From an uncultured delta proteobacterium (GTDB taxonomy: Bacteria; Myxococcota_A; Polyangia; Fen-1088), in contig CAWCMR010000025.1 in assembly GCA_963796685.1 (NCBI GenBank), positions 480,001-544,000 on the forward strand: a DNA stretch of 64,000 bases, given 5' to 3'. The position numbers and the translations under genes are program-made. Positions 1-64,000 of this stretch are shown piece after piece. Positions within the stretch are counted from its first letter, which is position 1; the number at the start of each line of letters is the position of its first letter. Under the pieces are notes generated by a model, which saw only the letters and a list, made by a program, of their open reading frames with translations, did not search any database and had not been told where the DNA came from.

Positions 1-483
1 GAATTCGTCCTGTCCGGTCTGCGCAAGGCCACCAAGGGCGAGGTCGAGGTCGAGGTCACCTTCGAGATCTCGGCCGACGGCATCGTCAGCGTGTCGGCAC
101 AGGACATGGAGACCGGCGCCGAGCAATCCATCACGGTCACTGCCACCAGCAGCCTGACCGAAAGCGAAATCGCGCGCATGGCGACCGAGAACCAGGACCA
201 CATGGTGGCCGCGCGCGCCGAAGAGGAAGTCGAGAAAGAGCGCCAACGCATCGAGAAGCTGGTCGACGAGGCCGAGGCGCTTCTGCCCAAGGTCGAGGAG
301 ATCCTGGCCGGCACGCCGTTTGGCGAGGACAGCCTGGACAACGTGCGCTTGATTCTGGACGATGCGCGCATGGCGGTCGAGCGCCGAGACGCCGGCGGCC
401 TGGAGCAGGTGGCCGAGCCGCTCCTGCGCACCCTCAACATGTTCCGCGGCGTGGTCGACAGCGGCCGACTGCGCTCGAGCTAG
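1..483 (+). CDS. dnaK: Hsp70/DnaK-family chaperone, C-terminal part (5' truncated by window edge)
   Basis: Frame 1 is open from base 1: EFVLSGLRKATKGEVEVEVTFEISADGIVSVSAQDMETGAEQSITV matches the DnaK substrate-binding domain, followed by a helical lid. Could be a paralog rather than the main dnaK. Confidence 0.85.
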   Translation, partial: EFVLSGLRKATKGEVEVEVTFEISADGIVSVSAQDMETGAEQSITVTATSSLTESEIARMATENQDHMVAARAEEEVEKERQRIEKLVDEAEALLPKVEEILAGTPFGEDSLDNVRLILDDARMAVERRDAGGLEQVAEPLLRTLNMFRGVVDSGRLRSS

Positions 484-498
484 CGCAGCGAGGTTGAC

Positions 499-1368
499 GT
501 GCCGAAGGACGTAGCGCTGGAGATTCGACAGCTGGTCCAGCGTGGTTTCGACCACCACGAGCACGAGCGGGTCCACGACGCCTTGTCGGACTGGGAGACC
601 GCCCTGCGCCTGGATGCGCGCAACGCGCAGGTCAAGCGGCTGGTCGAGTTCGCACGCCAACGCGTGATCGAGCTCGAAGCCGGGCAACACCCATCGCCGT
701 CGCGGCGGGACACCGTCGAGTCGCCCATCCCGCAGTTCCTGGCCGCCCTGACCGAGCGCAAGTCGGACAAGGTCTCGGTTCCCGCCAGTCCCTTGCAAGA
801 CGGCCCCACGGCCAAGAACGCGGTCGGCAATCGCGAGACCCCGGAGAACGATTGGAGCCTCCTGGGCGTGACGGGCGGCGAGGTGACGAGGAACGTGGCG
901 GGCCCTGGCGCCGACGACAGGACAGCGTCGGATACCCTCGAGGACTTGCCGGTGGACGCCGCGGATATCCGAGCCAGCGCGAACGAGCTCCTCGGCGAGT
1001 GTCGGGCGGCCCTCAACGAGAATCGCGCCGGTCCGGCCTCCTTGGCTGCAGAAATGGCCTTGCAGCTTGCCGAACGCGCCCCGCCGCCGGGCGTGGACGA
1101 GCTCATCGAGCCATCCATGGCACTGTTCGAGCGAGCCTTCCGCGCCTTCATGGGCAACCCCCACGCGTGTCCGATCCGCGCCATTGCCACCGAAACCATC
1201 TCCGACCATGGGCTCGACCAGCGCGCCGCCTTCCTGATGTCGCGCATGGATGGCATGACCAGCATGGCCGACCTGATCGACAGCTCCGGCATGCCGCGCT
1301 TCGATGCCGTACGCCTGATGGCTTCCCTGCGCCGGGCCAAGGCCATCGACATCCTGCCGCCTTTGTAA
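499..1368 (+). CDS. Hypothetical myxobacterial protein (N-terminal TPR-like helix pair, C-terminal winged-helix-like segment)
   Basis: 289-aa ORF with typical codon bias, 15 bp after dnaK. Segments ALSDWETALRLDARN and DQRAAFLMSRMDGMTSMADLIDSSGMPRFDAVRLMASL. Confidence 0.7.
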   Translation: MPKDVALEIRQLVQRGFDHHEHERVHDALSDWETALRLDARNAQVKRLVEFARQRVIELEAGQHPSPSRRDTVESPIPQFLAALTERKSDKVSVPASPLQDGPTAKNAVGNRETPENDWSLLGVTGGEVTRNVAGPGADDRTASDTLEDLPVDAADIRASANELLGECRAALNENRAGPASLAAEMALQLAERAPPPGVDELIEPSMALFERAFRAFMGNPHACPIRAIATETISDHGLDQRAAFLMSRMDGMTSMADLIDSSGMPRFDAVRLMASLRRAKAIDILPPL

Positions 1369-1402
1369 TGGGAACCCTGGAAGGTTCCCAAACCCTCCCG
1401 CG

Positions 1403-3477
1403 GTCGAGTAGCCAGGGGAGGTTACCCTCCCCCAGCTCTCACAGAACCGGACTTGTGGGCCTCACATCCGGCTCTTCGGGACGCTGGCGTTCGGGAGCGA
1501 CCCGTAGTCCAGCGCCGGCATTGCTGCCCGCAGCTATCCTGGCTCCAGGGCCGGGTCCATGAAGTCCAAGGCGTGATGGTCCTTCCACCGCTCGGCCAGG
1601 CTGACAAGCCCGCGTTCGGCAAAATATGCGTTGCGCAGTCCTCGTTCAACTACCGATGTGTGGCTCAGCGCCCACCAGGAGCGATGCCCCTTGTAGACCC
1701 CTTGCCACGCGGTTTTCGGTCTCACCCCCAGGCTGATGAGGTGTCGTGCGATGAAGCGTCTGCGTTTCCAGTGCCGTAGCACTATCGCTCGCAGCCGCCG
1801 CCTGATGTGTGCGTCGAGTGCCTGCAGCGTCCGCTCTTCCGCGGCCGTGCAGATACAGAAGAAGCCGATCCATCCGAGCAAATACGCGTTGACCTGTTTG
1901 ATGCAGCCCTTGAGGGACTGCCCAAGGTTTCGCGGCGTCAGCTCTCGGACCTTCTCGTCAATGCGGCTTTTGCTCCGCGCCGACAGCAGCACCTCCGCTT
2001 CCCCCGTCAGCGGCTCGCGCCGCAGCCGGAATCCCAGAAAGTGCCGCTCTTCCGGTCGGGCCACCGCGCTCTTGGCCAAGTTCACCTTCAACCGCATCCG
2101 GCCTTCGATGAACTTGACCACGCTGGCCATCACACGCTGACCCGAGCGCTCGCTTCCGACGTAGATGTTGCAGTCGTCCGCATAGCGCACGAAGCGGTGA
2201 CCGCGTTGGGCAAGCTCGCGGTCGAGCTCGTCCAGCACGATATTGCTCAGTAACGGCGAAAGCGGACCACCTTGTGGCACTCCTTCTTCCGTCGCCACCA
2301 CCACTCCGTCGGGCATCACCACCTTGGCTTTCAGCATCTGCCAGATGAGCTCGATGAGCCGCCGGTCCTTAACCCTCTGTTCTAGCCGCGCCACCAGCCG
2401 TTGCCAGTGGACCCAGTCAAAGAACTTTTCCAGGTCGAGGTCGACCACCCATTCGTACCCTTCCTCCAGATACTGCTTGGCCTCGGCGATGGCCGTGTGA
2501 CAGCTGCGCCCAGGTCGGAAACCGTGGCTCGACGGGTGAAACGTCGGCTCATAATGCGGACCGAGCACTTGGTGCACGGCCTGCTGAACCACGCGGTCCA
2601 CCACGTTCGGTATGCCAAGGCCCCGCCGCCCGCCACCGCTCTTCGGTATCCATACCCGCCGGATGTCTCCGACTCGGTATGTCCCGTCGAGCAGCGACCG
2701 CGACAGCGCCGGTATCAGCGTCCCCAACCCCTTCGCCACTTCCCCCACGCTTTGCCGGTCCGGTCCAGGTGCGCCTTTGTTGGCCTTCACTTGCTCGAAC
2801 GCTCTTTTCAGGTTTCCTTCGCTCGCTACCTCCTCCATCGTCATGGGCGGCAAGGTCCTCTCTTCCTCGTTCCCCGACTTCGGCACCTCGCTCCGCGCAG
2901 GCACGGGTTGGCCCGGATCCGCTTGGGCGGTGGACCCTTTCGGGTTGTCGGCTGTCTCGGGAAACAGTCCGAGCTGCCTTGCCTCTTTGCTGGCCGTGGT
3001 CGCCTTCCCTCCCCGCCTTCTGGCGGTTGGAACCGGCTTTCGCCGGCCTTCCGGTATTACGCGACCATCCGACTCCTCTTGTCCCTTCTTCATCTCGTCC
3101 TTTCGTTCTCGATGAATTCCGCTTGCGATTCCTCGCCGCGGAGGCCAAGAGGTCTCTCCGGGTAAGAACGCAGAACTTCGCACCGACTCCGTCGCCACTA
3201 CGCGGGCCGCCCGACGAATATTGGGCTTTGCCGCCGAAGGCCAGCTTGCCCAGCGGTACCCACGCCTTACGGCGCTTCACTTTCGTTCGGTTCGGCGCTG
3301 CACCATAGACTTCCACCAGACACCTCCTCGCGGGAGACGGGCCTTGCGGCCCGTCTGGCCTGGTGCTCCAGACCGGCGCCCTTGTCTCGTAGGTGGGAGG
3401 TTCCCTCCGTCAGGGTCCCCAGAGGACTTGGCTATTTCATGGCTTCACCTCTTGTTCTGCGTCCATGCCGGACGCAC
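1403..3477 (-). mobile_element. Group II intron, copy 1 (class C-like, 2075 nt)
   Basis: Minus strand begins GTGCGTCCGGCATGG at 3477. Domain V GAGCCGGATGTGAGGCCCACAAGTCCGGTTC (1474-1444), then a domain VI hairpin with bulged A, ending CTACTCGAC at 1403. Boundaries coincide, within 1 nt, with where identity to copy 2 stops. Confidence 0.95.
1534..3093 (-). CDS. ltrA: Group II intron reverse transcriptase/maturase, no endonuclease domain
   Basis: Motifs NKGAPGPD, RGLGIP, SHGFRPGRS, DLDLEKFFD, GVPQGGPLSPLLSNI, RYADD, and a class-C type end WWALS...AYFAERGLVSL. Start taken at ATG 3093 (AAAGGA 4 nt upstream); MTMEEV at 2844 is an alternative. Confidence 0.95.
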   Translation of the reverse strand: MKKGQEESDGRVIPEGRRKPVPTARRRGGKATTASKEARQLGLFPETADNPKGSTAQADPGQPVPARSEVPKSGNEEERTLPPMTMEEVASEGNLKRAFEQVKANKGAPGPDRQSVGEVAKGLGTLIPALSRSLLDGTYRVGDIRRVWIPKSGGGRRGLGIPNVVDRVVQQAVHQVLGPHYEPTFHPSSHGFRPGRSCHTAIAEAKQYLEEGYEWVVDLDLEKFFDWVHWQRLVARLEQRVKDRRLIELIWQMLKAKVVMPDGVVVATEEGVPQGGPLSPLLSNIVLDELDRELAQRGHRFVRYADDCNIYVGSERSGQRVMASVVKFIEGRMRLKVNLAKSAVARPEERHFLGFRLRREPLTGEAEVLLSARSKSRIDEKVRELTPRNLGQSLKGCIKQVNAYLLGWIGFFCICTAAEERTLQALDAHIRRRLRAIVLRHWKRRRFIARHLISLGVRPKTAWQGVYKGHRSWWALSHTSVVERGLRNAYFAERGLVSLAERWKDHHALDFMDPALEPG

Positions 3478-3845
3478 CTATGGCTACGCCGGGCAAAGCC
3501 CGGCTTCGCCTACGCGATCATGGGAACCCTGACCTGAAACACCTCGCCCCGCGCAGCGGAGCGAAGCGGGGAGGAGAAGGGTCCCATACCCTCGGCCCCT
3601 ACCCGCCACCCGCCACCCCGCTCGCTTCGCTCGGCCTCGCGCGCTATGGCTTCGCCAGGCGAAGCCGGCCTCCGCCTACGCGGTAATCGGAACCCTGGGA
3701 GGGCAGCCCTTTCAAGGTGCGGGCAGTGGCCGAGAGCCGCGCCTCTCCCCATCGGGGACAGGCCGCCGACGTCCGCGGCGGCGGGTGAGGGGTCCGAGGT
3801 GGGCGTGGCTTCTCTTCCCCTCTCCGGCCGCGCTTCGCGCGTCGG
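3478..3845. repeat. Spacer between the introns, made of nested palindromic (REP/RIME-like) repeats
   Basis: 54-bp direct repeat 3478-3531 vs 3644-3697 (9 mismatches by hand alignment). About 3712-3771 recurs at about 6007-6056, about 3605-3635 at about 6056-6086, and about 3533-3567 at about 42126-42161. Several GC hairpins. Confidence 0.8.
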
Positions 3846-5921
3846 GTCGAGTAGCCAGGGGAGGTTACCCTCCCCCAGCTCTCACAGAACCGGACTTGTG
3901 GGCCTCACATCCGGCTCTTCGGGACGCTGGCGTTCGGGAGCGACCCGTAGTCCAGCGCCGGCATTGCTGCCCGCAGCTATCCTGGCTCCAGGGCCGGGTC
4001 CATGAAGTCCAAGGCGTGATGGTCCTTCCACCGCTCGGCCAGGCTGACAAGCCCGCGTTCGGCAAAATATGCGTTGCGCAGTCCTCGTTCAACTACCGAT
4101 GTGTGGCTCAGCGCCCACCAGGAGCGATGCCCCTTGTAGACCCCTTGCCACGCGGTTTTCGGTCTCACCCCCAGGCTGATGAGGTGTCGTGCGATGAAGC
4201 GTCTGCGTTTCCAGTGCCGTAGCACTATCGCTCGCAGCCGCCGCCTGATGTGTGCGTCGAGTGCCTGCAGCGTCCGCTCTTCCGCGGCCGTGCAGATACA
4301 GAAGAAGCCGATCCATCCGAGCAAATACGCGTTGACCTGTTTGATGCAGCCCTTGAGGGACTGCCCAAGGTTTCGCGGCGTCAGCTCTCGGACCTTCTCG
4401 TCAATGCGGCTTTTGCTCCGCGCCGACAGCAGCACCTCCGCTTCCCCCGTCAGCGGCTCGCGCCGCAGCCGGAATCCCAGAAAGTGCCGCTCTTCCGGTC
4501 GGGCCACCGCGCTCTTGGCCAAGTTCACCTTCAACCGCATCCGGCCTTCGATGAACTTGACCACGCTGGCCATCACACGCTGACCCGAGCGCTCGCTTCC
4601 GACGTAGATGTTGCAGTCGTCCGCATAGCGCACGAAGCGGTGACCGCGTTGGGCAAGCTCGCGGTCGAGCTCGTCCAGCACGATATTGCTCAGTAACGGC
4701 GAAAGCGGACCACCTTGTGGCACTCCTTCTTCCGTCGCCACCACCACTCCGTCGGGCATCACCACCTTGGCTTTCAGCATCTGCCAGATGAGCTCGATGA
4801 GCCGCCGGTCCTTAACCCTCTGTTCTAGCCGCGCCACCAGCCGTTGCCAGTGGACCCGGTCAAAGAACTTTTCCAGGTCGAGGTCGACCACCCATTCGTA
4901 CCCTTCCTCCAGATACTGCTTGGCCTCGGCGATGGCCGTGTGACAGGCTGCGCCCAGGTCGGAAACCGTGGCTCGACGGGTGAAACGTCGGCTCATAATG
5001 CGGACCGAGCACTTGGTGCACGGCCTGCTGAACCACGCGGTCCACCACGTTCGGTATGCCAAGGCCCCGCCGCCCGCCACCGCTCTTCGGTATCCATACC
5101 CGCCGGATGTCTCCGACTCGGTATGTCCCGTCGAGCAGCGACCGCGACAGCGCCGGTATCAGCGTCCCCAACCCCTTCGCCACTTCCCCCACGCTTTGCC
5201 GGTCCGGTCCAGGTGCGCCTTTGTTGGCCTTCACTTGCTCGAACGCTCTTTTCAGGTTTCCTTCGCTCGCTACCTCCTCCATCGTCATGGGCGGCAAGGT
5301 CCTCTCTTCCTCGTTCCCCGACTTCGGCACCTCGCTCCGCGCAGGCACGGGTTGGCCCGGATCCGCTTGGGCGGTGGTCCCTTTCGGGTTGTCGGCTGTC
5401 TCGGGAAACCGTCCGAGCTGCCTTGCCTCTTTGCTGGCCGTGGTCGCCTTCCCTCCCCGCCTTCTGGCGGTTGGAACCGGCTTTCGCCGGCCTTCCGGTA
5501 TTACGCGACCATCCGACTCCTCTTGTCCCTTCTTCATCTCGTCCTTTCGTTCTCGATGAATTCCGCTTGCGATTCCTCGCCGCGGAGGCCAAGAGGTCTC
5601 TCCGGGTAAGAACGCAGAACTTCGCACCGACTCCGTCGCCACTACGCGGGCCGCCCGACGAATATTGGGCTTTGCCGCCGAAGGCCAGCTTGCCCAGCGG
5701 TACCCACGCCTTACGGCGCTTCACTTTCGTTCGGTTCGGCGCTGCACCATAGACTTCCACCAGACACCTCCTCGCGGGAGACGGGCCTTGCGGCCCGTCT
5801 GGCCTGGTGCTCCAGACCGGCGCCCTTGTCTCGTAGGTGGGAGGTTCCCTCCGTCAGGGTCCCCAGAGGACTTGGCTATTTCATGGCTTCACCTCTTGTT
5901 CTGCGTCCATGCCGGACGCAC
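3846..5921 (-). mobile_element. Group II intron, copy 2 (2076 nt, near-identical to copy 1)
   Basis: Same GTGCG...CTACTCGAC ends. Offset from copy 1 is 2443 before and 2444 after an extra G near 4946. Confidence 0.95.
3977..5537 (-). pseudogene. ltrA: Intron RT/maturase of copy 2, split by a +1 frameshift near 4946 (possibly a sequencing error)
   Basis: TGACAGGCTG here vs TGACAGCTG in copy 1. The two halves appear as ORFs 4860..5642 and 3977..5080. Confidence 0.85.
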
Positions 5922-6190
5922 CCTCTCCCCGCGTGCCCGCGGGGCGAGGCGATACGGCCGCTACGCGGCCCCCTACAAAACAGCGGTCGGGCTCAGAGAC
6001 GGGCTCTCAAGGTGCGGGCAGTAGCCGAGAGCCGCGCCTCTCCCCATCGGGGACAGCCACCCGCCTCCCCGCTCGCTTCGCTCGGCGGCGCCCTCTGGCG
6101 AAGCCGCGCGGGTGAGGCGGGGAGGTCGAGGTCCTGAAGCACCGACGAAGTCGGTGGGCATAGCCCGGCTACGTCGCTCCGCGTAGCCCT
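5922..6190. repeat. Continuation of the palindromic repeat array; hairpin directly 5' of intron copy 2
   Basis: CCTCTCCCCGCG-TGCC-CGCGGGGCGAGG hairpin at 5922-5949. Shares segments with 3605-3771. Confidence 0.7.
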
Positions 6191-6263
6191 AATCCCGGCA
6201 ATCCCGCGACAAGAAAGGCGACAGCGCGGAAGGCACCAGAAGGGGTCACCTTTCCACGACGGA

Positions 6264-6340
6264 CACGCGCACCCAATCGGAGCGATGACGGGTAGTCGTG
6301 GACGTGGACGGCTTACCGTGGCCGTGGCCGTGGCCGTGGC
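6264..6340. repeat. Dispersed (CGTGGC/CGTGGA)n-containing element, copy A
   Basis: Reverse complement matches 41436-41495 (both translate as HG[K/E]PSTSTTTRHRSD). Partial third copy near 52541-52571. Confidence 0.75.
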
Positions 6341-6575
6341 GATCACAAGCGAAACCACGGCCGCAACAACGACCTTCTGCGGCTATCGCGGGATGATGGC
6401 GTAGCTCCGCGCAGCGAGGCGGGACCGGGGGACTGCGAGCGAGAGCGAGCCAGTCCCCCGCAAGATACAAGGGGCTCTGCCACGCTTCTGCGCACCCTCG
6501 GCTCGGGCTCGCGGTCCGACCTCTACGTCCTCTTTTCCGCTCTCTGCGCCCTCTCCTTGTGGTAAGTCGTCGGCC

Positions 6576-7769
6576 ATGAAGATCGTGCTCGCATACTCCG
6601 GGGGACTCGATACTTCCGTCGTCATCGGCTGGCTGCGGGAGAAATACCAGGCCGAGGTCGTGGCCTTTTGCTCCGACGTCGGCCAGCAAGAGGATCTGGA
6701 AGCGGCCCGCAAGAAGGCCCTGGCCTGCGGCGCCATCGCGTGCCACGTGTACGACCAACGCGACGAGTTCGTGCGCGACTTCGTGTATCCGGCGGTGCGT
6801 GCCCAGGCCATCTACCAGGGCGAGTACTACCTCGGTACCTCGCTGGCCCGGCCGTGCATCGTGCGCGGCATGATGGAGGTCGCGGCCAAGGAAAACACCC
6901 ACGTCATCTCGCACGGATCCACCGGCAAGGGCAACGATCAGGTGCGCTTCGAGCTCGGTGCCTACTGGTTCAACCCGCAGGTGAAAATCATCGCGCCCTG
7001 GCGCGAGTGGGACTTCAAGTCGCGCTCCGAGCTCATCGCCTTCGCGCATTCGCACAACATCCCCGTGGAAGCCTCCACGGCCAAGCCATACTCCATCGAC
7101 CGCAACCTGCTGCACACGAGCTACGAGGGTGGCATTCTGGAAGACCCCGACAAGGAGCCCCCGGCCGAGATGTTCCAGCGCACCGTCGATCCGCGCAAGG
7201 CGCCCGACCAGCCGCGCGACGTGGCCATCAGCTTCGAAAAAGGCACGCCCGTCGCCGTCGACGGCAAGGCCATGGGTCCGGCCGCGCTGCTCACAGAGCT
7301 GAACAAGCTCGCCGGCGAGCACGGTGTGGGCCGCGCCGACGTGGTGGAAGATCGCTTCGTGGGCATGAAGAGCCGCGGCGTGTACGAGACACCAGGCGGA
7401 ACCGTGCTCTACAAGGCCCACCGGGGCGTCTCCTCGCTGACCATGGACCGCGAGTCCATGCGCCTGCGCGACACCTTGGCCGTCGAGTATTCCACCCTCG
7501 TCTACCGCGGCTTCTGGTTCTCGCCCGAGCGCGAAGCCTTGCAGAAGCTCGTCGACACCATCAACGAGCCGGTCACCGGCACCGCGCGCTTACGCCTCTA
7601 TAAGGGTGGTCTCACCCTCATCGGCCGCAGCGCCCCGAAGTCGCTGTACCGCGCCGACATCGTCACCTTCGAAGACGACGGCGGCGCCTACGACCAGCGC
7701 GACGCGGGCGGCTTCATCCGCCTGAACGCGCTTCGCCTGCGCACCATGGCGAGCATTCGCGCCAAGTAA
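6576..7769 (+). CDS. argG: Argininosuccinate synthase
   Basis: LAYSGGLDTS, HGSTGKGNDQVRFE, SIDRNLLHTSYEGG, GMKSRGVYETPGG. Confidence 0.98.
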   Translation: MKIVLAYSGGLDTSVVIGWLREKYQAEVVAFCSDVGQQEDLEAARKKALACGAIACHVYDQRDEFVRDFVYPAVRAQAIYQGEYYLGTSLARPCIVRGMMEVAAKENTHVISHGSTGKGNDQVRFELGAYWFNPQVKIIAPWREWDFKSRSELIAFAHSHNIPVEASTAKPYSIDRNLLHTSYEGGILEDPDKEPPAEMFQRTVDPRKAPDQPRDVAISFEKGTPVAVDGKAMGPAALLTELNKLAGEHGVGRADVVEDRFVGMKSRGVYETPGGTVLYKAHRGVSSLTMDRESMRLRDTLAVEYSTLVYRGFWFSPEREALQKLVDTINEPVTGTARLRLYKGGLTLIGRSAPKSLYRADIVTFEDDGGAYDQRDAGGFIRLNALRLRTMASIRAK

Positions 7770-7830
7770 CCGCCCGGCACGCGGGGATTGCCCCAGGAAA
7801 CTTTCGACTCGGTGGTGCCGATAGACATGC

Positions 7831-8223
7831 ATGCCACCCACACTACCCCCAGTCGAACTTGTCATAGCGGGAGCTTTCGAGCATGATAGCCGGGCTGTTT
7901 CCATGTGTTCCGGTACTTGGTTCGGTAGGCTCTGGTCTCGTCTTGGGGCCAGCGTTGTGCAAGACATCCCGTCGGGCCTTGAAGAGTGCGAGTCCTGTCG
8001 GGAAGTAGACTGCACGCAAGAGCGCTGGCTAACCTGCGCGAGGCGTCTCGACGCCTTGGCCGAACATGAAAGCGCTTGCTGCCGTGCCGCGCCGTCCACA
8101 GCCGCGCGCTCGGATGAAATGCCCGGTATCGGCACTGCGGATGGCATGCAGGCCCAGCCTGATGAGTCGGGAACCGGCGAGAGCAGCGACCCCAGCGAGC
8201 GTGTCTCGTCGTCTGGCGAGTAA
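7831..8223 (+). CDS. Small Cys-rich hypothetical protein (true start may be ATG 7903)
   Basis: ECESCREVDCTQERWLTCARRL cluster. Fills the gap between argG and the next gene; codon bias weak. Confidence 0.45.
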   Translation: MPPTLPPVELVIAGAFEHDSRAVSMCSGTWFGRLWSRLGASVVQDIPSGLEECESCREVDCTQERWLTCARRLDALAEHESACCRAAPSTAARSDEMPGIGTADGMQAQPDESGTGESSDPSERVSSSGE

Positions 8224-8232
8224 CGGCTCCAC

Positions 8233-8712
8233 GTGCGGCGGATTCTCGTCTCGCGCTTTTCCGACCTGCTGATGCTGGGAATCGCCGTGCTGTCCGCATG
8301 GCCGGTTCGCGCGCAGAGCATGGCGTCCTGTCCATGGCTATCCGAGCCATCCGAGCTCCCCGAGCTATCCAGGCCTCCGGCCGGCACCATCGAAAGTCGT
8401 ATCGATCCGCCGAAGGGGTTCAGACGCCCAAGCGTCCCACCCGGGAGCTTCGCCGCCTGGCTGCGTGGCCTGCCGGTCAAGCCAGGCCGCCCGCCGGTTC
8501 GACTGTTCGACGGCAGGTTGAAATCGAATCAAGAGGCCCACCACGTGGTGCTGGAAGTGGATGTGGGCAGGCGCGACCTGCAACAGTGTGCCGACGCGAT
8601 CATGCGGCTGCGAGCCGAGTATCTTCGTCATGCCGACCGGGACGGCGAGGTCTGCTTTCGCTTCACGAACGGCACGCCCGCGCGCTGGAGCGAGTGGCGA
8701 AAGGGCATGCGC
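8233..8712 (+). pseudogene. DUF4846-family exported protein, 3'-truncated
   Basis: Signal peptide, then TIESRIDPPKGFRR, SFAAWLRGLP, DLQQCADAIMRLRAEYL. Similarity ends at WRKGMR and the frame soon runs antisense through alkD. Confidence 0.7.
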
Positions 8713-8759
8713 CTGTGCGCCCAAGAGCGCGACCAGCGAGAAGGCAGCGAACGCCGGCA

Positions 8760-9485
8760 TCACCCCTTTCCGGCGTGTGCCTGCAAGATGCGCTGTTTGT
8801 CCCGCGCGGGCAGGTGTTTGCAAGCCTCGCGCACGGTCAAACCGGCAGCGCGCGCAGCCCTGGGCAAAAGCCATTCCACCACGCGCTCGGGGGTCTTCTT
8901 GGCGGTCTCGCGCAAGACCCAGCCGATGGCCTTGCGGATGAAGAATTCCTTCTCCGCCAGCATGCCGTCGGCATAGCGGCCGAAGCGTGCGAAGTCGCCG
9001 CCCCCGCGCCGCAAGGGCAAGAGCAAAGCCAGCAGCGCGGATCGGCGCAGCCAAAAGTCGTTGTCCTTGGCCCAGCGATCGAGAACCGGGGCAAGCTTCC
9101 CGGGAAAGCGCTCGACGAGATCGCCCGCCACCGAAGCTGCCAGGTTGTCCACCAGGGCCCAACCGCGTGCTTCTCGCAGCAGCTCCTCGATGAGGCCGAC
9201 GTCCTCAGGCCCGAGCAGGTTCTTCCACAGCTCCAGCACCTCCACCGCCGCCGCCCGCCGCTCGTGAATCGGCTTCTTCCACAGCGTACGGGCCAAACCG
9301 GTCGCCTCGTCGCACCCGAATTCCGGGTGGGCACGCCGAAGCGCCACCACGACCTTGCGTAGAACCGGCACGGTGACGCCCAGGTGCTCGAGATCGCTCT
9401 TGAGATAGCGTTTCTCCTGGGCGGCGCGCTCGGCGGTGCCAAGGACGCGCAACTCAGCTTCGAGTCGGTCTGCCAGGCGTCGCAT
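8760..9485 (-). CDS. alkD: DNA alkylation repair protein (AlkD family)
   Basis: GVTVPVLR, WALVDNLA, W..D.DFWLRR, EFFIRKAIGWVLRE, GLTVREACKHL. Confidence 0.9.
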   Translation of the reverse strand: MRRLADRLEAELRVLGTAERAAQEKRYLKSDLEHLGVTVPVLRKVVVALRRAHPEFGCDEATGLARTLWKKPIHERRAAAVEVLELWKNLLGPEDVGLIEELLREARGWALVDNLAASVAGDLVERFPGKLAPVLDRWAKDNDFWLRRSALLALLLPLRRGGGDFARFGRYADGMLAEKEFFIRKAIGWVLRETAKKTPERVVEWLLPRAARAAGLTVREACKHLPARDKQRILQAHAGKG

Positions 9486-10092
9486 GGGTTGATTCCAAGA
9501 GTGGCGCGAACCCTCGCAGGACCTGCGCAAGCTGGGCGCGCGTCGCATCGAGATCCCCGTTATTGTCGAGCACGTGGTCGGCGGCGCGGATCTTATCGGC
9601 CAATGGACGCTGCGCCCGAATGCGGGCCAGAGCCTCTTCGCGCGAGCAGGCGTCGCGGGCCATCACCCTCCGAATCTGCGCTTCCTCGCTGGCCGAGACC
9701 ACCACCAATCCGTCGAGCTGCTTGTAGGAGCCGGTTTCGACGAGCAGCGCGGCCTCGAGAAAGGCCAGGCGATGGCCGGACGCCTGCAAGGCCGCGGCTT
9801 GCACGGCCACCTGCTCGCGAATGCGCGGATGGGTGATGGCTTCCAGCCGGGCCTGGCTGCCCCGATCCGAAAACACGATCGCGCCCAGCTTCTTGCGATC
9901 GATGCGGCCGTCGGCGGCCAGGACCTCGGGCCAGGCAGCGGCGATCTCACCGTTGGCCGGCCGTCCCGGCTCGACCACCTGGCGGGCGATGGCGTCGGCG
10001 TCGATAACCGGGATGCCACGCTCGCGCAACATCCGCGCGACCGTGGATTTGCCCGAGCCGATCCCACCCGTCAGGCCGATGAGCTTGATCAT
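9454..10092 (-). CDS. coaE: Dephospho-CoA kinase
   Basis: IGLTGGIGSGKSTV, IDAD, LEAITHPRI, LLVE, ADHVLDNNG. Confidence 0.96.
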   Translation of the reverse strand: MIKLIGLTGGIGSGKSTVARMLRERGIPVIDADAIARQVVEPGRPANGEIAAAWPEVLAADGRIDRKKLGAIVFSDRGSQARLEAITHPRIREQVAVQAAALQASGHRLAFLEAALLVETGSYKQLDGLVVVSASEEAQIRRVMARDACSREEALARIRAQRPLADKIRAADHVLDNNGDLDATRAQLAQVLRGFAPLLESTHATPGRPTRS

Positions 10093-10331
10093 GACGGCGA
10101 TCAGTCTACCGGGAACCGAAACCGCTGTGCACCGGAACTCCTGCACCATGCTCCTGCCAGGGGCGCAGAAATCGGGACGAATGCATTCGGCCATGGCGAT
10201 GCGGCGACCACGAAGCGCATGCTGGCTCGACCGAGGCCAGGCGCCCCGCGACATCGCTGCTCTCCTCGCGGGATCACGGATTCGGGATGACAGGAGGCAG
10301 CGGGCCGGGTTCCGCGTACACTGTGCGGGTC

Positions 10332-11000
10332 ATGTCCGCCTCTCTCCCCTCTCCTGTCATGGTTCTGGATGCCGCCTTCGTCGCCGAGGTGCGCGAGGTC
10401 GCGCAGATGCCGATGGGCGGGCCGCCCGAGGTGGCCATCGCAGGCCGCTCCAACGTCGGCAAGTCGACCCTGCTCAACCGCATCGCGGGGCGCAAGGCCC
10501 TCGCCCGCGTCTCGAAGACGCCCGGCCGCACCCGCGGGCTCGTGCTCTTCGACCTGGAGATCCGCGTGCAGGGCAGCCAAGAGGCGCGACAGCGCCTGCG
10601 CCTGGTCGACCTGCCCGGCTACGGCTACGCGCAGGTCTCGCACAGCGAACGCCACGCCTGGCAGGTTCTTGTCGAGGGCTACGTCAAGGAGCAGAAGCCC
10701 CTGGTGCTGGTGCTGGTGCTGGTGGATGCACGCCGCGAGCTTGGCACGGAAGAGCTGCAGCTGATGGAATGGCTGCAGGCGATGCACGTGCCCTGTCACC
10801 TGGTGGTGACCAAGGCCGACAAGCTGGGCGCAGCCGAGCGCGGCATCTTGCGCGAACAGGTCCGCAAGGGGCTCGGCCAGATGTCGGCCTCGGTATCCAT
10901 GGCCTCCGGGGAAACCGGCGAGGGCGTGGACGCCTTGTGGGCACGCATCGCCTACGCTCTCAAAGCCAATAAAGACGACGTGGAGCCCGACCCGGGCTAG
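10332..11000 (+). CDS. engB: Ribosome biogenesis GTPase YihA/YsxC
   Basis: GRSNVGKSTLLN, SKTPGRT, DLPGYGYA, TKADK. Confidence 0.96.
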   Translation: MSASLPSPVMVLDAAFVAEVREVAQMPMGGPPEVAIAGRSNVGKSTLLNRIAGRKALARVSKTPGRTRGLVLFDLEIRVQGSQEARQRLRLVDLPGYGYAQVSHSERHAWQVLVEGYVKEQKPLVLVLVLVDARRELGTEELQLMEWLQAMHVPCHLVVTKADKLGAAERGILREQVRKGLGQMSASVSMASGETGEGVDALWARIAYALKANKDDVEPDPG

Positions 11001-11043
11001 GATTCCCGTCCGCCCCGATAGTGGGGGGCAAGACCAAGCGACC

Positions 11044-11500
11044 GTGCAGGACTACATCATCGTCAGCAGCACCGAGGCCGATTCTCGAAGGCGTGATGGC
11101 CATCGAGCGGCTCTCGTTCCCGACACCGTGGCAACGCCAAGCCTTCAGCGACGAGCTGGCGCGGCCGTGGGCCCGGCTGGAGGTGCTTCGGCGGGTGGCG
11201 ACCGGCGAGGTGGTGGCCTTCTGCAACTACTGGCTGGTGGCCGACGAGCTGCACATCCTGAACGTCGCGGTCCACCCGGACGAGCGCAGACAGGGCCACG
11301 CCACGCGACTCTTGCAACACATCCTGTCCGAGGCGGACCGCAACAGGGTCCGGGTGGTGTCGCTGGAGGTTCGCGCCTCCAACCAGGCGGCCCAGGCGCT
11401 CTATCGCAAGTTCCAATTTCGGGAGGTGGGCAAGAGAGCCAGGTACTACGCGGACAACGGCGAAGACGCGCTGCTGATGGATCGGGAGCTTTCGCCCTAG
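11044..11500 (+). CDS. rimI: Ribosomal protein S18 alanine N-acetyltransferase, with an apparent +1 frameshift near 11082
   Basis: Removing one T from GATTCTC gives MQDYIIVSSTEADLEGVMAIERLSFPTPW...ELHILNVAVHP...LEVRASN...YYADNGEDALLM (151 aa). Confidence 0.9.
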
Positions 11501-11507
11501 GGCGCAC

Positions 11508-12383
11508 ATGTCGATGTCGCTCGTGCTTTGCGCGCTTTGCGCTCGATTGCTGGCCGCCGATGCAGGCGCACCCGTGGACGCGGACACGGAGGCTTTGCCG
11601 GCGACGGCGGTCGAGCCCGAAGCCGGGACGCCGCCGGTCGCACCGGCTGCGCCTTTTGCCATCGCCGGCGTCGCCACCAGCGAGCGGGTAGTGGCCTTGA
11701 CCTTCGATGCCTGCGCGACCAAGAAGCAGGCCAATGGTTTCGATCGCAAGGTGTTCCAGATCCTGGCGCGCGATCGCATCCCGGCCACGTTCTTTCTGTC
11801 GGGCCGCTGGGTCGAGAAACATCCCGGCGCCGCCAAGGCCATCGCGGCCGCCCCATGGATCGAGCTGGGCAACCACACCTACTCGCATCCACGCCTGACG
11901 CTCACGCGCAAAGAGCGCATCCGCTGGCAGATTCGGTACACCAACGAAATCTTGCAGAAGAGGATCGGGCGGCCCGCGCTGTCCTTGCGCCCACCGGCTG
12001 GCGCGTTCAACGCGACCGTCGTCAAGATAGCCAATCAGGAACAGTTGCCCGTGATCCTGTGGAGCGTGATCTCCGGCGATGCCGGCGGCCACGTGCCGGC
12101 CAAGCGCATGGACAGGTCGGTGCTCGAAGAGACCAAACCTGGTTCCATCATCATCTTTCACGTCAACAAACGGGCGCCCTTCACCAAAAAGGCGTTGCCG
12201 GACATCATCGCGGGCTTGCGCAAGGAGGGTTTTCGCTTCGTGACCATCTCGCAGCTGCTCGCCCTGCCCGACGCCGTGCCCATCAAGGCCAAGCCGTCGC
12301 GCTATGGATGGCGCCCGCGCAACAAGCCCCATTCGCCCGAGCTCAAAGAACAAGGCGAGGACCATGCGGATCCGCCGACCTGA
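11508..12383 (+). CDS. Exported polysaccharide deacetylase (CE4/NodB)
   Basis: Signal peptide; VALTFDAC, ATFFLSG, LGNHTYSHP, LRPPAG, GSIIIFH. Confidence 0.92.
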   Translation: MSMSLVLCALCARLLAADAGAPVDADTEALPATAVEPEAGTPPVAPAAPFAIAGVATSERVVALTFDACATKKQANGFDRKVFQILARDRIPATFFLSGRWVEKHPGAAKAIAAAPWIELGNHTYSHPRLTLTRKERIRWQIRYTNEILQKRIGRPALSLRPPAGAFNATVVKIANQEQLPVILWSVISGDAGGHVPAKRMDRSVLEETKPGSIIIFHVNKRAPFTKKALPDIIAGLRKEGFRFVTISQLLALPDAVPIKAKPSRYGWRPRNKPHSPELKEQGEDHADPPT

Positions 12384-12840
12384 TCCCGCACTGGCCTTCC
12401 GCCAGGCCGAGTGGATCGTGGCCATGGAGCCCTGGCTTTCCCTTGGCTACGAGCGCACGAAGCTTGCGCGCTACCTGCGCCGGATGTCTCGCGCCGAGCA
12501 GGTGCTGGTCGCCGAGGAAATGGGTCGTGTGCTCGGCATCATCGTCTTTCAGCCCGAATTCTTGCTCGGCCGCTTCATCGCGCTTCTGGCCGTTCGCGCC
12601 GAGGCCGCCGGTCGCGGCATCGGGCGCGCCCTCGTCCTGCACATCGAGAAGGAAGCCTTCAAGACGCGGCGCTGGCTCTACGTTTCGTCCGACGGCGCGA
12701 ATCGGGCCGCCGCCCGTTTCTACAAGAAGCTCGGATTCACGCGCGCGGCCCGCTTGCCGGATCTCGTTCGCGACGGCCGGGCCGAGATCTTGTGGCGCAA
12801 GCCACGGCCAGCGACGGCCGCCCGAGGCACGCGCTGCTAG
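12364..12840 (+). CDS. GNAT-family N-acetyltransferase
   Basis: LAVRAEAAGRGIGRAL, NRAAARFYKKLGF; overlaps the upstream stop. Confidence 0.88.
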   Translation: MRIRRPDPALAFRQAEWIVAMEPWLSLGYERTKLARYLRRMSRAEQVLVAEEMGRVLGIIVFQPEFLLGRFIALLAVRAEAAGRGIGRALVLHIEKEAFKTRRWLYVSSDGANRAAARFYKKLGFTRAARLPDLVRDGRAEILWRKPRPATAARGTRC

Positions 12841-14765
12841 AGCTCGATCTCGCAGCCAAGGGGTTGCGGCGCGTGCGCGGGTCTCGCGCGGGGTGTGGGC
12901 ATGGCAACCATGCGCTCCTCGCGGCTGCCCCGGACGGGCCGCGCGATCGGGACAGTCAGGGGGGTCGGGCCAGGGGCGGGCAGAATCGGCGAATCACATA
13001 GCTCGAAGCTTCCGTAGTGGGTCACCAGGCACGACGGTTCGGGAGCCTGGCGCATCTCCACCGAGCGCTGGTAGCGACGCTGCTCGGCCTTCAGTCTGTG
13101 CGCGACGTAAGGTCCGCCGACCATGGCCGCCAGCTTGGCCTTCCAGCCGGAATCCTTGATGAGACCGTCGCGCAGAATGCGGGCTTGCTCATGGGTGGCG
13201 TTGCCGATGCGTGCGAGATCGCGGCGCATGGCCTCGACCAGCATGGCGTAGAAGGGGAACTTCTTGCGCATCATCTCACGCCGCATCTGCACCAATTCGT
13301 GGTCCCAATCTGCGGTGTTGCGATAGCCGTCGTACTGGGTCTGAATCATGCGCAGGATGGACGGTCCCAGGACCTCGAAGTCGCGCTTGAAGGCGTAATC
13401 GATCTTCTCCGAGATCACGGCGTCGGAAAGATGGGCGTGGTGCCAGTTCTGGACGTGCTGGCCATGGATGTCGGCCCAGGGAAAATTCTCTTTCAGGCGC
13501 TGCTCGGACTTCATCTGCTTCCACAGCGGCGTGCCGGGCATGGCGATGTAGAGCATGAACTGGTTGTAGGTGCACCCGTACGACAGGGCGTGCTCGATCT
13601 CGCGATCGACATCCTCGACCTGGTGGTGCGGGAATCCCAGGATCGTCGAGCCCAAGACCTCGACGCCGTAGGCTTGCAGCTGGCCGATGAGGCCACGCAG
13701 CCCGATGCCGTCCATCTTCTTGTAGGTCGTCCCGGTGGACTCTTCGAGGCCGATCCAGATGAAGCTGTAACCGAGCTTGACCACGTTCTCGACGCCCAGT
13801 CGAAGCAAGGCGTCCGCCGACGAGAACACGGCGTAACGGTGGGGTTTGCGCTGCTCTTCCATGAGCTTGAGCAAGGCAAGAGCGCGTTTGGTGTCGAGCG
13901 AGAAGTTCTCGGACATGACGAACAGCTCGCTCACCCCACGGGCCGTCTGCGCATCGGCCACCGAAAGAATGTCTTCCGCGGAGTGCATGAACTTGACGAA
14001 TTTGCCTTCGAACTTGGCCGAGGTCGTACAGAAGTTGCAGCGCATGGGGCAGCCCACGTCGGGAATGATGAGCCCGGCGGACAGCTCCGGCACCTTGAAG
14101 CCGAGCGCGCGCTTGTCGAAGGTGGCGTCCACCAGCGGCGCGTGAACCACGTCCTCGTCCCGAAGGCCCACGCCCGGCATCTTCGCGTAGTACTCGAGAC
14201 CATCGCGCTTCACGAAGGTCACGCCCGTGCCCTCGCACCCACGCCCGCTCAGCCAGTCAGGAAGCCCGGCCGACAGCGGGGACTGGGAGCGTTCAAAGGA
14301 CGGCTCCCACACGTTGAAGGTCTCGCTCGGACAAGCCTGCAGCATGCGTTCGATCAGCTCTTGGGTCACCTCGTCGTCGTTGACGATGTGGCCACCGATG
14401 TCGATGGACACGTCGGGCAGGGTCTCGCGGACGAGACGCCACGTGACGATCACCTTCTCGAAGTTGGCCATGATCCCCGACAAGCCGACCCGATCCCAGC
14501 GCCGCTCGAGGAGCTTCGCCTTGAGCTGGTCCTCGGATGGGAAATCGAGCACCGCCACGTTGGCGTTCAGGTTCGCGCCAAACAGATCGTACGCGAAGGT
14601 TCGCGAAAACATCTGCACCGAGTAGTGCTGCTGGCCGCGCGTGACCTGGTTGTTCAGCAGGCTCATCGGGTTCTTGTACCGGCTGTGCGGTCCGTCCACG
14701 CCGTGGGGGCCAACGACGGAGCTGAACAGGATGTTGCGGAGCGACATCTGGGCAGGAAGCGACAT
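12837..14765 (-). CDS. B12-binding-domain radical SAM protein
   Basis: CPMRCNFC (CxxxCxxC), N-terminal DRVGLSG...DIGGH, IGLE, PGTPLW. Start uncertain (14780/14765/14747). Confidence 0.88.
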   Translation of the reverse strand: MSLPAQMSLRNILFSSVVGPHGVDGPHSRYKNPMSLLNNQVTRGQQHYSVQMFSRTFAYDLFGANLNANVAVLDFPSEDQLKAKLLERRWDRVGLSGIMANFEKVIVTWRLVRETLPDVSIDIGGHIVNDDEVTQELIERMLQACPSETFNVWEPSFERSQSPLSAGLPDWLSGRGCEGTGVTFVKRDGLEYYAKMPGVGLRDEDVVHAPLVDATFDKRALGFKVPELSAGLIIPDVGCPMRCNFCTTSAKFEGKFVKFMHSAEDILSVADAQTARGVSELFVMSENFSLDTKRALALLKLMEEQRKPHRYAVFSSADALLRLGVENVVKLGYSFIWIGLEESTGTTYKKMDGIGLRGLIGQLQAYGVEVLGSTILGFPHHQVEDVDREIEHALSYGCTYNQFMLYIAMPGTPLWKQMKSEQRLKENFPWADIHGQHVQNWHHAHLSDAVISEKIDYAFKRDFEVLGPSILRMIQTQYDGYRNTADWDHELVQMRREMMRKKFPFYAMLVEAMRRDLARIGNATHEQARILRDGLIKDSGWKAKLAAMVGGPYVAHRLKAEQRRYQRSVEMRQAPEPSCLVTHYGSFELCDSPILPAPGPTPLTVPIARPVRGSREERMVAMPTPRARPAHAPQPLGCEIEL

Positions 14766-15079
14766 TGCAATGATCTCCATCGCAGAATGGCCCGAGTCCC
14801 GCAATGTCTGGCGGTAAGTATTATGAATTTATGACGATTTCCAGACATCGTCAGGTCGACTGTGGGCCTTCCAGCTACAGTGGATCGGGGTACCATCGCA
14901 TCGCGTTGACGCGAAGATCACCTTTGAATCCGCCGATCTCGCATCGCGGCCCGAAATCGACAATAGTGCCAAGGCATGTTGGGAGCGCTCGCCTGTCTGG
15001 CATGGACCCTGGCCGTCACGGCAATACCCGTGGACCGGTTGCCGTCACCAGGCAAGCAGAGGACCCAATGAGGAATGCC

Positions 15080-15844
15080 ATGGACAACAAGATTAGCTCT
15101 CGAAATTCGCGTCTTCTCGCTCTCAGCACGGTTTGCTTGGGAATAGCGGCCTTCGGCTGCAGCAAGTCCGATTCCCTCGGCTCGGTGCGAGACGGCGGGA
15201 CGGACGGGATTGGCAAGGACGGGAATAGCAACGCACCCGACGGCGAGGTTTGCGGGGCGGGAGTCCCCGTCCACTACTCGGCGCCCGGTTGTGGCGCCGA
15301 CGCCGTTCCCATTTGCGGAGCGACCAGCCAGGAATGTCTGTCTCTTGACTCTTTCTGTGGCTGCGATGGCCAAACCACCGTGTACGGCGTGTGTCGTACC
15401 AGCCCCTCGCCCTTCCTCTATGTGGGCGCGTGCCCCGACGGAGGGCCGGGTCCCCTTGACCTTCTGTCGGATTCCGGCGGCGACGGCGGTGGCTCGAGTG
15501 GCACCTACCAATGCCAGGTGAACGCGGATGGAACTTGCTCGGCGGTCACACCCGACACCAGCTGCCTGCCCTTGCGAGGGGTGCCATTCGACCAACAAGC
15601 CGACTGTCTTTCTGGCCCGGAAATCACGCTCGCCTGCGCCGCCTGGCAGACAGGCACCATGGGCGGTCTCGCGGCCGCGGAGGGTTGTTACCAGGTTCCG
15701 CAAGATGGAGGGGCTCTGGTCTATCGGACCGACGAAAGCGACATCAGTGATCCCCTCTGGAGAAGCCGGGTCTGCGATGCGAGTCTGGCGGCGCTCGTGT
15801 CGGGCGCGCCTGCATGTGGCTCCGCTCCGGAGGTGGGTCGCTAG
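15080..15844 (+). CDS. Cys-rich lipoprotein of unknown function
   Basis: GAGGA RBS, lipobox AFGC, DGG linkers, FCGCDGQT motif. Confidence 0.7.
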   Translation: MDNKISSRNSRLLALSTVCLGIAAFGCSKSDSLGSVRDGGTDGIGKDGNSNAPDGEVCGAGVPVHYSAPGCGADAVPICGATSQECLSLDSFCGCDGQTTVYGVCRTSPSPFLYVGACPDGGPGPLDLLSDSGGDGGGSSGTYQCQVNADGTCSAVTPDTSCLPLRGVPFDQQADCLSGPEITLACAAWQTGTMGGLAAAEGCYQVPQDGGALVYRTDESDISDPLWRSRVCDASLAALVSGAPACGSAPEVGR

Positions 15845-16101
15845 CGAACCGTTTTGATCGTCACGCCGGCAACCTTGACCTCGGCCCAGACCCGATCCGC
15901 TGTGTAGGCAGGGGTCTGCAACCGCTTGGCTAGCGCCAAGCACGCACGGTCACCGAGCAACAGCCCCAGCTTGCGCGTGCCCGCCCACAACCCAGCGGCA
16001 CAGGCAGCATCTTCGGCGTCGAATGGGTACACGTGAACGCCAACCGCGTCGAGGACGGCCTCGAGGCCGTCCGTGGATACCCCAGCAGCGAGCGCCTTCT
16101 G
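15841..16101 (-). pseudogene. vapC: PIN-domain VapC toxin, 3' half only
   Basis: PFDAEDA...GLLLGDRACLALA...AYTADRVW...IKTVR present; the N-terminal LDAS motif and a start codon are missing. Confidence 0.8.
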
Positions 16102-16405
16102 GGTGGTGGCGGCCGCGCGACCGCGCCTCGTCGCCGCCGTACACCAGCAGTCCGGCCGCATCGTGCGAGAGGTCCAGGTAGCGATCGAGGCCGTCGAGTG
16201 CGTCGGCCGCCACGGTGAGGCCGCTCTTGGCCTCGATGGGGACGTGTCTCGACACCAGATCCACCACGAAGTCGACCTCGTGCCCGCGTGAGTCCCGCCA
16301 GAAGTAGACCGAGGGGCGCTCACCCTGGTGCAAGAACAGCTTCTGCAACTCGGAAAAGACGAAACATTCGAAGATCGCGCCCCGCAGGGGATCCCTCGTA
16401 ACCAT
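16102..16405 (-). pseudogene. AAA_14/DUF4143 ATPase remnant (start codons fused to the C-terminal PD-(D/E)xK-like domain)
   Basis: MVTR then DPLRGAIFECFVFSEL...YFWRDSRGHEVDFVV...PIEAKSG; no Walker A/B. Confidence 0.8.
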
Positions 16406-16432
16406 CTATGATCATTACACATTGCAGCATTG

Positions 16433-16465
16433 GTGCAATATGCACATTTGATGTTCATATTGCAC
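16433..16465. promoter_or_regulatory. AT-rich inverted repeat upstream of the ATPase remnant (putative operator)
   Basis: GTGCAATATG-c-ACAT-ttg-ATGT-t-CATATTGCAC. Confidence 0.5.
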
Positions 16466-16716
16466 GCCAAGGCGCTGTGGCGCAAGCCGGCGGCCTCGTT
16501 CCGTCGGCGAGCGGACCTGGAGGGGCTGATGCCACGCTTTTCCAGTGCGCCACTTTCCACTTTGGTGCCAGCAACGTGTTGGCTGACGTGATGGCTTTTC
16601 TCGAGTGGACAGGTTGCTCATGACTACAAGCGTCAAGAGCCCGCTTTTTTTGGCATCCTCTCGATCTTGGCCGAGGTATAAGCAATCGCTCTCCTACTCG
16701 TCCTTTGGAGGTACCC

Positions 16717-18657
16717 ATGCTTTCGACCAAGCTCCTGACCGCTCGGCGAGATCTTCGCCCGTCGGCCCACAACCCTGACTCTCGTTCGTCCATACCACGT
16801 GCCCTGCTCGCCAGCGGCCTCGCACTCGCGCTCGCCGCCTGCTCGTCCACGACCAGCGGCGGCGGCAACGGCGGGACCACCAGCAAAGGCGGCGCAACCG
16901 GCACAGGCGGCGCGACCAGCAATGGTGGCGCGACCGGCAACGGCGGCGCGACCGGCAACGGCGGCGCGACCGGCAAAGGCGGCACGACTGGCAACGGCGG
17001 CGCGACCGGCAACGGCGGCGCGACCGGTAAAGGTGGCGCGACTGGTAACGGCGGCGCGACTGGCAATGGCGGCGCGACTGGCAACGGCGGTGCGACCGGC
17101 AAGGGCGGCGCGACCGGCAATGGCGGCGCGACCGGCAACGGCGGCGCGACTGGCAACGGCGGCGCGACCGGCAACGGCGGCGCGACTGGCAACGGCGGCG
17201 CGACCGGCAACGGCGGCGCAACCGGCAACGGCGGCGCAACCGGCAACGGCGGCGCGACCGGCAACGGCGGCGCAACCGGCAACGGCGGCGCGACTGGCAA
17301 CGGCGGCGCGACTGGCGGAAGCAGCGGGTGCTCGAATACCGACACGAGCGCGATTAACATCGATTCGTCAGGTTACATCTGCGGCAACCAATGGGGCATC
17401 AAGGGAGCCTGGTATTGTTATAGCTCCGATACGAGTAGCCCCTGCAACCCCACCGGGGTCATTCCGTGGAACTCGTCGTCAAAGGGAATGTGCCTGAGCG
17501 GGACGATCGCCTCCGGCGGCTATGACGGCCTCGGCTTCAAGGTCAACTCGGGACCGCCCGGAGACTCCGCCACGCCCGGCACGTGGGACGCGAGCAAGAT
17601 CGTCGGCTTTGCGATTACCTTGACGGCAGGAGCCAGCGGCAAGGGCACCGGTGGCTCGGTTGTCGGACTCGAGTATGTGACGCCCAATGACCTGGATGAC
17701 AACAATCACAAGGATTCCCCGGGCGTGACGCTCCCCGGTGTCGCGGGCACCTCGGTAACCTATAATGCGCTCTTCTCGGATGCGGTGCTTGCCAACAATG
17801 CGATAGTCAGAAGGACCGTCGATCAGGCCAACTTGACTGACGTCAAGCTGATGATCCCCCCGGACAGCCAGTCGGTTTCCTACGACTTCTGCATCACGAA
17901 GGTCGTGCCGCTGACAGCAGCGCCGAGCCCCGTTGTGCCCACGGGCGCGTACGGACCTGCGTGGTCAAACAGATTGCCTCAGGCCGTGAACGGCATCAAC
18001 GGCTATGCCGTGCAAAGCACCCCGTTCGACGGGACCAACGGGCTTCCGATAACGATGCAAGTCATGGCGACGAGCGGCGGCGTTGGGTTCACGTACACGG
18101 CAAAGTCAGGTGCGTCAGGCAATAGTCCCGCCGCCTTCCCCGCCGTCATCAGCGGCTGGGGGCCCGGTCAGGCCGGTATCCAGCTCTATGGCCCCTACCA
18201 GGCCGACACGACCATCAGCTCACTTCAGACCGTGACGAGCAGCTGGTCCTTCACACCCGGCAGCAGCGGAGACGCGGCCTACGATGTCTGGTTTGGTCCC
18301 AGCAAGGCGCCGACTACGGCTCCGGCCGTTGAATTGATGATCTGGATAAACAACGGTGGCAAGCAGCCCATCGGCGGCGGCAACGCGGCCGGTGCTGCTG
18401 TCGTCGGGTCGGACGGGGTGTCTCGAAAACCGTACACGGGTACGAATACGACGAACCAAAAGGTGGTCAGCTATGTGGCAGACACGGCGTCGGCGACCAG
18501 CGTAACCAATTTCGACTTGCTGCCCTACTTCAAGGACGCGGCGGGCAAATATGCGGGGCTGCAGAGTGGCTACTATCTACTCGGTATTCAGACCGGCTTC
18601 GAGGTTTACAGCGCGGACACCTGGAAAACGACCGATTACAGCATCACCATCAAGTAG
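16717..18657 (+). CDS. Lipoprotein with Gly/Thr-rich repeat stalk and C-terminal GH12-like glucanase domain
   Basis: GGAGG RBS; lipobox LAAC; GH12 motifs DAAYDVWF, ELMIW, FDLLPYF, IQTGFE with both catalytic Glu. Confidence 0.82.
   Translation: MLSTKLLTARRDLRPSAHNPDSRSSIPRALLASGLALALAACSSTTSGGGNGGTTSKGGATGTGGATSNGGATGNGGATGNGGATGKGGTTGNGGATGNGGATGKGGATGNGGATGNGGATGNGGATGKGGATGNGGATGNGGATGNGGATGNGGATGNGGATGNGGATGNGGATGNGGATGNGGATGNGGATGNGGATGGSSGCSNTDTSAINIDSSGYICGNQWGIKGAWYCYSSDTSSPCNPTGVIPWNSSSKGMCLSGTIASGGYDGLGFKVNSGPPGDSATPGTWDASKIVGFAITLTAGASGKGTGGSVVGLEYVTPNDLDDNNHKDSPGVTLPGVAGTSVTYNALFSDAVLANNAIVRRTVDQANLTDVKLMIPPDSQSVSYDFCITKVVPLTAAPSPVVPTGAYGPAWSNRLPQAVNGINGYAVQSTPFDGTNGLPITMQVMATSGGVGFTYTAKSGASGNSPAAFPAVISGWGPGQAGIQLYGPYQADTTISSLQTVTSSWSFTPGSSGDAAYDVWFGPSKAPTTAPAVELMIWINNGGKQPIGGGNAAGAAVVGSDGVSRKPYTGTNTTNQKVVSYVADTASATSVTNFDLLPYFKDAAGKYAGLQSGYYLLGIQTGFEVYSADTWKTTDYSITIK
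16870..17319 (+). repeat. Coding tandem repeat, 25 x 18 bp (GGATGN)
   Basis: Unit GGCGGCGCGACCGGCAAC with wobble variation; 450 bp. Confidence 0.95.
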
Positions 18658-18673
18658 TTAACGCCTAGCCGTC

Positions 18674-18697
18674 CCCCGGCGCCACGAGTCGCCGGGG
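18674..18697 (+). terminator. GC hairpin after the GH12 gene
   Basis: CCCCGGCG-N8-CGCCGGGG; no U-tract. Confidence 0.35.
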
Positions 18698-18778
18698 AGG
18701 AGCGGCAGGCACCGACAATTGTCGCCTGGTCCGGACTTTTGATAGGCTCGCTTTTGCAGAGCAAATAGGAGTGCAGCG

Positions 18779-19741
18779 ATGCGCAAGCAGATTTATTGCT
18801 CAGGTTGTTCGGTCGTCGGTATGGCCTTCCTCTCTGGACTGGCCGCTTGTGCGAGCAGCCCTAGCCAGGACAGCGGTCAACCGGACTCGACAGCCACGCT
18901 AAGCGATGCGGGCTGCATCATCGGAGACCCGAACGCCACCTACGTCCTGATCGACGACATGGAGACAACGACCCACGGGCCCATCGAGCTCGACACGGGC
19001 ATCGATTCGCCGCTGTCGCCGGGCTACTGGTACAACAGCGGCGCGAGCTACCTTTCCGACGCGGGAGCTAACACGTCGAACGACACGTCGAGCCCGCCGC
19101 AACTTTCGTTCGTCTTCAGCGCGCTCCCCACGCCGACGACCACGTTTAATTGCAAGGCCAGCGCACACGCGGCCCGTCAGTCCTGTACGCTCAACGGCCT
19201 CTACGATACCTGTGGCGTCGGCTTCGAGTTTGCCCAGGTGCCCGACGCAGATGCGGGTGCCCCCAGCAACACGTCGGCGGGCGACGCTGGCGACGCCGGA
19301 CCACCCATCCCCATGGTCACCGTCCCATTCGACATCAGCCGCTACAAGGCCATCACGTTCTGGGGAATGACGACCACGCCTGATCCGACGGCGGGCTCGA
19401 TGCAGGTCAAGGTCCAGTTTCCTGACACGGATACCGACCCGCGCGGCCAGATATGCAACGGCGGCGGCGGGAATACTTCGAAGTGCTACAACAGTTATGC
19501 TGCGTATTTGAACTTCACGACCAGCTGGCAAGAGTTCACCGTATTGCTGGATGCCGGCAAGGGCGGTGTTCCCCCCGCTGGCGGCATCGCCATCGATACG
19601 ACGTGGGGTTACCAACAGGCGCAGTGGCTCCCCACCCAGGTCTACGGCATCAACTGGCAGGCCCAGAGGAACATCGCACCGGAGGCAGGCCCTCCCCTGA
19701 AGACCGAAATCTGGGTCGACGACGTGTACTTCGTAGAGTGA
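18779..19741 (+). CDS. Lipoprotein with CBM11/galactose-binding-like domain (myxobacterial type)
   Basis: Lipobox LAAC; LIDDME, DISRYKAITFW, TDPRG, WQEFTV, IWVDDVYF. Confidence 0.72.
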   Translation: MRKQIYCSGCSVVGMAFLSGLAACASSPSQDSGQPDSTATLSDAGCIIGDPNATYVLIDDMETTTHGPIELDTGIDSPLSPGYWYNSGASYLSDAGANTSNDTSSPPQLSFVFSALPTPTTTFNCKASAHAARQSCTLNGLYDTCGVGFEFAQVPDADAGAPSNTSAGDAGDAGPPIPMVTVPFDISRYKAITFWGMTTTPDPTAGSMQVKVQFPDTDTDPRGQICNGGGGNTSKCYNSYAAYLNFTTSWQEFTVLLDAGKGGVPPAGGIAIDTTWGYQQAQWLPTQVYGINWQAQRNIAPEAGPPLKTEIWVDDVYFVE

Positions 19742-19810
19742 TCCCGTGCCCTGGCGCGGGATCGGGGCGCGCCTTTGCCCACTTTCCCCCGACGTGGCAT
19801 CCTGTGCGCG

Positions 19811-20863
<1,053 letters not shown>

Positions 20864-20867
20864 AGCC

Positions 20868-21820
<953 letters not shown>

Positions 21821-21821
<1 letters not shown>

Positions 21822-23980
21822 TGCACTTCCTCGCGCCCTCCCTGCTGCTCGGTGTTGTAGCCGCGGCCTTGCCCTACCTCATCCACCGCGTGGGACGGCG
21901 GCGTGCGATGCCGGTGCGCTTCGCGGCCATGCAGCTGCTCTTGCGCTCGGAGCGTCGGGTGCAAGCACGGCGAAGGCTGCGCGAAATCCTACTCATGCTC
22001 GCGCGGACGGCAGCGGCGGCCAGCCTGCCCTTGATCTTCGCGCGGCCCTTCTCCGAACGCGCCACCGATCTGCCGGTGGTGACCTTGGATTCCCAGGCGG
22101 CGGTCATCGTCCTCGACGATTCGGCCAGCATGCAGCGCCTGAGCGGTAGCGGCACGCTCTTCGGGCGAGCCAGGTCGCGCGCCCAGGCGCTGGCGCGCCA
22201 GTTTCCCTCGGACTCGGAGCTGGCCTTCCTGCTAACCTCTGCCGGTTCGCCGCCACGCATCGGCGAGCTCGAGCCCGACCGCGCGCGCGTGGTCGAGAGC
22301 ATCGAAGCCGCACGATGCTCGGCGCGGCCCGCGGATTTCACTGCGGCCATGCGCCAGGCCGCGCTCATCCTCGCCGGCTCGTCCCGCGCGCACAAACGCA
22401 TCTACCTTTTCACCGACTTGCAGGCCACCGGGTGGGAGGACGGCGCGGGGCTGCCGGCCGAGGGCGCGCCGGAGGTCATCATCGACGACGTCGCGGCAGG
22501 CGTGACCTTGGAGAACCGGGCGGTCGTCGAGGCGCGGGTGGAGCCGTCGCCCGAAGGCGGGCCGGGCGGGATCGCGGTGACCGCCGAGATCGCGGACTGG
22601 TCCGCGCGGGGGACGCCGGCGCTGGGGGTGACCCTGCGCGTGGACGGCGTGGCCATCGCGCAAGGGGCGGTCGAGCTCTCTGCCGGCGGCCACGCGCGCA
22701 AACGCTTCCTGGCCAGCCTGCCCGGCGCCAGTGGCTCTTCGCACGACCTCGTGGTCGAAATCGACAAGGATGCCTTTCCCCTCGACGATCGCCGGCAGAT
22801 GCACCTGGAAATGGCGCGCACCTTGCGCATCCTGTGCGTCGACGGCGACCCGCGCACCACGCGCAACGAGGACGAAGCCTTCTTCTTCGACGCGGCCTTG
22901 CGCAACGGGATCCCCGACGCGCTGGTGACCACCAAGCTGGTGGACGACGTCACCGCGGACAGCCTCGGCGCCTACACCGTCATCGCGCTGCTGAATGTCG
23001 CACGCCCCTCGCAGGCGCTGGCCGCGGCCATCGAGAAGTTCGTCGAGGCTGGTGGCGGGCTGTTCGTTTCCATGGGGGATCGCGTGGACGCCACGCTGTG
23101 GAACGAGCGCATGGCGAAGCTTCTGCCTCAGCCCCTCGGCCTGGTGCGCACGGCGTCCGCGCTGCCCGGACAGCACTCGGGCGAGACCATCGACGAACGC
23201 CCGGCCGAGCGCTTGCTTCCCCTCGACCGTCGCCACCCCCTGCTGTCGGTCTTTCCCGAGCAGGGCGAGGGATTGGTGTCGGCGCGCTTCTTCAAGTACG
23301 TGCTGCTCGATCCCGTGCGCGACACGGCCGCGCGCGACGTGATCCTGCGCTACGAGAGCGGCGCGCCGGCCCTGGTCGAGCGCCAGGTCGGCAAGGGGCG
23401 GGTCATCCTGCTCACCACCACCGTGGATCGCGATTGGACCGACCTGCCCATCCGCGCAGGGTTTCTGCCCCTGGTGCGCGAAACAGCCCGCTACCTGGTC
23501 GGCGCCAGCGACGAGGACAGCGCCGCCACGCTGCTCGTCGGCGAGCCGCGCATGCTCACCTTCACGGGCGATATGCAGATCCTCGAAGTCACGCGGCCCG
23601 ACGGCTCGGTCTGGGTGGGCAAGCGCGAGCAGGCCGGCGCCGACCATGTCTTGTCCTTCACCGGCACCGACCAGATCGGTCTGTACCGCGTCCGCGGCGC
23701 GAACGCCGACGGCACGTTCACCCGCCAGTCGGCGCAGGACTTCGCCGTCAACCTGGATCCACGCGAGTCCGATCCCACGCTTCTTCCGCCCGACAAGCGC
23801 CCCGATCGCATCGCGGTCAAGACCGGCTCTGGCAAGCCGCCCAAGCACCGGGTCGAGCTTTGGCACGTCCTATCGGCCGCGCTCATTCTCCTTTTGCTCG
23901 CGGAATCGATCTTGACCCTGCGTGGGCGGCGCACCGTCGCCGCGGAAGAGCCTGCCCAAACCAGCGTCGAGACGAAATAG
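21821..23980 (+). CDS. BatA/vWA domain membrane protein
   Basis: MHFLAP...LPYLIH BatA N-terminus; DDSASM, FTDLQ; AVNLDPRESD; C-terminal TM. Confidence 0.9.
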
Positions 23981-25088
23981 GACCCGGGGGCTCCTCCTTG
24001 ACGACAACGCTTCCTTGCCTACTTTCCTGGCCGGCTCCGAGCAATCGCAGCCAGCGGTAGTGCGAGCCCAAGGCCTTGGCTGCGGTCGGGTGGGCGACGT
24101 AGCGCACGCCGTGCTTCAGGCACACGCGCTCGACGATCTTCGACAGGGCCGGGTAGTGGGTGTGGCAGACCCGCGGAAACAGGTGGTGCTCGATCTGGAA
24201 GTTGAGCCCGCCGATGAACCAGGTGAGGGGACCGTTGTGGCGCGCGAAATCCACCGTGGACTCGACCTGGTGGGTCGCCCAATCGCAGCTCAGGGCGTGG
24301 CCAGGGAGCGGCGGGGGGGCGAATTTCGCCTCGCCGAGGCAGTGCGCCAGCTGGAACACGACACCGAGAAGAAGGCCCAGCATCGCGCCGGTGAGAAGGA
24401 AGAACGCGACCACGCGTAGCCAGGGATGGAAGAACATGGGCAGGCCGAGCGCCAGCCCGAAGAAGAGGATCTTGCCGGCCCAGAACAGCGCGTGCTCGCC
24501 CGCGGGCGGACGCGGAACACGCGTGTCGGCGACGCCGGGTTTGACGATGGAGCGAAAATCGTCCAGCAGTTGCCACTTGATGGCCAGCAACGCGTACAGC
24601 AGCCAAACGTAGAGGTGTTGGAAACGGTGAAAACCGCGGCGCCGATCGTGGGGGGTCAGCCGTCCGAGGAAGCCCAGGTAGACGTCGTCGTCCGAGCCCG
24701 CGATGTTGGGATAGCTGTGGTGGGCAATGGCGTGTTTGTAGCGCCAGAAGTACGAGCTCCCGCCGAGCAGATCCAGACTGAAGGCCATCCCGCGGTTGAC
24801 CCTGGACGACGTCGCGTAGGCGCGATGACCGCCCTCGTGCTGCACGTTGAAGCCCACGCCGGCCATGGCGCAGGCAAGCGAGACGGTGGTCAGCACGGCC
24901 AACCACGGTTGGCTGACGACGAAGACCAGCAGCCAGTACGACCCGGCCAGCCACGCGCCGAGCACGGCCGTCTTGAGCCACAGGGCGCGCGAACCCTGGC
25001 GCGGGATACCACCGCGCTCGAAGAAGACCGCGGCCTCCGCATCCAGATCATCGCGGAAGGACGTGCGGGGCGCATAGGTAATGGCCAT
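23883..25088 (-). CDS. Fatty acid (acyl-CoA) desaturase
   Basis: His boxes HEGGH, HAIAHH, QIEHHLFP. 3' end uncertain (98-bp convergent overlap). Confidence 0.92.
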   Translation of the reverse strand: MAITYAPRTSFRDDLDAEAAVFFERGGIPRQGSRALWLKTAVLGAWLAGSYWLLVFVVSQPWLAVLTTVSLACAMAGVGFNVQHEGGHRAYATSSRVNRGMAFSLDLLGGSSYFWRYKHAIAHHSYPNIAGSDDDVYLGFLGRLTPHDRRRGFHRFQHLYVWLLYALLAIKWQLLDDFRSIVKPGVADTRVPRPPAGEHALFWAGKILFFGLALGLPMFFHPWLRVVAFFLLTGAMLGLLLGVVFQLAHCLGEAKFAPPPLPGHALSCDWATHQVESTVDFARHNGPLTWFIGGLNFQIEHHLFPRVCHTHYPALSKIVERVCLKHGVRYVAHPTAAKALGSHYRWLRLLGAGQESRQGSVVVKEEPPGPISSRRWFGQALPRRRCAAHAGSRSIPRAKGE

Positions 25089-25209
25089 GGGTGGGCGAGC
25101 TTACGCGCAAACAGGATGGATTTGGTCTGCTTTCGCGAATGCCTTGTCCTTTCAGGTACCTGGGCGAAGATGCCCTGGTCAGGGGCGCGTTTGCGACTAG
25201 ACTTTTCCC

Positions 25210-25761
25210 ATGACCTGCAAGAGCAAGGGACTCATGAGCGCGCGGCTGCTCGGCGCGGCCGCGCTGGGATTGCTGGTGGCTTGCGCGTCCGCGGGCGCGG
25301 CCAAGGGCCCGGATGCCCCGCTGCCGGCCGGCAGCGCCCTACCCGACCTCACGGGGATCGACCAGAATGGCCACCCCGTCCATCTCAAGGCCCTGCAAGG
25401 CAAGCCCTTGCTCGTCTTCTTCTACCCCAAGGCCGGAACCCCGGGGTGCACCAAGGAAGCCTGCGCCATTCGCGACGTCTGGCAACAGTACGAGACGGCG
25501 GGCATTCGCGTGGTGGGCGTATCCCACGACACGGTCGCGGATCAGGCGGCCTTCTCCCGCGAGCACGGCTTTCAGTTTCCGCTCGTCTCCGATGTCGACG
25601 GGCGATGGGGCAAGGCCTTCGGTGTTCCCCTGCACCTGTGGAAGTACTACTCGCGCGTCAGCTTTCTCGTCGGGCGCAATGGCGTCATCGCCAAGACGTA
25701 TCTCGATGTCGATCCCGGCGTGCATGCGACCCAGGTCCTCGCCGACGCCAAGGGACTCTGA
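25210..25761 (+). CDS. bcp: Peroxiredoxin (BCP/PrxQ), probably a lipoprotein
   Basis: FFYPKAGTPGCTKEAC; lipobox-like LVAC. Confidence 0.9.
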   Translation: MTCKSKGLMSARLLGAAALGLLVACASAGAAKGPDAPLPAGSALPDLTGIDQNGHPVHLKALQGKPLLVFFYPKAGTPGCTKEACAIRDVWQQYETAGIRVVGVSHDTVADQAAFSREHGFQFPLVSDVDGRWGKAFGVPLHLWKYYSRVSFLVGRNGVIAKTYLDVDPGVHATQVLADAKGL

Positions 25762-25771
25762 GGGGCTGCGG

Positions 25772-26131
25772 CTAGCGCCTGCCGTACTGGCCCGTCGCCA
25801 CGTTGACCACGGCGCCCGCCTCGAAGATCACATAGCGGGTGAACGACTGCGGTCCCATGTCGTAGGTCCATTCGGTGATGGGGATCTCGACCTCCTGTTC
25901 CTCGACCACCGACTCCTCGACGTCGCCCACGCGACGGGTGAACCGGTGCTTCACCTTGCGCTTCTCCACCCGTTCGGCCACGGCGTCCGGCTCGCCACAT
26001 CGATCGAGCACGTCGGACATGCGGTCGCCCACGGACACCAGCCGACGGGTCTTGCAGCGAAAGCCATCGTCAGCCAGCGCGGGTCCGGCCAGGATCACGA
26101 GCAACGGTACTAGCGCGAGCGAAATGCGCAT
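25772..26131 (-). CDS. DUF2845-family exported protein
   Basis: Signal peptide, FRC...LVSVGD...CGEP, EWTYDMGPQSF. Confidence 0.85.
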   Translation of the reverse strand: MRISLALVPLLVILAGPALADDGFRCKTRRLVSVGDRMSDVLDRCGEPDAVAERVEKRKVKHRFTRRVGDVEESVVEEQEVEIPITEWTYDMGPQSFTRYVIFEAGAVVNVATGQYGRR

Positions 26132-26218
26132 GGTTCCCCCCTGGGGCATTGGGACGTCTTTCGTGGGCCGGATATTCATTCCCAGCCAGGTGCTAGACTG
26201 CTTCGCCTCCGACCGCCC

Positions 26219-27262
26219 ATGACCCCGAACGACCACCGCGACAGCGACTTCATCGAGACCCTCGTCAAGCTGGCCTCGACGCTGGGGTTGAACGGGACGC
26301 GGGTGCGTTGGAAGCTCCTGCATTGGCAAAAGGCATTGCAAGAGTGGCGCCAGCGAGCACGGAGCGAAATTCCCCACGTGGGTTACCGACACGCGGTCTG
26401 TCCGCAGTGCGGACAGGTGCAGGATCGGCACGAACGGCGCTGCGTAAACTGCAGTGCCGTGCTGGGGGGACGTACCTGGCAGCTCGTGAATCGCATAGGA
26501 CTGGTCGTGCCCACGGCGCTCTCCGTCAGCACCCTGCTGGGCATGATCATCGCCATCGCCTACTTGCGCCTCATGATCGCGCGGCCTGGTACGGGCTATT
26601 TCAGCGTGCCCGGCGACGACCTCATCTACCTTGGGGCTTACTACCTGCCCGCCCTGCGCGCCGGGCAACTTTGGCGGCACGCCACCGCCATCTTCCTTCA
26701 TATCGGGCTCATCCATCTCGCCTTCAACATGGTGGCCTTGGCCCAGATCGGCCCGGCCGTCGAGGAAGTTTTCGGCCGAGCCCGCATGCTGTTTCTGTTC
26801 ATGCTCACGGGTATTCTCGGCTTCGCGGCCTGCCAGGCCATGGACATGGTCGCCCTTTCCGCGGGCGCGTCCGGCGCCATCATGGGGCTCATCGGCGCCG
26901 CGGCGGGCTGGGGACAGCGGGACGGTACCGGCGTGGGAAGGGGCGTGCGCAATCAGATGCTCAAATGGGCCATCTACACCATGATTTTCGGTGTCATGGT
27001 TCACGCCAACAACGTCGCGCACGCGGCGGGATTTCTGTCCGGCGGAGTCTTCGGCTTCCTCACGCCGGCGCGCTGGTTGCGGCGCGGGCTTTTGCGTGGC
27101 TCCGATATGGCCATCGGAGCGCTGGCCGTGGCCGCGCTGGTCGTGTCTTTCGGGTTGGTTTTGCACCCGCCCAAAACCTCCGAAGCTTGGGCCAAGTCCT
27201 ACGGCGCGGCTCTTCGCGCCTACCACCAGCCGGCACCACCACCGACGGACGAATCCGAGTAG
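26219..27262 (+). CDS. Rhomboid intramembrane serine protease with N-terminal zinc ribbon
   Basis: CPQC...CVNC; WR, FLHIGLIHLAFN, GASG, AHAAG. Confidence 0.92.
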   Translation: MTPNDHRDSDFIETLVKLASTLGLNGTRVRWKLLHWQKALQEWRQRARSEIPHVGYRHAVCPQCGQVQDRHERRCVNCSAVLGGRTWQLVNRIGLVVPTALSVSTLLGMIIAIAYLRLMIARPGTGYFSVPGDDLIYLGAYYLPALRAGQLWRHATAIFLHIGLIHLAFNMVALAQIGPAVEEVFGRARMLFLFMLTGILGFAACQAMDMVALSAGASGAIMGLIGAAAGWGQRDGTGVGRGVRNQMLKWAIYTMIFGVMVHANNVAHAAGFLSGGVFGFLTPARWLRRGLLRGSDMAIGALAVAALVVSFGLVLHPPKTSEAWAKSYGAALRAYHQPAPPPTDESE

Positions 27263-27274
27263 TCTCTACGATAG

Positions 27275-27652
27275 CTAGGCCAGCGCGCAGTCGCCCAGCA
27301 CCGTGCGCACGGCCTGGCCAAGCTCTTGAACCAGCGCGCTCTTGGTGACGAAACCGTGCGCGCCCGCCCGCCGTGCGAGCGTGGCATACGGCGATTCGGG
27401 CAGCGAGCTGATGATGATCACCGGCAATCCGGGCCTCGAGGTGCGCAACTCCTTGAGGACATCGATGCCGCCGCAGCCGGGAAGGCGCAAATCGAGCAGC
27501 ACCAAGTCGAAGGTGCGCTCGGCCACCAGGGCCAGTCCCTCCTCACCGGACGAGGCCGCGGTCATTTCCGCATGGGGAACGGCGGCTGCCAAAAGCTCGC
27601 CGATGCGCTGGCTGACTGCCGGATGATCGTCGACGAGAAGGATTCTCTTCAT
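27275..27652 (-). CDS. Single-domain response regulator
   Basis: ILLVDDH, LLDLRLPG, FVTK. Confidence 0.9.
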   Translation of the reverse strand: MKRILLVDDHPAVSQRIGELLAAAVPHAEMTAASSGEEGLALVAERTFDLVLLDLRLPGCGGIDVLKELRTSRPGLPVIIISSLPESPYATLARRAGAHGFVTKSALVQELGQAVRTVLGDCALA

Positions 27653-27781
27653 GGGTTGAGGTGCTGCTCCCATGATGACTACTTCGCCAGATTCGGCGCG
27701 TCACGTATGCCGGAAGGACTCCGAATTCGCTGTCAGGCTCGGTCCTACACGCCTGCGTCACAGGTCCGATACGCCGGGACC

Positions 27782-28438
27782 TCAATCGACCAATCCCTCA
27801 CGCAGGGCGTACTGGATCAGCTCTGCGTTGGTGCGCATCTGCATCTTTTCCAGTAGGCGCGTGCGGTAGGTGCTGACAGTCTTCTCCGACAGGGCCAAAT
27901 CGATGCCGATCTCCTTAACGGTCTTGCCCGCGGCCAGGGCGCGCAGAACCTCGAGCTCGCGGTCGGAAAGCCGCTCGTGTGCAGGCCGCGTGGTGTCGTT
28001 GCGCAGGCTCTTGGCCAGGGTCTCCGCCAGGCGAACACTGACATGGGTGCCCCCGGCCAGGACCTTGCGGACCGCGCCCGACAAGTCCTCGGCAGCGCTG
28101 TCTTTGTTGACGTAACCGGCGGCACCTGCACGCAGGGCTCGCAGGGCATAGTGATCCTCGGCGTGCATGCTGAGCACGAGCACCGGCACGGACGGCCGCA
28201 ACCGCTTGATCTCGCGAAGCGCATCCAGCCCACCGCGACCGGGAAGCGAGATGTCCAGCACCACCACATCCCAGTCCTCGCCCTGCAGCTGCTCGATGGC
28301 CTCGGATGGCTTGGCCGCCTCGCCGAAGCTCACCTTGCCCAGGGACTCGGTGAGAATGTCGCGCACGCCGCGCCGGACCACCGCATGATCGTCGACGAGG
28401 AGAATGCGAGTCACCGTGCGAGCCCTCCTGGTTCCCAT
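27782..28438 (-). CDS. NarL/LuxR-family response regulator
   Basis: REC domain plus LSDRELEVL...LSEKTVSTYR HTH. Alternative GTG start near 28414. Confidence 0.95.
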   Translation of the reverse strand: MGTRRARTVTRILLVDDHAVVRRGVRDILTESLGKVSFGEAAKPSEAIEQLQGEDWDVVVLDISLPGRGGLDALREIKRLRPSVPVLVLSMHAEDHYALRALRAGAAGYVNKDSAAEDLSGAVRKVLAGGTHVSVRLAETLAKSLRNDTTRPAHERLSDRELEVLRALAAGKTVKEIGIDLALSEKTVSTYRTRLLEKMQMRTNAELIQYALREGLVD

Positions 28439-28643
28439 GCGCCACCAAGATGGACGCGACGCTCATTCGCACTACGAGCAGACGTATGCCGCCGGCTCTC
28501 ATTCGGGGCAGCATTCCAACGGGTCGCCTCACTGTGCCGCGTTCCCCTCATCTCAAGAGTAAATATAGACCATCTCCAAGGTTTGCGGGCAGCAAACCCG
28601 AACGCGGAATTCGCGCAGTCCCAAAAGGAATTGACTGAATTTC

Positions 28644-29816
28644 CTAGTCGTGCCCCAGGTCGCCGTCTTGGCGCCCGGTCAGGTCGATCACGGGCCCGCC
28701 GGTGTCCTCGTCCTGCATCCCGTGCATGAGGCGCGCCCTGACTCGCATCACCTGGCGCTCCTTGTAGCGTTCGTGGCTGTTCTCGCCGAGCTCGTTGGCC
28801 TCCGAGGTACGCGCGTCGACGATCTGAAACTCCGTCAGCACGAAGACCACGTTGCCGGTTTCGGCGAAGATCGGATCGTCGGGCGCAAGCCCGAGCTGCT
28901 TGTCCACACGCACCGGCAAATCCGCGACGAAATTGACCACCCGATAGCTTGGTCCGGAAAACTCGTTGGCTTGCAGCGATCGCTTGTCCGGGGTCTCGTT
29001 CGAAAGCTCGAGAAAGTCGGCGAGGTGGCCGCGCAGGGTGGGGTTGCGCTCGACGAACGACTGCAAGTCGACGATGTCGTTCTGCGACTCGGCGGGGATG
29101 ACGTAGTTGAAGGGGACCAAGCGCTGCAAGAGCTCGCGCAGCACGAAGACGATCTCCTCCTCGGTACGCGTGATCATGCGAAAGCGCAGCTTGTCGTAGA
29201 CGTGGGCCGCGATGTTGTCGCGCTTGGCGAGCAGCTTGGTGATGAGGCTGTCCTGCTCCTTGCGGCTCCACTCGAACTCGACGATCTGGCAACCCGCGCC
29301 CTTCATCTCCTCGACGGTGCGCAGGACCTTGTCCTCGACGACCTGGAAGATCTGGTCCGCGCTGACGGCCAGCCGTGTCGCCAGCTCTCCTGCCGCGAGG
29401 TGGTGAAGCACGTGCATCACCTTGAGCACCACGCAGGCTTGGGTGCGACGCTTGCCCTTCTGGGACGCCACGAGCAGAAGGTCTCGCGCCGGCACCCGCA
29501 CGGCCACATCCTCGGATACCCGGAAGCCCAGGTAACGTTCGAGATACTCGATGGCCTGTTCGCGCAGATCCTCCAGGCGCGCGATATCGTCGGGGTTGCC
29601 GGGATCGATCTCGTTGATGCGTAGGAAGCGGTCGACCTGCTGGCGATCGGTGAAATACAGGCGGTGCCAATCGATGACCGAGCCGCCGCGCAAAAGGTTT
29701 CTGACCGCGGTGAGATCCACGCTGGCGAAGCCGGACACGCGTTCGAGGTCGGACGCGTCCCCCGCGGCGTCGGGGCGCCCGGATTGCGAAGAAGGTTCAG
29801 AGGTTACCAGCGTCAT
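28644..29816 (-). CDS. TIGR04552-family protein with RelA/SpoT synthetase-like motifs
   Basis: LLRGGSVIDWHRL family signature; RKEQDSLITK, YDKLRFR, SYRVVN, EFQIVD, ELGENSHERYK. Confidence 0.82.
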   Translation of the reverse strand: MTLVTSEPSSQSGRPDAAGDASDLERVSGFASVDLTAVRNLLRGGSVIDWHRLYFTDRQQVDRFLRINEIDPGNPDDIARLEDLREQAIEYLERYLGFRVSEDVAVRVPARDLLLVASQKGKRRTQACVVLKVMHVLHHLAAGELATRLAVSADQIFQVVEDKVLRTVEEMKGAGCQIVEFEWSRKEQDSLITKLLAKRDNIAAHVYDKLRFRMITRTEEEIVFVLRELLQRLVPFNYVIPAESQNDIVDLQSFVERNPTLRGHLADFLELSNETPDKRSLQANEFSGPSYRVVNFVADLPVRVDKQLGLAPDDPIFAETGNVVFVLTEFQIVDARTSEANELGENSHERYKERQVMRVRARLMHGMQDEDTGGPVIDLTGRQDGDLGHD

Positions 29817-30081
29817 GCAGCCCTAGCCATCGGCCAAAAGTGGCTGGGAGTGTAGGCGCACCGGCACGCACCGGCAAGGTGAATCCACCCAGCAATCGAC
29901 CCCTGTGAAGGTCGGCTGGGCTTGGTCGCGCGACGCCCTAGAGCTTGCCCCGGACGGGCTTACCAATGCGTAGCGTCGCAAGGAAGATGGCCACGGCACC
30001 GAGCGATGTAACGGCGCTTCCAATGACGGGAATTGTAGACATAGATATTACTATATCCTACATGTAGTCAGACGCAAGAAT

Positions 30082-31812
30082 TCACCGTCTGCGCCTGCGG
30101 GCGCGACGCCCTTGCATGATGGCTCCAAGCAGCAACAATCCCATGAAGACCGAAAAGAATAGCGCCACCTTCTCTTCGAGGACCTGCCCGCGACCTTCGT
30201 AGACGAGCGAAACGCAGAAGCTTACGGCGCCCAGGAACCCCCACAAAAACTTGTGCCCCAAAGCATAGAACGCTTCCGCGGATTCCTCGAGGCGACGCAC
30301 GCGAACCTGAATGTCGCCGCGCGTGGCCAGGTTGAGAAACCGCCCAAGCTCGCTGGGCAAGGCGAGGGCCGAGAGCGTGGCTTCCCGGGCGGTCTCGAGA
30401 ACCGTCTCCGACCACTCCTTGCGTTCACCCAGGATGAAGCGGTCGACGTAGGGCTGGATGACGTCGGCCGGGTTGAGCTCGGGCGCCAAGGTCGTGCACA
30501 CACCGAGCAGGAGCAGCAGGGTCCGTTCGAGCAGCACCCATTCGCCCGGCACGTGAAAGGCGTCGCGTAGATCGGCCAAGGAAACGTCCAGCTGACGCAA
30601 GTCGAGCAGGGTGGCGATCTGTCCGCGCAGATCGAGTCCCGAGCTGAGGCTGCCGGTAGAGAACTGCTGGAAACGCATCTGCGAGCGGAAGGTCTCGTAG
30701 AAATGCTCGATGACCCGGTCGAAGACCTCGTGATCCGCGTGGCGCGAGATGAAGCCCATCTCCTTCATGGCCGCGACGATGCGCCCCACATCGCGCGTGA
30801 CCGCGCCTTGCAGGAAGGACACGATCCCCTTGCGCATGCCGGGCGAGACGCGCCCCGTGGCGCCAAAATCGAGAAACACGAGGACGGGATCGCTCCCGCC
30901 GCCGGGACCGGCCGCCAGCAGCAGATTCCCCGGGTGCGGATCCGCGTGGTAGATGCCGTCGACGAAGATTTGTTTGCAGTAGGCCTCGATGCACAAGCGA
31001 CCCGCCTTCATGCGGTCGATGCCCGCGCTGGCGATACCCGGCAGATCGCCGATCTTCACGCCATCCACCCATTGTGCGATCAGCACGCGCGAGGTCGAGT
31101 AGTCGCCGACCACGCGCGGAATGAGAACGTCGGTTCGACCGGTGAAATTGTTGGCGATGGCGGCCATGGCCTCGGCTTCTTGCCGATAATCGAGCTCGGC
31201 CAGAACCATCTTCTTGATTTCGCCGTAGATCACGTTCCAGCCCCAGTCGGGAAGCAGGCGCGCGGCCAGACGCGAGATGCGCTTGAGCGCCCGCAGATCG
31301 GTGGCCACGATGGTCTCGATGTCGGGATACTGGACCTTGACCGCGACCTTTTCCCCCGAGCGCAAGCGCGCCACGTGCACCTGCCCGATGGAGGCCGAGG
31401 CAATGGGGTTCTCGTCGAACTCGGCAAAGACCTCGCGCGGAGACCTGCCGCCGAGCTCTTCGCGCAGGCGAATCTCGATCTCGGCGAAGGGACGTGGCGG
31501 CACGCTGTCTTGCAGGGTTTCGAGCTCCTTGCGGAAGGCCTCGGGAAGCAGGTTGGCCATCACGCTGATGAGCTGCCCCACCTTGATGAAGAGTCCCTGC
31601 AAATCGACGATGGCGGCGAGGACGCGTCGGGCGTTCTTGCGATGCGCTCGATCGGCCAGCTGCACCGCCTTCTCGCTGCTGCGCAAGCGGCGGCGCAGCG
31701 AATAGAGGGCGTACGACAACACCACCTGCATGGTCACGAAGTAGGCGCGCAGCAGGCGCCGGGTGGGCCTACGAAGTGCCGCGGTCCGCGCCGTGCGAGG
31801 GGTGGCTGTCAT
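30082..31812 (-). CDS. ABC1/AarF/UbiB-family atypical kinase
   Basis: IKVGQ, ASASIGQVH, VAVKVQYP, HADPHPGN, LDFG; two C-terminal TMs. Confidence 0.95.
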   Translation of the reverse strand: MTATPRTARTAALRRPTRRLLRAYFVTMQVVLSYALYSLRRRLRSSEKAVQLADRAHRKNARRVLAAIVDLQGLFIKVGQLISVMANLLPEAFRKELETLQDSVPPRPFAEIEIRLREELGGRSPREVFAEFDENPIASASIGQVHVARLRSGEKVAVKVQYPDIETIVATDLRALKRISRLAARLLPDWGWNVIYGEIKKMVLAELDYRQEAEAMAAIANNFTGRTDVLIPRVVGDYSTSRVLIAQWVDGVKIGDLPGIASAGIDRMKAGRLCIEAYCKQIFVDGIYHADPHPGNLLLAAGPGGGSDPVLVFLDFGATGRVSPGMRKGIVSFLQGAVTRDVGRIVAAMKEMGFISRHADHEVFDRVIEHFYETFRSQMRFQQFSTGSLSSGLDLRGQIATLLDLRQLDVSLADLRDAFHVPGEWVLLERTLLLLLGVCTTLAPELNPADVIQPYVDRFILGERKEWSETVLETAREATLSALALPSELGRFLNLATRGDIQVRVRRLEESAEAFYALGHKFLWGFLGAVSFCVSLVYEGRGQVLEEKVALFFSVFMGLLLLGAIMQGRRARRRRR

Positions 31813-31943
31813 GGGGGAGGCAGCATATCCCGGTGGCCGAGCGCATGCACGCGCCGCCGGCAGTAGGTTGCCCGCGTGCAGTGGCGGCCATCGAGGCGGC
31901 AACGGTCGGGACTTTCGCCGAGGGCTGTACTAGGCTTGCGTCC

Positions 31944-32276
31944 ATGGCAGACGAAGCGAAGCGGGACGACCGCCAGACCGGCGAGCCCTTCGAGAACGAG
32001 GCACGCTCCGAGCGTGGGCTGTCCGATCGTGTGCGCCGGGCCATGGCGGCCGGGCTGGAAGTGGCCTCGCGCTCCAAGGACGACCTGGTGCGCGCCGCCA
32101 CCTCGGAGATCGGCGCGTGGCTCGACCGCCTGGACGTGCAGGGCGAGCTGGCCCAGGTGCTTTCCAAGATGGTGCTCGAGGTGAAGGCCGAGATCCGTTT
32201 CCGCCCGAAGGAAGATGGAACCCTCGTCCCCGAGGTCACGAGCGACGTTCAGGTGAAGCCGCCGACCAAACCGTAA
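31944..32276 (+). CDS. Small hypothetical protein (myxobacterial type, possibly phasin-like)
   Basis: Good codon bias; ELAQVLSKMVLEVKAEIRF; divergent from the ABC1 kinase. Confidence 0.65.
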   Translation: MADEAKRDDRQTGEPFENEARSERGLSDRVRRAMAAGLEVASRSKDDLVRAATSEIGAWLDRLDVQGELAQVLSKMVLEVKAEIRFRPKEDGTLVPEVTSDVQVKPPTKP

Positions 32277-32283
32277 GATTTTC

Positions 32284-32394
32284 ACCACAGAGGACACAGA
32301 GGACACAGAGACGGAGGGGGAGAAGTAAGGATCCGGTTTCAAGCTCCGAGAACCCTTCCTTTCCGGCCTCCGTGTTCTCTGTGTCCTCTGCGGT
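32284..32394. repeat. Inverted repeat built from 9-bp (ACACAGAGG) units between convergent genes
   Basis: ACCACAGAGGACACAGAGGACACAGAG ... CTCCGTGTTCTCTGTGTCCTCTGCGGT. Confidence 0.85.
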
Positions 32395-32399
32395 TCCAT

Positions 32400-33815
<1,416 letters not shown>

Positions 33816-33838
33816 GGCCGAACGATAGCACTAGCCGG

Positions 33839-34492
33839 CTACGGAGCGACGCCACTGACGAAGGGATTGCGTTCGCGTTCGTCGGCGATGGTCGTCTCCG
33901 GCCCGTGCCCGGGGATCACGCGCGTCTCGCCGGGAAGCACGTACAGCTTGGTGCGAATGGAGACCGCCAGAGCGGCGAACGATCCGCCCGGCAGATCGGT
34001 GCGACCAACGGAATCCGCGAACAGGGTATCCCCGGCGAAGAGGACGGCATCGTCCTCGCCAAGGTAGAAACCGACTGAGCCCGGGGTGTGCCCCGGCGTA
34101 TGCAAGACGCGAATGGACACGTTGCCGACGGCGATGGTTTCCCCGCCGGTCAACCACTGCGTGGGGGCAGGCGGGCGGGCAGCGCGAAACCCGAACATCA
34201 CGCCCTGGCCGGGCAGATTCTCGTACAGTGTCTGGTCGTCGCGGTGAATGAGAATCGCCGCGTTCGTGGCCGTGGCCACCTCGCCCGTCGCGAGGATGTG
34301 ATCGAAGTGACCGTGGGTGTGCAGAAGATGCGTGACCGTGACCCCCATGTCCTTGACCGCCGCAAGGATGTCCTCGGTATTGCCGCCCGGATCGATGATG
34401 GCGGCTTGCCCGGTCTCCGCGCAAGCCACGATGGCGCAGTTGCAAGCCACCGGCCCAACCGTGAGCGTGCGTATCGTCGTGTGCGGCCTCAC
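33839..34492 (-). CDS. MBL-fold metallohydrolase (glyoxalase II-like)
   Basis: [34 protein letters not shown]. Confidence 0.93.
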
Positions 34493-34527
34493 GGCTAGAA
34501 GTATACCCCCTGACGAGGCCCGAAACC

Positions 34528-34589
34528 GTAGGGGCGGGTTTCAAACCCGCCCTCCGGCTGGTGTGGGCGGGTTTCAAACCCGCGCCTAC
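34528..34589. repeat. GTAG-type REP doublet in inverted orientation (REPIN-like)
   Basis: GTAGGGGCGGGTTTCAAACCCGCCC ... GGGCGGGTTTCAAACCCGCGCCTAC. Confidence 0.85.
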
Positions 34590-34598
34590 CCCCTCTCC

Positions 34599-37493
<2,895 letters not shown>

Positions 37494-37511
37494 CGCCTCT
37501 CCTCCAACTAT

Positions 37512-37546
37512 CCAAATTGCCAAATTGCCAAATTGCCAAATTGCCA
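37512..37546. repeat. Tandem repeat (CCAAATTG)x4 in the nrdJ leader
   Basis: CCAAATTGCCAAATTGCCAAATTGCCAAATTGCCA. Confidence 0.9.
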
Positions 37547-37656
37547 GATTTTCAGTGCCGCATCGGATCAGTCTGACACTGCGCCAAAACACACGCACTC
37601 CGATGCGGCGGCTGGCCAGCATAACTCCCGCCAAAAGGGGTCTGTGTCAACAAAAA

Positions 37657-37704
37657 ACACAATATGTAGTGTTATGCCACAGATAACCACACTACCTATT
37701 GTGT
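37657..37704. promoter_or_regulatory. Tandem NrdR boxes
   Basis: ACACAATATGTAGTGT (37657-37672) and ACACTACCTATTGTGT (37689-37704) fit acaCwAtATaTwGtgt; starts 32 bp apart; upstream of nrdJ. Confidence 0.9.
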
Positions 37705-37714
37705 ATTAGCGGTC

Positions 37715-37779
37715 TGTGGATAATTTCTGAATTCGCCTTCCCGGTCGGCTATTTCGGCCCCTTACCCCCTTGTGGACAA
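37715..37779. promoter_or_regulatory. DnaA boxes
   Basis: TGTGGATAA (37715-37723, perfect reverse complement of TTATCCACA) and TGTGGACAA (37771-37779, one mismatch). Confidence 0.6.
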
Positions 37780-37892
37780 AGTCGACAAAGTCAAATAGTG
37801 ACCATACGTTGCACTACCAGCATGGCCCAATGCGCACAAGAAGCGCAGGCCAGAAAGTATCGTCCCGGAGTCTTCTCGCTTATGATCGTTCG

Positions 37893-38696
37893 GTGATTTG
37901 GCTCGAAGGAGTGTGCTGCCAGCGCGCTGGCGCCGTGGTGCTCGACATGGTGACCCTGGGGGTTGCCAGGAGCGAGCTCATCGTCATCGAGGGAGGTGCG
38001 GCCTCCGGCAAGTCCACGTTGCTCGAATTGGCGGCGGCCGCGCGCATGCCCGAGCGGGGCGCGGTGTGGTTCGCAGGCCGCAACACCACGAGCCTGCAGC
38101 GGGCGTCCTTGCCCTTCGTTCGACGCAACATCGGCTACTGCACGGCGGAGCCGCTTCTGCTACCGGACGACACCGCGCTGGCCAACGTGATGCTGGCGCT
38201 GGCCGTGCGCGGGGAAAGCCCGGCGCGCGCGGAGCAGTCGGCGCGCGAAGCCCTGGCGCTGGTGAAGGCCACCCATCTGGAAGACCGAAAAGTTGCGTCT
38301 TTGTCCTCGGGTCAAAGGCGGCTGGTCGCCTTGGCGCGCGCCGTGGCCGGACCGCCGCCCCTGGTGGTTGCGGACGAGCCCTCGGCCGGCGTCGGCGGCG
38401 AGGCCCGCGAGGTCGCGGTTTCCGCGCTCGCCACGGCCCGCGATTCGGGTGCGGCGGTCCTGGTCGCCACCGCCGATACGACCCTGGCCGACCAATTGGT
38501 GAGTAGAGGCGGACGGCAAATCCACCTCGAGCAGGGACATATCGCAGGCGCTCCCGCCATGGGCCTCGTGCCCGCGTTCACGCCGGTGCCCGCGGTGCCC
38601 GCGGTGGACGGACGGCTCCAGCCCAGGATCATCACCCTCGAGGTCGATGATGGCGAGAAAGAGGTGCTGTCCCCCGTGACCAGAGGGCCGGCATGA
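37893..38696 (+). CDS. ftsE: FtsE-like ABC ATPase, divergent
   Basis: GGAASGKST, LPFVRRNIG (FtsE-typical), LSSGQRR, ADEPS; followed by ftsX-like. Confidence 0.8.
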   Translation: MIWLEGVCCQRAGAVVLDMVTLGVARSELIVIEGGAASGKSTLLELAAAARMPERGAVWFAGRNTTSLQRASLPFVRRNIGYCTAEPLLLPDDTALANVMLALAVRGESPARAEQSAREALALVKATHLEDRKVASLSSGQRRLVALARAVAGPPPLVVADEPSAGVGGEAREVAVSALATARDSGAAVLVATADTTLADQLVSRGGRQIHLEQGHIAGAPAMGLVPAFTPVPAVPAVDGRLQPRIITLEVDDGEKEVLSPVTRGPA

Positions 38697-39601
38697 GCGC
38701 AATCTGGATCGCCCGTCACGTGCACCACCAGGTGCAAGCCCATCGCCCCCTCGTTCTCGCGACCTCGGCCGCCTTCTTCTTGCTCGCGCTGGTCGCTGGC
38801 GGCGCGAGGCTGGGCGCACGCACGGTAGTCCGATGGGGAGGCATAGTGGGCCAGAACGTCCACGTCATCGTGTATCTGTCCGAGGAGGTCGACGAGGACC
38901 GCGCGCGGGATTTGTCGGAAGTTCTGAGCCGCGTGCCGAGCGTCGCCCGGGTGACCACCGTCGAGCCCGCCGCCGCGCTTTCCAGGTTCAGCGCCTCGGC
39001 CAAGGCGGTCGGCCTGGACAACAAGGCCCTCGAAGACCTCGAACCCGCCTATTTCCCACGCTCTCTCGAGGTCAATTTGATGCCGGCCGCGGATCTCAGC
39101 GAGCGCGCGGCCGATCTGGCCAAGCGCCTGCGTGGGGTGCCCGGCGTCCTGCAAGTCGATGCCATGGGCGGCGGCCTTGCCCGCCTATCGGTATGGGTCA
39201 AGCTGGGTCGCAGACTGGGCGCCATCGTGCTCGCGGCCTTGGGCTTGGTCGCCCTTGGCGCCCTGGCGGCGGTGTTCCTGCGCAGCCGCAATGCCGTGTC
39301 CAGGCGGGCGGCGGTGCTGGTGCAGCTCGGGGAAACGGCCTCGGGTATTCGTTTGCCCGGGGGAATGTGGATGGCGGCGGCGGCGGCCATCGGCGGCGGC
39401 GCGGGCGCGCTCGTGTTGCGGCTCGCCTGGCAACCGCTGGTCGGTCGCCTCGAGCACAGCCTCGGTATGGTCGCCAACCCGCCCTTCCCCTTCCTCAGTC
39501 GCACCGAGCTCGCTCTCGGCCTTGCAGCGGTGCTGCTGATTGGGCTCGCCATGGGCTACTTCGCGCCCCCTCTGCCTCGGATGCAAGACCGTGCGTCGTG
39601 A
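38693..39601 (+). CDS. ftsX: FtsX-like permease
   Basis: TM, VIVYL, periplasmic domain with FPRSLEV and LRGVPGVLQV, LVQLGET, three more TMs; ATGA overlap with ftsE. Confidence 0.8.
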   Translation: MSAIWIARHVHHQVQAHRPLVLATSAAFFLLALVAGGARLGARTVVRWGGIVGQNVHVIVYLSEEVDEDRARDLSEVLSRVPSVARVTTVEPAAALSRFSASAKAVGLDNKALEDLEPAYFPRSLEVNLMPAADLSERAADLAKRLRGVPGVLQVDAMGGGLARLSVWVKLGRRLGAIVLAALGLVALGALAAVFLRSRNAVSRRAAVLVQLGETASGIRLPGGMWMAAAAAIGGGAGALVLRLAWQPLVGRLEHSLGMVANPPFPFLSRTELALGLAAVLLIGLAMGYFAPPLPRMQDRAS

Positions 39602-40418
39602 GTACCTACTGGCCGCGCTCGTGCTGCTCCCCGTGACGGCGAAGGCCGATCCCAGCGCCGAGGAAACCGCGCTGTTCGACCGGCTGGGCGTGCGCGAGCA
39701 CATTCTCGAAGCCCAAACCACGGCAGCCGAGACCACGACCCGGCAGCGCGCCCTTCTGGCCTACCGGCTGTGGCGTCGCCGGGAGCTTGGCTTTGCCGCC
39801 AACCCCGAGACTCGCCTCGACGATGCGCGATCGTTCGACCTGGCCCTGGTGGCTTTGCGTCGCGGCCTGGACGAGTCGCGAACCCTGGCGCGCGAGCTCG
39901 ACCGGGTGCGCGTCGAGCGCGGCGCCCTGGAAGTCGCCCTTCTGGGCCGCGCCCTTGCCGAGACCGCGAACCCCGATGACCCCACGCCTCCAGCCCTGGA
40001 AAACCTCCCGACCTCGGCGCGCTTGCTTCGCCCGGTGCGCGGAACGCCGGTGGCCGTGCCCGGCACCCGGCGTGATAGGCCGTCGAAGACCGAAATCCGC
40101 CACGACAGCGTCGAGATCCTTGCCCGCCTCAACGAGCCCGTAAAGGCCATCGCGGCTGGCGTGGTGAAGCGGGTCGAGCCCCTGGCACAAGGCGGATTTG
40201 CCGTGATGACCGCCCACCCCGGCGGGTTGACCAGCATCGTTACCGGGCTGCGCGACGTGGCGGTCAAGCCCGGCGATGCCGTGCTGGCGGGGCAGACGCT
40301 GGGACTTGCGGGCAGGAATCTCGACGGGGCGGCCGTGATCTCGGTGGAGATCTGGCGCAATCGCCAACCCCAGGACGCGGGCAAGCTGCTCCACGTCCGA
40401 TTATCCCCGGTGAGCTGA
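39591..40418 (+). CDS. EnvC-like coiled-coil plus degenerate M23/LytM domain
   Basis: Signal peptide, coiled coil, PVKAIAAGVV, VKPGDAVLAGQTLG, VEIWRN; lacks the Zn ligands; follows ftsEX. Confidence 0.75.
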   Translation: MRREYLLAALVLLPVTAKADPSAEETALFDRLGVREHILEAQTTAAETTTRQRALLAYRLWRRRELGFAANPETRLDDARSFDLALVALRRGLDESRTLARELDRVRVERGALEVALLGRALAETANPDDPTPPALENLPTSARLLRPVRGTPVAVPGTRRDRPSKTEIRHDSVEILARLNEPVKAIAAGVVKRVEPLAQGGFAVMTAHPGGLTSIVTGLRDVAVKPGDAVLAGQTLGLAGRNLDGAAVISVEIWRNRQPQDAGKLLHVRLSPVS

Positions 40419-40425
40419 TCCCTAG

Positions 40426-41292
40426 CTAGGAGACCTTGGTGCCGGCAAAGACGCCAGCGACCACACCGACACCGAAGGCGGAACCGGCGAAGTAGGTGTC
40501 GATGGCCTCCTTGACCGCAAGGAAGATGTCCTGCATCGCGGCCCCCTTGCCTGCGATGGACTTCCAGCGCCCCAGGGGACCCAGCTCGATCACCGGAGCG
40601 TAGAAGAACTCCCGTCCGGTGCAAAAGACCAATTCCCAGTGCGTGGTCTCGACCGACACAGGGCCGAGGCCGGCTTTCTCCAGCTGCTTGGCCAGGGCCT
40701 CGGGCTCGGGGAAGGACTTGGCATACGCGGCCAAGGCCGCTGCCAGCTCCGGCCTGCGTAGGCGAACCAGCACGTCCGTGTACACGTCGAGAAACTCGCG
40801 CCAGGTTCCGGCCAGCGGAGTCGCCAGACGAAGCGCTCCGCCCGGCTTCGTGACGCGCACGAGCTCGGAAACCAGCGTGGCGGGGGCCACGGCATCGGCG
40901 AGGGAAACATTGGCCAGCACGCAATCGAAGCCATCCTCGGCAAAGGGCAGCTTGCCTTCGAGATTGTGGGCGCGGAAAAAGATCCTGCGGCCGAGGTATT
41001 CGGCGGCGACGTTGGCGCGGGCTCGTTCGACCAAGGCCGGCGTGGCTTCGACGGCGATGAGGCGGCTATCGGCGTCGGTCCGCTGCAGGATCTCGGTGTT
41101 CGTGGTGCCCAGCCCGCAACCGATTTGCAGCACGTGGCTGTTCCGCGCCAGCACGAGATCCGCCATGAGCAAATCGGCGAGCTTCTGGCCAAACAGCGGA
41201 TAGACCTCTTCCTCGAAGACCCGGGCCAACTTCTCCTGCTGGGTAAGGAGCCGCGTGGGCCGCACCTGAGACGACGAACCTGTCGAGGACAT
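40426..41292 (-). CDS. Class I SAM-dependent methyltransferase
   Basis: VLQIGCGLG, LPFAEDGFDCV, RVTKPGG. Confidence 0.85.
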   Translation of the reverse strand: MSSTGSSSQVRPTRLLTQQEKLARVFEEEVYPLFGQKLADLLMADLVLARNSHVLQIGCGLGTTNTEILQRTDADSRLIAVEATPALVERARANVAAEYLGRRIFFRAHNLEGKLPFAEDGFDCVLANVSLADAVAPATLVSELVRVTKPGGALRLATPLAGTWREFLDVYTDVLVRLRRPELAAALAAYAKSFPEPEALAKQLEKAGLGPVSVETTHWELVFCTGREFFYAPVIELGPLGRWKSIAGKGAAMQDIFLAVKEAIDTYFAGSAFGVGVVAGVFAGTKVS

Positions 41293-41375
41293 GGACGCCG
41301 CAATCTACCATCGATTTCGCACCGGCATAGCAAGTCGCGCAGGGTTCCCACCAATCCCGCGATACGCACAGAAGG

Positions 41376-41495
41376 TCGTGGCCGTGGTCGTGGCCGTGGC
41401 CATGATCTTCGTCGGCCACGACGGCGAGGACGCCTACGGCCACGGTGAGCCGTCTACGTCTACGACCACCCGTCATCGCTCCGACAGGTGCGTGC
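41376..41495. repeat. Dispersed (CGTGGC)n-containing element, copy B
   Basis: TCGTGGCCGTGGTCGTGGCCGTGGCC, then a segment matching the reverse complement of 6264-6325. Confidence 0.75.
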
Positions 41496-41508
41496 TGGGC
41501 TCCCGCGA

Positions 41509-41979
41509 TCAGCGGTCGACATCGGACAGGATGATGATCTCGCCCGAAACCCCGCCCGGCCCGATGTGCAGCCTGCCCAGCGAGACCGGCCGGCCGGGCC
41601 GACGAGGGCCGGCGCTGCCGGGATTGAAATACAGGATGCCGTCCTGCACCTCTTTGCGCGGCTGGTGGGTGTGGCCCGAAATCACGACCTTGATGTCCTG
41701 CTTCCTGGGGTCCACGGCGAGGTGCTCGATCTCGTGGACCGTGTAGATGGCGATCCCTTCGATGGTCGTCAGGTCGTGGTCGGGCAGCGCGCTGGCCCAA
41801 GCGCCGCGATCGCAATTGCCGCGCACGGCGGTAACCTCGGCTATCGTGGAAAGCCACTGCAAGGTCCGCCGATCGTCGATGTCACCCGCGTGAATGATAC
41901 GGTCCACGGAAGCCAATGCGGAGCGCACCTCCGGTCGCAACAGGCCGTGGGTATCGGAAATGACGCCGAGGATTGCCAC
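41509..41979 (-). CDS. YfcE-family metallophosphoesterase
   Basis: ISDTHG, HAGD, RGNCD, GHTH, NPGSAG. Confidence 0.93.
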   Translation of the reverse strand: MAILGVISDTHGLLRPEVRSALASVDRIIHAGDIDDRRTLQWLSTIAEVTAVRGNCDRGAWASALPDHDLTTIEGIAIYTVHEIEHLAVDPRKQDIKVVISGHTHQPRKEVQDGILYFNPGSAGPRRPGRPVSLGRLHIGPGGVSGEIIILSDVDR

Positions 41980-42300
41980 AACCGAACCATAGCAGCCCCA
42001 TGGCGGTCCATGTACGCGTCGCACGCTTCATATCGCACCGCGCTGGCCCTCAGGCACTGGGCGAGCCGGGAGCCGAATGTAGGTTGGCTCACACCTGCGA
42101 AGATCGCCGCCACGCCGATTCCTGTCCTGAAACCACCTCGCCCCGCGCAGCGGAGCGAAGCAGGGCGGTTTCGTCCCCACCCGTCACAGCTAGGCGCGAG
42201 TTCCACCATAGACCTTGCGCAAAGCTTGCTATAGTTTCGTAGCTCGTAGCCTCGTGGCTTCGCCCGAGTTCCCGTTTTCCGCACGGTGAGGTAAGTCGAT

Positions 42301-44730
42301 ATGACAAGCACAAAGACGTCGCATCTTTTGGCTGGAAGCACGCCCAGCAAGCAGCCAATGCCGAGGGGCGTACTCTTGACCGTCGTGGCGTTGGGGGCGC
42401 TGGCCGCAGCATCCTGCAGCAGCGCCACGGTCATCGATCAAGGCCAGGGAGGAGTGAGCGGACAAGGCGGCGGCGGAAAAGCCGGCAACACCTCCGGCAA
42501 CTCCGGCGGCGGCGGGGGCGGCGGGCTCACCTTCAACACCGCCGTGCCCGACGCCAACGCCAACGTGGACCGCCCGGGCGGCGGGACCTGCGGAGACGGC
42601 GTCATCGAACGCAACGAGAGCTGCGACGACGGCAACACCGTCAGCGGTGATGGCTGCAGCCGCATTTGCCAAGTCGAGAGCAACTGGAACTGCCCCCAAG
42701 AAGGACAACCCTGCGAGAACCTCGCCAAGTGTGGCAACGGCATCCTGACCTCCGACGAAACCTGCGACGACGGCAACACCGTCAGCGGCGATGGCTGCTC
42801 GGCCGATTGCCAGACCGTCGAAAAAGGCTGGCAATGCCGCGTGCCTGGCAAGCCGTGCACGCCGAGCTGCGGGGACGGGGTGATTCCCGGGACCGAGACC
42901 TGCGACGACGGCAACACGACCTCGGGCGACGGCTGCTCGGCCACCTGCCACCTCGAGCTCGGTTTCAAGTGCGACAAGGCCGGCGCCCCATGCACCAAGA
43001 CCACCTGCGGTGACGGCAAGAAGGAAGGTGCCGAGAGCTGCGACGACGGCAACACCATGCCCTTCGACGGTTGCTCGGAGGATTGCCAGATCGAGCCGGC
43101 GTGCACGGCCGGGTCGGGATGTACCTCCCAGTGTGGCGACGGCATCGTGCTGGGCGAAGAGTGCGACGACGGCAACGTCGGCAATGGCGACGGCTGCTCC
43201 AGCGACTGCAAGAAGGAGCCAGGCTGGACCTGCACCCAGCCGGACATCGGAGACACCATGAAGGTGCCCGTGGTCTACCGGGATTTCAAGTTCAGCGCGG
43301 ACACGCAGCCAAACGGCAACGATTTCGAGCTCGGCGTCAGTGGTTCGTACGATCCCACTACCGGCATCGTCCAGGCGAGCCTGAGCAGCGACAAGCCGGG
43401 CAAGCCGGTGTTGGCTTCGCCCATTCCCACCAGCGCGCACGTCGCCAGCGCGAGTAGCTTCGCGACGTGGTACACCAACGTCTCCGGCACCAATCATACG
43501 ACTGCGTCCAAGCTGACGCTCTGGAACGATGGCAAGGGCAACTACGTGAACCGCTACGGGGCCGACGGCGCGCAGTGGAACACCACCACTCCGGCCAACT
43601 GGTGCGGCACGGTTGGCGACGAGCTCCTCGATGCGAGCGGGAACCCCATTCCGTGCACCTTCAAGTACCAGGCGGGTGTGGATGGCGGCGGCAACGGGGG
43701 CCAGACCGACTGCCAAAAGTTGGAGGCGCAGGGGTACACCATGCTGGACGGCAGTTGTCACGCGGATCAGGGCACGTACAAGGCCTTGTACATCGTGTCC
43801 AAGCAGGATGGCAATCCGCTGTTCTTCCCGGTGGACGGCGACACCTTCACGCCGGCCTCGGAGCTCACGTTCGCCCAGATTCCCCCCTATTACGACGCCG
43901 GGCATACGTGGCCGCACGACATGGACAAGAACGGCAAGGATATCTTGCACAACTTCAGCTTCACCAGCGAGGTCCGCTACTGGTTCCCGTACGACAAGAG
44001 TAAATCGTACACCCTCGATTTCGTCGGTGACGACGACGTCTGGGTATTCATCAACGGCAAGCTGGCCGTGGACTTGGGGGGTGTGCACACGCCCGTCGAC
44101 GGTAGCATCGCGATCGGCGCGAATGGCAGCGGTTCCACCACGGTGACCTCGTTCGACGCCAACGCCAACCCCAATCCCCCGACCAAGTCGACCGCCACCC
44201 TCGGATTGCAGGACGGCAAGGTGTACGAGATTGCGGTCTTCCAGGCCGAGCGCCAGACGCACGGCTCGTCGTACAAGCTGACCCTGAGCGGGTTCAACGC
44301 CGCGCCCACGAGCTGTATGCCGACCTGTGGCGACGGCGTGGTGGTGGCAGACGAGGAATGCGACTGCGGAACCGACCCCAACAATTTCCCCGCCCGGTGC
44401 ACGGGGCCCAACAGCGACGATACCTATGGCGGCTGCACGACCCAGTGCAAGTGGGGCTCGTACTGCGGCGACGGCATCAAGAACGGCCCCGAAGAGTGCG
44501 ACCAGGGCAAGGCCAACGGCACCGACACCAGCCAAGGTGGGTGCACCATCGGGTGCATGACCACCCACTACTGCGGCGACGGCATCGTCGACACCGATCA
44601 CGGCGAGCAATGCGACCTGGGCGACAAGAACGGACAGACCCTGGACAGCCAGCTGAACCCGTCATCCGATTCCACGGCGCAGATCTACTGCGCCAAAGAC
44701 TGCACGATCCCACCCGGTATCGTGTATTGA
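42301..44730 (+). CDS. Lipoprotein with Myxococcus Cys-rich (DUF4215) repeats and a fibro-slime/PA14 domain
   Basis: Repeated CGDG...E.CDDGN...GDGCS..C; YRDF, HNFSFTSEV, GDDDVWVFING, FQAER, SSYKLTL. Confidence 0.92.
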   Translation: MTSTKTSHLLAGSTPSKQPMPRGVLLTVVALGALAAASCSSATVIDQGQGGVSGQGGGGKAGNTSGNSGGGGGGGLTFNTAVPDANANVDRPGGGTCGDGVIERNESCDDGNTVSGDGCSRICQVESNWNCPQEGQPCENLAKCGNGILTSDETCDDGNTVSGDGCSADCQTVEKGWQCRVPGKPCTPSCGDGVIPGTETCDDGNTTSGDGCSATCHLELGFKCDKAGAPCTKTTCGDGKKEGAESCDDGNTMPFDGCSEDCQIEPACTAGSGCTSQCGDGIVLGEECDDGNVGNGDGCSSDCKKEPGWTCTQPDIGDTMKVPVVYRDFKFSADTQPNGNDFELGVSGSYDPTTGIVQASLSSDKPGKPVLASPIPTSAHVASASSFATWYTNVSGTNHTTASKLTLWNDGKGNYVNRYGADGAQWNTTTPANWCGTVGDELLDASGNPIPCTFKYQAGVDGGGNGGQTDCQKLEAQGYTMLDGSCHADQGTYKALYIVSKQDGNPLFFPVDGDTFTPASELTFAQIPPYYDAGHTWPHDMDKNGKDILHNFSFTSEVRYWFPYDKSKSYTLDFVGDDDVWVFINGKLAVDLGGVHTPVDGSIAIGANGSGSTTVTSFDANANPNPPTKSTATLGLQDGKVYEIAVFQAERQTHGSSYKLTLSGFNAAPTSCMPTCGDGVVVADEECDCGTDPNNFPARCTGPNSDDTYGGCTTQCKWGSYCGDGIKNGPEECDQGKANGTDTSQGGCTIGCMTTHYCGDGIVDTDHGEQCDLGDKNGQTLDSQLNPSSDSTAQIYCAKDCTIPPGIVY

Positions 44731-44751
44731 GAATGCGGGTCTGAAACAGAA

Positions 44752-44774
44752 GGGCGGGTTTGAAAACCCGCCCC
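44752..44774. repeat. Degenerate single REP of the 34528 family between convergent genes
   Basis: GGGCGGGTTTGAAAACCCGCCCC. Confidence 0.6.
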
Positions 44775-44803
44775 GCCGTGGCCCGGCCCCGCGGGGCCCG
44801 CTC

Positions 44804-46000
44804 TTACGGGGCAGAAAGGATGCGCTGCCGCTCGGCGCGGGCGCTCTCGTTGAGCGGCCCGCCCGGGTAACGCGCGATCAGGTCGTCCAGCCTGCGCAAC
44901 GCCAGGTCGTGTTGTCCCTGGCGCTCGGCGTCCAGGGCGGACGTGAAGAGATCGTTTTCCTCCGCCAATCGCGAGATGGGGGCGGGCTGGGCCGGTTTCG
45001 CACTGAGAGCCGGCGCCGCGCCCGGAGCGGGCAGCGACTCGCCGGGTCCAGGGGCTGGCGGGGCAACTGCGGCGGCGGGCGGCGCGAGCGGCGACTCGTT
45101 GGGTTCGAGGATCCGCGAGACCCTGCCGGCTACCCTGACCGCGGTAGGTTTGTGCGTCTCGGATCGAACGGACGCTGACTCTGGACCGGGCACCAACGCA
45201 GGGGCGGCGGTTTCGGCCGCGGATTCCTCCGCCTTGCCCAACTCCAGGCAAGGCGTGGACCAGCTTTCGCCCGGATAGAGCACGACTTGCCTGTCTTCCG
45301 AACGCACCCACACCGCGCCCTCGCTGACGTGCACGCTGGACTGGCTGGTGCTGCCTCGGCACCGCTCCGGCGAGCTTTCCACCGTCACCGTGAACACCGT
45401 TCCGCGCACCTCGACTTCGCTGTCGGGCGTGCTGACCACGAAGCGTTCACCCCGCAGAAGCTTCGTCACGTGCGCATGCAGGCTGCCGTGGAAGAGAGAG
45501 AAGCGTCGCATGGAACCGAGATTGTCGACGCGCAGATTCGCCGAAGAAGAAAGCGTGATGCGGGTTCCGTTGGCGAACCCGAGGATGGCGCTACCATCCT
45601 TGCTGGACCGCACGCTGTCACCCGCGCCGAGGACGCCGAGAACCGGCAAGGGCTGCATGGAGGCCGCACGCACGAGCTGGTTTCCTTGCCCGGTGGTTTG
45701 CTCGACCACCAACTCCAAGCCGGATCCCGGCTTGACTCCGGACAAGCCGCCGCTGCCCATCAGGCGCGGAACCACGAGCGCCAAAGCCGCAGCGGAGAGC
45801 GTCAACGCTGTCCCGATTGCCATGCGCCGACGTCGCGCCTTGGCCGCGATGGCCAGGGCCATGGCGGCGACCACCGCGTCGCGATGCACATCGCCCCGCG
45901 GAGACGGACTCTCCGGCTGCGCTTCCAAGCCTTGTGCGCCCCGCGCTCCGCGCAGCACGCGTGCGGCCAGGCGCGCGTATCGTTCCTCACCCTCAATCAT
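44804..46000 (-). CDS. FecR-domain anti-sigma factor with Pro-rich linker and C-terminal TPR
   Basis: Single TM; FVVSTPDSEVEVRGTVFTV, VHVSEGAVWV; LAEENDLF...YPGGPL. Confidence 0.9.
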   Translation of the reverse strand: MIEGEERYARLAARVLRGARGAQGLEAQPESPSPRGDVHRDAVVAAMALAIAAKARRRRMAIGTALTLSAAALALVVPRLMGSGGLSGVKPGSGLELVVEQTTGQGNQLVRAASMQPLPVLGVLGAGDSVRSSKDGSAILGFANGTRITLSSSANLRVDNLGSMRRFSLFHGSLHAHVTKLLRGERFVVSTPDSEVEVRGTVFTVTVESSPERCRGSTSQSSVHVSEGAVWVRSEDRQVVLYPGESWSTPCLELGKAEESAAETAAPALVPGPESASVRSETHKPTAVRVAGRVSRILEPNESPLAPPAAAVAPPAPGPGESLPAPGAAPALSAKPAQPAPISRLAEENDLFTSALDAERQGQHDLALRRLDDLIARYPGGPLNESARAERQRILSAP

Positions 46001-46629
46001 GACTCGTCCTCCAGTCCGTCGATCCCATTTGCAAGCTCGGGATCGCCTGCAATGCGCTCGTGCAGCTCGCGGCGACCACGCACCAGGCGCGATTGCGCTG
46101 CGGCCACGGTCGCGCCGGTGATGCTTGCCACCTCCTCGAGCGAATAGCCGTGCACGTCATGAAGCAGGAAGGTCCACGCGCGCTCGTGCACCATCTGCGA
46201 AAGATGCTGCATCACGCGTTCGACCATACCGCGCAAGACCGGACGTTGGTGCTCGATTTGAGGCACGTCCTCCGGTGCGAGCTCGCGGGCAAAAATGCTT
46301 CGTTCCAAACCGCGGCGTCGAATGTGCTTGTAGACGGTGTTGGCCGCGATGGTGGAAGCCCAGGTGTCGAGCGAGCACTCCCCGCGGTAGCGATCGAGCG
46401 AGTGCAAGAGCTCGATCATCGCGATCTGAACGAGGTCGTCGAAGTCGCTGTCGGAGGCGCCGAGAAGGCGGTGCACAGCGCGCCCGACCGCCGGGCGCGT
46501 GCGATCGTAGAACGAACCCGCCATGGCGGAATTGCCGCTTCGGACGGCCGCCACCAGCCGTGCATCATCGGGAGGCGCGGCAGAACCCGCCAGGGATTCC
46601 CCACCCTTGACCAACCGCAGCTTTGGCAT
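45997..46629 (-). CDS. ECF RNA polymerase sigma factor
   Basis: DDLVQ...LDRYRGECSLDTW (region 2); LHDVHGYSLEEVA...SRLVRGR (region 4). Confidence 0.93.
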   Translation of the reverse strand: MPKLRLVKGGESLAGSAAPPDDARLVAAVRSGNSAMAGSFYDRTRPAVGRAVHRLLGASDSDFDDLVQIAMIELLHSLDRYRGECSLDTWASTIAANTVYKHIRRRGLERSIFARELAPEDVPQIEHQRPVLRGMVERVMQHLSQMVHERAWTFLLHDVHGYSLEEVASITGATVAAAQSRLVRGRRELHERIAGDPELANGIDGLEDES

Positions 46630-46683
46630 TCTATCGGTCACACCTCCCTTGTACCGCCGCCGGCCCAAAGACAGGCCGGCCCG

Positions 46684-47607
46684 TCATAACGCAAACTCAA
46701 GGCCCAGTGCAAAACCCGGTCGCCAGCGCGAGAAGGTGTGCTGCGTCTGACCCGAATCTTCACCCATGGTCACGCTCAAGGTGCCCGAAGTGGCGCGCAG
46801 GTCCGCTTCGCCGACGATGCGCAGGGTGCGCCAAACCGTGAACCGACCGCCAAGGCTTGGACCCAACACGACGCTCCATTCAGAGGCGCTGCGCGCATAA
46901 TCGGACGTACCCGACGCCGACTCGCGCAGCACGCCCAGCACCAACCCGACGCCCAGCGCGTGACGGCCGCGCGCGGAACGGAGGAAATCCCAGAAGAGGC
47001 CCAGGTCGGCCCCGATGCCGGAATACTGGTCGGCGGATCCGAAGAGCGCCGTGCCCGAGGCCCGCAGGCGGACCGCCTCGGCAAGCCCGAAGGCATAGGT
47101 CAGCGCGGGCCCCATGGCCCAGTTGCCCGACCGCGCGCGCTCGCTGGCGAACATTCCGCCCAGCACCAGGCGCGACGGTGGCTCGGAGCCCGAGGCGGTT
47201 TTGCCCTCGATGGTTGGGGCGGCAGCAAGCGCGGATGCGGGCGACTCTCGAAGTAGCTCGGCCACGACCAGCCCCATCGCTCGACCTCGCTCGGCCGCGC
47301 TGTCTTGCGGGGAAAACGCGAGAGCCCGGCTCTTGCGAAAGCCCACCGCGCCCTCGGCCGAGGCCGGCGAGAACAGCTCGATACTGGCCGTGTTCTTGTC
47401 CTTCCACGCCATGCGAACCACGAAGCGGGCGCGCATGGGCGCCTTGTCGCCCTGCCACATGGACGGCGTGACCAGGGTGTCGGGCGCGATGGCCATGGAC
47501 ACCTCGCCCAGCTCGTGCCGCAGCGAGGCCGTCACGGCGGCGGCAGTGGCGCCACTTGCATCCGCTGGCGGAAGCAACACGAGAAGGAAGAGGCTTGCAA
47601 GCTCCAT
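46684..47607 (-). CDS. Exported, probably outer-membrane beta-barrel, protein co-transcribed with the ECF/FecR pair
   Basis: Signal peptide, amphipathic beta-strands, C-terminal FALGLEFAL. Confidence 0.65.
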   Translation of the reverse strand: MELASLFLLVLLPPADASGATAAAVTASLRHELGEVSMAIAPDTLVTPSMWQGDKAPMRARFVVRMAWKDKNTASIELFSPASAEGAVGFRKSRALAFSPQDSAAERGRAMGLVVAELLRESPASALAAAPTIEGKTASGSEPPSRLVLGGMFASERARSGNWAMGPALTYAFGLAEAVRLRASGTALFGSADQYSGIGADLGLFWDFLRSARGRHALGVGLVLGVLRESASGTSDYARSASEWSVVLGPSLGGRFTVWRTLRIVGEADLRATSGTLSVTMGEDSGQTQHTFSRWRPGFALGLEFAL

Positions 47608-47686
47608 GGTGGGACGTATCGGACCTCTTTAGTCTTGGCGCAACCAGTGACTTTGGCAAGCCCGCTTGGCGCCAAGAGTCGATCCG

Positions 47687-48068
47687 CTAGGTGGATCCGA
47701 AACGCGCGAGGAGGCTGTCGAGGTCGAGGCGCAGCAGGCCCTCGGCGAAGCGAGTGCTGGCACCGGCTTTCTCGGCGTGGGCGGCGGCGGCCTCCTGGGC
47801 GTGGACCAGGGCGGCGTCGTGCCGCTCGCGGTAGGTGGAAAGCTCGACCTCGGGGTCGGGCGTGTGGCGCAGCACGAACGCGGCGACGTCGCCTAGGCTG
47901 GTCAGCGCCTCGTAGGCGGCGCGGATGCGCTTGAAGCCTTCTTGATCCCGGTGGGGCGGGTGCTTGATCAGAAGAGCGAAGTAGGCGCGCTTGATGGCGG
48001 CGAGATCCGAAGGTGGGACAGAGCCCCAGCACCGTGAACGGCGATTCGTCGCTGTCGTTCCAGCTCAT
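47687..48068 (-). CDS. Small J-domain protein (HPP instead of HPD), apparent +1 frameshift near 48010
   Basis: Repair gives SPFTVLGLCPTSDLAAIKRAYFALLIKHPPHRDQEGFKRIRAAYEAL (126 aa). Confidence 0.82.
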
Positions 48069-50087
48069 GGTTTCCTCGGTTCGATGGGCAGGTCAAGCTG
48101 CTCGGCGGGTTGGCGGGCCCGTGGCTTCTTCTGCCTGGGCTTGCGGGGCGTCCGCGGCTTGCTCCGCTTCTTGGTACCGAAGCCCAGCACGAAGCCGGCG
48201 ATCTTCGCCGCCAGCTTGTCGTCGGCGCCGAGCTCGGGCCTGACCTCGGCCGCCCGCGCTTCGCCCGGGTGCAGGACAACGCGTTCGTAGGCACGGGCCA
48301 ACTCGAGCATGAAGCGAAGAGGAGCCTGTGTGCGGTTGCCCCAAATCAGCGTGCGCACCAGGGCCGGGCGGTCGTTTCCATAGTGCCGCACGAGGTGGCG
48401 CTCGATCTCCTGCAGCAACGGCTGCACGGCCGCGGTCTCGCACTCGCGCAGCTCCTCGATGATCTTCGAGCCAGGCGCCGATGTCGGTACGCTGACCGAC
48501 GCAGGCGCGAGCCAGGTCGAAATGCCGCGCGGGCTCTTTGCTGTCGAAGATCGCGAAAGGCAGCAGGCGCACGTTGAAAGGCAACGCGCGCGGTCCCAGT
48601 CGGCGCCACACCTTGAGCCCGTCCGCCGCGATGTAGGGCAGACCGGGATCCGCGACTTGAGCGGCCATCGCCGCGCGTTCGAGGTAGCCGCGATCGGCAG
48701 AATAGGGATTGGCCATCAGGCGCTCGAGGCTCGCATCTTCCGCGTCCAAGATAAGCTGGTCGAGCGGTAGGGCGAGATCGCGCCGAACCTCGTCGGCGGC
48801 GTCCTTCCAGGCCACATCGATCAGATCCACGATGAGGGTGTGCGGCAGGCACCAGACCAGCGCGTCTACCAGCCGAGCCCGGGCCCAGCCTTCGAGACCT
48901 TTGAGGTAGGCCGCCAGCTCGTCGCCGCGCTGGCACGCCTGCCGTGAGACCGAGAGCAGCCAGGCGGGCGCCGGCCTTCGTTCCCGTTCCTCGTCGTGAG
49001 CCGTCGGGCGAAAACTGTGCAAGGCCAGCGCCCGCGCCCACAGGGGAAAGAACTGGCCAGCCGGCAACTCCGACGCGCTGGCGAGCGCCTGCTGGCAGAG
49101 CAGAAGGGCCAGGGACGCAAGCGCCGGGACCTTGGCAAAGTCGGCCACGATCGTCTCGGCGACCGGCGCAAAGGTCGGAATGCGCGCCAGCGCGGCCACG
49201 AGGCCGAGCAAGGCCTCGCGCTCGTCCCGGCTCGCGGATTCCGCTGCCACCTTGCAGACCAGGAATCGGGCCGCGAGCAGGATCTCGTTGGCCGAGTCGG
49301 CGGGATTGGATGCGCCCTGCACCACACGGGCGAGGAGCTGGGCGGCTTCCCCGATGCGATCGCCCTCGGACGCGCGCAGGAGCAGCTCGCGCGTTGCGAG
49401 GCTGGCCGCCAGTCGGCGCACGGACGTCGCGACCTCGGGCGTCACCTTGGCTTGCCAAACGAGCAGGATGTCGCCGGCTTGGCGGAGAGGCCACGCGGCG
49501 AACAGTAGGTGGATGGCATCGGAAACGGCGTCGACGGTCTCCGGCGGCGCGGGCGGCGCTTTCGAAACACGCGCCATGGGCTCGATGCCGAGGCGCGGGT
49601 CGACCACCGCGGGCTCGGGCAACCGGGCGAGATCCAACCCCGCGAGCGCGCCAGCGTCGACCTGGCCCTGGCCAGCCACCCAGGCGGCGACGGCCGCCTG
49701 CAGGGCCGGCGCACGCGCGGCGACCAAGTCGGCCAGCGACAACCACATGCGCTGGGCGCGGACGAAGTCGCGCGCGTGCATGCAGGCCAGCAAGAGCGGC
49801 CAGCGGGCGCGTGCAGCCGCGGCGTCGTCCGCGCCGTGCGTGAGCAAGCGTGGCTCTTGCTCCGCGCGCGCCGCCAGGGTGTGCAGCCGTCCCCAGGCCG
49901 ACTGGCGATGCAGCTCGGGTAGCATGTCCCGGACGAGGAATGCGCTGCGGCCGAGCAGCGGCTCGCGTTCGGCCTTGTCGAGGCCGAAGAGCACGGCCAC
50001 CGCGCCTTCCACATCGCGACGAGCGACGGCCTTGTCGAGCTGCGCTTCCGCTCGCCGCAGGGCCTTGTCCTGGCTGCCGTGCCCCAT
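48065..50087 (-). CDS. Large alpha-helical protein of unknown function, apparent +1 frameshift near 48464
   Basis: ORF 48093..50087 joins ORF 48065..48427 on removing one base (WLEIIEELRECETAAVQPLLQEIER), giving 673 aa whose stop overlaps the J-protein ATG. Confidence 0.7.
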
Positions 50088-50093
50088 CGCTGG

Positions 50094-51843
50094 TCAGGTT
50101 GGCTCGGGGTCGAGCTCGTCCATGCCGCCCTCGTCATGGTCGAGGAACAGATCGAGCATCTCATCTTCGATGGTGGCGCAAGCCTCCTCGTCGCTGGCGG
50201 TTTCCAGCTTGGTCAGCAAGGCCTGCATCTTGGTTCGATCGCCGGGGGCGAGATTGGCGAGCAGGGCGCGCGCCTTGCGCGCCACCGGGCTTTCGGGGCG
50301 ATCGGTGTCGGGCGTGGTCGCTTTCGGCTTGGCCCCCTTGCCGCGCGCCGCCTGGGCCTTCTTGCCGGCGTCGGCGACCTTCAAGGCCACGGTCTTGGCG
50401 TTGTTCTTTCCGGGCTGCGACACCTCGACGCGAATGATGCCGTTGAGGTCGTAGTTGAACTGAAATCTCACCGGCGAGTGCGCGGGCACGTGTGCGAGGT
50501 CGAAGAAGAACGAGCCGACCCGCGTGTTCTGCGAGCACCGCCGCGTCTCGCCCTGGAACACCTCAACCTCGATGCGCTCTTGGCCGTCGTACATCGTGTA
50601 GCAGCTCCTCGGTGCGCTGGCCGGGTAGCACGGTGTTGCGCTTGAGCACGGGGGCGAAGGTGTCCGGCTCCTCGTCGAGCGTATCCTCGTGACCGACCAC
50701 GCGCACCCCCAGCGTGTGCGCCGCCACGTCGACCAGGATGCGTTCGACAGCAGCGCCGCGCAGCAGCCCGGCCTGGACCGAAGCGCCGAGACCGACCGCC
50801 AGATCGGGATCGACGTCCTCGTGAATTTCGGCCCCGAAGGCCTCTTCGAGCATGGCCCGCACGAGCGGGATGCGGGTCGAGCCCCCGACCAGGCACAGAC
50901 GGCTCACCTGATCGGACTCGACCTTGGCGTCCTCGAGTGCCTTGCGCGAAAGCTCGATGGTGCTCCTGAGCAGGGGCTCGATGAGCGCCTCGAATTCCCG
51001 GCGCGTAATCACCAGCTCCAGGTGAATCGGCTTGCCTGCCACACTCGCCAGGAACTCCTCCTTCACGGCGACCTCGGTGGCGAGCGAGAGCTTGATCTTG
51101 GTGTCCTCGGCCAGCCGGCGCAGCTTGGCCATGGCGCGCGGATCGTCACGTGGATCGAGAGCATGCTGGGCCTTCAGGTGATCGAGAAAGACCTGCAAGA
51201 CCCGATCGTCGAAATCGTCACCGCCGAGCGCGGTGTTGCCCGCGGTGCTGCGCACCTCGCGCACGGGGCCGCTCACGTCGAGCACGGAAACGTCGAAGGT
51301 GCCACCCCCGAGGTCGTAGATGACCACCACCTCGGCATCGGCGGAGAGTCGCGCGTCGCCCACCTGGTCGTAGACCAGGGAGGCGCTGGTCGGCTCGTTG
51401 AGCAGGCGCAAGACGTGCAGCCCGGCCAGATCGCCCGCACGCAAAGTGGCGCGCCGCTGGGCATCGTCGAAATAGGCCGGCACGGTCACGATGACGTCGG
51501 AAATGGTCTGTCCGAGCGTCTTCTCCGCACCGCGTTTGAGGGCCGAGAGAATCTCCGCCGAAACCTCCTCGGGCGCAAGCTCGCGACCGTCGATCTCGTA
51601 GCGATGGCTTTGCCCCATCTTGCGCTTGACCGAGCGAACCGTGCGTTCGGGCTCGGACAGCTCGAGGTTGCGGGCTTCCCGGCCGACGCGAAAGGAACCG
51701 GTCTTGTCGAGATGAACCACCGAGGGGACGATCGCGTCGCCATCGATGGCGATGGGCACGGGGCGTCCGTCCTTGAGATAGGAGATGACCGAATTGGTCG
51801 TTCCCAGATCGATTCCCACGTGAAGATCGGATGGCTGTTTCAT
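50094..51843 (-). CDS. Specialised Hsp70-family chaperone, apparent +1 frameshift near 50603
   Basis: [46 protein letters not shown]; continues as [18 protein letters not shown]...FNYDLNGII in the next frame (582 aa repaired). Confidence 0.92.
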
Positions 51844-52391
51844 GTTGACCTCGTACTGACGATGACTTCGCCTTCGCGGACCACTTCGCCCTGGCGCAAC
51901 ACCGCGGCCCGCGACATGCCGACGATGATGCCGGGCAACTGCGCCGCCCGGATCTCTGTTCCCACCACGCGGAAGCGACGTGCGTCGACAGGTTGCCCGA
52001 CCGCCGTATCGCGCTGGAAGCCGGAGCGGACGAGAAAGCTGGTCAGGCGCTCGAGCACCACGTTCAGCCCCCGCGCATATTCGGGGCTCGGGGCAAGTCG
52101 CACGGCCTCATCGAGCGCGTCCATGGCGTCGAAGCAGTCGTCGAAACGCAGACCGCCACCATTCGCCGTTGCAGCCGTCGCCAGCGAAGCGCGCAAATCG
52201 GTAAAGCCCGCCTCGAGCTTGGACTCGATGCCCTCGATCCGCAGGCCCTGGCGCGACTGCGCCCGCGCGACCTTTTGCACGAGCGACGCGAGCGCCGCGA
52301 TGGTGTCCTCGGCAGCGGCGGAGGGGACCTCGCTCTCGATGTCCTCGTCTACAAGCGGACGGCCGCCAAACCATCGCGAGAACCATGACAT
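51840..52391 (-). CDS. GrpE-like nucleotide exchange factor
   Basis: Coiled coil, then GLNVVLERL...VGQPVDARRFRVVG...GEVVREGEVIVS; ATGA overlap with the Hsp70. Confidence 0.8.
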   Translation of the reverse strand: MSWFSRWFGGRPLVDEDIESEVPSAAAEDTIAALASLVQKVARAQSRQGLRIEGIESKLEAGFTDLRASLATAATANGGGLRFDDCFDAMDALDEAVRLAPSPEYARGLNVVLERLTSFLVRSGFQRDTAVGQPVDARRFRVVGTEIRAAQLPGIIVGMSRAAVLRQGEVVREGEVIVSTRST

Positions 52392-52656
52392 CGCGATGAC
52401 CTACCATGGAGCATCCCGATGATTCAACCGCGCCGCTGCGGCCGTAATCCTGCGACAAGCGCAGCGACGTCGCGGGGCGCCGGGCTGAAGGCCCCATTCC
52501 AAGGCTAAGTCCCTCGCCTGGCAGGGCGGCGAAGGGAGGTCGTGGCCGTAGACCTCACCGTGGCCGTGGCCGGACATTTTGGACGCTGCGGCCATTGGAA
52601 AATCAGCCAGACGCTGGCGGCTGGCAGACCAGGGGCTTAGGAGCGGCTTGCGACCA

Positions 52657-52745
52657 CCGACTCCAGAATCCAGGCCAAGTGCCTTGTGGACCTCGATCGC
52701 AGCGCCGATGACACCGCCGGTCAGTTCCTCATGCTCGAGTCCCCT
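52657..52745 (-). pseudogene. GxxExxY-family gene remnant (5' fragment)
   Basis: Translates GLEHEELTGGVIGAAIEVHKALG, followed by a frameshifted PG.LES; preceded by CAGGAAAGCAGGAAG repeats. Confidence 0.7.
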
Positions 52746-52824
52746 CTGCTTGTCCTATTGGGAGTACTGCTTGTTCTCTTTCTTCCTGCTTTCCTGGCTT
52801 CCTTAGCTTAGACGGCGCGGACCT

Positions 52825-54828
52825 TCAGTAGGCCACGAATTCGTCGGCGACCAGGGCGCCTTCGCTGGAATCGTCTTCGAGCTCCAGCTCCACGGTCTGG
52901 CCGACCCACTCGCTGGTGTTCCACTCCACCTGCCGCGCGACTCCTGATGGGCTGGCGCTGGCGAGGATTGTCTCGCCCTGGCGCAAGGACACGCGCAACC
53001 CGCCGACGGGCGACCCTGCCAGGACGAAACGCAGGTGGGCGGCGTCGACGACAAAGGGCTGCGAGCGCAAAACGCCGTGTGCCTGCACCGATCCTCGCCC
53101 CGAATCCGCGGCATAGCGGCCGAACATGCCGATGGCGGCGGGTGCCGGAGCCGCGCCGAAGGCCGTGCCAAGGACGGTAAACCCGGCGAAATTTCCGCTC
53201 TCGAAATCGAAGAGGCACCGTCCGCCCAAGGGAATGGGCGGTGGGTCGCGGGTGGGCACGAGCAGGGTGCGCGGCGAGGTTTGCGCGCCGGCAAACATGC
53301 GGACCGAATCCACGCCCTCCACGAAATCGTGAATGGCGTGGTAGCGGCGATCCAGGTTCGGCCACTCGCCCGGGTAGGATTTCCAGTCGAGCACGATAGC
53401 GGCGAAGCGCTGCTCGGCGATGGCCTGGTCGAGCCCCCTCGGGCGACCGAGCGCGGCCTCGACATCGTGCACGCCCATGCGGTGAACGAAGGGACGCTTG
53501 CCGGCGAGGACGGCGTAGTAGGGGTGGAAGGGGATGAACAGCGGCTCGGGCAAGGCGCGCAGCTCTTCGAGCAGCCGACCGGCGGCCACCCGATCCTGGG
53601 CGCTCGGCACCGCGCTGGCGAGGGACGTCAGGGCGTGGCTCGGGCGCGGCCAGGGGGTGAAGATCGGCGCCTTGTCCCGGCCACGCACCGGCTTCGGGGG
53701 CGCGGTGTGCAGACTTTGCGAGCCGAGCAAGAGCGCCACGGCCGCGGCCACGGTCATCGCCCCCCACCTCCGTCCGGTCAGCGCCACTTCGAGGAGCCGT
53801 GCCGCAAGGACCGCGGTCGCGAAGGCGGGAAAGAAGACCGCCGGAATGAAGGCATTGCTGTCCGCCCACTGGGTGGCGAATCCCACCAAGGCCGTGATCT
53901 CGCCGCACGCAGCGACCAGAAGCAAGATGGCGTCGCTACGGCGCAACCTGCGCGAGAGCGCGAGGCCGGTCACGGCCAGGAGCAGGGCCAAGAAAAGTGG
54001 CCAGGCGAATTGTTGCGTAAACGGCAGGGCGATGTCGGTGACCGCCTCTTTGCGGAAGGCGTGACTCTGGTGCAGCTTGAAGATGTAGGTCCAGAACCAG
54101 CCCCCCGAGGTCTTCACCAGAAGGCCGATGCCAGCGGCAAGGGTCGCCGCCGCCACCGCGCCGTAGACCAACCCGCGGCGGAAATTCGCCACCAGCAAGC
54201 CCAGCCCGAGCCCCAGGCCCACGATGCTGGCGGTCTGTTTGGCAAAGAAGCCGAGCGCGATGAACAGCCCGGCGAGGGCGGCGCTCTTGAGTCCTTGCCC
54301 GCGTAGTGCGAGCCACAGGGCCAGTGCCTCCAAGACCAGCGGCAGCGAGTCGGCGCGAACCAGATCGTAGAAGTAGCCGGTGAAGGCGAAGCTGGCCGCG
54401 ATGGCCCCGGCGCCGCCGATGCCCGCCAAGGCGGCGAGGAGCCTTCGCCGGGGATCCTGCGACTCGCCCTGGCTGGTCACCACCACGAGGGCGAGCGAGC
54501 CGGTGAAGGCCGCGATGGAAACCAGGCGGCCGAGCAGGTAGCCGAGGGGAAAGACGAACGACAGCAGGGCCAGCAGCGCGGGATAAAGCGGCGTGTACAG
54601 AAAGGGAATGAAGTCGAGCGACGGCTCGACGTAGATCCCCTTGCCCTGCGCGATCCGTTGCGCGTGCAACAGCGTGCCGCCCTCCATCCATTCGAGGTCG
54701 AGCGGAAAGGTGGCCCGGCCGGCGAAGAGCCGCGCCTGCCAGCCCAACTGGACCAGCGCGGGCAACGCCGCCACGACCATCGAGGCGACGACCATGCCGA
54801 CGAGAATGTGGTCTCTGCGGAGCTTCAC
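52825..54828 (-). CDS. GT-C fold (ArnT/PMT-like) membrane glycosyltransferase with C-terminal beta-sandwich domain
   Basis: PLDLEWMEGG, YTPLYP, DLVRADSL, FAKQT, multiple TMs; FDFESGNFAG domain. Confidence 0.78.
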   Translation of the reverse strand: MKLRRDHILVGMVVASMVVAALPALVQLGWQARLFAGRATFPLDLEWMEGGTLLHAQRIAQGKGIYVEPSLDFIPFLYTPLYPALLALLSFVFPLGYLLGRLVSIAAFTGSLALVVVTSQGESQDPRRRLLAALAGIGGAGAIAASFAFTGYFYDLVRADSLPLVLEALALWLALRGQGLKSAALAGLFIALGFFAKQTASIVGLGLGLGLLVANFRRGLVYGAVAAATLAAGIGLLVKTSGGWFWTYIFKLHQSHAFRKEAVTDIALPFTQQFAWPLFLALLLAVTGLALSRRLRRSDAILLLVAACGEITALVGFATQWADSNAFIPAVFFPAFATAVLAARLLEVALTGRRWGAMTVAAAVALLLGSQSLHTAPPKPVRGRDKAPIFTPWPRPSHALTSLASAVPSAQDRVAAGRLLEELRALPEPLFIPFHPYYAVLAGKRPFVHRMGVHDVEAALGRPRGLDQAIAEQRFAAIVLDWKSYPGEWPNLDRRYHAIHDFVEGVDSVRMFAGAQTSPRTLLVPTRDPPPIPLGGRCLFDFESGNFAGFTVLGTAFGAAPAPAAIGMFGRYAADSGRGSVQAHGVLRSQPFVVDAAHLRFVLAGSPVGGLRVSLRQGETILASASPSGVARQVEWNTSEWVGQTVELELEDDSSEGALVADEFVAY

Positions 54829-54830
54829 GC

Positions 54831-57191
54831 CTAGCCCTTGAGGGAAACCACGCTGACCCCGTCGCCGCCCTCGCCCGCGCCGCCGGCGCGAAAGCGCCCG
54901 ACGTAGGGCGACGTGGCCAGGTATTCACGCACGACCTTGCGAAGCGCGCCGGTGCCGTGACCGTGAACGACGTACACCGTGTCCGCGCCCTCGAGAGCGG
55001 TGCGGTCGAGGAAGGCTTCCAGCTCGGCCAGCGCCTCGTCGGCGCGCTGGCCGCGCAGGTCGAGGGTGTTGGCCCGCGATTGCAGCACCAGCACCGGTTC
55101 GGGCACGCTTTCGGGAGCGCTCTTCGCTCGCTGCGCGGGCTTTTGCTTCTTGCCTTTGTCGCCCTTGTCGCCGGTGCCCAGCCCGCGGTTGACCAGGGCC
55201 TCGCGCAGGCGGTGAAGGTCGAGCGCCGGCAGCTCGGGCAACCCGGCCGCGACTTCCTTGGCCTTCTTGTCGAGCAGGAGGCGCGCGGCCTCGGCGGCCT
55301 GCGGGCTGCGCTCGCGCCGGACCTCACGCACGATGTCCGAGATGGCTTCGCGCGCGTCGCGCACGGCCGCGTCGATGGCCTCGCGCGAGCGCATGGCCAG
55401 CTCGCGTTCGCGTCGGGTCAGAGCCTCGGTCGCGCTCTTCTCCGCGTCGGTACGGGCTTCCAGCTCCTGCTTCGCCGCTTCGAGCTCCAAGCGGGTTTGC
55501 TCCAGATCCTGGCTGGCGCGCTCCAGCGCTTGCTCGCGCACTTGTAAGTTGCGCAGGGTCTCTTCGAGGCCCAGGCTGCTCCCGTCCATGAGCGACCGGG
55601 CGCGCGCCAAGACCTCGTCGGGCAGACCGATGCGCGCCGCGATGTCGAGGGCGTACGAGCGGCCGGGAACGCCGTCCTTGAGCCGGAAGGTCGGGCGCAG
55701 CTTCACCAGGTCGTATTCCATGCCCGCGTTGCGGAAGCGCTCGTCGCTCTCCGCCAGCGCCTTCAGACTGTCGAAGTGGGTGGTGACCACGATGAGCCCC
55801 GACACCTCGGCCAGCGCCTCCAGCACGGCCCGCGCCAGCGCCGCGCCCTGATCGGGATGCGTCCCCACCATCAGCTCGTCACAGAGAATGAGCAACTTCT
55901 CGTCGCGCGCGGTGGTCGCGCATTCCAAGATCCCCGCCAGATTCGCCAGGTGTCCGGAGAAGGTCGACAAGTCGCCGCGCACCGACTGTTGATCGCCGAT
56001 GTCGGCCAAGACGCGGTTGAAGAACCCCACACGGCTTCCCGCCGCCACGGGCACGTGCAGCCCGGCGCGCGCAAGCAGGGCGGCCAGCCCCACCGATTTG
56101 AGCAGCACGGTCTTGCCGCCGGCGTTGGGGCCGCTGACCACCAGGGCCTTGGCCTTGCTCCAGCCCGGCACATCGCCGAGCACGAGGTTGTTGGCCGTCA
56201 CCGCGGTCTTCTCGCCCGCCGCGCGCAGGGCGAGCAGCGGGTGGCGCAGCGAGGTGAGCTCGACGATGGGCTCGTCGACGAGCTCGACCGGCATGCCTTC
56301 GTAGGCCTCGGCCAGGCGGGCGGAAGCGCCGATGACGTCGAGCCGAGCCAGGGTGTCGCGATCGGTGCGCAAGTGGGGCGCGGCAGCCGACACCGCGGCG
56401 GCAAGCTCCTCCAGAATGCGCCGACTCTCGCGCCGGATCTCGATCTCGGCGACCTTCAGGCGATTGTTGAGCTCGACCATGGCGGTGGGCTCGACGAACA
56501 CGGTCTCGCCGGTGCGCGAGGTGTCGTGCACGATCCCGAGACCCATGGATTTGAACGAAGCCCGCAAGGGCAGCACGAAGCGATCTTCGCGCAAGGTCAC
56601 GAACTGGTCCTGCAGATAAGGTACGTATGCCTCCGAGCCCAGGATCTGCTCGGCCTGCTCGCGGGCACGGGCGGCGACCTGGTCGCGTTCGTAGCGCAGG
56701 CGCAGCAGCTCGGGCGAGGCGCTGCTGCGCAGCTCGCCCGTGGCATCGAAGGTCTCGCGCGCCAGACGCACCAGCTCCTCGTGGTAGCCCAGCGCCGCCG
56801 CCAATCGCGACAGGCGCGGCGTTTGCAGCACGCCGTCAGGTTGGATGCGACCGAAGAATCGCCGGGCGTTGGCGGCGACCTCGCAGAAATCGGCTACCAG
56901 GCGCAGCTCCTCGGGACCGAGCGGAATCCCCTGGCTGACCGAGCGCAGGTGGCTCTCGATCTCGGGAAAATTCAGGGCCGGCAGCGACTCGCCCGTGCGC
57001 AAGATCGCCACTGCCTCGGATACCTCGGCCATGCGTTCGCGCGCCTCCTCCGCCGATGCGCACAGGGACAAGCTCTGGCACGCGCTCACGCCGCGCGACG
57101 AGTGTGCCCGCTGCGCCAGCTCGGCGCACACCTCGGGCCAGTCGAGAAATTCGAGGTAGCGTCGGGAAAGGTCAACCTGCTCGGAAGTCAT
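54831..57191 (-). CDS. mutS2: MutS2 (Smr-domain ATPase)
   Basis: SGPNAGGKT, DIGDQQS, LSTFSGH, DELMVGT, TTH, Smr LDLRG...HGHGTGALR. Confidence 0.96.
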   Translation of the reverse strand: MTSEQVDLSRRYLEFLDWPEVCAELAQRAHSSRGVSACQSLSLCASAEEARERMAEVSEAVAILRTGESLPALNFPEIESHLRSVSQGIPLGPEELRLVADFCEVAANARRFFGRIQPDGVLQTPRLSRLAAALGYHEELVRLARETFDATGELRSSASPELLRLRYERDQVAARAREQAEQILGSEAYVPYLQDQFVTLREDRFVLPLRASFKSMGLGIVHDTSRTGETVFVEPTAMVELNNRLKVAEIEIRRESRRILEELAAAVSAAAPHLRTDRDTLARLDVIGASARLAEAYEGMPVELVDEPIVELTSLRHPLLALRAAGEKTAVTANNLVLGDVPGWSKAKALVVSGPNAGGKTVLLKSVGLAALLARAGLHVPVAAGSRVGFFNRVLADIGDQQSVRGDLSTFSGHLANLAGILECATTARDEKLLILCDELMVGTHPDQGAALARAVLEALAEVSGLIVVTTHFDSLKALAESDERFRNAGMEYDLVKLRPTFRLKDGVPGRSYALDIAARIGLPDEVLARARSLMDGSSLGLEETLRNLQVREQALERASQDLEQTRLELEAAKQELEARTDAEKSATEALTRRERELAMRSREAIDAAVRDAREAISDIVREVRRERSPQAAEAARLLLDKKAKEVAAGLPELPALDLHRLREALVNRGLGTGDKGDKGKKQKPAQRAKSAPESVPEPVLVLQSRANTLDLRGQRADEALAELEAFLDRTALEGADTVYVVHGHGTGALRKVVREYLATSPYVGRFRAGGAGEGGDGVSVVSLKG

Positions 57192-57290
57192 CCGCGCCGG
57201 AGTGTACCGCAGACGAGGCTGCTAGGCGGAGCCATGGGGAATTCCGGTCCGAGAAGCCCATCGTGTGCGCGCCGTCCCAGCCTCGTCTTC

Positions 57291-58850
57291 TCATCTTGGG
57301 GGTCGGCGGGATTCGTGCAAGCCCAGGCTCGGGCCGGAACCGATGTCGGCCGGTTTGCCGGGGTGTAGGAAGCGAAGATACTTTTCCAGCACCGGATCTC
57401 CCGGATCCTTGACGATGAGTCTCCGGAGCAGCGGTTCGGCCTCCGCCGCGCGACCGACGGCGAACAAGGCGATGGCTCGATTCTTCGCGAAGTGATCCGG
57501 ACCGAAGCGACGGGTGCAATCTTCGTAGTACGCGAGGGCGGTCTGCGGCTCACCACGCTCGAAAAAGGCATTGCCGAGATTGAGGCACACCTGCGGGCTG
57601 TCGGGATAGCGGGCGTAGACGGATTTCCAGAGCGAGACTCCGTCGTGCCAAGCTGCGCACGCCGACACGGAGCCGAAGAGCAGCGCGAGGCCCATGCCGA
57701 GCCCGGCCGCCCAACGCAAGACCGGGCGCACACGCGGAACCAAGGACTCGGCAGCCGCGCCCGCGGCCAGGGCCAGACCTGCCAAGGGAAGGTAGACGTA
57801 GCTGTCGGCCAGAAAGCGACGCAGCGGCACGATGCCCGAGCTCGGCACATAGGCCACGACCGCGAACAACAGCCCGAAATGAAAGACCCGTCGCTGTTTC
57901 TCGGCCAGGCGACGTGCCAGCATCCAAGCGAGCATGGCCACGCCCGCAGGTAGCAGATCCACGGCGGGATCGAAGGATGGCGGCATGTGAAGCGGAATGT
58001 GCTTGGCCAGCGGCCGCAGCACGAAGAGGGCCAGCCCCAGGTGATAGCCCAAGGCATACTCGAGATCGCGCAGCCAGGAGAGCAACGGGGGCAACGCATG
58101 CAGAGCGCCGATGCGGTCCTGCCCGAACCATGACATCGCGGCGGCGAACCCTGCCACCACGACGGCAGGCAGGACGAGCGGCCAGCGCGCTCGCGGTTGA
58201 TCCTTGCGCTGGAGGATCCAGACTAGCGGCAACGCCAGGACCGATGGTTTGGAGAACGCCGCCAAGGTGAAGAGGACTGTGGTCGCAAGCGCGCCGTAGA
58301 TCCGCCGTTTGGGATGTGCCGACGTGGCGAGGAAGACCCAGGTCGCCGCCAAACCGAATGCCGTTGCCAGCAAGTCCTTGCGCCCCGAGATCCAGGACAC
58401 CGGTTCGGCCACCGCAGGATGCAGACCGAAGCACAGAAACGCGAGGCTGGCGCCCAACCTGCCAAGACCGATGAAGCGCCCGAGGCCATAGAGCAGGCCG
58501 CAGACGGCGAGGTGCAAGAGCACATTGGTGGCGTGATAGAGCCAGGGCGCGGGACCTACGATCATGTACTCGATCGCGTAGCTGGCGACGGTCACCGGGA
58601 TCGGATAGCCGAGCGTTGGCGTGAGCCAGCGTTCGCGGGAGCCACCGGCTCCGAGGACCGTCGCGTTGGCAAGCACGTGGGCCGGATCGTCCCAGTTGAC
58701 GAAGTCGAACCCCAGCGTGCGCACGTACCCCAAAGCGATGAGGCACAAAAACAGCCAAGGAAGCCAGCGGGGAGCCTGCACCGATGCTGGGAAAAGAGCC
58801 TGGTCCTCACCGGCGGGCGCGTCGCCTTGCTTGTCCACACGGTTGTCCAT
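57291..58850 (-). CDS. TMTC-like GT-C membrane protein with C-terminal TPRs
   Basis: FDFVNWDD, YHATNVLLH, HPAVAEPVSWISGRKDLL, SKP, ADSYVYLP, W.D..SLW, TPR. Confidence 0.85.
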   Translation of the reverse strand: MDNRVDKQGDAPAGEDQALFPASVQAPRWLPWLFLCLIALGYVRTLGFDFVNWDDPAHVLANATVLGAGGSRERWLTPTLGYPIPVTVASYAIEYMIVGPAPWLYHATNVLLHLAVCGLLYGLGRFIGLGRLGASLAFLCFGLHPAVAEPVSWISGRKDLLATAFGLAATWVFLATSAHPKRRIYGALATTVLFTLAAFSKPSVLALPLVWILQRKDQPRARWPLVLPAVVVAGFAAAMSWFGQDRIGALHALPPLLSWLRDLEYALGYHLGLALFVLRPLAKHIPLHMPPSFDPAVDLLPAGVAMLAWMLARRLAEKQRRVFHFGLLFAVVAYVPSSGIVPLRRFLADSYVYLPLAGLALAAGAAAESLVPRVRPVLRWAAGLGMGLALLFGSVSACAAWHDGVSLWKSVYARYPDSPQVCLNLGNAFFERGEPQTALAYYEDCTRRFGPDHFAKNRAIALFAVGRAAEAEPLLRRLIVKDPGDPVLEKYLRFLHPGKPADIGSGPSLGLHESRRPPR

Positions 58851-58967
58851 TGCGAGCTGCCGCCACCAGCATAGAACCTTCCGCGCGCTTTTGCATCGCT
58901 CGCCTGCGGATCGGCAGAATGCCATAGGCGAGCCGCGGCCGAGCGCCAGCGCAAAACGAAAAGGGGG

Positions 58968-59813
58968 TCACGGAAGTTGGGTCACGGGGCCGCCCAGGGT
59001 GGATTGGCCGCCGATGCGGGCCATGAGGGCGGGGAGGATCTCTTCGGAGCGCGCCCGCAGCAATTGGACCTGGTGCGAGGGCGCGGCGGTTGCCGGATCG
59101 ATGGACAACACGGGGGCACCACGCTCCAGCGCCGCATGGAGGATCAGATCCGTCACGCCCACGGAGAAGGAGGTCCCCACGAACAGGACGGCATCGCTGC
59201 CGGCTGCGGCTTCGAGCACGCGCGGCCAGCCGTAGTCGCGATGGCTGTCGTAGTATTCGTCGAACCACAGCACGTGCTGGCGCATGACCGCCTGGCAAGA
59301 GGGGCAACGCGGAAGCGTGGCGCCCGAAGGGTCGGCCAGGAATCTGTCGAGCGCGAATTCAGCGCGCGGAAGCGACCCTTCGGGAGCGCCGTGGGCGCAG
59401 CCCTGGCGCGGGCACCGAATCCGATCCGCGCGGCCGTGCACCTCGATGAGATTGCGTGAGCCGGCCTGACGGTGAAGGCCGTCGATGTTCTGCGTGACCA
59501 GGAGCATCTCTCCGCCGCGGCCCGCGCAGTGGTCCTCGAGCGCGACCAGGGCGGCGTGGGCCGAATTCGGTCGCGCGCCGTGCGTGCGTTCGAAGCGCGA
59601 GAGGTACCAACGCCACGAGCCCACCGGGTCCTCCCGGAAGTAGCGGAAGGTGCCGAGCTCGGTAACGTCCTTCTTCCACACCGCGCCCGGGTCCTGGCCG
59701 CGGAAGGTGGGGATGCCGCTGGCCAAGCTGATGCCCGCCCCGGTGACGACCAGGATGTGTTCGCTCGCGTACCGCTCGAACAGACTGGCCAAGGCGTCCA
59801 GAGCGCGATCCAC
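58968..59813 (-). CDS. cobB: Sir2-family NAD-dependent protein deacylase
   Basis: TGAGISLASGIPTFRG, TQNIDGLH, EVHG, two Cys pairs, VGTS. Confidence 0.92.
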   Translation of the reverse strand: MDRALDALASLFERYASEHILVVTGAGISLASGIPTFRGQDPGAVWKKDVTELGTFRYFREDPVGSWRWYLSRFERTHGARPNSAHAALVALEDHCAGRGGEMLLVTQNIDGLHRQAGSRNLIEVHGRADRIRCPRQGCAHGAPEGSLPRAEFALDRFLADPSGATLPRCPSCQAVMRQHVLWFDEYYDSHRDYGWPRVLEAAAGSDAVLFVGTSFSVGVTDLILHAALERGAPVLSIDPATAAPSHQVQLLRARSEEILPALMARIGGQSTLGGPVTQLP

Positions 59814-59825
59814 GGCGGAAGATCC

Positions 59826-60803
59826 TCAGTACACCCGTCCCACGAGCGCATGGCCGCGCACGAAGCGGTCGAGGTTGGCCAGGAACAGCGCCACCAGGCG
59901 GTCGTATTCGTCGCCGTGTCCGCCAGCTACGTGGGGGGTGATGAAACAGTTGGGCACGGACCACAGCGGGTGCTCGGGCGGCAGCGGCTCGGGCGAGGTG
60001 ACGTCGAGATAAGCGGCGCTCAGGGGACCGCGTAGGGCCGCGAGCAACGCCGACTGAGCCACGGTGGCGCCACGGCCGATGTTGATGAAGACCGCGCCGG
60101 GCTTCATGGCGGAAAATCTCGCGGTGTCGAAGAAGCCGACCGTGTCGCTTGCCGCCGGCAGAAGGTCGATGACCCAATCTGCACGCGCCAGCCATCGGGG
60201 CAGCTCGCCGAGCGGGTAGGTCTCGACCGGCTCGTCACCGTGTGGGCGCCGGCGAAAACCGACCACGTGCAGTCCAAAGGGGGCGAGCAATTCGGCGAGC
60301 CGTCGGGCAATGGCACCGAATCCGACCAGCAGGACCGTTTGGCCCGTGAGCAGGAACGAAGCCGCCCGCGTGGGCGGCGTGTTCCAGGCGTGGCTCGTGA
60401 CCTGGTCGCGGATCGAACCGGGTAGTTGCCTGGCCTCGGCCAGCATGAAGGCGAGCGCGTGCTGCGCGCAGGGCTCGTCGTACACCGAGGAGCTGTTGCT
60501 GAGCGGCGTGCCGCGAGCGAGGAATGCCGCGCGAACATCGTCGCTGGCGAAGGTCGTGTACCCGGCGCTGGCAAGGTGGACCCAAAGCAGTCGTGTGCAC
60601 GCCACGCATTGATCGGCTTCGGGTTGTCCGAAGGCAACGTCCGCTTCGACCAAGGCGGGATCGTGACGCCCGACGGGCTGAAAGCACGTGGTCGATTCGA
60701 CCGCGCGCACCAAGCGGTGGGCGCCGAGCCCCGCTTGGAGAGCGGCCAGCGAACGACCGGTCAGGTCGAGATTGCACCATACTGTGAGTGGACTCGAAGT
60801 CAT
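59826..60803 (-). CDS. D-2-hydroxyacid dehydrogenase
   Basis: VGFGAIA, FINIGRG, LDVTSPEPLP, ITPHVAG. Confidence 0.94.
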   Translation of the reverse strand: MTSSPLTVWCNLDLTGRSLAALQAGLGAHRLVRAVESTTCFQPVGRHDPALVEADVAFGQPEADQCVACTRLLWVHLASAGYTTFASDDVRAAFLARGTPLSNSSSVYDEPCAQHALAFMLAEARQLPGSIRDQVTSHAWNTPPTRAASFLLTGQTVLLVGFGAIARRLAELLAPFGLHVVGFRRRPHGDEPVETYPLGELPRWLARADWVIDLLPAASDTVGFFDTARFSAMKPGAVFINIGRGATVAQSALLAALRGPLSAAYLDVTSPEPLPPEHPLWSVPNCFITPHVAGGHGDEYDRLVALFLANLDRFVRGHALVGRVY

Positions 60804-60827
60804 GGCAGCCAGCCTACATCGTCGGCC

Positions 60828-62381
60828 TCAAAGTCGCGCCTCGCGCAGGCGACGCTGCAGCTCCGCCGGATCGCGAGCCGCGGACACGGCCACCTCGCGC
60901 GTGATCTTGCCCGTGCGCAGAAGCTCGAACAGCGACGCCTCGAACGCCACCATTCCGTCCTCGCGGCCGGTCTGGATCTGGCTGGCGAGCTGGTGGGTCT
61001 TTCCCTCGCGGATGAGCGCGCCGACGGCGTAGTTGACCGTCAGAAGCTCGATGGCCGGATAGCGTGTGCCGGGACGCGCGCCCGACAGAAGCTGCTGGGT
61101 CAGCACCGCGCGCAGCACCCCCGCGACTTGCTGGCGGATTTGCCCCTGCTGGTGCTGGGGAAAGATGTCGATGATGCGGTCGATGGCCATGGGCGCGCTG
61201 CCGCTGTGAAGGGTGGACAGCACGAGGTGTCCGGTCTCGGCCGCGGTCAGGGCCATGGCGACGGTCTCGCGGTCGCGCATCTCGCCGACGAGAATGATAT
61301 CGGGCCCCTCGCGCAGCGCCGCACGCAAGCCGGCGGAGAAGCTCTCGACGTGGGTGCCGACCTCGCGCTGGTGGATGAGGCAACGGCGCGGCTGATACAC
61401 GAGCTCGATGGGATCCTCGAGCGTGATGACGTGGCGAGCGCAGGTGCGGTTGACGGTCTCGAGCATGGCGGCGAGGGTGCTCGACTTGCCCGAACCCGTC
61501 GGACCCACCACGAGCACCATGCCGCTGCTCGCACCGACCAAGCCGCCGATGCTGTCCGGCAAATTCAACTCGGAGAACGAAGGGGCATGCCGCTTGATGG
61601 GACGCAGGGCGATGGCCAGGCCGTGGGCCTGCGAAAACACGTTCATTCGAAAGCGCTGTGCCCCGTCGTCGATGTCCGGTGCCACCCACGGCAGATCCAC
61701 GCTGCCCGCGCTTTCCAACACGCGGCGGCGCGGCCGGTCGAGAATCGAGTCGACGAAGGCCCTGATTTCCAATTCGCCAATGGGCGCGGCCGAGGCCGCC
61801 GCGAAACCATCGGCCGAGCGAATCCAAAGCGGTTGCCCCGCCGAGAGCAGGATGTCGGAAACCTCGCGGCCAGCGGCGCGCGCGATGACGCCTGCCAGAC
61901 GCGCGGCCACTGCCGCGCTGGCAGGATCGTCGACGACCACCGCCGGCTCCACGACGTCGCTCGCGGCGGCGATCGGCCGGGGGATCGGCGCCCCTTCTGC
62001 GCCCGACGTGGCCACCCCCTGTGTCGCGGGTGCGACCGTCGTCGCGGGCGCGACCTGCGCCGCGGGTTTTGCCACTTGGGCCCCTCCGCGGCGCAGCTTG
62101 AGTGACATGTTGTCAGCGCTTCGTCGCGCCTCCACCGCAAACGCTCCCTGTTTTCCGGAGCGGTAGACGGAGTCGCACATGCCCGTCGCGCGCAGGGTCT
62201 CCTGCTCGTTGGCAGTCAGCACCTCGACGATGAAAGTCTCGATGGTCTGAAGGTCGAGCGGCGGCATGGTCAAGCCCCGCCCCTTGCCGCCCACGAGCAC
62301 GGGGATCTCTCGCGCGCGCAGAACAATCCCCGTCGCCTGCTGCGCGTCGATGAGCGTCAAAAGTGAATCGATGGCTGCCAT
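60828..62381 (-). CDS. PilT/PilU-family ATPase paralog with an extra N-terminal domain
   Basis: GPTGSGKSST, TLEDPIE, QREVG, ALREGPDIILVGEMRD, AETGHLVLSTLH. Confidence 0.92.
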   Translation of the reverse strand: MAAIDSLLTLIDAQQATGIVLRAREIPVLVGGKGRGLTMPPLDLQTIETFIVEVLTANEQETLRATGMCDSVYRSGKQGAFAVEARRSADNMSLKLRRGGAQVAKPAAQVAPATTVAPATQGVATSGAEGAPIPRPIAAASDVVEPAVVVDDPASAAVAARLAGVIARAAGREVSDILLSAGQPLWIRSADGFAAASAAPIGELEIRAFVDSILDRPRRRVLESAGSVDLPWVAPDIDDGAQRFRMNVFSQAHGLAIALRPIKRHAPSFSELNLPDSIGGLVGASSGMVLVVGPTGSGKSSTLAAMLETVNRTCARHVITLEDPIELVYQPRRCLIHQREVGTHVESFSAGLRAALREGPDIILVGEMRDRETVAMALTAAETGHLVLSTLHSGSAPMAIDRIIDIFPQHQQGQIRQQVAGVLRAVLTQQLLSGARPGTRYPAIELLTVNYAVGALIREGKTHQLASQIQTGREDGMVAFEASLFELLRTGKITREVAVSAARDPAELQRRLREARL

Positions 62382-62517
62382 GCTTCACGATGTAGCAAGA
62401 GTCGGACCCAGACAGGATGTCACCCACGAGGACAAACGCAATCCCAGGTTGGGAAAGGCGTCGGACCCTCGCGTTCGCATTGTGTCGCCCCCACCTTTTC
62501 AGGCATGCTCGTCCACC

Positions 62518-63696
62518 ATGAACACCCGCTGTCGAGCTCGACGAGCCCTCTTACACGAATCCGCGGCACGCTGGCTGCCTTGCGCCGTCCTTTTGTTTGG
62601 CCTCGGAGGCGGCAGGGCGTTAGCCGAGGAGCATGATCGCGGACGACACGACCAGGAAAACCCGCAGGGGGCACAGGGGCAGCATCCGCATCAAGGGCAG
62701 CAGCCGCAGGGACAGCCCCAGCAGCACACGCAGCCCCAGCAGCACGCGCAGCCCCAGCAGCACACGCCCCAGCAACATCCACAGCCGCCGCAGCATCAGC
62801 AACCACCCCAATTCCAGCAGCCGCAGCACCAACAGCCGCAGCAGGTCCAGCCGCAGCAGCACTCGCAGCAACACCAACCGCCACAGCAAAGGCCGCAACA
62901 GGGATGGGGCGGCCAGCACCCGGGCGATCGCCACGAGGAGCACCCACCCCAGGGTATGCAGCGACAGCCGGGCCCCTCACCCATGCAGCACGGCCGAGCC
63001 ACGCCTGAAATGCAGCACCCTGGGCACCCGATGCAACCCGCGCCACCGCCGCACGCCGAACGCGGAAGGCCCATGCCTCCCGCGCCAGCACCACGCTTCG
63101 AGCGGGCTCGACCCATGCCGCCCATGCACATGGGACGCCCGCTGGCACCGCGTGAACCGGTCTTCGTCGACGTGGCGCCGCCGCGCCCTCGCCACGAGGT
63201 GCGCCCGCCACGACCGTCGCCGGGCCACATCTGGATCGGCGGGTACTGGGGCTTGGAAAACGGCGCGCAAGTGTGGATCGGCGGCGAGTGGGCCGAACCG
63301 CCCCAGCCCGGCTATGCGTGGGAAGCGCCACGCTGGCGTCGGCACGGTCACCGCTGGGAGTACGTCCCCGGCTACTGGCGCCACCACGGAGGCCCCGTGT
63401 ATGTCGGGCCGGCGGGTCCACAACCCGCCTACGACGGCGGCATCACCATCAGCGGTCGCGTGATGAGCATGCAAGGCGCCCCCGTGCCGGGCATCATGAT
63501 TACCCTTGCCGGCACCCAGGAAGGCCATATCGTCACCGACGGCAGCGGTTACTATGCATTCACTGGCCTGCCCCCCGGATCGTACGCCGTGCGACCGACG
63601 GGCAACTGCGCCTTCGCGCCCGACGTGGCCAACCTGAACGACCTCTACGGCAGCGTCACCCAGGACATCATCGTCTCGGACTGCGGCGGCTGGTAA
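62518..63696 (+). CDS. Exported Gln/Pro/His-rich protein with YXWGXW repeats and a carboxypeptidase-regulatory-like C-terminal domain
   Basis: Signal peptide; PQQH repeats; WIGGYW, WIGGEW, YVPGYW; TDGSGYYAFTGLPPGSYAVRP. Confidence 0.8.
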   Translation: MNTRCRARRALLHESAARWLPCAVLLFGLGGGRALAEEHDRGRHDQENPQGAQGQHPHQGQQPQGQPQQHTQPQQHAQPQQHTPQQHPQPPQHQQPPQFQQPQHQQPQQVQPQQHSQQHQPPQQRPQQGWGGQHPGDRHEEHPPQGMQRQPGPSPMQHGRATPEMQHPGHPMQPAPPPHAERGRPMPPAPAPRFERARPMPPMHMGRPLAPREPVFVDVAPPRPRHEVRPPRPSPGHIWIGGYWGLENGAQVWIGGEWAEPPQPGYAWEAPRWRRHGHRWEYVPGYWRHHGGPVYVGPAGPQPAYDGGITISGRVMSMQGAPVPGIMITLAGTQEGHIVTDGSGYYAFTGLPPGSYAVRPTGNCAFAPDVANLNDLYGSVTQDIIVSDCGGW

Positions 63697-63880
63697 GAGA
63701 AACCGATCGCGTGCCGCCTGTGCTGCAGGCGCACTCCGGAATCGTCGCTTTGTGCAATTTGCGAATTGAATCGACCGCAGCACACGACGGGGAGCAAACC
63801 CGAGCTGACAGGACCCGCCACGCCGAAGCCGGCGGGTCGCCCAACAGCACTTTCCTAGGCTTATCCGAACGGCATTGCGG

Positions 63881-64000
63881 CTAAACCGCCGACACGAGAA
63901 ACGACTCCAGCAAGGCGAGCACGCGCTCAGGCTGTTCGAGGCTGCTGATATGTCCGGCCCCTTCGACGATCTCGAGCCGCGCACCCGCGATGGCGTCGGC
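63881..64000 (-). CDS. Alpha/beta hydrolase, C-terminal 39 aa (cut by window edge)
   Basis: ADAIAGARLEIVEGAGHISSLEQPERVLALLESFLVSAV*, containing the catalytic-His motif. Confidence 0.8.
   Translation of the reverse strand, partial: ADAIAGARLEIVEGAGHISSLEQPERVLALLESFLVSAV

Follow-up and report, generated by a model that had tools for sequence, protein, structure and literature searches.

Two near-identical copies of a putative group IIC intron behind different repeat hairpins in the genome of an uncultured delta proteobacterium

The window, i.e., the whole analysed stretch of 64,000 nucleotides from an uncultured delta proteobacterium, contains two near-identical copies of a group II intron (2075 and 2076 nt) on the minus strand, which are separated by 368 bp and accompanied by short repeats. 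The locus comprises the following features:

499..1368, plus strand: protein gene running opposite to the introns, with its end 35 bp from copy 1 (codon-position GC of 0.70/0.48/0.86, fitting the coding pattern of the genome)
1369..1402, no strand assigned: 3' exon of copy 1, the second half of a family A repeat unit (CGCGGGAGGGTTTGGGAACC...), with 64 BLAST matches in the first 50 nt and unique sequence beyond, in agreement with the empty-site alignments
1403..3477, minus strand: intron copy 1, reading frame intact (Rfam; genome BLAST for the ends; empty paralogous sites for the exact junctions)
3478..3845, no strand assigned: spacer of 368 bp between the copies, consisting wholly of short repeats present in multiple copies (members of families A, C and D, among others; 16-99 BLAST matches per 50-nt bin)
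3846..5921, minus strand: intron copy 2, 99.8% identical to copy 1 (Rfam matches at 5611-5781 and 3846-3919)
5922..6520, no strand assigned: multi-copy short-repeat cluster upstream of copy 2, with a gap of about 55 bp to argG (14-62 BLAST matches per 50-nt bin over 600 nt, then single-copy sequence)
6576..7769, plus strand: argG (argininosuccinate synthase), reading away from the introns (Pfam Arginosuc_synth, E 3e-63; Arginosuc_syn_C, E 1e-81; GC3 0.89)

Both introns are thus antisense to the two neighbouring genes. No Pfam family was matched by the protein encoded at 499..1368. A minus-strand ORF at 6246-7421 was rejected as a gene of its own, being the antisense shadow of argG.

In each copy, RF02001 (79.7 bits) and RF00029 (46.6 bits) were matched on the minus strand (3167-3337 and 1403-1476 in copy 1), and both copies start with GTGCG and end with CTCGAC. 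They differ in four alignment columns, one of which is an additional base in copy 2. Beyond the intron ends, the flanks agree only in a G upstream and a C downstream, exactly as claimed in the preliminary description, which had dismissed a segmental duplication on this ground. Dispersed short repeats are common to both 5' flanks (3709-3768 and 6004-6063, 92%; 3605-3645 and 6056-6096, 88%), but they lie at unequal distances and are members of genome-wide repeat families, so that a segmental duplication is rejected here as well.

Two further features concern the encoded protein:

1534..2853, minus strand: reverse transcriptase/maturase of copy 1, about 439 aa, without endonuclease domain (Pfam RVT_1 and GIIM; TIGR04416, 369.9 bits)
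4944..4950, minus strand: CAGCCTG, one base added in the middle of the palindrome CAGCTG, source of the frameshift in copy 2 (alignment column 975)

The complete ORF of copy 1 comprises 554 aa, with RVT_1 at residues 184-392 and GIIM at residues 412-481; a Pfam search beyond GIIM returned no domain, hence no DNA endonuclease (HNH) domain. Its N-terminal extension (2854-3198) features a GC3 of 0.66 as compared to 0.77 for the remainder, and the longer ORF up to 3198 is probably not translated. In copy 2 as assembled, the frameshifted gene is represented by the ORFs 3977-5080 and 4860-5642. The best solved relative of the protein is the reverse transcriptase of GsI-IIC (368 bits, E 7e-109, full length), with the maturase of a IIC ribonucleoprotein (7uim, 296 bits) and IIC reverse transcriptase fragments (about 240 bits) behind it, whereas non-IIC structures score lower (IIA LtrA 131, IIB maturase 83). 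By this protein similarity, rather than by a tree, the intron classifies as a putative bacterial class C (group IIC) intron.

The ribozyme agrees with this assignment in part. RF02001 (D1-D3) was matched over the full model, consistent with the small D1-D3 of a IIC-type ribozyme; the Geobacillus/Anoxybacillus/Heyndrickxia-type relatives of GsI-IIC reach 140-145 bits. Domain 5 was located as follows:

1444..1474, minus strand: domain 5 of copy 1, 31 nt with an AGC triad; domain 6 then runs to the 3' splice site at 1403 (RF00029 alignment and comparison with relatives)

For domain 5 of IIC introns, CGC is described instead of the AGC triad (PMC1702495, PMC7923331). The domain 5 found here departs from this description, as it reads GAGCCGG (AGC), which also applies to a relative from Bdellovibrionota (L003), and it is 3 nt shorter than the Rfam consensus; 11 other relatives read GAACCGCCG (CGC). 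A further characteristic of class C introns is a bulge of 11 nt in the epsilon' region, within which AGGAA is conserved (PMC1702495). At the sequence level, the epsilon' stretch is TCTGGTGGAAG as compared to TCTGAAGGAAG in relatives, one base off AGGAA.

Genome BLAST with copy 1, as proposed in the preliminary description, revealed 11 full-length copies with 99.81-100% identity, featuring only 7 variable columns among 2077. Because all copies share at least 99.8% identity and the frame is intact in seven of the 11, the intron appears to be recently active, as had been suspected. Nine of the ten flanked copies reside in repeat families that also have intron-free members, which provided 86 exact empty paralogous sites in five families (A 39, B 10, C 21, D 12, F 4). 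Given these intron-free paralogues, the insertions were independent and precise. This includes the two introns of the window, for which independent insertion had been claimed: copy 1 occupies family A and copy 2 family D, and two variants unite copy 1 with a copy at C25:1.38 Mb, 900 kb off, while being absent from copy 2. The different families, the stop of identity at the intron boundaries and the variants shared with the distant copy argue against a local duplication or unequal recombination of a single insertion as the source of the window pair. Such an origin is hardly credible, even with a suggestive example elsewhere in the genome. There, two copies (C8:379444-381518 and 381598-383672) are identical and lie within adjacent identical 79-bp units, as recombination could make them, and may therefore represent one recombinational duplication instead of two insertion events.

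The tandem arrangement and the frameshifts are reported as assembled in the draft, which comprises 26 contigs (88.6% complete, 6.5% contamination) and looks like a binned genome. Moreover, a suspicious additional C or G occurs at the CAGCTG palindrome in four of the 11 copies, and of the words sampled from window positions 3380-3950, no public sequencing run contains more than 26%. All this would suit an assembly artefact, in which only one copy exists or copies of different strains in a metagenome bin were joined wrongly. Nevertheless, the copies differ at four positions, the flanks at their unique junctions differ, both flanks run into single-copy genes inside a 2.1-Mb contig and junctions of the same precision occur at ten other places in the genome, which makes this explanation very improbable.

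The repeat families hit by the intron yielded 11 to 118 flank BLAST matches and comprise 10 to more than 100 copies each, partly as tandem arrays of up to 8 units with a period of about 80 bp. Their patches of 50-600 bp are bordered by unique DNA on both sides. As short imperfect palindromes with many intergenic and often clustered copies, the target repeats fit the REP/BIME type. The REP/RIME-like nature of the landing sites, as put forward in the preliminary description, is therefore retained for their structure, with nine of ten flanked copies in repeat families and no T-tracts, but one of the target families represents an IS110-family element end. In addition, no RAYT (Y1 transposase) gene was detected with PF01797 in the genome, which is 88.6% complete (control genomes matched in 6 of 14 cases), so that REP serves as a structural label only. 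Likewise, 5' flanks are multi-copy in relatives of the intron from two other genomes.

Both introns directly follow, or nearly follow, a hairpin:

3482..3510, minus strand: target hairpin 1, family A, 7-bp stem GCCGGGC/GCCCGGC within an outer GGC/GCC stem (DNA fold; 39 exact empty paralogues)
5922..5949, minus strand: target hairpin 2, family D, CCTC-G-CCCCGCG GGCA CGCGGGG-A-GAGG (DNA fold; 12 exact empty paralogues)

The two hairpins quoted previously were recovered, with GGCGAAGCCGGGCTTTGCCCGGCGTAGCC followed by ATAG at 3510-3478 and CCTCGCCCCGCGGGCACGCGGGGAGAGG at 5949-5922. Folded as DNA, they reach -12.8 kcal/mol (z -3.67) and -14.8 kcal/mol (z -3.89), respectively, and for neither did any of 200 shuffles fold as well. 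A hairpin precedes the intron in all ten copies with a 5' flank, consistent with the class C-like homing after stem-loops that had been invoked. The spacing varies: in families A, B and F, IBS1 comes after the stem, whereas in families C, D and E it overlaps the stem base. A scan of 1200-6700 for the terminator consensus found no site at either hairpin and one site in total (6666-6649; 4.2 expected from shuffles), and a search for T-tracts at the ten occupied and 86 empty sites found none. The setting of terminator homing, i.e., a co-oriented gene that ends with a stem-loop and a T/U tract, is absent, which bears out the earlier remark on missing U-tracts.

Still, the hairpins could function as terminators without U-tract ("I-shaped") or in regulation, and the intron would then be an ordinary terminator-homing class C intron. 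REP-type elements can influence transcript ends, and the repeats are intergenic. According to PMC8919778, predicted terminators preceding class C introns are of the L-shaped as well as the I-shaped type, neither being preferred. This alternative is unlikely, since the window hairpins are antisense to both adjacent genes, their units recur at 10 to more than 100 sites, with up to 8 in a tandem array, and one target family is an IS110 element end.

The choice of hairpins can be related to base pairing between intron and exon:

3236..3239, minus strand: EBS1 of copy 1 (CUUC; nt 239-242 of the intron), part of the 8-nt loop (GCCUUCGG) that closes a D1 hairpin (covariation with the last four exon bases)
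5680..5683, minus strand: EBS1 of copy 2, CUUC (position equivalent to copy 1)
3478..3481, minus strand: IBS1 of copy 1, ATAG, pairing with EBS1 at two of four positions, the weakest among ten sites
5922..5925, minus strand: IBS1 of copy 2, GAGG, the last four bases of hairpin 2, pairing at four of four positions

EBS1 was mapped with 34 related introns, comprising 25 distinct EBS1/IBS1 pairs and 18 distinct EBS1 sequences. Pairing between loop and exon end averaged 3.48 of four positions as compared to 1.77 +/- 0.19 after shuffling, a level of pairing not attained in any of 10000 shuffles. The value of 1.77 thus refers to the shuffled pairs and 3.48 to the real ones. Class C introns feature a short EBS1-IBS1 pairing of 3-4 bp and lack EBS2/IBS2, for which a 5'-exon stem-loop substitutes, located 3-11 nt or less from the site (PMC1702495); the 4-nt EBS1 deduced here falls within this range. 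From CUUC, an exon end of GRRG is predicted. The observed exon junctions are GRRG/C with the variants ATAG, AGAG and TAGG, and pairing at the ten sites of this genome is complete in seven, 3/4 in two and 2/4 in one. At the first position of the 3' exon, 8 of the 11 copies carry C, two carry A and one carries T. In related introns, EBS1 is A-rich and the hairpins are followed by T-rich tails. Six metagenome sites offered sufficient 5' flank. Three of them feature a strong hairpin followed by CGAG or GAAG, one within a family-A-like repeat. At the other three, representing two flank types with the ends AGCA and GAGT, a stable hairpin is missing (z +1.3, -0.3 and -0.65) and the ends, as judged from the flanks, would be unable to pair with CUUC.

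Furthermore, the insertions are strand-biased. With dnaA located at C25:1.360 Mb and the minimum of the GC skew at 1.37 Mb, the sense strand is the GC-skew-positive strand in ten of the 11 copies, and the eleventh, about 12-21 kb right of the origin, is oriented consistently with the lagging-strand template. All 11 copies thus lie in the lagging-strand template, ten by GC skew and one by its orientation near the origin. The empty sites show no such bias (42 versus 30, 14 ambiguous); at this split, 11 of 11 would occur by chance with 0.58^11, about 0.003 (calculated by hand).

Taken together, two independent insertions of one recently active IIC intron, which targets repeat hairpins by hairpin recognition and EBS1-IBS1 pairing, are the favored explanation, with a probability of roughly 85%. 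By analogy with characterised IIC introns, spliced intron RNA and the endonuclease-less reverse transcriptase would form the inserting complex, which would reverse splice into single-stranded DNA of the lagging-strand template at replication forks. It would recognize a DNA stem-loop by its shape and about four bases after it through EBS1-IBS1. With CUUC as EBS1, a purine tail (GRRG) is needed after the hairpin, as opposed to the T-rich one that intrinsic terminators carry. In this genome of 65% GC, the occupied hairpins are those of short intergenic REP-like repeats, some of them in tandem, and of the IS110-family element end. The repeat cluster of about 1 kb between the plus-strand gene and argG provided several landing pads, of which two different ones were used. 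The AGC triad in domain 5, the 2/4 pairing of IBS1 in copy 1, the uneven distance between hairpin and site, the three metagenome sites lacking a stable hairpin, the draft state of the assembly and the possible recombinational origin of the C8 pair count against this explanation.

The restriction to repeats may reflect target preference or loss of harmful insertions elsewhere, which are not separable here, so that the safe landing sites of the preliminary description may equally be a product of selection after insertion. In the latter case, any hairpin with GRRG would be targeted and only insertions in dispensable repeats would last, a possible but rather doubtful reading that complements the favored explanation and does not exclude it. 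A scan with strict settings (a perfect stem of 6 bp with a 3-13 nt loop, then GRRG and C), a model that fits only four of the ten occupied sites, returned 485 candidates, 355 of them single-copy and only 102 in repeats of at least five copies. According to a crude classifier, which flags only 50% of random windows as coding, at least 182 candidates look coding, where insertion would be harmful; against pure survival, at least 180 single-copy candidates look non-coding and none is occupied. In favor of survival, IIC introns are known to recognize structure, with relaxed demands on sequence (PMC7306698, PMC10190682).

The preliminary interpretation is thus supported as largely right, and the intron can be compared with known systems. 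With B.h.I1 (Bacillus halodurans) and GsI-IIC (Geobacillus stearothermophilus), it shares the IIC protein class without endonuclease, the RNA family RF02001, a 4-bp EBS1-IBS1 pairing in the same loop and a stem-loop just upstream of IBS1, while more non-coding sequence of domain 4 precedes the protein start here. A lagging-strand-template bias is likewise described for terminator-homing IIC introns (PMC8919778). These introns feature an A-rich EBS1, a T-run as exon tail, terminators at gene ends and CGC in domain 5, in contrast to the all-pyrimidine CUUC, the GRRG tail, the multi-copy repeats and the AGC found here. The IIC-attC introns (e.g., S.ma.I2, at integron attC hairpins) are also a IIC sublineage that moved from terminators to other repeated imperfect hairpins on one DNA strand. 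Their attC consensus, bottom strand and insertion motif TTGT/T (PMC7923331) differ from the present case: consensus and motif are absent, IBS1/IBS3 is GRRG/C and no integron context occurs within the window, in line with the reported lack of attC-type ends. Mobile elements in repetitive extragenic palindromes are further known, namely REP-associated IS110-family elements and the group II intron of Pseudomonas putida KT2440, which is REP-associated in two of nine copies according to the table of Tobes and Pareja 2006 (PMC1525189). As distinct from that case, one target family here is itself an IS110-family element end and no RAYT gene was found; moreover, nine of ten flanked copies lie in repeat families with empty sites, and their choice is explained by the pairing rule. 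The mechanism is the known one of IIC introns, and both the REP association and hairpin targets without U-tract have precedents. This is an ordinary hairpin-homing intron with a landing site of a less usual kind, at most a variant of known IIC homing.

The two near-identical group II introns reported in the preliminary description occupy the minus strand of the window, where the following features are found:

499-1368, plus strand: gene neighbouring the introns on one side
1403-3477, minus strand: intron copy 1 (2075 nt; 5' GTGCG, 3' CTCGAC)
3510-3482, minus strand: hairpin before copy 1 (ssDNA fold -12.8 kcal/mol, z -3.67; 0 of 200 shuffles as stable)
3846-5921, minus strand: intron copy 2 (2076 nt; 5' GTGCG, 3' CTCGAC)
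5949-5922, minus strand: hairpin before copy 2 (ssDNA fold -14.8 kcal/mol, z -3.89; 0 of 200 shuffles as stable)
6576-7769, plus strand: argG, beyond the repeat cluster

Each copy gave one Rfam match to RF02001, the D1-D4 family (79.7 bits over the full model), and one to RF00029, the D5-D6 family (46.6 bits). Together with the intron ends and BLAST, these bear out two introns separated by a spacer of 368 bp, and their side-by-side arrangement is confirmed as read from the draft assembly. Among public sequencing runs, the best share of words from window 3380-3950 was 0.26, the matches being soil, wetland or peat metagenome contigs. Both hairpins are present as claimed; no T-run follows either of them, and a consensus terminator scan of 1200-6700 made no call at these positions. 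The earlier dismissal of a segmental duplication holds in that identity between the copies stops at the intron boundaries, with G before and C after as the common flanking bases, but it has to be amended in that the flanks share short dispersed repeats at differing offsets. Introns aside, the stretch between 1368, where the plus-strand gene stops, and about 6520 consists entirely of repeat DNA, in pieces of 34 bp, 368 bp and about 600 bp. The closeness of the copies is thus due to repeat DNA filling the interval between the neighbouring genes, to both of which the introns are antisense. Two long minus-strand ORFs, 6246-7421 (391 aa) and 480-1391 (303 aa), were recognized by codon-position GC as antisense shadows of argG and of the gene 499-1368, respectively; such ORFs are typical for a genome of 65% GC and a trap for gene callers.

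The ORF of copy 1 features RVT_1 and group II maturase domains only, with no endonuclease domain detected, and scores 369.9 bits against the NCBIfam group II RT/maturase equivalog. When the protein was compared with all solved structures, the best matches were class C (IIC) enzymes, namely the full-length GsI-IIC RT (368 bits), the 7uim maturase of an IIC ribonucleoprotein (296 bits) and two IIC RT fragments (about 240 bits), vs. 131 bits for LtrA (IIA) and 83 bits for a IIB maturase. Since RF02001 reaches 140-145 bits in the Anoxybacillus, Heyndrickxia and Bacillus relatives of GsI-IIC, it can be regarded as a model of IIC D1-D3. Domain 5 of IIC introns is described with CGC (PMC1702495, PMC7923331), but here it reads GAGCCGG with an AGC triad and departs from this description. 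Of 12 relatives examined, 11 carry GAACCGCCG (CGC), and AGC is common only to L003, a Bdellovibrionota locus. A protein start near 2853 is probable; the 115 codons preceding it in the long ORF have a non-coding-like GC3 (0.66 vs. 0.77).

The source genome is a 7.31-Mb draft in 26 contigs with 88.6% completeness. Carried out as the preliminary description had suggested, a BLAST search with copy 1 and an alignment of 60-nt flanks revealed 11 full-length copies of 99.81-100% identity, varying in 7 of 2077 alignment columns and keeping the full open frame in 7 of 11 cases, in line with the claim of recent activity. A 147-nt fragment at C25:1550098-1550238 (C25 being the contig of the window), 4.6 kb from a full copy, matches the intron 3' end (D5-D6) at 88% and is probably what remains of an older insertion. 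One copy begins at base 2 of its contig; each of the ten others with a 5' flank is preceded by a hairpin. Empty sites, i.e., intron-free paralogues, were searched by separate BLAST of the 60-nt 5' and 3' flanks of all copies, with exact abutment of the two flanks required. This yielded 86 exact empty sites from five repeat families, while a sixth family had none:

Repeat families holding intron insertions in the source genome
Family A: 39 exact empty sites; 80-bp unit in arrays of up to 8; holds window copy 1 and one other copy
Family B: 10 exact empty sites; end of an IS110-family element; holds 2 copies
Family C: 21 exact empty sites; holds 2 copies
Family D: 12 exact empty sites; holds window copy 2
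Family E: 0 exact empty sites; flanks repeated (15 and 3 matches); tenth flanked copy, adjoining a phage-type integrase gene
Family F: 4 exact empty sites; 79-bp tandem array; holds 2 copies

The repeats form patches of 50-600 bp bordered by single-copy DNA. An exception is family B, with its hairpin at the end of an element of about 1.1 kb that is present in 7 copies and encodes an IS110-family transposase (C11:74300-75900; minus-strand ORF at 375-1562 of that stretch, with DEDD_Tnp_IS110 and Transposase_20). In this stretch the intron is antisense and sits in the non-coding end of the element, a few bases from the start of the longest ORF; ten intron-free copies of this element end were counted. 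The landing sites had been described as REP/RIME-like palindromes, which is sustained as far as dispersed repeat families are concerned but not for the transposon end of family B. Moreover, no RAYT gene was found in the genome, which is 88.6% complete, and 'REP-like' is therefore a label of form only. Hairpin-bearing units also form tandem arrays in which the unit recurs about every 79-80 bp, 372 bp or 435 bp (C8:379081-383891; C25:2111413-2112067; C25:1799238-1799649; C21:64109-66065; C11:48759-50174). These are built of the short modules GGGAACCC...GGGTTCCC and GCCGGGCTTTGCCCGGC, which are found singly elsewhere, and the same genome search gave no RAYT gene able to explain their spread.

The two window copies belong to families A and D, respectively, and differ at 4 columns. 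Two variants are common to copy 1 and the copy at C25:1.38 Mb, also of family A, and are absent from copy 2. The window copies are independent insertion events, as had been proposed. A second close pair, C8:379444-383672, consists of identical copies in adjacent identical 79-bp units and could represent a recombinational duplication. An additional base at the centre of one CAGCTG palindrome is present in four of the 11 copies (C in three, G in one), where it breaks the reverse transcriptase frame: window 4944-4950 (copy 2), C25:1381851-1383927, C13:680090-682165 and C12:26453-28528. The +C and +G forms are mutual reverse complements, and their distribution does not track the other variants, which argues for a systematic assembly error or a mutational hot spot. 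The base may be a sequencing or assembly artefact, e.g., at a methylated motif, or a hot spot product.

The basis of site choice was addressed with 77 fetched loci from many phyla encoding protein relatives of 43-71% identity. Of these, 34 introns were kept for alignment of the 5' region after shifted duplicates, spurious motif matches and rows with N had been dropped. An 8-nt hairpin loop of D1 (GC-NNNN-NN) covaries with the terminal tetranucleotide of the 5' exon (IBS1): mean pairing is 3.48 of 4 vs. 1.77 +/- 0.19 with shuffled exon ends, and none of 10000 shuffles was as high (25 different pairs of loop and exon end, with 18 different loop tetramers). This identifies the loop as the carrier of EBS1, the tetramer pairing with IBS1; a loop near intron nt 70-90, guessed by eye, was dropped in favour of the covarying loop at nt 237-244. 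Here, EBS1 is CUUC at intron nt 239-242 (window 3239-3236 in copy 1 and 5683-5680 in copy 2, both minus strand), which predicts an exon end of GRRG. The exon ends are GGAG in four copies, GAAG in two, and ATAG (window copy 1), AGAG, GAGG and TAGG in one each, so that CUUC pairs at 4/4 positions in seven sites, at 3/4 in two and at 2/4 in window copy 1. The 3' exon starts with C in 8 of 11 copies, with A in two and with T in one. Firmicutes relatives feature A-rich EBS1 (AAUA, ACAA, AUGA) and classical terminators with T-runs, and acidobacterial and alphaproteobacterial relatives combine AACG with hairpins followed by TTCGTT. In families C, D and E, IBS1 overlaps the stem base, and in A, B and F it comes right after the stem; the spacing from hairpin to insertion site is thus flexible. 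Taken together, the sequence features mark the element as a genuine, recently active IIC intron that has its niche in repeat hairpins, carries a pyrimidine EBS1 and is atypical in the AGC of its domain 5.

Occupancy of repeats could reflect target preference or the loss of harmful insertions elsewhere. A strict target model (perfect 6-bp stem, loop of 3-13 nt, GRRG, C) found 485 sites in the genome, 355 of them single-copy and 102 in repeats of at least 5 copies; 303 were not coding-like, including 101 in such repeats. Repeats hold occupied sites far more often than this supply predicts, but the estimate is rough, given that no more than 4 of 10 real sites conform to the model and that just 50% of random windows are flagged by the coding filter. 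With respect to replication, dnaA is located at C25:1360437-1360961, and the cumulative GC skew reaches its minimum at about 1.37 Mb. In 10 of 11 copies the sense strand is the locally GC-skew-positive one, which implies entry of the RNA into the lagging-strand template; the eleventh, on the plus strand about 12-21 kb right of the origin, has a consistent orientation. The 86 empty sites split into 42 vs. 30 by strand with 14 ambiguous (28 vs. 25 as distinct loci), and hence the targets are unbiased whereas their occupancy is biased. Calculated by hand, the probability by chance is 0.58^11, about 0.003, or about 0.008 without two possibly dependent copies. The same strand behaviour is known for endonuclease-less introns from two studies (PMC8919778, PMC10190682).

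The protein lineage is common, with matches of 73-94% identity mostly on metagenome contigs of about 2 kb from soil and wetland, and relatives of about 75% identity occur in Sorangium species. Seven metagenome contigs share the first 22 intron nt, and six of them have a 5' flank long enough to fold, none with a T-run. Three show strong hairpins (z -4.65, -3.66, -2.96) followed by CGAG, GAAG and CGAG, one of them (L085) within a family-A-like repeat. The other three, of two flank types ending in AGCA and GAGT, gave no stable hairpin on folding (z +1.30, -0.32, -0.65), so the wider lineage does not always obey the hairpin rule. Flanks are multi-copy in other genomes as well: the 5' flank of a Planctomycetota chromosome relative has 28 matches (13 full length at >=93% identity) and that of an Acidobacteriota relative 18 (3 full length at >=93% identity). 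Together with the metagenome sites, this indicates that the repeat habit is not confined to the source genome. IIC relatives elsewhere cluster, too. In the Planctomycetota chromosome locus L007, RF02001 D1-D3 matches lie at 1008-1178(-), 1768-1938(+) and 4073-4243(+), within 3.3 kb; in locus L068 a new intron 5' end directly follows another intron's 3' end around 4321; and in L069 a junction around 4003 includes a masked N run and is a candidate abutment only. Six Acidobacteriota loci from several genomes (L041, L050, L055, L061, L065, L073) share a nearly identical 5' exon over the 45 nt before the intron, ACGCG-N-AGCGTCCGCCGC...GGCGGCT-N-CGTT, which represents either a conserved repeat serving as target or a hairpin travelling with the intron.

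A wider reading, to which a probability of roughly one in three is assigned, would place the window intron in a distinct IIC sublineage with AGC domain 5 and pyrimidine or mixed EBS1, which has left T-tract terminators and mainly uses purine-tailed REP-like palindromes of GC-rich bacteria. If true, this would be a third target niche in addition to terminators and attC sites, and repeat clusters would act as renewable landing pads, explaining the side-by-side copies. One genome illustrates how four RNA bases can redirect a hairpin-homing retroelement: where relatives carry an A-rich EBS1, this intron has CUUC and has moved away from terminators to repeat hairpins with a purine tail. The 86 empty and 10 occupied sites constitute a natural target set for hairpin reading by IIC ribonucleoproteins, which could probe stem length, spacing and IBS1 inside the stem. 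For annotation, such introns and repeat clusters break assemblies of GC-rich drafts and yield long false ORFs.

In the literature, searched mostly outside subscription journals and supplements, no IIC lineage devoted to REP-like repeats was found described. A review names intrinsic terminators and attC sites as the two IIC target types (PMC4424553). The novelty is narrowed by two precedents: a table of Tobes and Pareja (2006) counts 2 of the 9 copies of the group II intron of P. putida KT2440 as REP-associated (PMC1525189), and Miura et al. (2022) place class C introns after U-tailed and U-less (I-shaped) predicted terminators alike (PMC8919778). According to a cryo-EM study, the IIC particle holds a DNA stem-loop (PMC10190682), and the mechanism is the known IIC one, unchanged by the finding.

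Follow-up and report, generated by a model that had tools for sequence, protein, structure and literature searches.

RSH synthetases such as RelP and RelQ, which are tetramers, use ATP plus GDP/GTP as substrates. Precedents for other acceptors exist in the same superfamily, as toxSAS and CapRel are tRNA pyrophosphokinases and Tas1 is a (p)ppApp synthetase. The RSH inventory of myxobacteria has so far been seen as a single long RSH, with accessory enzymes in some cases. In these bacteria, RelA-made (p)ppGpp sets off the programme of multicellular development, according to a review (PMC12288465).

In SaRelP, the named ligands of ATP and Mg2+ are R78, K80, S84, K88, R91, D107, R112, E174 and H190 (PMC5794853). 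The catalytic Asp and Glu hold Mg2+ (D107/E174 in SaRelP, D264/E323 in RelSeq), while the Tyr of the G-loop stacks the acceptor base guanine (PMC5794853, PMC7983052). The adenine of ATP lies between two conserved Arg residues (R241 and R269 in RelSeq, R249 and R277 in RelTt; PMC7983052, bioRxiv 10.1101/670703), and RelTt variants with R249A plus R277A were described there as strongly impaired (bioRxiv 10.1101/670703). For the single-domain enzymes (SAS), Jimmy et al. 2020 classify MixRel and 29 other subfamilies by HMMs (PMC7229694).

Here, these systems are compared with a protein of the TIGR04552 family (P0001, Table 1). It is encoded in the window, a 64,000-nt stretch of DNA from an uncultured delta proteobacterium.

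Table 1. Features of the TIGR04552 gene and its surroundings (positions in the window)
Feature	Residues	Position	Strand	Basis
Whole gene P0001, TIGR04552 family		28644..29816	-	ATG start, 390 aa, stop codon included; ORF list and translation
All-helical N-terminal domain, family-specific, no recognised fold	~21-150	29367..29756	-	Model secondary structure, counts
SYNTH-like nucleotidyltransferase-fold domain	151-358	28743..29366	-	VIA-align and hhalign
Motif 1 RKEQDSLITKLLAK	185-198	29223..29264	-	Strand beta1 to helix; HMMER alignments to RelP, Rel, RelA chains
Motif 2 DKLRFR	208-213	29178..29195	-	HMMER, hhalign, conservation counts
Conserved PFNYVIPAESQN, start of ~40-residue insertion		29079..29114	-	hhalign: VPG core pairs with RSH 'VPGRFKDY'
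Motif 3 / G-loop NEFSGPSYRVVNF	284-296	28929..28967	-	HMMER, hhalign, counts
Motif 4 EFQIVD	329-334	28815..28832	-	HMMER, hhalign, counts
Motif 5 NELGENSHERYKERQ	341-355	28752..28796	-	HMMER, hhalign, counts
Flanking UbiB-like kinase		upstream, 265-nt gap
Flanking NarL-type response regulator		downstream, 205-nt gap

Relationship to the RSH synthetases

P0001 scores 338.7 bits against the NCBIfam model TIGR04552 (cut-off 125), with residues 32-364 covering positions 2-351 of the 352 in the profile. The sister model TIGR04562 gives 322.6 bits. The ORF lies at the coordinates named in the initial annotation. The profile gives 3031 matches at E<=1e-3 (8000 candidates scored), and the family falls into 786 clusters at 50 % identity. 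The conservation counts given below were taken from an alignment of 73 full-length representatives, which are 26-62 % identical to P0001.

Homology of TIGR04552 to the RSH synthetases is supported by four independent tests, namely a profile search of PDB sequences, an hhalign comparison, an ortholog above the Pfam cut-off and an AlphaFold model. In the first, all five matches of the 73-member profile at E<=10 are RSH synthetases (RelP 6fgk, E 0.0037; Rel 7oiw, E 0.0093; and three times RelA), and they are collinear across motifs 1-2, 3 and 4-5. The relationship is visible to the family profile only, as a single-sequence phmmer search of the PDB sequences with P0001 returned no match at E<=10. 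An HHpred-like comparison had been proposed along with the initial annotation. Performed with hhalign, it aligned the family (Q144-356) to positions 5-154 of 28 long-RSH SYNTH domains with a probability of 95.4 % and an E-value of 1.8e-8 over 150 columns.

The Pfam family RelA_SpoT (PF04607) is matched by 47 of the 73 members at E<=0.1 when these are scanned singly (best: 4.2e-6), and no other family is matched by more than one of them. P0001 itself stays below the cut-off of 27 bits (14.7 bits, E 0.039). One ortholog, P0289, which shares 43 % identity with it over 338 aa (E 2e-90), reaches 31.7 bits, and its match spans positions 4-112 of the 113 in the profile. Two TIGR04552 genes also exceeded the same cut-off when all six frames were scanned with Pfam.

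The AlphaFold (AF2) model of P0001 has a pLDDT of 88.9 and a pTM of 0.87. When it was compared to 48,161 chains by VIA-align, without Foldseek, ranks 1-9 were all taken by RSH chains (RelP, Rel, RelQ, SpoT, RelA and CapRel) with Z-scores from 11.7 to 7.5, and other nucleotidyltransferases followed at Z<=7.5. The best match is RelP 6fgk (Z 11.7, rmsd 3.3, 148 aligned residues, 19 % identity; model range 151..358). Foldseek returned 27 matches at E<=1e-3, of which the top ones are all RelQ or RelP with a probability of 1.00. Owing to the insertions in the protein, the Foldseek TM-scores do not go beyond modest values (TMt 0.42-0.58). The initial annotation had staked an alarmone-synthetase-like reading on an RSH nucleotidyltransferase fold in the predicted structure and on motifs shared by the whole family. 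The fold was found, the motifs are conserved among the 73 representatives, and the reading is borne out at the level of fold and profile. Judged from sequence and model, the TIGR04552 family is related to, but highly diverged from, the enzymes that make the bacterial starvation signal (p)ppGpp, with an apparently preserved catalytic core and probably altered substrate pockets.

Some unusual sequences were inspected as well. A genus-specific 554-aa paralog (L002:631-2292) has weak matches to TIGR04552 (56 bits) and RelA_SpoT (17.2 bits, E 0.0066). It was rejected as a bridging sequence, as hhalign of the single sequence versus the SYNTH alignment yielded 0.5 %. Among proteins of 684-2000 aa, no fused longer forms were detected at E<=1e-5, which is weak evidence. 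The longer family members P0140 and P0172 only show a sub-threshold RelA_SpoT match, and P0141, P0136, P0252 and P0262 have no domain match. P0219 combines HMUDK_hel (residues 1-154 of the 281-position profile) with a TIGR04552 C-terminal half. This singleton lies on one 4860-nt contig with both domains truncated, and HMUDK_hel is matched by none of the 73 members. It is probably an assembly chimera or a rare recombinant and was not taken as evidence.

Motifs and active-site residues

The five RSH synthetase motifs listed in the initial annotation are all present, in the same order and conserved among the 73 representatives. Seven of the nine named SaRelP ligands of ATP and Mg2+ are conserved, each in 67-72 of the 73 members.

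In motif 1, K186, S190 and K194 correspond to the ATP phosphate ligands K80, S84 and K88 of SaRelP, and they are kept in 71, 67 and 69 members, respectively (the last with 4 additional Arg). The earlier pairing of SRKEQDSLITK with GRxKxxxSIxxK was correct as to the presence of the motif, but its register was off by one. When K186, S190 and K194 are in register in the HMMER alignments, the Arg column of G-R-x-K falls on S184. This column contains S (36), G (29), N (6), T (1) and D (1), and Arg in 0/73, so the first adenine-stacking Arg (SaRelP R78, RelSeq R241, RelTt R249) is absent and canonical ATP binding may be compromised. The neighboring R185 is an Arg in only 38/73. SaRelP R91 is not conserved either, its column holding Ala/Ser next to K198 (Lys in 61/73).

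In motif 2, D208 occupies the position of the Mg2+ ligand (SaRelP D107, RelA D275; 71/73, plus 2 Glu) and R213 that of the second adenine-stacking Arg (R112/R280; 67/73). R211 is specific to the family, the RSH proteins having Gly or Ala at this position. In the PFNYVIPAESQN segment, P235 (72/73), N237 (67/73) and N246 (71/73) are conserved.

In the hhalign alignment, the G-loop exceeds that of the RSH enzymes by 5 residues. N284 and Y291 align to the Asn and Tyr of 'PKxNGYQSLH', this Tyr being the one that stacks the acceptor base. The Asn is kept in 63/73 and the Tyr position is aromatic in 71/73 (53 Tyr, 18 Phe), while the Lys of PKxNGY is unconserved. The His of SLH corresponds to N295, a variable position (N43, S10, K9 and H4 of 73).

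In motif 4, E329 takes the place of the second Mg2+ ligand or catalytic Glu (SaRelP E174, RelA E335; 72/73, plus 1 Asp), followed by Q331 (69/73). V333 and D334 replace the Arg and Thr of QIRT; the Arg column is hydrophobic, with Arg in 0/73. In motif 5, H348 is equivalent to the ribose-contacting His (SaRelP H190, RelA H354; 68/73), and Y351 (70/73) and K352 (67/73) form the YK of 'HWxYKE'.

The H-to-N and RT-to-VD changes had been stressed earlier as signs of altered specificity. The H-to-N and T-to-D substitutions are probably not the most telling ones, given that N295 is variable and D334 lies at a strand-to-helix turn. From the alignments, the absence of the first adenine-sandwich Arg, the hydrophobic residue at the Arg of QIRT and the longer G-loop look like the more consequential changes. 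Together they suggest that the donor pose and/or the identity of the acceptor differ from those in canonical (p)ppGpp synthetases. In certain sequences, such as P0122, catalytic columns have degenerated, which indicates that loss of activity occurs within the family.

Domain layout, distribution and gene neighborhood

TIGR04552 resembles RelP and RelQ in having one catalytic domain without a hydrolase, in the order of strands and helices and in the five motifs, and further chains of this type follow 6fgk among the best structural matches (5dec, Z 10.4; 6ewz, Z 10.2). It differs from them by the lack of the first adenine-stacking Arg, by an E-to-H spacing of 19 instead of 16 and by an extra N-terminal helical domain of ~150 aa, on account of which the label 'small' in the initial annotation does not fit. 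Compared to SaRelP, an insertion of ~40 residues separates motif 2 from the G-loop, and another of ~15 residues precedes motif 4 after the G-loop (D to Y 83 and Y to E 38, versus 44 and 23 in SaRelP numbering).

The long RSH enzymes (Rel, RelA and SpoT) are similar in other respects. The hhalign match takes in almost all of the SYNTH domain together with the helix in front of it, and the VIA Z-scores are 11.6 for B. subtilis Rel (8acu), 9.8 for SpoT and 9.6 for RelA. The E-to-H spacing of 19 is the long-RSH value, motif 5 has the 'xExGxxxHxxYK' form and a domain precedes SYNTH. In contrast to the long RSH enzymes, P0001 ends at residue 390, ~30 residues past the SYNTH domain, and lacks HD, TGS and ACT domains in a Pfam scan at E<=1, as had been claimed. 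No resemblance of its N-terminal domain to the HD hydrolase domain was detected by profile, VIA or Foldseek.

With toxSAS, CapRel and Tas1 the superfamily fold is shared (CapRel 7ztb, Z 7.5; Tas1 6ox6, Z 6.4), but TIGR04552 is structurally closer to the housekeeping RSHs than to these toxins. Unlike toxSAS and CapRel, it shows a vertical distribution within a phylum at close to one copy per genome, without a conserved adjacent antitoxin or immunity gene and without a PADLOC or PHROGs match (both searches: 0 matches). MixRel and the other SAS are likewise RSH proteins with a single SYNTH domain. In the supplementary alignments of PMC7229694, MixRel comes from mixed taxa (Klebsiella, Janthinobacterium, Tenacibaculum and others) with canonical E-I/V-Q-V/I-R-T motifs, and it was rejected as the identity of TIGR04552, being a separate mixed-taxon subfamily. 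Myxobacteria contribute only a Rel and a pavSpo hydrolase to these alignments. No report linking TIGR04552 to RSH was found in the literature covered, although TIGR04552 proteins may be listed in the full tables S1/S2 of PMC7229694, and the papers found on small alarmone synthetases in Myxococcus do not address the family in title or abstract.

In the N-terminal domain, K132 is invariant and D49, W50, D77, C128, H135 and H139 are conserved. Folded alone, the domain yields only a moderate model (pLDDT 74.1, pTM 0.65). With this model, none of the 48,161 chains reached Z>=5 in VIA (best: RbcX, Z 4.8, rmsd 12.7), the sole HD-type row was OxsA (rank 23, Z 3.4) and Foldseek found no match at E<=1e-3. 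Profile A4 gave a single unrelated weak match to the PDB sequences (8fje, E 0.096). A degenerate HD hydrolase, as in a truncated long RSH, therefore finds no support from profile, VIA or Foldseek, the lone-domain model being only moderate; a remote HD origin and a new fold would both fit these results. In the full-length model the domain packs tightly on the catalytic domain, and regulation or substrate selection is its most likely role.

The gene occurs in 98 of 151 Myxococcota genomes and in 78 of 119 genera, mostly in one copy. The 80 related loci retrieved with a 12-sequence alignment all belong to Myxococcota MAGs, in accordance with the myxobacterial origin proposed before. The family is also found in Bdellovibrio (PMC9888234). 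For MXAN_4858, the M. xanthus ortholog, the transposon fitness pattern hints at a role in development or gliding motility.

The neighbors of the gene are conserved within limited groups of relatives only. Two downstream response regulators are kept in the closest relatives (NarL-type in 9/80 and CheY-type in 12/80 loci, with some cross-matches). The upstream UbiB-like gene is present in 35 of the 56 close-relative loci with at least 4.5 kb of upstream sequence and in none of the 16 loci scored across the phylum. Sub-lineages have other neighbors, such as a Lon protease plus TPR protein (4/20 loci), an RsgA GTPase (3) or a RecD2 helicase (3). A conserved operon partner was thus rejected, no neighbor being common to more than 4 of 20 phylum-wide loci; this, and the nature of the two flanking genes, uphold the earlier statement that no antitoxin is adjacent. 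A consensus scan for promoters and terminators in 28300-30200 gave 0 and 0 sites.

Putative activity and alternatives

The residues kept throughout the family are those that serve RelP and Rel for binding Mg2+ and the phosphates of ATP, for stacking on one side of the adenine, for the ribose contact and for stacking of the acceptor base. On the basis of sequence and predicted structure, TIGR04552 is probably (roughly 0.6) an active housekeeping pyrophosphokinase with a synthetase-type domain behind the family-specific helical domain, and would serve as a signalling enzyme of the Myxococcota instead of a toxin. The housekeeping role is favored because the gene is phylum-wide and mostly single-copy, with no conserved neighbor and no PADLOC or PHROGs match.

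Catalysis would be Mg2+-dependent. The NTP donor (probably ATP) would be bound through K186, S190, K194, R213 and H348, while D208 and E329 would place Mg2+ on the beta,gamma-phosphates of the donor. Y/F291 would stack the base of an acceptor, whose 3'-OH would receive the pyrophosphate. The missing Arg of the adenine sandwich may be replaced in space by R211 or by the N-terminal domain. Tentatively, the product of this phylum-wide enzyme could be something other than (p)ppGpp, namely an undescribed pyrophosphorylated nucleotide or a modified RNA 3' end, which might act as a regulatory signal feeding development or gliding motility.

It is also possible, if doubtful, that TIGR04552 is a second, canonical (p)ppGpp synthetase, i.e. 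a SAS with an N-terminal extension that uses ATP plus GDP/GTP like RelP and RelQ. The best structural matches (RelP, Rel and RelQ, Z 10.2-11.7) rank above CapRel and Tas1, the family retains both Mg2+ ligands, the K/S/K set, the second Arg, the His and the N...Y pair of the guanine-binding loop, and (p)ppGpp drives myxobacterial development. However, both the first adenine-stacking Arg and the Arg of QIRT are absent from all members, the His of SLH is rare, the Lys of PKxNGY is unconserved and the G-loop is extended. Furthermore, relA mutants of M. xanthus reportedly do not accumulate (p)ppGpp on starvation, which argues against a major (p)ppGpp-synthesizing role of TIGR04552.

Less probable still is a pseudo-enzyme, in which the RSH fold would only bind a nucleotide (e.g. 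an alarmone or ATP) as a sensor or scaffold, comparable to the pseudo-hydrolase domain of RelA. The loss of one sandwich Arg and of SaRelP R91 would fit such a role, as would the way the additional N-terminal domain packs tightly in the full-length model (pLDDT >93 in this context versus 74 alone) and the mild or absent knockout phenotypes where the literature mentions the family. Yet the Mg2+ ligands are kept in 71/73 and 72/73 and Q331, H348, K186 and K194 in 67-71/73 members at only 26-62 % identity, which is typical of catalytic constraint and not of binding alone. Another branch of the pol-beta fold (MenT/AbiEii-like or aminoglycoside-type), transferring a nucleotidyl group instead of pyrophosphate, is very improbable: VIA also lists MenT1 (Z 7.4), Pol X (Z 7.5), URT1 (Z 7.2), aminoglycoside nucleotidyltransferases and CD-NTases (Z 6-7), but all of these rank below the nine RSH chains, profile matches are confined to RSH (PDB) and RelA_SpoT (Pfam), and the K..S..K, D..R, E.Q, H..YK pattern is the RSH signature and not the hG[GS]/DxD motif of other pol-beta-fold nucleotidyltransferases.

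A gene of unknown function in about two thirds of the sampled Myxococcota genomes encodes an RSH synthetase-fold protein whose catalytic core appears intact. The sequence space of the RSH proteins is widened by a family with a lost adenine-stacking Arg, R211 two positions before R213, a remodelled G-loop and a new N-terminal domain, and its divergence may help to explain the evolution of donor and acceptor specificity in the RSH superfamily. Annotation pipelines could rename several thousand 'TIGR04552 family' proteins. For the biology of these social bacteria, TIGR04552 is a testable candidate for a second alarmone-type signal.

Relationship of TIGR04552 to the RSH synthetases

The TIGR04552 family protein of the window (390 codons, ATG start) reaches 338.7 bits with its NCBIfam model (cut-off 125) and 322.6 bits with the sister model TIGR04562. 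In a Pfam scan at E<=1, RelA_SpoT (PF04607), the synthetase domain (SYNTH) of the RelA/SpoT homologues (RSH), is matched below threshold (14.7 bits, E 0.039, residues 186-230 on profile positions 4-47), next to a single noise match. The initial annotation had recognized the ordered motifs of such a domain in this protein, unaccompanied by HD, TGS or ACT domains. All motif strings it quoted were found at verified coordinates, and none of the three domains was matched in that scan.

Of 8000 candidates scored in a first search for relatives, 3031 matched at E<=1e-3, and the 120 matches listed all share 71 % identity or more with the window protein. A second search, over 1.84 billion cluster representatives at 50 % identity, gave 786 matches at E<=1e-3. 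The family alignment holds 73 full-length representatives, 26-62 % identical to the window protein, with the consensus GxRKxxxSxITKLLxK ... IxDRxRFRI ... PFNYVVPGxSxN ... NEFSGxxYRxxNFV ... VEFQxxD ... NExGENSHxxYKxRQ.

Compared with all PDB chain sequences, the profile of this alignment matched five at E<=10, every one an RSH synthetase: B. subtilis RelP (6fgk, E 0.0037), S. aureus Rel (7oiw, E 0.0093) and three entries of E. coli RelA (E 0.6-0.8). Motif blocks 1-2, 3 and 4-5 are matched in collinear order. An alignment of SYNTH domains was built from 28 long RSHs out of 30 RelA_SpoT loci of the same class (loci L119 and L120 were left out, as their E-x-Q-x-R-T was not matched by the regular expression). 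Against it, hhalign gave 95.4 % probability and E 1.8e-8 over 150 columns (family 144-356, SYNTH 5-154), pairing the family VPG with the VPGRFKDY of RSHs and N284...Y291 with the N...Y of PKxNGYQSLH. When members were scanned singly, RelA_SpoT was matched in 47 of the 73 at E<=0.1 (best 4.2e-6), and every other Pfam family in at most one. The ortholog P0289 from genome G030 (43 % identity with the window protein across 338 residues, E 2e-90) even exceeds the RelA_SpoT gathering score (31.7 vs 27 bits, residues 170-336, profile 4-112 of 113). In a six-frame scan its gene and one TIGR04552 gene of genome G037 passed the cut-off, and a protein atlas places PF04607 on 11 % of members in one TIGR04552 cluster. 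Homology to the RSH synthetases can be regarded as very nearly certain.

An AlphaFold2 model of the window protein was built from the family alignment (mean pLDDT 88.9, pTM 0.87). Residues 21-173 are predicted as helical, 178-216 as strand-helix-strand and 219-293 as helices with a low-confidence loop, followed by long strands (294-303 and 323-334) and C-terminal helices. Foldseek, which the initial annotation had proposed as a check, was run against the PDB and yielded 27 matches at E<=1e-3, with only RelQ and RelP in the top ranks (E ~1e-4, probability 1.00, target-normalised TM 0.42-0.58), followed by Rel and RelA. Independently, VIA-align against 48,161 representative chains placed RSHs at ranks 1-9: RelP (6fgk, Z 11.7, rmsd 3.3, 148 aligned, 19 % identity, model 151-358), Rel (8acu, 11.6; 6yxa, 10.8), RelQ (5dec, 10.4), RelP (6ewz, 10.2), SpoT (7qps, 9.8), RelA (5l3p, 9.6), SpoT (7qpr, 8.1) and CapRel (7ztb, 7.5). 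Other nucleotidyltransferases of the pol-beta fold scored Z 7.5 and lower. The two rankings and the motif residues, which are kept throughout the family (E329, for example, in 72/73), therefore answer both doubts that the initial annotation had raised against itself: the predicted fold is that of the RSH nucleotidyltransferases, and the motifs are a family trait.

The N-terminal domain was aligned separately (residues 21-176, 37 homologous segments). Its profile found nothing meaningful among PDB sequences, its best VIA-align Z was 4.8, with no chain at Z>=5, and Foldseek gave zero matches at E<=1e-3. Folded alone, the domain reaches a moderate pLDDT of 74.1 vs >93 within the full-length model, which suggests that it depends on packing against the catalytic domain. 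A degenerate HD domain was considered for this region; the profile, VIA-align and Foldseek comparisons lend it no support, nor does the moderate model of the domain alone.

Active site and probable chemistry

In SaRelP the adenine is stacked by R78 and R112, the ribose is contacted by H190, the phosphates are bound by K80, K88, R91 and S84, and Mg2+ is held by D107 and E174; guanosine binding depends critically on Y151 of the G-loop (Steinchen et al. 2018, PMC5794853). The Mg2+ links the beta,gamma-phosphates to the acceptor 3'-OH; in RelSeq the corresponding residues are R241/R269, D264/E323 and Y308 (Civera et al. 2021, PMC7983052). In RelTt the base is sandwiched by R249 and R277, and variants with R249A/R277A are strongly impaired (Tamman et al. 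preprint, 10.1101/670703). Equivalences were taken from HMMER alignments of the family profile, with E. coli RelA numbering consistent at G251, D275, E335 and H354.

Motif residues of the window protein, their RSH counterparts and their conservation in the family alignment
Residue	SaRelP	E. coli RelA	Kept (of 73)
K186	K80	K254	71
S190	S84	S258	67
K194	K88	K262	69, R in 4 more
D208	D107	D275	71, E in 2 more
R211			71
R213	R112	R280	67
N284			63
Y291	Y151		Y 53, F 18
E329	E174	E335	72
Q331		Q337	69
D334			72
H348	H190	H354	68
Y351		Y357	70
K352		K358	67

From these equivalences and counts it follows that seven of the nine ATP/Mg ligands of SaRelP are conserved family-wide. The first stacking Arg is present in 0/73; its column holds S184 (S36 G29 N6 T1 D1), and at the next position, R185, just 38/73 have Arg. 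The column of SaRelP R91 corresponds to A197, is mostly Ala or Ser and is not conserved; the neighboring K198 is Lys in 61/73. R211 is family-specific, whereas RSHs carry Gly or Ala there. In the QIRT motif of RSHs, the Arg has been substituted by a hydrophobic residue (Arg in 0/73) and the Thr by Asp (72/73). The role of the missing stacking Arg may fall to R211 or to a residue contributed by the N-terminal domain, in which K132 is invariant (73/73). The spacings (K to D 22, D to Y 83, Y to E 38, E to H 19) differ from those of SaRelP (27, 44, 23 and 16) and thus imply insertions of ~40 and ~15 residues, while the E-H spacing equals that of long RSHs (RelA E335-H354).

The best-supported reading of sequence and model is an active Mg2+-dependent RSH pyrophosphokinase whose donor-base pocket and acceptor loop would be modified; we put the probability of activity at roughly 60 %. 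Within this space a plain (p)ppGpp synthetase is possible, though the pocket changes speak against it. A pseudo-enzyme that merely binds nucleotides appears unlikely, as both Mg2+ ligands are near-invariant although members are so divergent from the window protein. Nucleotidyl transfer of a non-RSH type is very improbable given all sequence and fold rankings.

Distribution, genomic context and related genes

Coordinates of the TIGR04552 gene, its neighbors and other features
Feature	Location	Strand	Remark
TIGR04552 gene	window 28644..29816	minus	
UbiB/ABC1-like kinase gene	window 30082-31902	minus	upstream, gap 265 nt
NarL-type response regulator	window 27782-28438		flanking, gap 205 nt
CheY-like receiver	window 27275-27673		next after NarL-type regulator
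Group II intron copies	window 1403-3337, 3846-5781	minus	tandem, 2.44 kb spacing
TIGR04552-like gene	G000:C25:1533362-1534087; L002:631-2292	plus	554-aa ORF, outside window
RelA_SpoT-like ORF	G000:C22:173592-173891; L004:1549-2196	plus	215 aa
TIGR04552 ortholog	G043:C82:14420-15358	minus	match in two pieces

The genome that holds the window (G000) contains one strong family-model match and a weak second one. The family is present in 35/41 close relatives and in 98/151 Myxococcota genomes (high-quality 96/149; genera 78/119), nearly always singly, and in 0/14 control genomes. The best 80 loci in GTDB species genomes all belong to Myxococcota MAGs (Polyangia, Haliangiales, Kofleriaceae); Bdellovibrio also has a member (PMC9888234). 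The ortholog of genome G043 is matched in two pieces that lie in a single open frame (profile 2-237 and 269-352), which suggests an unusually large insertion or local divergence.

The sole phenotypic hints are from two sources. Transposon insertions in M. xanthus MXAN_4858, located near the G1 glt cluster, are described as resembling dampened motility mutants in development, and for an earlier insertion an overt motility effect is given as absent (bioRxiv 10.64898/2026.08.28.747804). In the Bdellovibrio homolog, an indel reached high frequency in one evolved population (PMC9888234).

Among the 56 close-relative loci that reach far enough upstream, 35 carry a UbiB-like gene there, co-oriented with the TIGR04552 gene (gaps 179-3924 nt, down to ~45 % identity); of the phylum-wide loci scored, 0/16 do. 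This adjacency is a lineage-restricted synteny. The two regulators accompany the gene in the nearest relatives only. No neighbor cluster is common to more than 4 of 20 phylum-wide loci, where Lon with TPR, RsgA and RecD2 recur. The RsgA GTPase gene (PF03193, E 1e-38) stands divergently beside the TIGR04552 gene in three of them (L128, L135, L145). Since RsgA binds (p)ppGpp in other bacteria, this is perhaps worth a look. PADLOC and PHROGs gave no match for the TIGR04552 gene, and G000 (88.6 % complete) encodes one long RSH, which carries the sole HD_4 domain found. The profile of the gene is that of vertically inherited housekeeping and not of a toxin-antitoxin or defence module.

The second, much more divergent TIGR04552-like ORF of G000 reaches 56 bits with TIGR04552 and 58 bits with TIGR04562, both below cut-off and in the catalytic half only, and 17.2 bits (E 0.0066) with RelA_SpoT. 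By eye, it has R-x-K in motif 1 and lacks Arg at the second stacking position. Such weak second matches occur in 9/13 same-genus genomes (including G000) and 0/28 other close-relative genomes. The 215-aa ORF carries a canonical FEIQVRT...YK C-terminal half of RelA_SpoT (26 bits, cut-off 27) and weak PHROGs matches of unknown function; this gene, which lies elsewhere in the genome, could represent a small RSH that is truncated or atypical. The intron copies appear identical, each with RF02001 D1-D4 (79.7 bits) and RF00029 domain V-VI (46.6 bits). In P0219, a metagenomic protein from one 4860-nt contig, an N-terminal 5-hmdU DNA kinase helical domain (PF18723, E 3e-49, profile 1-154 of 281) is joined in frame to the TIGR04552 C-terminal half. 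An assembly chimera is the probable cause; were the protein genuine, it would join, curiously, two modules related to phosphoryl or pyrophosphoryl transfer.

A full-text search found no literature linking TIGR04552 with RSH enzymes, and the supplementary files surveyed from the RSH census by Jimmy et al. 2020 (PMC7229694) yielded no myxobacterial SAS. Distant members are all named "TIGR04552 family protein" or "hypothetical" at source. The RSH link is already latent in automated Pfam matches on a minority of members, and what is new is therefore not a new kind of enzyme but the recognition and characterization of a divergent RSH subfamily.
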